Positions 1-18,621 of a stretch of 18,621 nucleotides of DNA are shown one piece after another. This stretch comes from Candidatus Hodarchaeum mangrovi (lineage in GTDB: Archaea > Asgardarchaeota > Heimdallarchaeia > Hodarchaeales > Hodarchaeaceae). Positions within the stretch are counted from its first letter, which is position 1. Each line of letters starts with the position of its first letter. The notes below the pieces were generated by a model. That model was not told the DNA's origin. It did no database searches and was given only the letters and a program-made list of their open reading frames with translations. The position numbers were made by a program, and so were the translations under genes. The stretch covers positions 1 through 18,621 of the forward strand of contig JAEOUE010000026.1 of the NCBI GenBank assembly GCA_016839515.1, written 5' to 3'.

Positions 1-2
1 AT

Positions 3-269
3 AATATCATTTATCAAGGATTCTCATTACTAACCGCCAATAGAGAGGTTTTAACCCATCCTAGAGTAATGCAAATGAGTAAAACAATGAATAAAACAGT
101 CCCACAAATAATTTTTAGTTTTGCTAGACAAATTGGTATTTTGCCATTGACGGGAACAACAAATCGGAAACATATGGAAGAAGACCTCGAAAGTGTAGAT
201 ATAACGCTGACAAAAGAACAAGTAGACAGTCTTACGAATATTTCGATTAGAAAATCCCGTGATTATTGA
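3..269 (+). CDS. Aldo/keto reductase family protein, C-terminal part (5'-truncated by window edge)
   Basis: The frame is open from the window start: NIIYQGFSLLTANREVLTHPRVMQMSKTMNKTVPQIIFSFARQIGILPLTGTTNRKHMEEDL. This matches the AKR C-terminal pattern (..K T.aQi.l.w..q.g..p.pgt....h..enl). The ATG at 69 is internal. Confidence 0.8.
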   Translation, partial: NIIYQGFSLLTANREVLTHPRVMQMSKTMNKTVPQIIFSFARQIGILPLTGTTNRKHMEEDLESVDITLTKEQVDSLTNISIRKSRDY

Positions 270-328
270 AAATTCGTCGAAAACTCGAAAGCCAGCTTTT
301 AAAATTCAAATATGCGTTATACGCAAGA

Positions 329-350
329 ATGACTTCATTTTTGAAGTCAT
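329..350. repeat. Perfect inverted repeat ATGACTTCA-tttt-TGAAGTCAT in a convergent intergenic region
   Basis: 9-bp arms with a 4-nt spacer, read directly. Flanked by smaller inverted repeats at 313-325 and 375-400. Function unknown. Confidence 0.55.
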
Positions 351-633
351 AATTTTGGAAAATTCTGTATAATATGTAGTTTTAGCATATATGAACTACA
401 CACCACGCAAAAACTGATGCCAAAAGAAGCAGAAAACAAAGATCCTGATTCTATGTATCAAATAAAGATGGTTTTAACTAAAATAGGGTAAGACTTTGTT
501 AATTCCGAAATTAACCATAAAAATTACTTTAAAAACATTAAAAGCACTAAAAAGGAGTTAATCTATGATGAATAAAAGAATGAATCCTATTACTCAATCA
601 CAGGTGGTTTAAAGGGATTTAGAATCTTTTAAT

Positions 634-2169
634 CTAATTTCCTGGGCTTTTTGGCCTTTTTTGGATAATGTTAATTAACCAATCAATACCTTCTTGGATT
701 CCAATACCAGTTTTAGTATTAGTGTAAAAGATTTTTATTGATTGATCTATTTTTTGATTAATCCCTAAAGTCTTGGCTAGTTCCTCTTCTGTTATAGCTT
801 GTCCGTCTTCATTAATATCCTCTTGATTAGCAAAGATAGCTATCGGAATGTCTTTCAGGTGATCCATTTTCAACATTCGCCAAAGATTATTTCGAGCTTC
901 GGGAAATCGTGCTGGATCACTTACATCAACAACATAAATTAGGCCTGCTGAGTTTTTAGTATACATCTCCCAGAGAGTCCTTCGAAATTGTAATTGTCCC
1001 CCTATACCCCAACCGGAAAAGGTAACATCTCCAATCTGTATTGTTTCAGCGTTCATCCCGATAGAAGGTGTAGTATCAGGAATCCATCTACCCGTTTTTA
1101 ATCGCTGAAGCATTGTAGTTTTTCCTGCCCCATTTAGCCCTACGACACTTATTTTTATGTCCTTTTTTCTATATAATGAATTCCCTAGATCGGGAATCCC
1201 TAAGTCAGCTCCTAGTTTAGTTATTTTTTCTTTGCTTTTTTGATCACTAATTATTGCCCAAAGATTTCTGGCAATATTTTCCTCATCATAAATATTCAAT
1301 ATTGAGTTAATAAAAGTCTCTGTTTCTTTATATATAGCAGCTGATAATTTAAATTGCAGCTCAGGACAATAATATCTCCCATCATCAAATAAAAGAGGAT
1401 ATAAATCTTGTGTATAGCAAAGTGTCTCTTTTCCTAGCTTTAAAACACACCCAGCTTTAGAATCTTGCTTTTGAATACGAAAGGGACAAAAAACGTGGTG
1501 ATTGTATGAATGAGAATCCATCGCTATTTTAAGGGCTTCCTCGAGGATTTTGACAGGAATTATATTGAGTTTTTCTCGTACATCCTCATCAAGAGAAATA
1601 TTTTCAATATTAGCAGCAGGAATGATTATATCCTTAATTCCAACCGTAGAAGCCTCTTCAATCATGGTTGTTACATTTCTAACAGGTAGAACTTCTCCAC
1701 TAACAGAAAGTGAACCCATCATGGCGAGGTCTTGACGAATAGGAAGTTGTTTTAAATCACTCATGATAGCACAAGCAATAGCAAGGACAAAATGATCCCA
1801 CTCAACACCATGAACCCCAAGGAATTGGATATGGACATCCATTTTAGAAAGATTTATCCCTGTAAGTTTCCGAATTAGAATTGCCACATTTTGGATAGAT
1901 TCTCTTGTGAGAACACGAAGACGCCCTGTTGCTATTATTCTTCCACCTACTCCCTGGGTAGGAAATACCTGAACCTCAATTGGAACAACCTGACACCGTA
2001 TACCACGTGTTGGGTCGCGTACTACAATAAGACTATTAACACGGCCTACCATGCTACCTGTGGTTTGAATAACCTGATATTCTTTTTTATGTTCTAGTCG
2101 TTCTCCACACTCTATACAGTAAATTCCCATATCTGGACTCTCAGCCCCACATTTGTTACAATACTTCAT
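634..2169 (-). CDS. Fusion protein: zinc ribbon + inactive LonB-type (S16) protease domain + Cys-rich linker + Arf-like small GTPase domain
   Basis: The N-terminus has YCNKCG..YCIECG. The segment KKEYQVIQTTGSMVGRVN..IIATGRL..DVHIQF..GVEWDH..PIRQDLAMMGSLSVSGEVLPV..IIIPAAN follows archaeal LonB protease domains. The C-terminus has GLNGAGKTT, TTPSIGMN, WGIGGQ..R.LW..Y, GLIYVVD and IFANQED. I placed the start at ATG 2169 rather than TTG 2265 because a promoter-like/palindromic element lies between them. Confidence 0.85.
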   Translation of the reverse strand: MKYCNKCGAESPDMGIYCIECGERLEHKKEYQVIQTTGSMVGRVNSLIVVRDPTRGIRCQVVPIEVQVFPTQGVGGRIIATGRLRVLTRESIQNVAILIRKLTGINLSKMDVHIQFLGVHGVEWDHFVLAIACAIMSDLKQLPIRQDLAMMGSLSVSGEVLPVRNVTTMIEEASTVGIKDIIIPAANIENISLDEDVREKLNIIPVKILEEALKIAMDSHSYNHHVFCPFRIQKQDSKAGCVLKLGKETLCYTQDLYPLLFDDGRYYCPELQFKLSAAIYKETETFINSILNIYDEENIARNLWAIISDQKSKEKITKLGADLGIPDLGNSLYRKKDIKISVVGLNGAGKTTMLQRLKTGRWIPDTTPSIGMNAETIQIGDVTFSGWGIGGQLQFRRTLWEMYTKNSAGLIYVVDVSDPARFPEARNNLWRMLKMDHLKDIPIAIFANQEDINEDGQAITEEELAKTLGINQKIDQSIKIFYTNTKTGIGIQEGIDWLINIIQKRPKSPGN

Positions 2170-2190
2170 CTCGAAACCCCAAAAAATGAA

Positions 2191-2227
2191 TAATATTAAG
2201 AATGACTTAATATTAAATAGCTTTTCG
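2191..2227 (-). promoter_or_regulatory. Putative BRE/TATA promoter with overlapping palindromic operator for the Lon-GTPase gene
   Basis: The minus strand reads CGAAAAG-CTA-TTTAATA (BRE/TATA-like), with the TATA-like box about 45 nt upstream of ATG 2169. A perfect inverted repeat TAATATTAAG-aatga-CTTAATATTA lies at 2191-2215. Confidence 0.5.
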
Positions 2228-2447
2228 AGAAATAAAAGTCCAAGAATGGAAATTACTTTTTTCAAGTATCAAAACAGTCTACTAAAAACAAGTCCGAGAA
2301 CTAAAAGTTAATAGCTTTCAATAATTGAATATCCAAATATCTACCATTATTCAACTTCTTCTTTAAGGAAAAAGTTCAGTTTATCCGAACATTCTTTTCA
2401 TCTAGGGAATAATCAGCACCTTGTAACCTTTTACTTGTAGCACACGA

Positions 2448-4862
2448 CTACCTGGTGCTTTGAATAAAAGCCTTATCATTATTTGTTATTAGTTCCCATT
2501 TCTTCCTTTCTGAACGAAGTTTAAACAAATCAACATCTTTAAAAATAAGCCCCTCTTCACCTTTTGGTATTGTTCGTTCAATTCGGTCTTTTTCCGGTGT
2601 ATAAATTAGTGAATCTCCAAATTCCGCAATATTTGCAAAGAAACAATAAGCATAAATAGAACGTCTTGCATCGAAATGTGCAGCTTTAAAATCCGCTGTA
2701 ACTGGAGTGAATGATGGATTGAAAATCAAATCTATTGGGGGTTCAGAATTTTTTAATTCTACTCTTAAATCCATGTCCATAAAATCACGACAGATAATTA
2801 TTGCCATTCGTCCATAAATGGTATCACAAACTATCGTTTTTCTGGGTTTTTCGCCGACTTCAATTCCTTCGGTAAACCTCTTTCCATCGTACGTAATTGT
2901 CGCAGGGATGTGTTTCTCTTGAGTCCACAGAATACCTTCTGGAGAGATAACAGGACTTATATTACGCCTTGTATCACGATCATGATATGATCCAGGGATA
3001 ATATACATATTATATATCCTAGAATACTCCTGTAAAGTATTTAAAAGCAAAGAGTGGTTGAGATCAATGGCTAGCTCAGAAAATAAGAGAATGTTGATTT
3101 CTTTGGAAACAGCTAACTTAATAATTTCGTTGATTTTAGAATTAATTTCTTCGACTTTATTTTCTTTAAGTCTAAACACTTTTGGGTAGAATTCTTCATA
3201 ATAATCACTTAAAAAATTGTTTTCAATAGGCAAACCAATTTGTGCGATCCCAACTCTAAATTCATATTTTTGTTTCTCGGGTTGTTCTTTTAATACATCC
3301 TGATAGATAAGTTGATATTTTTTTCTAGGGACTATTGACATTTGATTGCTAATACCTTGAGTAACTATTTTTAAAACGTCTTGGATATAGTCTTCAATTT
3401 GAGCCATCTTGAGACGTTCCTGAAGCGATGCATTGCGCTGGTTCAATTCTTGCCATTTATCAAACTCAATTTCAAAAGTTTGCCTCTCTTCAGCAATTTT
3501 ATGAGTCAATAAGTCGAGATTCTTTTCTGTGGCAGTGAGTTTAGCTTGATCGTAGTATTTCAGGGCTTGTTGCAACTCCCCTTCAATGGTAGCAAATTTC
3601 GCGCGCAACAATAAGGCTTCTACAATCATGGGAAACATTTGTTGGTCTTGAGCCTTATTAGAGAATTGTTGGATCAGGGTTTTCGCCTCCGTCCACACTT
3701 CAGGATCACCAAAAGATTTTACCTCAAAGAGGAGGAGGTCACAGTAATTAATTGTGGCTAATGCTGTCCATTCGAACCAAATAACCTCTTCATTAACAAT
3801 ATGATTCAGTAGGACCTGAGCTTGGACTTTATCTTTCATCCGTCTACTTTGTTTTAAGACCAAAGCCTCTGCTAACTGGCTTCTAATGTAGATCTGTTTA
3901 TTCGGGGTTCGAGTATGAAGCTGTTGAAGTTGGTTCAGGTATGCTTGTGCTCGAGTTTGATCCTGTTGGTCTAAGGCAAGAAGAATAAGATAGAATAAGG
4001 TATATGATGACCATATATTGTTCCCTATCACCTCCTCTAAGGCTAAACTCCGTTGAAAACACTCTATCGCCTTGTCCAGCTCACCTTTAGCACGATAGAT
4101 TATACCAATATTGTCTAAGGTCGTGGCAATATCTTGGGGGTTACCAAGTTCCTCCTTTAAGGCTAAACTTCGCTGAAGATATTCTAATGCCTTGTTCAGC
4201 TCACCTTTAGCACGATAGGCATCACCAATATTGTTTAAGGCTAGAGCAATGTAAAAGGGATTGTTAATCTTATCAAATAAGGTTAAACCACGTTGATAGT
4301 ATTCTAACGCCTTATCCAGCTCGCCTTTAGTACGATAGATTAGACCAATATTGTTTAAGGATCCTGCAATATCTTGAAGGTTGCCAATCTCCTCACGTAT
4401 AGCTAAACTTTGCTTCCAATGTTTTAATGCCTTGTCCATATCCCCTAAAGTATAATAGAAATTGCCTTGTACATTTTCGAACAAACCTACCCATAATGTC
4501 CCAGCTTGCCGTTCCTTAACCGTTAAGGTCTCTACAATAGAGTTTCCTTCCTTAATGGGCTCTAAAGCATCATCCAGACGTCCCAGTTTCCATAAGGCAT
4601 ACAGTTGAGCTATAAGCAACGCCAATGTCATAGTTTTATCATTCAGAGACACAACATTCGCACGGGCAGCTGTTACTACCTGTAAAGCATCTTCGAGCTT
4701 TCCTAAAAAAACTAAGGAGCGACTTTTATAATAAAGGCATTCAATTTGTTCGTTTTCTGGTAAGGAAGCAAATACTCCTTGGTGATCCTTCTTTGCTAAC
4801 TGGTCTAGGACTTCCTGATACTTACCGTTCTCATAGAGGTCTTTAAGGGTCTTTACCAGCAT
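2448..4862 (-). CDS. TPR-repeat protein with C-terminal carbon-nitrogen hydrolase (nitrilase superfamily) domain
   Basis: 40-aa TPRs (LNNIG.IYR.KGELDKALEY.QRSL.L.EE.GN) followed by a helical region. The C-terminal domain has FRVGIAQI, ILLFSEL (E596), IIPGSY, QEKHIP (K650), IIICRDF (C691), DLIFNPS and FANIAEFGDS, i.e. a Glu-Lys-Cys triad in canonical order. Confidence 0.85.
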   Translation of the reverse strand: MLVKTLKDLYENGKYQEVLDQLAKKDHQGVFASLPENEQIECLYYKSRSLVFLGKLEDALQVVTAARANVVSLNDKTMTLALLIAQLYALWKLGRLDDALEPIKEGNSIVETLTVKERQAGTLWVGLFENVQGNFYYTLGDMDKALKHWKQSLAIREEIGNLQDIAGSLNNIGLIYRTKGELDKALEYYQRGLTLFDKINNPFYIALALNNIGDAYRAKGELNKALEYLQRSLALKEELGNPQDIATTLDNIGIIYRAKGELDKAIECFQRSLALEEVIGNNIWSSYTLFYLILLALDQQDQTRAQAYLNQLQQLHTRTPNKQIYIRSQLAEALVLKQSRRMKDKVQAQVLLNHIVNEEVIWFEWTALATINYCDLLLFEVKSFGDPEVWTEAKTLIQQFSNKAQDQQMFPMIVEALLLRAKFATIEGELQQALKYYDQAKLTATEKNLDLLTHKIAEERQTFEIEFDKWQELNQRNASLQERLKMAQIEDYIQDVLKIVTQGISNQMSIVPRKKYQLIYQDVLKEQPEKQKYEFRVGIAQIGLPIENNFLSDYYEEFYPKVFRLKENKVEEINSKINEIIKLAVSKEINILLFSELAIDLNHSLLLNTLQEYSRIYNMYIIPGSYHDRDTRRNISPVISPEGILWTQEKHIPATITYDGKRFTEGIEVGEKPRKTIVCDTIYGRMAIIICRDFMDMDLRVELKNSEPPIDLIFNPSFTPVTADFKAAHFDARRSIYAYCFFANIAEFGDSLIYTPEKDRIERTIPKGEEGLIFKDVDLFKLRSERKKWELITNNDKAFIQSTR
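4010..4490 (-). repeat. Tandem 120-bp (40-codon) intragenic repeats encoding TPR units
   Basis: Lines 4081, 4201 and 4321 all begin tc(a/g)cctttag(c/t)acgatag...accaatattgt(c/t)taagg. 4081-4120 and 4321-4360 match at 36/40 nt. A fourth, more diverged copy starts near 4441. Confidence 0.9.
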
Positions 4863-5451
4863 TTTCAGTGTCTGCTCTCTTTATTTTGTTGAGTATGAAA
4901 TGTATCCAGTATAATCTGAGATATAATATATAATGGTTATTCCTCTATCTGATATGAGTCTAGCATTCACATATTTTGCTACTTATCGTATACTATTTGA
5001 CATTTTAAATTATGTTTTATATAAAAAAACTAGTTATACCAAACGTTTACCGAAATTGAAAAGTCTTGTATAGCTGAAACGATTATAACTGACATTTTGC
5101 GAAGTTTTACTGACAAAGATTACTCATACTGACAATTTCTATTTTCGATTAATGTCTGCTGATATAAAAGCTCTTTTGGATGTACATTTTAATAGCACAA
5201 AACTAGATAGAAAGTGCCTTTTTTAGCAGTAAACAGGTAATAATAATCAGTACATCTGCTAGTAGGCTTCAGATATATACCCTAGTATATATTTTTCTTA
5301 ATCTAACCAACGTTTAACACTTGAAAAGGTTTATATTTATTTTGTAAATTCTAAATGTTACTTTACTTGAGTTAATAGAAATCACAAATACAAAGATCTA
5401 TGTGTTCCAGAACTAATTCACTAAAAAACGAAATTTGATAATATCGAATTA

Positions 5452-6144
5452 TCAGTAGTTTTTTAGGAAGTTTTTCATCTGGAATGGATTACCATGACCA
5501 GGATACACAGTATTCAAAGATAAAGTTATCAATTTAGCGATACTAGTATCAAAATTTATAGGATTATCGATCAGAGAACCCTTTATTGGTCCTTGTTTTT
5601 CATTATTTTCAAGTAGGTCACCAATGAACAGATCACCCTCTGTTGTATGAAATCCAATAGATCCACTGGAGTGCCCAGGGAGGTGAACAACTTTAGCACT
5701 AAATCCATACTCAGAAAGATCATCCCCTTCCTTGAGGTATATATCTGGGGTAAATTGATCACTCTTCTTTAAACTCATCTTGAATAATGGTAATATCATT
5801 TTAACAAGTTTTCTAATGATTATATTACGACTTCCTCTGGAATAGAAGAGATCTCCATGTTCAACCATTCCTAAATCATTTTTATGCATAGCTATTTTGC
5901 TCTGATATTTCTCACGGAGATACGCACAATTACCTGAATGGTCAAAATCCCCGTGCGTCAGTAAGATTAACATTAGATTGCCAGGTTGAACACCAACGTT
6001 ATCTAGCATATTTTCAATGTTAATACGTTGATTAGAAAACCCAGTGTCAACCAAGATATAACCATTTTTGGTTTTTATAAGATAACAATTAACACCTCTA
6101 AATGTAATGGCTTTAATTAATCCAAAAGTATTTTCATTCAACAT
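5452..6144 (-). CDS. MBL-fold metallo-hydrolase
   Basis: Motifs VNCYLI, LVDTG, THGDFDHSG (HxHxDH with the 2nd His replaced by Asp), PGHSSGS, FIGDL and YPGHG. AGGTGA just upstream favours ATG 6144 over GTG 6150. Confidence 0.9.
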   Translation of the reverse strand: MLNENTFGLIKAITFRGVNCYLIKTKNGYILVDTGFSNQRINIENMLDNVGVQPGNLMLILLTHGDFDHSGNCAYLREKYQSKIAMHKNDLGMVEHGDLFYSRGSRNIIIRKLVKMILPLFKMSLKKSDQFTPDIYLKEGDDLSEYGFSAKVVHLPGHSSGSIGFHTTEGDLFIGDLLENNEKQGPIKGSLIDNPINFDTSIAKLITLSLNTVYPGHGNPFQMKNFLKNY

Positions 6145-6256
6145 TCTCACCTAATTTTTGTTGTATTAATTTTCTAATGACATAAATTGAACAAAACAAG
6201 TTAATTAGTTGTAGTGATTTGAAAAAAATTTAAACACAAAGAATCCTCATTACTTC

Positions 6257-6865
6257 TCATTTCACAAGATTCGTTTGAAGTTTACCATTTATTCTCTTTG
6301 ATATTGAAGGAATCTTGTTTAAAACGAAGGAGAGGATTAACCAACCTATAATCAGATACATAAGAATGAATTTAAGAAGTGCGAATGTCGAATGTGCTAT
6401 AGCAAGCCAGTTTGGAAATCCCATTGGATTAGTAGTCATCAAAAGGAGAAATATATTTTCTATTGCATCACAGATTGCACATAGAATACCAATCCTTGCA
6501 ATCATATTACCTAATTTCAGAGGTAAACTTCCTTGTTGATAGTCCCATGCTAGATATCTTGCACTACTATAGAAAAAGCAGCCATAAGCGATCATAAATA
6601 CATAATCCACGAGATTTCCTAGAATAAAGAATGCAATATCCTCAGATTTCATCATAGCAAAATATCCTTTGATTATTTCGGCATTAAATCCTAATTGAGT
6701 GTCATCCAATGTACCAGCATATCCAGATAATTCCAATAGTATTATCACTAGAGTAGCTGTTGTTAACACTATTGGTAGGCTAATATAGATTAAACGTTTC
6801 ATCAGGAGTTTTCCTGATGCTTTTAAACTTTCATTATTGGTTTGTTTAGATTCTTTCATATCCAT
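6257..6865 (-). CDS. Integral membrane protein of unknown function (about 4 TM helices)
   Basis: Four hydrophobic segments, with polar intramembrane motifs LVDYVFMIAYG and CDAIEN. An AGGTGA ribosome-binding site precedes ATG 6865; the track's GTG start is part of that RBS. Confidence 0.75.
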   Translation of the reverse strand: MDMKESKQTNNESLKASGKLLMKRLIYISLPIVLTTATLVIILLELSGYAGTLDDTQLGFNAEIIKGYFAMMKSEDIAFFILGNLVDYVFMIAYGCFFYSSARYLAWDYQQGSLPLKLGNMIARIGILCAICDAIENIFLLLMTTNPMGFPNWLAIAHSTFALLKFILMYLIIGWLILSFVLNKIPSISKRINGKLQTNLVK

Positions 6866-6882
6866 TAATTTCACCTATTAAA

Positions 6883-6900
6883 TGAATGAGCGTTCATTCA
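6883..6900. promoter_or_regulatory. Putative TetR operator 1, TGAATGA-GCGT-TCATTCA
   Basis: 18-bp palindrome with perfect 7-bp arms, in the divergent intergenic region next to the TetR gene. Confidence 0.75.
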
Positions 6901-6921
6901 CTATATCGATTTATTTTTAAA

Positions 6922-6939
6922 TGAATGAACGTTCATTTA
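6922..6939. promoter_or_regulatory. Putative TetR operator 2, TGAATGAACGTTCATTTA
   Basis: Second copy 39 bp from operator 1. The core AATGAACGTTCATT (6924-6937) is a perfect 14-bp palindrome and overlaps TTTATATA (6936-6943), a TATA-like box. Confidence 0.75.
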
Positions 6940-6990
6940 TATATGTTCCTATATTGAATAATTCTCATGAATTTTTCTTAAAGGAGATTT

Positions 6991-7584
6991 TTGCACAGAA
7001 TGAGGCCTAAAGATCAAACCAAATATAATGCCATTATTGAAGCTTCTCTTAACCTGGTAAAAGAGTTAGGGTTTACTGATATTTCCATTTCAAAAATTGC
7101 AAAGCAAGCTAACATCTCCCCAGCTACAATCTACATTCATTTTAGGAACAGAGAGGACCTCTTCACAAAATTATATATAAAAATAAGAACTGATTTGAGC
7201 ACTGAGATATTGCAGGGGATAAATGACAAGATGGACATTAAACAGATCTTCAAATCTATTTGGAATAATTCCTTCACCTATTATCTTAATCACCCTGATT
7301 CCATCATTTATCGTGAAAAATTCGAACAGACCCCAATGATGGAAAATATCGATCCTAAAGATTTCAAATTGTATAATTATGTTAATAATCTCTTCCAACG
7401 GGGTATTAAAGAGCAGATCATCAAAGATCTCCCAATTCCACTTCTAACTTCTTTCGCTTTTATCCCAATTATCACTTTGCTAAACTTCCATTTTAGGGGG
7501 GCTATTAACATGGATAAAACTAATATTGTTGAAGCATGTGAAATAGCATGGAATACTATTAAGATAAGTGACTCAGCTCAATAA
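6991..7584 (+). CDS. TetR/AcrR family transcriptional regulator
   Basis: N-terminal HTH IIEASLNLVKELGFTDISISKIAKQANISPATIYIHFRNREDL. AAGGAG at 6981. The start may be TTG 6991 or ATG 7000. Confidence 0.93.
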   Translation: MHRMRPKDQTKYNAIIEASLNLVKELGFTDISISKIAKQANISPATIYIHFRNREDLFTKLYIKIRTDLSTEILQGINDKMDIKQIFKSIWNNSFTYYLNHPDSIIYREKFEQTPMMENIDPKDFKLYNYVNNLFQRGIKEQIIKDLPIPLLTSFAFIPIITLLNFHFRGAINMDKTNIVEACEIAWNTIKISDSAQ

Positions 7585-7712
7585 AAGCTAGCTTTAACAA
7601 TTATAGTACCAGTTTCGCATCCTGTAATTAAAATTCTCGATATTAGTATAATCTAAATATTTTTACTAGAGTTCTTAAAATGCATTCTAATGAACTTTTA
7701 AACTAATTAAAA

Positions 7713-8246
7713 TTACTTGAGAGCTGTATAATGCTTTTGAATAATAAATTGAAGGATTGATTCAAATCCATCTGCATTTTCAGTTATTCCATAATACGCG
7801 ACATGAGGAGCTTCCGTTAGAATCTCTGGTTCGTCAATGTGTTGCTGAATCAATTCATCTGGTCCCAATTCTACAAAAGCTATAGGTATTTGGTAGCCTT
7901 CATTCTCCTTTATTAATTTTTTATAAAAAGTTTTGGCCGCTTTAAAGGAATTTTCATTATTCGTTGAAAATAAAATAATTGCTCCTTCTTTTTCATTATA
8001 GTACGTTTTTGCGAGCTTATCAATTAGGTATGGGCTTATAGGCTGCATTAGATTTATTTTAACAGTTCCTTGATGAGTTTCAAAAAGGAATGATGCAATA
8101 TTTAACGAAACAAGAGCTTTTTGATTTTCGATTTTATCTGGATATTTCTGAAGGAAGGCTTGAATAATATGATCAACAGGTTTATCGAGAAAACTAAGAA
8201 TGGCAATATTAAATATCATATTTGGAGTAAGATTGTTGTTAGACAA
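7713..8246 (-). CDS. Ras-superfamily-fold protein lacking G1-G5 motifs (putative pseudo-GTPase)
   Basis: 177 aa with the strand/helix pattern of Rab/Ran GTPases: FNIAIL..., FLFETHQGTVKINL, KLAKTYYNEKEGAIILFSTNNENSF, IPIAFV, FESILQFI. There is no GxxxxGK[ST], DxxG or NKxD. AGGTGTGA lies upstream of the TTG start. Confidence 0.6.
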   Translation of the reverse strand: MSNNNLTPNMIFNIAILSFLDKPVDHIIQAFLQKYPDKIENQKALVSLNIASFLFETHQGTVKINLMQPISPYLIDKLAKTYYNEKEGAIILFSTNNENSFKAAKTFYKKLIKENEGYQIPIAFVELGPDELIQQHIDEPEILTEAPHVAYYGITENADGFESILQFIIQKHYTALK

Positions 8247-8600
8247 TTATGATCACACCTGTAGCAACCTAATCTCGCAACAATTACCATAGGTTTTTGT
8301 TCAGGATTACAGTTCTATCTATATAGAGAGCAAAATAAAAACACATCTTTTTATCTATAATGATATTCCTTGGATCTTCATTATTTTCAAGCGTGTTTAC
8401 AAAGCTAGGTGAAAATTGATCAATTTATTTATTCTTTAATCTTAGGAACTAAGTAACATAATGAAACTATACAACCTCTTAAAAACTTAAAAAGATATTT
8501 TTACTAGCCCTATTTTGTATCTGAAAACCATTTCGATTACATTATATTAATTTATGACAATTTTCGCTTTCTCTTATGAAATATTATCTTAAAATTCCCT

Positions 8601-10052
8601 CTATCGTTCCAATTTATAATGTCGTCTATCAGCTATCCAATGGGGGAAACGTGATTTTATCGAATGAGTAGGTGAAACCACAACAGTTGAATCCCCCTCA
8701 GGGGTAGTTCGAAAGACTTTGGTATAAAGATATTTAATTGGATGGGTAATCATACCGGGAATTTCTGGTTCTTTTACATAAACAAGGAGAAAAATGGAGA
8801 AAATCATTAGTACACTCCTGATTAAGAAGATAATTGTAATATTGAGAAAAAATTCTATTATGAATCCACCAAGAATGGGGCTGATAAACATTGTTAATCC
8901 AACAAAAGTATTATAGACAGCAATGAGAGTAGTACGATATTGTGGATGGACTAAATCAAGAACCATAACTGTTAAAGCACTATTAAATATCCCCCACCCA
9001 AGGCCAAGAATGATCCAGGCCAAAAAACACCAATTAAATGTAGGAACAGAAAAATAATAAGGAATAATTATAAGGAGAGTGCTAAAGATAAGACAGAGGA
9101 TACCACAGAAGAGAGGGAATTTTCTACCAAAATGATCTAATATATTATATTTAACAATAACAAGGTTAACAAAGAATTGAACTACTGTAGTTAAACTAGT
9201 TAATATAGACGCTTGAAAGAAACTAAAATGGTAATATTCAATCTCTAAAATAATAAAAAACGGTGAAGACACATTGACTGCAAAATAAAAGAAAGCTACA
9301 AAAACAGTAAAGACCCAAAAGGTTTTAAACTTTTCAAAATAAGCACTTATCTTCTCTATAAAATTTAATCTTGAAGGTTTAGCATGAACTGTTAGATTTT
9401 GATTAATAAAAATTATAGGATCAATTTTATATAAATTGTCTGCATCTGGTACACTTCTTTGGAAAATTGCTGCAGTCAATATACCTAAAAATGCAGTCCA
9501 GAAAAAAAGGATAAGAAAGGATATCTGCGGGTCTAATTTAAAATCATCGCTCAGGAGGGTGAATATAAAACCACCAAGCATTGCACCGATTAAGGTACCA
9601 ATCAAGTTACCTTGAGTAATGCGATTAACACGTTGAGCTCGTTTAGAAGAGGGGATGTGATCAGCCATTAAGGAAGCTTGAGTTGGTGCAACCGCAGAAA
9701 AAAAAATACCTTGAAAAAACCGAAAAATAAGTAATAAAAAAGCTTGTCCTACTCCGAGAAATGCCATAGGGATGTAAAAAATAGCAGAGAAAAATCTGCC
9801 AGTAACAACAAAAATACTTGTTCTTTTTACCCTTACTGAGATACTAGCCCAGACAATTTGAAAAATATTGACCAATGAATACAGGCCAGATAGCCACCCA
9901 ACTATACTTGTGGAAGCACCAAGCTGAGTAGCAAAAATAGGTAAAAATTGATCTACGCTAGCTTTACTAGCACTATCAATCGCATTAGAAAGGTACCATC
10001 CGTTGAAATTAACTTTTCGTGGTTTATTAACAGTCTCAGTAGTATGACTCAA
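8601..10052 (-). CDS. MFS transporter
   Basis: About 12 hydrophobic segments. Motifs FLPIFATQLGAS..VG.L, RFFQG, MADHIPSSKRA, LDHFGRK and ISPILGG. Confidence 0.9.
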   Translation of the reverse strand: MSHTTETVNKPRKVNFNGWYLSNAIDSASKASVDQFLPIFATQLGASTSIVGWLSGLYSLVNIFQIVWASISVRVKRTSIFVVTGRFFSAIFYIPMAFLGVGQAFLLLIFRFFQGIFFSAVAPTQASLMADHIPSSKRAQRVNRITQGNLIGTLIGAMLGGFIFTLLSDDFKLDPQISFLILFFWTAFLGILTAAIFQRSVPDADNLYKIDPIIFINQNLTVHAKPSRLNFIEKISAYFEKFKTFWVFTVFVAFFYFAVNVSSPFFIILEIEYYHFSFFQASILTSLTTVVQFFVNLVIVKYNILDHFGRKFPLFCGILCLIFSTLLIIIPYYFSVPTFNWCFLAWIILGLGWGIFNSALTVMVLDLVHPQYRTTLIAVYNTFVGLTMFISPILGGFIIEFFLNITIIFLIRSVLMIFSIFLLVYVKEPEIPGMITHPIKYLYTKVFRTTPEGDSTVVVSPTHSIKSRFPHWIADRRHYKLER

Positions 10053-10415
10053 ATTAGAACCCTTTTAATGAAAATGTATTAACTCTTACATTCTTTTTGA
10101 ACCTTATTAATCAGTTGTTTTAGTGGTTTTCAATAATTCTCAAAAGTTTTTCTTCATTATCTGGAGGACGAATGAATCTCTTAGGTTTTTTTTGCCAGCT
10201 ATTAACACTAAACTTCAGTAAATATGATCTTTGTTATATAGATAAAGGGGAAACATAACGTCGCATTATAATTCTTTAAAGAACTATTTCAGTTTGTTTT
10301 TAAATAAAATTTTGCTATTAACTCTTTTCTATTAACTGATTTTTAACTTTTTAAACAATTATGAGCAAGAAAACAATTTCTAAATTGTAATTCTTTGGGT
10401 CAATCAGAAAATAAC

Positions 10416-11297
10416 CTATTTCTTGAATGGTGGTTTTGGGATTAGGACTGGAGTATTTTTTTTGTATTCCTCGTAATCCTCTTGACCACCCCATTTTTCA
10501 TCAGCACGGTTCTCAAGGATTGGAATCCCACTAACTCTAGTAAGAAGTAATGTGACAAAAATAGGAGAAATTAATGTTAACCATCTCCAACCTTGAAGAG
10601 TGGGAAGGGCAATTATTGCGATTCCTATCCAAATAACTATTTCTCCAAAATAATTTGGATGACGAGAGATTGACCAAAACCCAGTATTAATGAATTTTCC
10701 TTTGTTTTCTGGAATAGATCTAAATTTACTTTTTTGATAATCTGAAATAGCTTCAAATCCAAACCCTACAATCCAAACCAATAGACCAATCAAGCCACTA
10801 ACACCTATTTCTTCTCTTTGCTCTACTGTTATTGCAGCTAAAGCAGTAGCCAATGTAAAGCTAACCCAGAGACCTTGGAGAGTCCATGTCAATAGAAAGC
10901 TAGATGCCGATTTTTTGATTTCCTTGAAGCGTGTATCTTCCCCTTCTCTCATAATTCGACAAAACAAAAAAGTCCCAAGACGGATAGCCCAAATCAAGAC
11001 CAAAATTAGTAGTAAAATAGATCGTAAATCAATTTTAGGATTTAAAATAATTGATAGAATAATCACAGTACAATATGTTATAGAACCCATAAGATCGTAG
11101 AATTTCTCTGTCCTAAATACAAAAGCAGGTATAAAAGCAATCCATTGAATAATAAAAGTAATAGCTATACTAAGTGCAAATAAAGGGATTCCGCTAAAAA
11201 CGGTCACTCCTCCTTGACTTCCAGCAAAGGCAAGACATGTAGCAAAGATTATAATAATAAATATTGCACCTAGAGTTTTGAAATCTTTCTCAGTCAT
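10416..11297 (-). CDS. DUF1295 / steroid 5-alpha-reductase-like membrane protein
   Basis: Motifs TEKFYDLMGS, WAIRLGTFLF.RI...GED.RF, FEAISDYQK..F, FINTGFWSISRHPNYFGE, SGIPILE and YEEYKKNTPVLIP. Confidence 0.9.
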   Translation of the reverse strand: MTEKDFKTLGAIFIIIIFATCLAFAGSQGGVTVFSGIPLFALSIAITFIIQWIAFIPAFVFRTEKFYDLMGSITYCTVIILSIILNPKIDLRSILLLILVLIWAIRLGTFLFCRIMREGEDTRFKEIKKSASSFLLTWTLQGLWVSFTLATALAAITVEQREEIGVSGLIGLLVWIVGFGFEAISDYQKSKFRSIPENKGKFINTGFWSISRHPNYFGEIVIWIGIAIIALPTLQGWRWLTLISPIFVTLLLTRVSGIPILENRADEKWGGQEDYEEYKKNTPVLIPKPPFKK

Positions 11298-11730
11298 TAA
11301 TCTTTCCCCTTTTATTGTATGTTATATAATTGGTTTAAAAGTCTTAGACATTAATGAATCTCGAAAATTAAGATATCTAGGTCTTATTATAAATTATATT
11401 TTTTGCAATCTAATGAATAGCCTGAAAATAATTAAGATAGAATATTATCTTAAATAATTATATGATTTATGACTCTATTTCAATAATCAGTGTTATTTGG
11501 TACATTGTAATCGGCAAAATCTGAGAAAAATCTAACATATTTGAATTTTATATAAGATTTTCAGTTTATTCTGAATTTAAAACAAAGTTTCATAAATTCC
11601 CCTTGGATATTGTATATACCTTTAATCTGCTATTTTAGTAAGATAATTCTTAACTATCTAGTAAAATTGTTTCTAATCGTTAAGAAGTAATTAAAAACAG
11701 CGATAATATTTGATTTTACGATGAATTAGC

Positions 11731-12168
11731 ATGCCAATTATTGCCAAAGCTATCACTCAAGATCTCTCAAATGTATTGATGTTATTAAAACAAGTAGATC
11801 TTCCCATTGAGGGAGTTAAAGATCATTTTCAAAACTTTTTTATAAGCAAAGAGGATAAAATGATCTTAGGATGTATTGGAATCGAGATTTATGGACGCGT
11901 TGGTCTTCTTCGTTCGTTAGCTGTGCATCCCTCCTTTCAAGGAAGAGGATTAGGTCAGCAATTGGTAAAAAGAATTGAGGAATTTTCGATTGAAAAGGGC
12001 ATAAGTAATATCTATTTACTAACAGAGACAGCAGAGAAGTTCTTTTTAAAATTAGGTTACCAATTCATACCAAGAGACGAGGCTGACCCAAATATAAAAC
12101 AATCAATTGAATTTACAAGTTTATGTCCTTCTGCTCCTGTTATGACGAAGAATATTAACTTTTTTTAA
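11731..12168 (+). CDS. GNAT N-acetyltransferase, ArsN2-like
   Basis: LLRSLAVHPSFQGRGLG (acetyl-CoA motif A), YLLTETAEKFF.KLGY and a C-terminal S.EF.SLCP.A.VM, as in the ArgA-related ArsN2 family. Confidence 0.8.
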   Translation: MPIIAKAITQDLSNVLMLLKQVDLPIEGVKDHFQNFFISKEDKMILGCIGIEIYGRVGLLRSLAVHPSFQGRGLGQQLVKRIEEFSIEKGISNIYLLTETAEKFFLKLGYQFIPRDEADPNIKQSIEFTSLCPSAPVMTKNINFF

Positions 12169-12601
12169 TTATTCTTTGAATAATAAATCCAAAATTAACT
12201 TTTTTGCGGAAATAGATTAAAATCAAATTCCTTTGTTATTGTAAGGGATTTTTTACGGTTTTTATATATAAAAAAAGTTAAAATAGGTATTTGAGGTAAT
12301 TTTGGCACAATTAATGCTATAATCAACGCTTTTATAAAGATTGGAGACATTTTTGTGCCAATTTCAAAAAGTCTGGTAGACTATTTCAGACGATTGAAAT
12401 GCTAGAAAGCGATATTTATGGGTATTTAGGTATCAAGGGGGATGTAGCAAATTAAAGTAACAAAGAATAGTGTTTGGTAAAAATTACGTTAGAAGATGGT
12501 TAATTAAAGACATTGGTAACTATGTTCTTTGTTAAAAACCAGTAAATGAGATTACAGAAAATGATTGAAATACTGTAATAAGGTTAAATTCTTTTATTCT
12601 T

Positions 12602-13489
12602 TTAACTAAATTCTTCAAAAATGACATGTGCATCAATTCCTTGGGCTTTAAAACCAAGGGGTTCGTTTACTGGAACTCTTTCTTGAAGTGTTGGATCCAT
12701 ATCTTTTAAAGAAGGTTTGATTATTTGGTAAAAAACTCCAATAGGAATCTTTTCACCCCACTCTTGAGCTTTAATCAATCCATCACAAATATTAGAAGTG
12801 TCATGATCATCCCCCAGTTCATAAACACGTTCTCTGAACCAGCTATATGTATTTAATCTATTGAAAGTAACACATGGGCTTAAAACATCAACAAATGCAA
12901 AACCTTTATGTTGAATTGCCTGTTCTATTATTGATTGGAGATGTTTTCTATTTCCACTAAATGCTCGTGCTACGAAGGAGGTACCTGCACCTAACGCTAA
13001 AGAAATCGGGTTAATAGGATATTCATCTACCCCGTTTAAAGGTGAAGTAATCGTAATATGACCTAATTGAGAAGTTGGAGAGTATTGTCCTGTAGTAAGT
13101 CCATTTATTTGGTTATTCATTACTAAACAGGTCATATCTAGGTTTCTACGAGCAGCATGGATAAAATGCCCCATTCCTATTCCATAGGTATCTCCATCCC
13201 CACTAACAGCAATAACTGTAAGATTAGGATTTGTTAATCTAACCCCCATAGCTACAGGAAGTGAACGTCCATGTAAAGCATGGATTCCATATACTGAAGT
13301 CCAATGAGGGAAATTACTACTACAACCAATTCCGCTGGTCATAACAACCTCATTGGGTTTAAATCCTAATTTAGCTAAAGCATTAGTTGTAGCTGTTAAT
13401 AATCCATAATTTCCACATCCGAGGCACCAGTTGGGTTTTACTTCCCCAATAAATGGATTAATTTCTTCTTTCACTTCTTTGAAACTCAT
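12602..13489 (-). CDS. 2-oxoacid:ferredoxin oxidoreductase beta subunit (TPP-binding, KorB-like)
   Basis: Motifs WCLGCG, SGIGCS, LHGR, GDGD...NN, GQYSPT and SPCVTFN. 4-bp ATGA overlap with the alpha gene. Confidence 0.93.
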   Translation of the reverse strand: MSFKEVKEEINPFIGEVKPNWCLGCGNYGLLTATTNALAKLGFKPNEVVMTSGIGCSSNFPHWTSVYGIHALHGRSLPVAMGVRLTNPNLTVIAVSGDGDTYGIGMGHFIHAARRNLDMTCLVMNNQINGLTTGQYSPTSQLGHITITSPLNGVDEYPINPISLALGAGTSFVARAFSGNRKHLQSIIEQAIQHKGFAFVDVLSPCVTFNRLNTYSWFRERVYELGDDHDTSNICDGLIKAQEWGEKIPIGVFYQIIKPSLKDMDPTLQERVPVNEPLGFKAQGIDAHVIFEEFS

Positions 13490-15291
13490 TTTTGTCTACT
13501 CCTATTCACAATAGAGTTTAATTTTCGTATTTCAGATATGATCATTGATGTTGTTGGTGTCTCCCCACTTAATGGATGGATAGAGGCATTTGCTTCCCAA
13601 CCTAAACTTTGTTTTATTAGGGCTTGCATCTGACCAGTAAAATTCGCTTCAAACCAAATTCCAAATCTTATTTTTTTGATTAGCGGTTCTATTTTTTCCG
13701 TAGGTAAGGGAAACAGATCACAAAAAGAAATTAAGTTCCATGTTTGGAGAGTATTCTCATTTAAGTAATCAATGGCTTCCTTAACTGCTCCTAGTGTACT
13801 TCCCCAACATAATATTGTGTAATCAGCCTCTTTCATCCCATATACTAGTGGAACATTCATCTCTTTTATTTTAATTTGTTCTAATTTTGCAAATCGCTTC
13901 TTATATAATTCCTCTCTAATTTTCCATGTTTTAGGTAACCCACATCGATTACCAGAGAGTGAATGCGACATTTCGTCATGCTCAGCCCCAACAATGATAT
14001 GTTCTCCTCCTTTTGTTGGGGGTATAGCTCGAGGTGATACACCATCTTCAGTAATTTGATAGCGCTTAAAGACAGGAAACTCTTCGGTGGGACCTTTCCA
14101 AATTTTTCCACGATTTATTTCAACCTCAAGATCAAATATCTCTATACTTTCTGTTCGTTCGCTTAAAGCAAAGTCGGATAGGATAATAACAGGAGTTTGA
14201 TAACGATCAGCTAAATTAAAAGCTCTAACTGTTTCGGAAAAGCATTCTTTTAAAGTACGTGGAGCTAAAACAATACGAGGAGACTCCCCATGTGATAAAT
14301 GAATCATTGAAAGGAGATCGGATTGTTCCATTTTAGTTGGAATTCCAGTAGAAGGACCAGCTCGCATAGAATTGACTATCACAATCGGAGTTTCAGTTGT
14401 AGCAGCATATCCAAATAGCTCTGCCATTAGTGAAATTCCTGGGCCACTAGTTGCAGTCATTGATCGTACCCCTGCAAAGGAAGCACCAATGCACATCCCA
14501 ATAGCTGCAATTTCATCTTCAGCTTGACGAATAACCACTCCAAATTTTTTAGCATTTTGGGCGAGATAGGTAAGAATTGATGATGCAGGAGTAATTGGAT
14601 ACTGTGCAAGAAATTTTAATCCACTTGCAACCGCTCCTAGGGCAATCATATGATTTCCACTGATGACAATATGTTCTGTGTTGGCTTGCCTCGCATCTTT
14701 TAGATTAATCTTATACTTGATGTTTTCATTAAAATATGATACGCCAACACGAATTGCTTGTTGATTTATCTGAATCGTTTGACTTTTATACCTTTTTATT
14801 AGTATCTCATTATATAAAGACGGATTAAGATTCAATAAACCAATTATTACTCCAATAGTAACTGAGTTAGCTAAGATAGGATTTTTTGGATCAATTTCCT
14901 TGATGAGAGTCTGTAGAGGGATACCAAACGCATGAATTCGTTTTTGAATTAAAATTGTTTCATATTTATCAATTGATGTCTTATCGCTATTGTAAAGTAA
15001 AATTCGTTGGTCTTTAAGATCATTTATATGAGCTTCTAAAGATTGGGTGTCCATAGCTATTAATAAGTCAAGTGGTCTATCAAAATTTTCAATAGGATTA
15101 CAGGAAAATTCAACATGTTGCCAGACATGCCCACCACGGATTGTGCTTTGAGTTCCAGCAAAACCAAAAACAAAGTATCCAATTTTATTCAGGAATTTTT
15201 GAAATAATAATCCAGTAGATTGTAATCCATCACCAGCAGCACCTCCCCATCTAATAGCAAATCGAGAAAATGTTTCTTTTTGCCTATTCAC
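13486..15291 (-). CDS. 2-oxoacid:acceptor oxidoreductase alpha subunit (fused gamma-alpha, KorA-like)
   Basis: Motifs GGAAGDG, STIRGGH, SGN..IALGA, YPITP, QAEDEIAA, TATSGPG, RAGPSTGIPT and WGST.G. Confidence 0.95.
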   Translation of the reverse strand: MNRQKETFSRFAIRWGGAAGDGLQSTGLLFQKFLNKIGYFVFGFAGTQSTIRGGHVWQHVEFSCNPIENFDRPLDLLIAMDTQSLEAHINDLKDQRILLYNSDKTSIDKYETILIQKRIHAFGIPLQTLIKEIDPKNPILANSVTIGVIIGLLNLNPSLYNEILIKRYKSQTIQINQQAIRVGVSYFNENIKYKINLKDARQANTEHIVISGNHMIALGAVASGLKFLAQYPITPASSILTYLAQNAKKFGVVIRQAEDEIAAIGMCIGASFAGVRSMTATSGPGISLMAELFGYAATTETPIVIVNSMRAGPSTGIPTKMEQSDLLSMIHLSHGESPRIVLAPRTLKECFSETVRAFNLADRYQTPVIILSDFALSERTESIEIFDLEVEINRGKIWKGPTEEFPVFKRYQITEDGVSPRAIPPTKGGEHIIVGAEHDEMSHSLSGNRCGLPKTWKIREELYKKRFAKLEQIKIKEMNVPLVYGMKEADYTILCWGSTLGAVKEAIDYLNENTLQTWNLISFCDLFPLPTEKIEPLIKKIRFGIWFEANFTGQMQALIKQSLGWEANASIHPLSGETPTTSMIISEIRKLNSIVNRSRQK

Positions 15292-15349
15292 TTTAATTCA
15301 ATTCCTATTTTAACAAAAAGAAAGAAATCTCTCAATTTTTAAGAGATTT

Positions 15350-16549
15350 TTAAGGTTCAGGAGTATAGGGAGGTAATTCTCGGCGTAAATGACTGTGTTT
15401 CCTATAACCAAGCACATGAGAGGCTTGTAGAAGTTTCTGAATCTCATTAGTTCCTTCAAGGATTGTATTCGCTCGCGCATTTCTCCAATATCGTTCTACA
15501 GGAAAATCAGCACTATATCCATATGCTCCATGTATTTGAATGGCTCTATTAGCTGCATCTAAAGCAAAATTAGTAGCCTGCCATTTAGCCATTGCCGTTT
15601 CGCGAGTATTTCGGATACCTTTGTTTTTCAACCAAGCAGCTTTATATACTAATAACTGAGAAATATCTAACCCAGCTTGCATCTCCGCAATATGTTCCTG
15701 AATCAACTCAAATTGTCCAATCTCCTGGCCAAAAGCCTTTCTTTCATGACAATATTTAATAGATGCTTCTAAACTGGCTCGAATTGACCCTACCGCGCCT
15801 GCTGCCACGGTAAAACGTCCTGAATCTAAAGCGCTCATAGCAATCTTAAATCCTTCATTTTCTTCCCCAAGTCGATTTTCTTGTGGTACTCGCACGTTTT
15901 GTAGAATTAATTCTCCAGTGTCACCAGTTTTAACTCCTAGTTTATCATGAATAGAATTTGATGAAAATCCAGGAGATGTACGCTCAACAATAAAAGCACC
16001 GATGTTTTTATAGCCTTTTTCCTTTCCAATTCTAGCAAATACCAAGAAATTATCAGCTGTCTCTGCTAATGAAATCCACATTTTGTTTCCAGTAAGGATA
16101 TAATCATCACCCTCACGAACAGCGCGTGTCTGTAAAGCAGCCACATCAGATCCACAACTTGGCTCTGTGAGTCCAAAAGCTGCGATTTGCTTTCCCTGTG
16201 CTTGAGGAATTAGATATTTCTCGATTTGTTCTGGCGTTCCCCATTGATAAAGAGTGCAACTATTAAGGGCCGTGTGAACTGACATGATAACTCGCAAAGC
16301 TGTATCAACACGTTCTAATTCTTCGCAAACAATGGCTAACGCTAAATAATCAAGTCCTGCACCACCCAGTTTTTCTGGAAAACATACACCTAAATATCCA
16401 AGTTCAACCATTTTTGGAATGATCTTTGGATAAAGCGATTTCTGTTGTTTATCAAATTCTCCGACAATTGGAGAAACTTCTTTTTCAACAAAGTCATGTA
16501 AGCTATCTCTTAACATAATATGCTCTTCAGACAAAGATAAATCAATCAT
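15350..16549 (-). CDS. Acyl-CoA dehydrogenase family protein
   Basis: Motifs AFGLTEPSCGSD, GNKMWIS, ERKAFGQEIG.F, AIQIHGAYGY and ILEGTNEIQ (catalytic Glu in the MCAD/SCAD-type position). Confidence 0.96.
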   Translation of the reverse strand: MIDLSLSEEHIMLRDSLHDFVEKEVSPIVGEFDKQQKSLYPKIIPKMVELGYLGVCFPEKLGGAGLDYLALAIVCEELERVDTALRVIMSVHTALNSCTLYQWGTPEQIEKYLIPQAQGKQIAAFGLTEPSCGSDVAALQTRAVREGDDYILTGNKMWISLAETADNFLVFARIGKEKGYKNIGAFIVERTSPGFSSNSIHDKLGVKTGDTGELILQNVRVPQENRLGEENEGFKIAMSALDSGRFTVAAGAVGSIRASLEASIKYCHERKAFGQEIGQFELIQEHIAEMQAGLDISQLLVYKAAWLKNKGIRNTRETAMAKWQATNFALDAANRAIQIHGAYGYSADFPVERYWRNARANTILEGTNEIQKLLQASHVLGYRKHSHLRRELPPYTPEP

Positions 16550-16738
16550 TCTTTAAACCAACCTTAAACATTCATCTATCCATTGATTAAAAATCAAGAA
16601 TTGAACTTTTTTTTCCTTTTTGGATGGGAAGAAATGTGTTGTTGTTGATGTTGATATTTTTATATAATTTGATTAAGGAAAGGAGTATGACAAAAGTATA
16701 AAAAAAGGTATGGGATAAATTAAAAGGATGATTGGTCC

Positions 16739-16891
16739 TTAAAGCTCATCCCAATATCCTTTTTCAGGGCCACAAGTCGGACAATAATCGTCTTCCTCTT
16801 CCTCACAAATTGCTTTTTTTCCACAGTTACTGCAGATATAATCGGCAGGTTTTCCACAATGCATACATTTCGGTTTTGGTTTATCTGACAT
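16739..16891 (-). CDS. Small Cys-rich zinc-finger protein, 50 aa (not in ORF track)
   Basis: Manual translation: MSDKPKPKCMHCGKPADYICSNCGKKAICEEEEDDYCPTCGPEKGYWDEL*. It has three CxxCG knuckles, is more GC-rich than its flanks, and has a GTGAT RBS-like element upstream of the ATG. Confidence 0.85.
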   Translation of the reverse strand: MSDKPKPKCMHCGKPADYICSNCGKKAICEEEEDDYCPTCGPEKGYWDEL

Positions 16892-17328
16892 TCTAATCAC
16901 TTCTAATGCTAAAATGATTTAAAACTTCTATCTTTGGTAGCATTTTTTAAGGTTGGTGTAAAATAGGTGAAAAATCTAAATTGATGATCGTTTTTATTTA
17001 TTAAATATAAAATTCCTCTTTTTCATTGACTGATTTTTGAATGGAATAAATTGGTTTATTGATACTTTTTAGCTATTATCTACGGTTAAAAATCATTTTT
17101 GGGGGTAATTTTCTAATTTTTGAGTTGAAATTATGCTAAATTAATGTAATTATTAGTATAGTATTCTGTTACTCATTAAAGTCAATCCAACTTTAGAGAA
17201 AAAATAATTCTTTTAGCAAAATAATAAATTTCAAACTATTCTAATCAAAAATTTCATTTGATTTCTATCTATTTTTAGTTAAACTAATAATAAAAAAAAA
17301 TAAAGTCTATTATGTTTTTAGATAGTAA

Positions 17329-18333
17329 ATGTGTCCTATTAATATGAGGAAACATGACTTGGCTGAAATTAGATTTGATCCTTTTTCTCAAGATTATATC
17401 ATTGTCAATGATAAACGACTAAAACGCCCCATAATTGCTGAAAAGGAGGATGATTGTCCATTTTGTGCGAATTCTAAAAAAAGACATCCTGGCCTTCCTC
17501 TGCAATATTCTGCCATTAGTATTGAAAATCTATACCCTGCTCTTTCTATGGATAATCCTTCAGAAAAACATCCTTTTGATGTTAGAACTCTTTATTCAAA
17601 GACAAATGCTATTGGAAGGTGCGAGGTTATACTTTATTCAGACGACCACGAATTGTTATTTTATAATCAACCACAAAGTTTAACAATGAGTATAATTGAG
17701 CTCTGGATTCAGCGATATACAGAGTTAAGTCAATTAAAGAAAATAAAATATATTTTTATTTTTGAAAATCGAGGATCTCATATAGGGGTAACAATCCATC
17801 ATCCCCATGGACAACTTTATGCGCTCTCAATTATTCCTCCTAAAATAATCCGAGAACTTGAATTAACAGGTAAATACTTTAAATCAACGCAAAAATGTCT
17901 TCAATGTGACATTATAAATGAAGAAAAACGTGAAAATAAGAGAATCATTAGTGAAAATGAACATTTCATTGCATTTTGCCCTTTTTACTCTAAATGGTTA
18001 TATGAAGTACATTTAGTACCAAAACGACATGTAACAAATCTTTCAGACCTCCTCATGATAGAGAAGGAAGCGTTAGCAATAATTTTACAACATGTACGAA
18101 AGAAGTTTGATAAATTATTTAATCGTCCCGCTAACTTCATGATGATGTTATATCCCTCCCCAGTGAATGCTAAGGATTATTCCTTTCATCACTTTAGAAT
18201 TGAGATTGTTTCGACTGAACGTGATGGAATAAAACAAAAATATCGTGCAGGTGTTGAAACTGGGCTAAATATTTGGACAAATGATATTTCACCTGAACAG
18301 GCTTGTGAGATTTTTAATAAAATACCAGATTAA
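17329..18333 (+). CDS. galT: Galactose-1-phosphate uridylyltransferase
   Basis: R.KRP, CPFC, N.YPAL, G.CEVI.YS.DH and FENRG..IGVTIHHPHGQ (HPH nucleophile motif), plus PE.A at the C-terminus. Confidence 0.92.
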   Translation: MCPINMRKHDLAEIRFDPFSQDYIIVNDKRLKRPIIAEKEDDCPFCANSKKRHPGLPLQYSAISIENLYPALSMDNPSEKHPFDVRTLYSKTNAIGRCEVILYSDDHELLFYNQPQSLTMSIIELWIQRYTELSQLKKIKYIFIFENRGSHIGVTIHHPHGQLYALSIIPPKIIRELELTGKYFKSTQKCLQCDIINEEKRENKRIISENEHFIAFCPFYSKWLYEVHLVPKRHVTNLSDLLMIEKEALAIILQHVRKKFDKLFNRPANFMMMLYPSPVNAKDYSFHHFRIEIVSTERDGIKQKYRAGVETGLNIWTNDISPEQACEIFNKIPD

Positions 18334-18344
18334 GAGGTGATTAT

Positions 18345-18621
18345 GTGCAAAAGAGGATAAAACCTCATTTAGAATGGGAAGATGCTGAAATTATTGAGCA
18401 AAACAAAGAAGAGGGTCATATTATATCTATTCCTTATGAAACAATTGACCAAGCTTATTCTGAAGGTGATTCCAGTTATATCAAATCACTTAATGGGGAG
18501 TGGCGTTTTTATTGGGCGATAAATCCATCTAAACGTCCCCAAAATTTTTTTGAACTTAATTATAATTCCTTAGAATGGGATAAATTAGATGTTCCTGCAA
18601 ATTGGCAAATGAAAGGATATG
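18345..18621 (+). CDS. lacZ: Beta-galactosidase, GH2 (LacZ-type), N-terminal part (3'-truncated; not in ORF track)
   Basis: GTG start after GAGGTGA (18334-18340). Translation MQKRIKPHLEWEDAEIIEQNKEEGH...KSLNGEWRFYW...WDKLDVPANWQMKGY matches the LacZ N-terminal motifs (WE.P....N....H; SLNGEWRF.W; VP.NWQM.GY). Confidence 0.85.
   Translation, partial: MQKRIKPHLEWEDAEIIEQNKEEGHIISIPYETIDQAYSEGDSSYIKSLNGEWRFYWAINPSKRPQNFFELNYNSLEWDKLDVPANWQMKGY

What the first reader, a model, noticed from the sequence alone, without database searches (positions are those of the whole stretch)
634..2169. Zinc ribbon / LonB protease domain / Arf-like GTPase fusion
Seen: one uninterrupted ORF joins a CxxC-x10-CxxC zinc ribbon, the proteolytic domain of archaeal LonB (about 2082-1516, with no AAA+ module or membrane anchor) and a C-terminal Arf/Arl-like G domain (about 1164-661). 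Known: Lon P-domains are normally coupled to AAA+ ATPases. Detached Lon-like domains occur in RadA/Sms (non-proteolytic, ring-forming) and in defence proteins such as BrxL and CalpL. Arf-like GTPases are eukaryotic-signature proteins of Asgard archaea. Inference: a housekeeping protease fold has been recruited as an oligomerisation or peptide-binding scaffold for a small-GTPase switch. I do not know of this architecture being described, but cannot search to confirm.
Basis: partly seen in the sequence, partly recalled or inferred. Interest (0 to 1): 0.88.

Follow-up and report, generated by a model that had tools for sequence, protein, structure and literature searches.

The report
Young chimeric dead-Lon/Arf-like gene
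One archaeal species carries a real gene that stitches a zinc ribbon, an inactivated Lon protease domain, a small cysteine-rich domain and a degraded Arf-like GTPase domain into one protein; it looks like a recently assembled, weakly constrained gene and not a new protein family.

Summary
ORF 634-2169 (-) encodes 511 aa: a CxxC-x10-CxxC zinc ribbon, a LonB proteolytic domain without AAA+ module, and an Arf-family G domain. (1) A fourth module (res 222-320) belongs to a genus-restricted 4-Cys family otherwise seen only as free ~130-aa proteins. (2) The Lon Ser-Lys dyad is gone (S126H, K169M). (3) The G domain has lost the G3 Asp, G4 Lys and G5 Ala. It is not an assembly chimera: contigs from four studies bridge the junctions. 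It is a singleton. No other Lon+Arf protein appeared in 1.84 billion representatives, except a 98% identical, frameshift-truncated allele. None appeared in 40 related genomes. The 4-Cys and Arf modules are duplicates of the organism's own genes (dS about 0.75). They evolve roughly tenfold faster than their parents, with omega 0.17-0.29. Allelic variation is about 10-11 nonsynonymous to 2 synonymous. My verdict: a young chimeric gene encoding a non-catalytic or weakly constrained protein. Interest is moderate to low.

The parts
2098..2169 (-). N-terminal C4 zinc ribbon (res 1-24; C4, C7, C18, C21)
   Evidence: The sequence shows CxxC-x10-CxxC. Pfam DZR and Zn_ribbon_3 match below threshold. The same ribbon type sits at the C-terminus of the related Arf proteins P0026 and P0038.
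1507..2097 (-). LonB-type proteolytic (S16) domain with the catalytic dyad replaced (res 25-221; D125-H126 in place of Asp-Ser, M169 in place of Lys)
   Evidence: Domain identity. Loss of the dyad and surrounding motifs. Sister to P0125 with support 100/95.
1210..1506 (-). 4-Cys middle module (res 222-320; C228, C241, C251, C268), from a genus-restricted family of free ~130-aa proteins
   Evidence: Own-genome paralogues at 63% and 53% identity. No Pfam match. Four invariant Cys in the family alignment. Family distribution. Tree.
1168..1209 (-). Linker (res 321-334); it takes the place of the C-terminal helix of the free 4-Cys proteins
   Evidence: Alignment.
655..1167 (-). Arf-family G domain (res 335-505) with GLNGAGKT (344-351), PSIG (368-371), WGIGGQ (387-392), NQED (448-451) and NTKTG (484-488)
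634..654 (-). C-terminal tail (res 506-511) and stop codon (634-636)
1236..1241 (-). A6 run in codons 310-312. Loss of one A gives exactly the C-terminus of the truncated allele P0002. The common allele S312N (1235 C>T on the + strand) lengthens the run.
   Evidence: No indel here in any of the 4 runs laid (table 4).
2209..2217 (-). TATA-like TTTAATATT about 44 nt upstream of the ATG (inferred promoter element, not tested)
   Evidence: Read from the sequence. Inference only.

Best explanation
This is a real, intact but evolutionarily young chimeric gene. It is confined to one species of an Asgard archaeon, probably Hodarchaeales judging from the source names of its closest homologues. It was assembled from four pre-existing pieces:
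- a C4 zinc ribbon;
- a protease domain from an older, already Lys-less line of LonB paralogues;
- a duplicate of the organism's own free 4-Cys protein;
- a duplicate of its own highly conserved free Arf-like GTPase.

The protein cannot work as a Lon protease, because Ser is replaced by His, Lys by Met, and the pocket is remodelled. It is unlikely to work as a canonical Arf switch, because the G3 Asp, G4 Lys and G5 Ala are lost.

Shown: the anatomy, the origin of the parts, the loss of catalytic residues, the fast evolution, and the restriction to one lineage.

Inferred: the product is a non-catalytic (pseudoenzyme-type) adaptor under weak constraint. The folds would be kept for binding, and the G domain would at most be a low-affinity or fast-exchanging nucleotide sensor. 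It may be on its way either to a new role or to loss.
For: The gene is real. 20 of 24 listed runs from 8 studies hold at least half of its 31-mers. Contigs bridge the ZnR/Lon junction in 4 of 4 laid runs, the Lon/4-Cys junction in 2 of 4 (X1 record 6, X2 record 14), and the 4-Cys/Arf junction in 4 of 4. There is no indel in the coding part.

The Lon site is dead. GDSAS becomes WDHFV and the xAKxE Lys becomes TTMIE. All 36 canonical LonB rows in the same alignment keep both Ser and Lys. 17 of 55 columns that are at least 95% conserved in canonical LonB are lost, clustered at the two catalytic motifs. The genome keeps an intact LonB.

The G domain is degraded. 41 of 47 columns that are at least 90% conserved in 55 Arf-family sequences are kept. 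The six lost are D346N, T369S, D388G, K449Q, R476Q and A485T. Five of them lie among the 21 conserved columns inside G1-G5, against 1 of 26 outside (Fisher p 0.076).

The parts come from paralogues.
- The Arf module falls in a clade with the genome's own free Arf (98/94) and shares its species-specific loop.
- There are 34 amino-acid changes on the fusion branch against 2 on the parent branch.
- The 4-Cys module nests in the clade of the genome's own free copy (100/98). Its end branch is 0.85, against 0.07-0.09 for its siblings.
- dS is 0.76 and 0.73 and omega is 0.17 and 0.29. So there has been some purifying selection since duplication.

The architecture is a singleton. 0 of 40 related genomes have Lon and Arf in one frame. 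The 4-Cys family is in 18 of 21 same-genus genomes, always in frames of 93-165 aa except here. The exhaustive HMMER search found only P0002.
Against: Omega is below 1, and fold-determining residues are retained in both enzyme-derived modules. Both facts are also what a fully functional, selected protein would show.

Loss of the G3 Asp does not prove loss of GTP binding. MglA-type GTPases lack it and still work (passages read in PMC4316618). No nucleotide-binding or oligomerisation data exist.

The near-neutral allelic pattern rests on only 12-13 variants taken from contigs, not reads.

Splitting dS equally between the two branches is an assumption.

The frameshift in P0002 could be a homopolymer sequencing error.
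Confidence: 0.55

Rival explanations
1. One reading: this is a selected, functional new architecture in which the inactive Lon fold forms a ring or peptide-binding platform that presents working Arf-like GTP switches.
For: The Lon fold is retained, with 38 of 55 conserved columns kept and the losses confined to the active site. P-loop, switch II Gln, and the G4 Asn and Asp are kept. Omega is 0.17-0.29. The ORF is intact in 4 of 4 laid runs. A zinc ribbon recurs on the nearest Arf relatives P0026 and P0038.
Against: The architecture is found in one species only. The G3 Asp, G4 Lys and G5 Ala are lost, while the parent copy is invariant over its first ~85 residues in 12 sequences of the genus. 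Evolution is about tenfold faster than in the parent copies. Allelic variation is about 10-11 nonsynonymous to 2 synonymous. One allele is truncated.
Confidence: 0.17
2. The gene is non-functional debris: a chimeric ORF created by rearrangement that is drifting towards a pseudogene.
For: pN/pS is about 1.4-1.5 on 12-13 variants. That fits neutrality (P 0.43-0.49) and does not fit pN/pS 0.2 (P 0.002-0.004). The allele P0002 is frameshifted at an A-run. Canonical residues are lost in both enzyme modules. The gene is absent next to the 84-87% identical TPR-nitrilase orthologues of 4 related species.
Against: A 511-codon frame stays open in a genome of about 33% G+C although dS to the parents is about 0.75. 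Omega is below 1. Conserved columns are hit less often than variable ones: 6 of 47 conserved columns are changed, against 34 changes over about 171 aligned positions. The sister P0125 shares S126H, A127F, K169M and D190N at 57% identity, which suggests the remodelled pocket has been kept for a long time.
Confidence: 0.23
3. The gene is an assembly or binning chimera that joins unrelated genes.
For: The genome is fragmented (348 contigs, 6% contamination). The paralogous Arf gene is broken over two contig ends.
Against: Independent contigs from 4 studies bridge the junctions. The modules are only 56-83% identical to their paralogues, so no repeat could have caused a misjoin. P0002 independently covers ZnR, Lon and 4-Cys.
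Confidence: 0.02
4. The gene is a component of a conflict or defence locus together with the upstream TPR-nitrilase gene.
For: The neighbour at 2448-4862 matches PADLOC CARF_nitrilase (2.1e-17) and RT-nitrilase DRT models. It belongs to a much expanded family that sits in varying surroundings. Lon-like domains occur in BrxL and CalpL (recalled).
Against: The fusion matches BrxL only through general Lon homology (PADLOC E 1.4e-10; NCBIfam 26 bits against a cut-off of 628). Its protease site is dead. The pairing with the neighbour is not conserved. The rest of the window is ordinary metabolism.
Confidence: 0.03

Closest known systems
Archaeal LonB protease, proteolytic domain (structures 3k1j and 1z0w; family S16)
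   Same: The fold-level sequence match is clear: E 5.7e-45 and 1.8e-41, about 45-50% identity over res 25-229. The module begins at the same inter-domain linker as in LonB (LEHKKEYQVIQT).
   Different: There is no AAA+ module and no membrane insertion. Catalytic Ser is replaced by His and Lys by Met, and the GDSAS and PVGG motifs are remodelled.
Lys-less LonB paralogues from metagenomes (P0125, P0045, P0129/G016:C133, P0161)
   Same: P0125 is the sister (100/95) and shares S96A, S126H, A127F, K169M and D190N. All five rows lack the catalytic Lys and the conserved Gly corresponding to G164.
   Different: None of them carries a zinc ribbon, a 4-Cys module or an Arf module. P0125 keeps a remnant of the AAA+ lid and P0045 a full AAA+. 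P0129 stands alone next to an ORF pair that I read as IS605-like (OrfA plus TnpB) from their sequences, without a family scan.
Asgard Arf-family GTPases (AArf/ArfR) with accessory domains
   Same: The G domain is Arf-family and matches solved chains whose entries are titled Arf GTPase (8oul, E 1e-30); that these are Asgard proteins is recalled. The literature reports AArfs with structurally diverse N-termini, some forming extra domains such as longin (passages of PMC11914678). It also reports Asgard GTPases fused to longin or roadblock domains (passages of PMC10933270).
   Different: The accessory domains here are a dead Lon domain, a 4-Cys domain and a zinc ribbon. None of these is mentioned in the main texts I searched. 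The G3, G4 and G5 residues are non-canonical.
RadA/Sms, BrxL and CalpL (detached Lon-like domains)
   Same: A Lon-like domain is used outside an ATP-dependent protease. In RadA the domain is non-proteolytic (recalled).
   Different: Scores are far below the family thresholds: RadA 51.7 against 403 bits, BrxL 26.2 against 628 bits. No RecA-like or SAVED family was listed by Pfam.

Membership tests
Lon protease (S16, LonB type) | Lon_C proteolytic-domain fold or sequence | tested here: met
   Pfam Lon_C 60.6 bits against a cut-off of 21.1. PDB LonB E 5.7e-45.
Lon protease (S16, LonB type) | Catalytic Ser-Lys dyad | tested here: not met
   His126 stands at the Ser position and Met169 at the Lys position. 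All 36 canonical rows keep Ser and Lys.
Lon protease (S16, LonB type) | AAA+ ATPase module (with membrane insertion in LonB) | tested here: not met
   The LonB model matches only over profile positions 403-597 of 608, at 173.8 bits against a cut-off of 516.6. There is no significant AAA+ Pfam match.
Arf family small GTPase | Arf-family G-domain sequence | tested here: met
   Pfam Arf 144.8 bits against a cut-off of 22.3. Arf1 structures E about 1e-35.
Arf family small GTPase | G1 P-loop GxxxxGK[ST] (motif definition recalled) | tested here: met
   GLNGAGKT at res 344-351. The Asp of GLD is Asn here; it is D in 50 of 55 relatives.
Arf family small GTPase | G3 DxxGQ with the Mg-coordinating Asp | tested here: not met
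   WGIGGQ: Gly388 stands where 54 of 55 relatives have Asp. The Gln is kept.
Arf family small GTPase | G4 NKxD | tested here: not met
   NQED: Gln449 stands where 55 of 55 relatives have Lys. Asn and Asp are kept.
Arf family small GTPase | GTP binding and hydrolysis, nucleotide-dependent switch | not testable with these tools
   This needs biochemistry. The MglA precedent shows that loss of the G3 Asp alone is not decisive (PMC4316618 passages).
Arf family small GTPase | N-terminal amphipathic helix for membrane binding (eukaryotic Arfs) | tested here: inconclusive
   The G domain is internal, preceded by 334 residues. Its free parent starts only about 8 residues before the P-loop strand. No helix prediction was made.
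Zinc ribbon (DZR / zinc_ribbon_2 type) | Two CxxC knuckles about 10 residues apart, and an HMM match | tested here: inconclusive
   The CxxC-x10-CxxC pattern is present. The Pfam scores are below threshold: DZR 17.2 against 27.3, Zn_ribbon_3 11.4 against 27.
RadA/Sms | Whole-protein model (zinc finger + RecA-like ATPase + Lon-like domain) | tested here: not met
   TIGR00416 gives 51.7 bits against a cut-off of 403, over the Lon-like part only.
BrxL (BREX) | Whole-protein model and a BREX gene neighbourhood | tested here: not met
   TIGR02653 gives 26.2 bits against 628. The PADLOC BrxL match covers only profile positions 541-674 of 680. No other BREX model matched the 4 proteins scanned. The other genes of the window were scanned with Pfam only, or not at all.

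The most novel reading that the evidence does not exclude
The fusion is a selected 'Rosetta stone'. It would show that the genus-specific 4-Cys proteins, which are always free, in tandem pairs and of unknown function, are partners (effector or regulator) of the conserved helix-less Arf-like GTPase of these archaea. It would also show that a remodelled Lon pocket (Asp-His, Met), shared with P0125, has been kept as a new binding or catalytic site. The protein would then be a multivalent Lon-ring platform carrying atypical G domains.
Probability: 0.12. Interest if true: 0.7.

Novelty: new variant of a known kind. Interest (0 to 1): 0.4.

Why it matters
The finding matters in three ways.
- It is a datable example of domain shuffling that builds a multidomain small-GTPase protein in the archaeal group closest to eukaryotes. 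All four donor lineages are identifiable, and two of them still sit in the same genome.
- It warns that automatic annotation would label this gene a Lon protease or an Arf GTPase, although both active sites are degraded.
- If the fusion is functional, it links an orphan 4-Cys family to Arf-like signalling, and that link can be tested directly.

If it is not functional, it is an ordinary by-product of gene turnover in a variable region.

Tried and rejected
Homo-oligomer prediction of the Lon module (3 copies, res 25-225, alignment A1) gave no verdict, score 0.00. It is neither support nor evidence against.

AlphaFold2 models of the 4-Cys module had mean pLDDT 53.5 with 10 sequences and 60.5 with 30 sequences. 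The Cys-rich half stayed below 50, so neither model is usable. A VIA-align wide search with the better model gave only helical-hairpin matches at Z 6.3 or less over residues 58-128, which I regard as meaningless. The ESM Atlas gave no hit at 0.9 or above and no family.

Three composite alignments meant to support a full-length or C-terminal-half model (A2, A4, A6) were misaligned by MAFFT and were dropped. No full-length model was made.

A profile search with the Lys-less Lon set (A5) was swamped by full-length LonB, because one row carried an AAA+ module.

P0125 was sought in 83 genomes of the class. Only canonical LonB genes and the window's own gene matched, so its source and context remain unknown.

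No RNA holder was listed for the gene, so I have nothing on expression.

A possible longer start at the TTG at 2265 would add a hydrophobic 32-residue N-terminus. The variant haplotype there neither breaks nor clearly conserves it. I keep the ATG at 2169, which is also where P0002 starts.

One contig of run X2 replaces window 1157-1432 by 240 other letters (table 5). I could not see those letters and cannot say what that variant is.

Literature searches and term look-ups in four papers found no mention of a Lon domain joined to a small GTPase. Supplements are closed. Supplementary Dataset D8 of PMC11914678 lists N-terminal domains of Asgard Arfs and could hold a relevant entry that I could not see.
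Full report
What is there.

The minus strand carries one open frame, 634..2265. The likely start is the ATG at 2169. It is preceded by a TATA-like TTTAATATT, and the independent allele P0002 starts at the same place. This start gives a 511-aa protein, P0001.

The protein has four modules, not three.
- Residues 1-24 form a CxxC-x10-CxxC zinc ribbon. The pattern is clear, but the Pfam scores are below threshold.
- Residues 25-221 are a LonB-type protease domain. Pfam Lon_C scores E 2e-16. The NCBIfam LonB model is matched only over positions 403-597 of 608. Thermococcus Lon 3k1j scores E 5.7e-45.
- Residues 222-320 are a module with four invariant cysteines (C228, C241, C251, C268). It has no Pfam match.
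- Residues 335-505 are an Arf-family G domain. Pfam Arf scores E 2.4e-42 and Arf1 structures about 1e-35.

Is it real?

The 1.9-kb stretch is held at half or more of its sampled 31-mers by 20 of the 24 listed runs, from 8 studies. I laid the contigs of four runs from four studies.
- The zinc-ribbon/Lon junction (about 2097) is bridged in 4 of 4 runs.
- The Lon/4-Cys junction (about 1507) is bridged in 2 of 4: X1 by an 826-base contig covering 1082-1907, and X2 by a contig covering 1438-2500. X3's contigs only abut there, and X7 has no cover.
- The 4-Cys/Arf junction (about 1167-1210) is bridged in 4 of 4.
- No insertion or deletion was reported inside the coding part.

One of these runs may be the sample the window came from. 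Even so, the modules are only 56-83% identical to their paralogues, so no repeat could have caused a misjoin. An assembly chimera is therefore very unlikely.

Both enzyme-derived modules have lost canonical residues.

In the alignments to solved LonB domains, the catalytic motif GVEGDSAS reads GVEWDHFV, and the catalytic-Lys motif GGVTQKIE reads RNVTTMIE. In a 42-row alignment, all 36 canonical LonB rows keep both Ser and Lys.

Of 55 columns that are at least 95% conserved in canonical LonB, the module keeps 38. The 17 losses cluster at the two catalytic motifs: G124W, S126H, A127F, S128V, T151M, R157S, G164R, G165N, K169M and D190N. The genome's own full-length LonB (contig C63, 638-aa frame) keeps GDSAS and the Lys.

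In the G domain, 41 of 47 columns that are at least 90% conserved among 55 Arf-family sequences are kept. The six lost are:
- D346N in the P-loop;
- T369S in switch I (all four laid runs read Thr here);
- D388G, the G3 Asp (Asp in 54 of 55);
- K449Q, the G4 Lys (Lys in 55 of 55);
- R476Q;
- A485T in G5.

Five of the six fall among the 21 conserved columns inside G1-G5, against one of 26 outside (Fisher p 0.076). From memory, changes at the equivalent Ras positions (D57, K117, A146) lower nucleotide affinity or speed up exchange. [quoted passage not shown] That MglA nevertheless works is recalled. Loss of the Asp alone therefore does not prove a dead G domain.

Where the parts came from.

The Arf module. 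The genome holds a free Arf-like gene split over two contig ends that overlap exactly by 123 bases. It has canonical motifs (GLDRAGKT, WDLGGQ, NKVD, SAK). Its first ~85 residues are identical in the genome's own copy and 11 orthologues from the genus. The fusion's Arf module falls in a clade with this gene and two metagenomic relatives, P0123 and P0026 (98/94). End branches are 0 for the parent, 0.42 for the fusion, 0.30 for P0026 and 0.67 for P0123. It shares the parent's species-specific loop. With 11 orthologues as outgroup, 34 amino-acid changes fall on the fusion branch and 2 on the parent branch. One search's residue numbers after about position 459 run one too high; searches give the right ones. 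Nei-Gojobori values are dS 0.76, dN 0.13 and omega 0.17.

The 4-Cys module. Its family was found in 18 of 21 other same-genus genomes and in 0 of 61 genomes of other genera of the class with this query. All 40 listed matches lie in frames of 93-165 aa, except the one in this window. In the 6 loci I fetched, the family always appeared as two adjacent copies, with no Lon, Arf or zinc-ribbon match nearby. The fusion's copy nests inside the tight clade of the genome's own free copy (100/98). Its end branch is 0.85, against 0.07-0.09 for its three siblings. Values are dS 0.73, dN 0.21 and omega 0.29. The similar dS of the two modules suggests that they were duplicated at about the same time.

The Lon module is older. 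dS to LonB genes is saturated. Its sister is a 324-aa metagenomic protein, P0125 (100/95), which shares S96A, S126H, A127F, K169M and D190N. P0045 is the next relative (96/86). Two free-standing Lon domains, P0129 (which is G016:C133) and P0161, also lack the Lys. P0129 lies beside an ORF pair that I read as IS605-like OrfA plus TnpB from their sequences; I ran no family scan on them. So the module was taken from an already inactive LonB paralogue line, not from the housekeeping gene.

The zinc ribbon. The same ribbon type sits at the C-terminus of P0026, the nearest relative of the Arf module, and of P0038. The association of ribbon and Arf therefore recurs.

How widespread is the architecture?

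A word-indexed search of 5.8 billion clusters scored 8000 candidates, found 341 hits and listed 120. An exhaustive HMMER search of 1.84 billion representatives found 12,887 hits and listed 150. Only P0002 shares more than one module.

In one search, a protein with both a Lon and an Arf match should score about the sum of the two, 225 bits or more. The only such rows are P0002, P0122, P0026, P0123 and P0124. I read the first four: apart from P0002, none has a Lon part, and P0122 is a tandem Arf. P0124 is too short, at 188 aa. Of about 17 two-stretch rows I read five, and all five are tandem Arfs.

In 40 related genomes (21 of the same genus), no listed match joins Lon and Arf in one frame. Each same-genus genome has a free Arf at 68-74% identity, mostly in frames of 197-268 aa. 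LonB matches were listed for most of them, in 635-663-aa frames (42 weaker matches were not listed).

Orthologues of the upstream TPR-nitrilase gene at 84-87% identity exist in four species. In the two where I read the flanking ORFs, the downstream genes are unrelated, and nucleotide similarity stops at about window 2346-2360. The gene therefore sits in a variable place.

Constraint.

Omega below 1 and the better retention of conserved columns show purifying selection averaged over the time since duplication. If dS is split equally between the two branches (an assumption), omega on the fusion branch is about 0.3 for the Arf module and about 0.5 for the 4-Cys module.

Present-day alleles tell a looser story. 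I first removed variants that match the paralogue or lie on clearly divergent contigs. The four runs then give about 10-11 nonsynonymous changes (P12L, I16T, Y222S, F286Y, S312N, S369T, N373K, T398A, E454D, D455E, perhaps P419L) against 2 synonymous ones. With 1197 nonsynonymous and 336 synonymous sites, this gives pN/pS of about 1.4-1.5. That is compatible with neutrality and incompatible with pN/pS 0.2 (P 0.002-0.004). The numbers are small, they come from contigs, and four further variants were not shown by the tool.

The database allele P0002 has 4 substitutions in 311 residues and ends ...DQKAKKK. This is exactly the reading produced by losing one A from the A6 run in codons 310-312, followed by TAA. 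It is either a truncated allele lacking the Arf module or a homopolymer error. The four laid runs show no such deletion.

Context.

The rest of the window encodes ordinary metabolism and transport. It includes a 2-oxoacid:ferredoxin oxidoreductase, an acyl-CoA dehydrogenase, a GalT-like enzyme, an MFS transporter and a TetR regulator. The upstream neighbour combines TPR repeats with a nitrilase-like domain that matches defence-associated nitrilase models, but the pairing is not conserved.

Conclusion.

It is nevertheless a single-lineage, recently assembled chimera whose two enzyme modules have both lost canonical catalytic or ligand-binding residues.

The best reading (0.55) is a weakly constrained non-catalytic protein: a pseudoenzyme-type adaptor that may be gaining a role or being lost. 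Pure debris (0.23) and a fully functional Lon-scaffolded switch (0.17) remain open. Known Asgard Arf-like GTPases already carry accessory domains such as longin and roadblock (passages of PMC11914678 and PMC10933270). I therefore rate this a new variant of a known kind, of moderate to low interest.

Noticed in passing
window 2448-4862 (-): An 804-aa protein combines TPR repeats with a C-terminal CN-hydrolase (nitrilase-like) domain. That domain matches PADLOC CARF_nitrilase (2.1e-17) and RT-nitrilase DRT models. The family is much expanded, with 10 matches in this genome and up to 17 in relatives, some in 1286-aa frames. It sits in varying surroundings.
   Followed up: partly
G000 contigs C121 (L006 1516-1734) and C39 (L002 1429-1920): The genome's conserved free Arf-like gene is split over two contig ends that overlap exactly by 123 bases. 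The assembly probably broke there because of the similar stretch in the fusion gene.
   Followed up: yes
L022 (G016:C133) 887-3937: A free-standing 206-aa Lon protease domain (Ser kept, catalytic Lys replaced by Met) lies directly after two ORFs that I read as an IS605-like OrfA and TnpB pair from their sequences, without a family scan. This hints that mobile elements help to detach Lon domains in this genus.
   Followed up: partly
window 7713-8246 (-): A 177-aa ORF has a weak Ras-family match over its middle only (E 3.6e-5, res 76-130), and I see no P-loop in its sequence. It may be another degraded small-GTPase-like gene.
   Followed up: no
L004/L036 (G000:C132) 622-3152 and loci L031-L035: The free 4-Cys genes come as tandem pairs. 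In most loci they are flanked by a conserved 245-aa protein, with hydrophobic stretches and repeated Cys pairs by eye (no family scan), and by a conserved ~229-aa ORF that was not scanned against any family library.
   Followed up: partly
window 1157-1432, run X2: One contig replaces these 276 bases (res 246-338) by 240 other bases, an in-frame difference of 12 codons (table 5). This may be a second, divergent form of the 4-Cys/linker region in that population.
   Followed up: no
proteins P0026 and P0123: Two further fast-evolving duplicates of the same conserved Arf exist in metagenomes. P0026 has a C-terminal zinc ribbon and a P-loop GKR. P0123 has an N-terminal extension and Leu in place of the switch II Gln. 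The parent Arf seems to spawn short-lived decorated copies repeatedly.
   Followed up: partly
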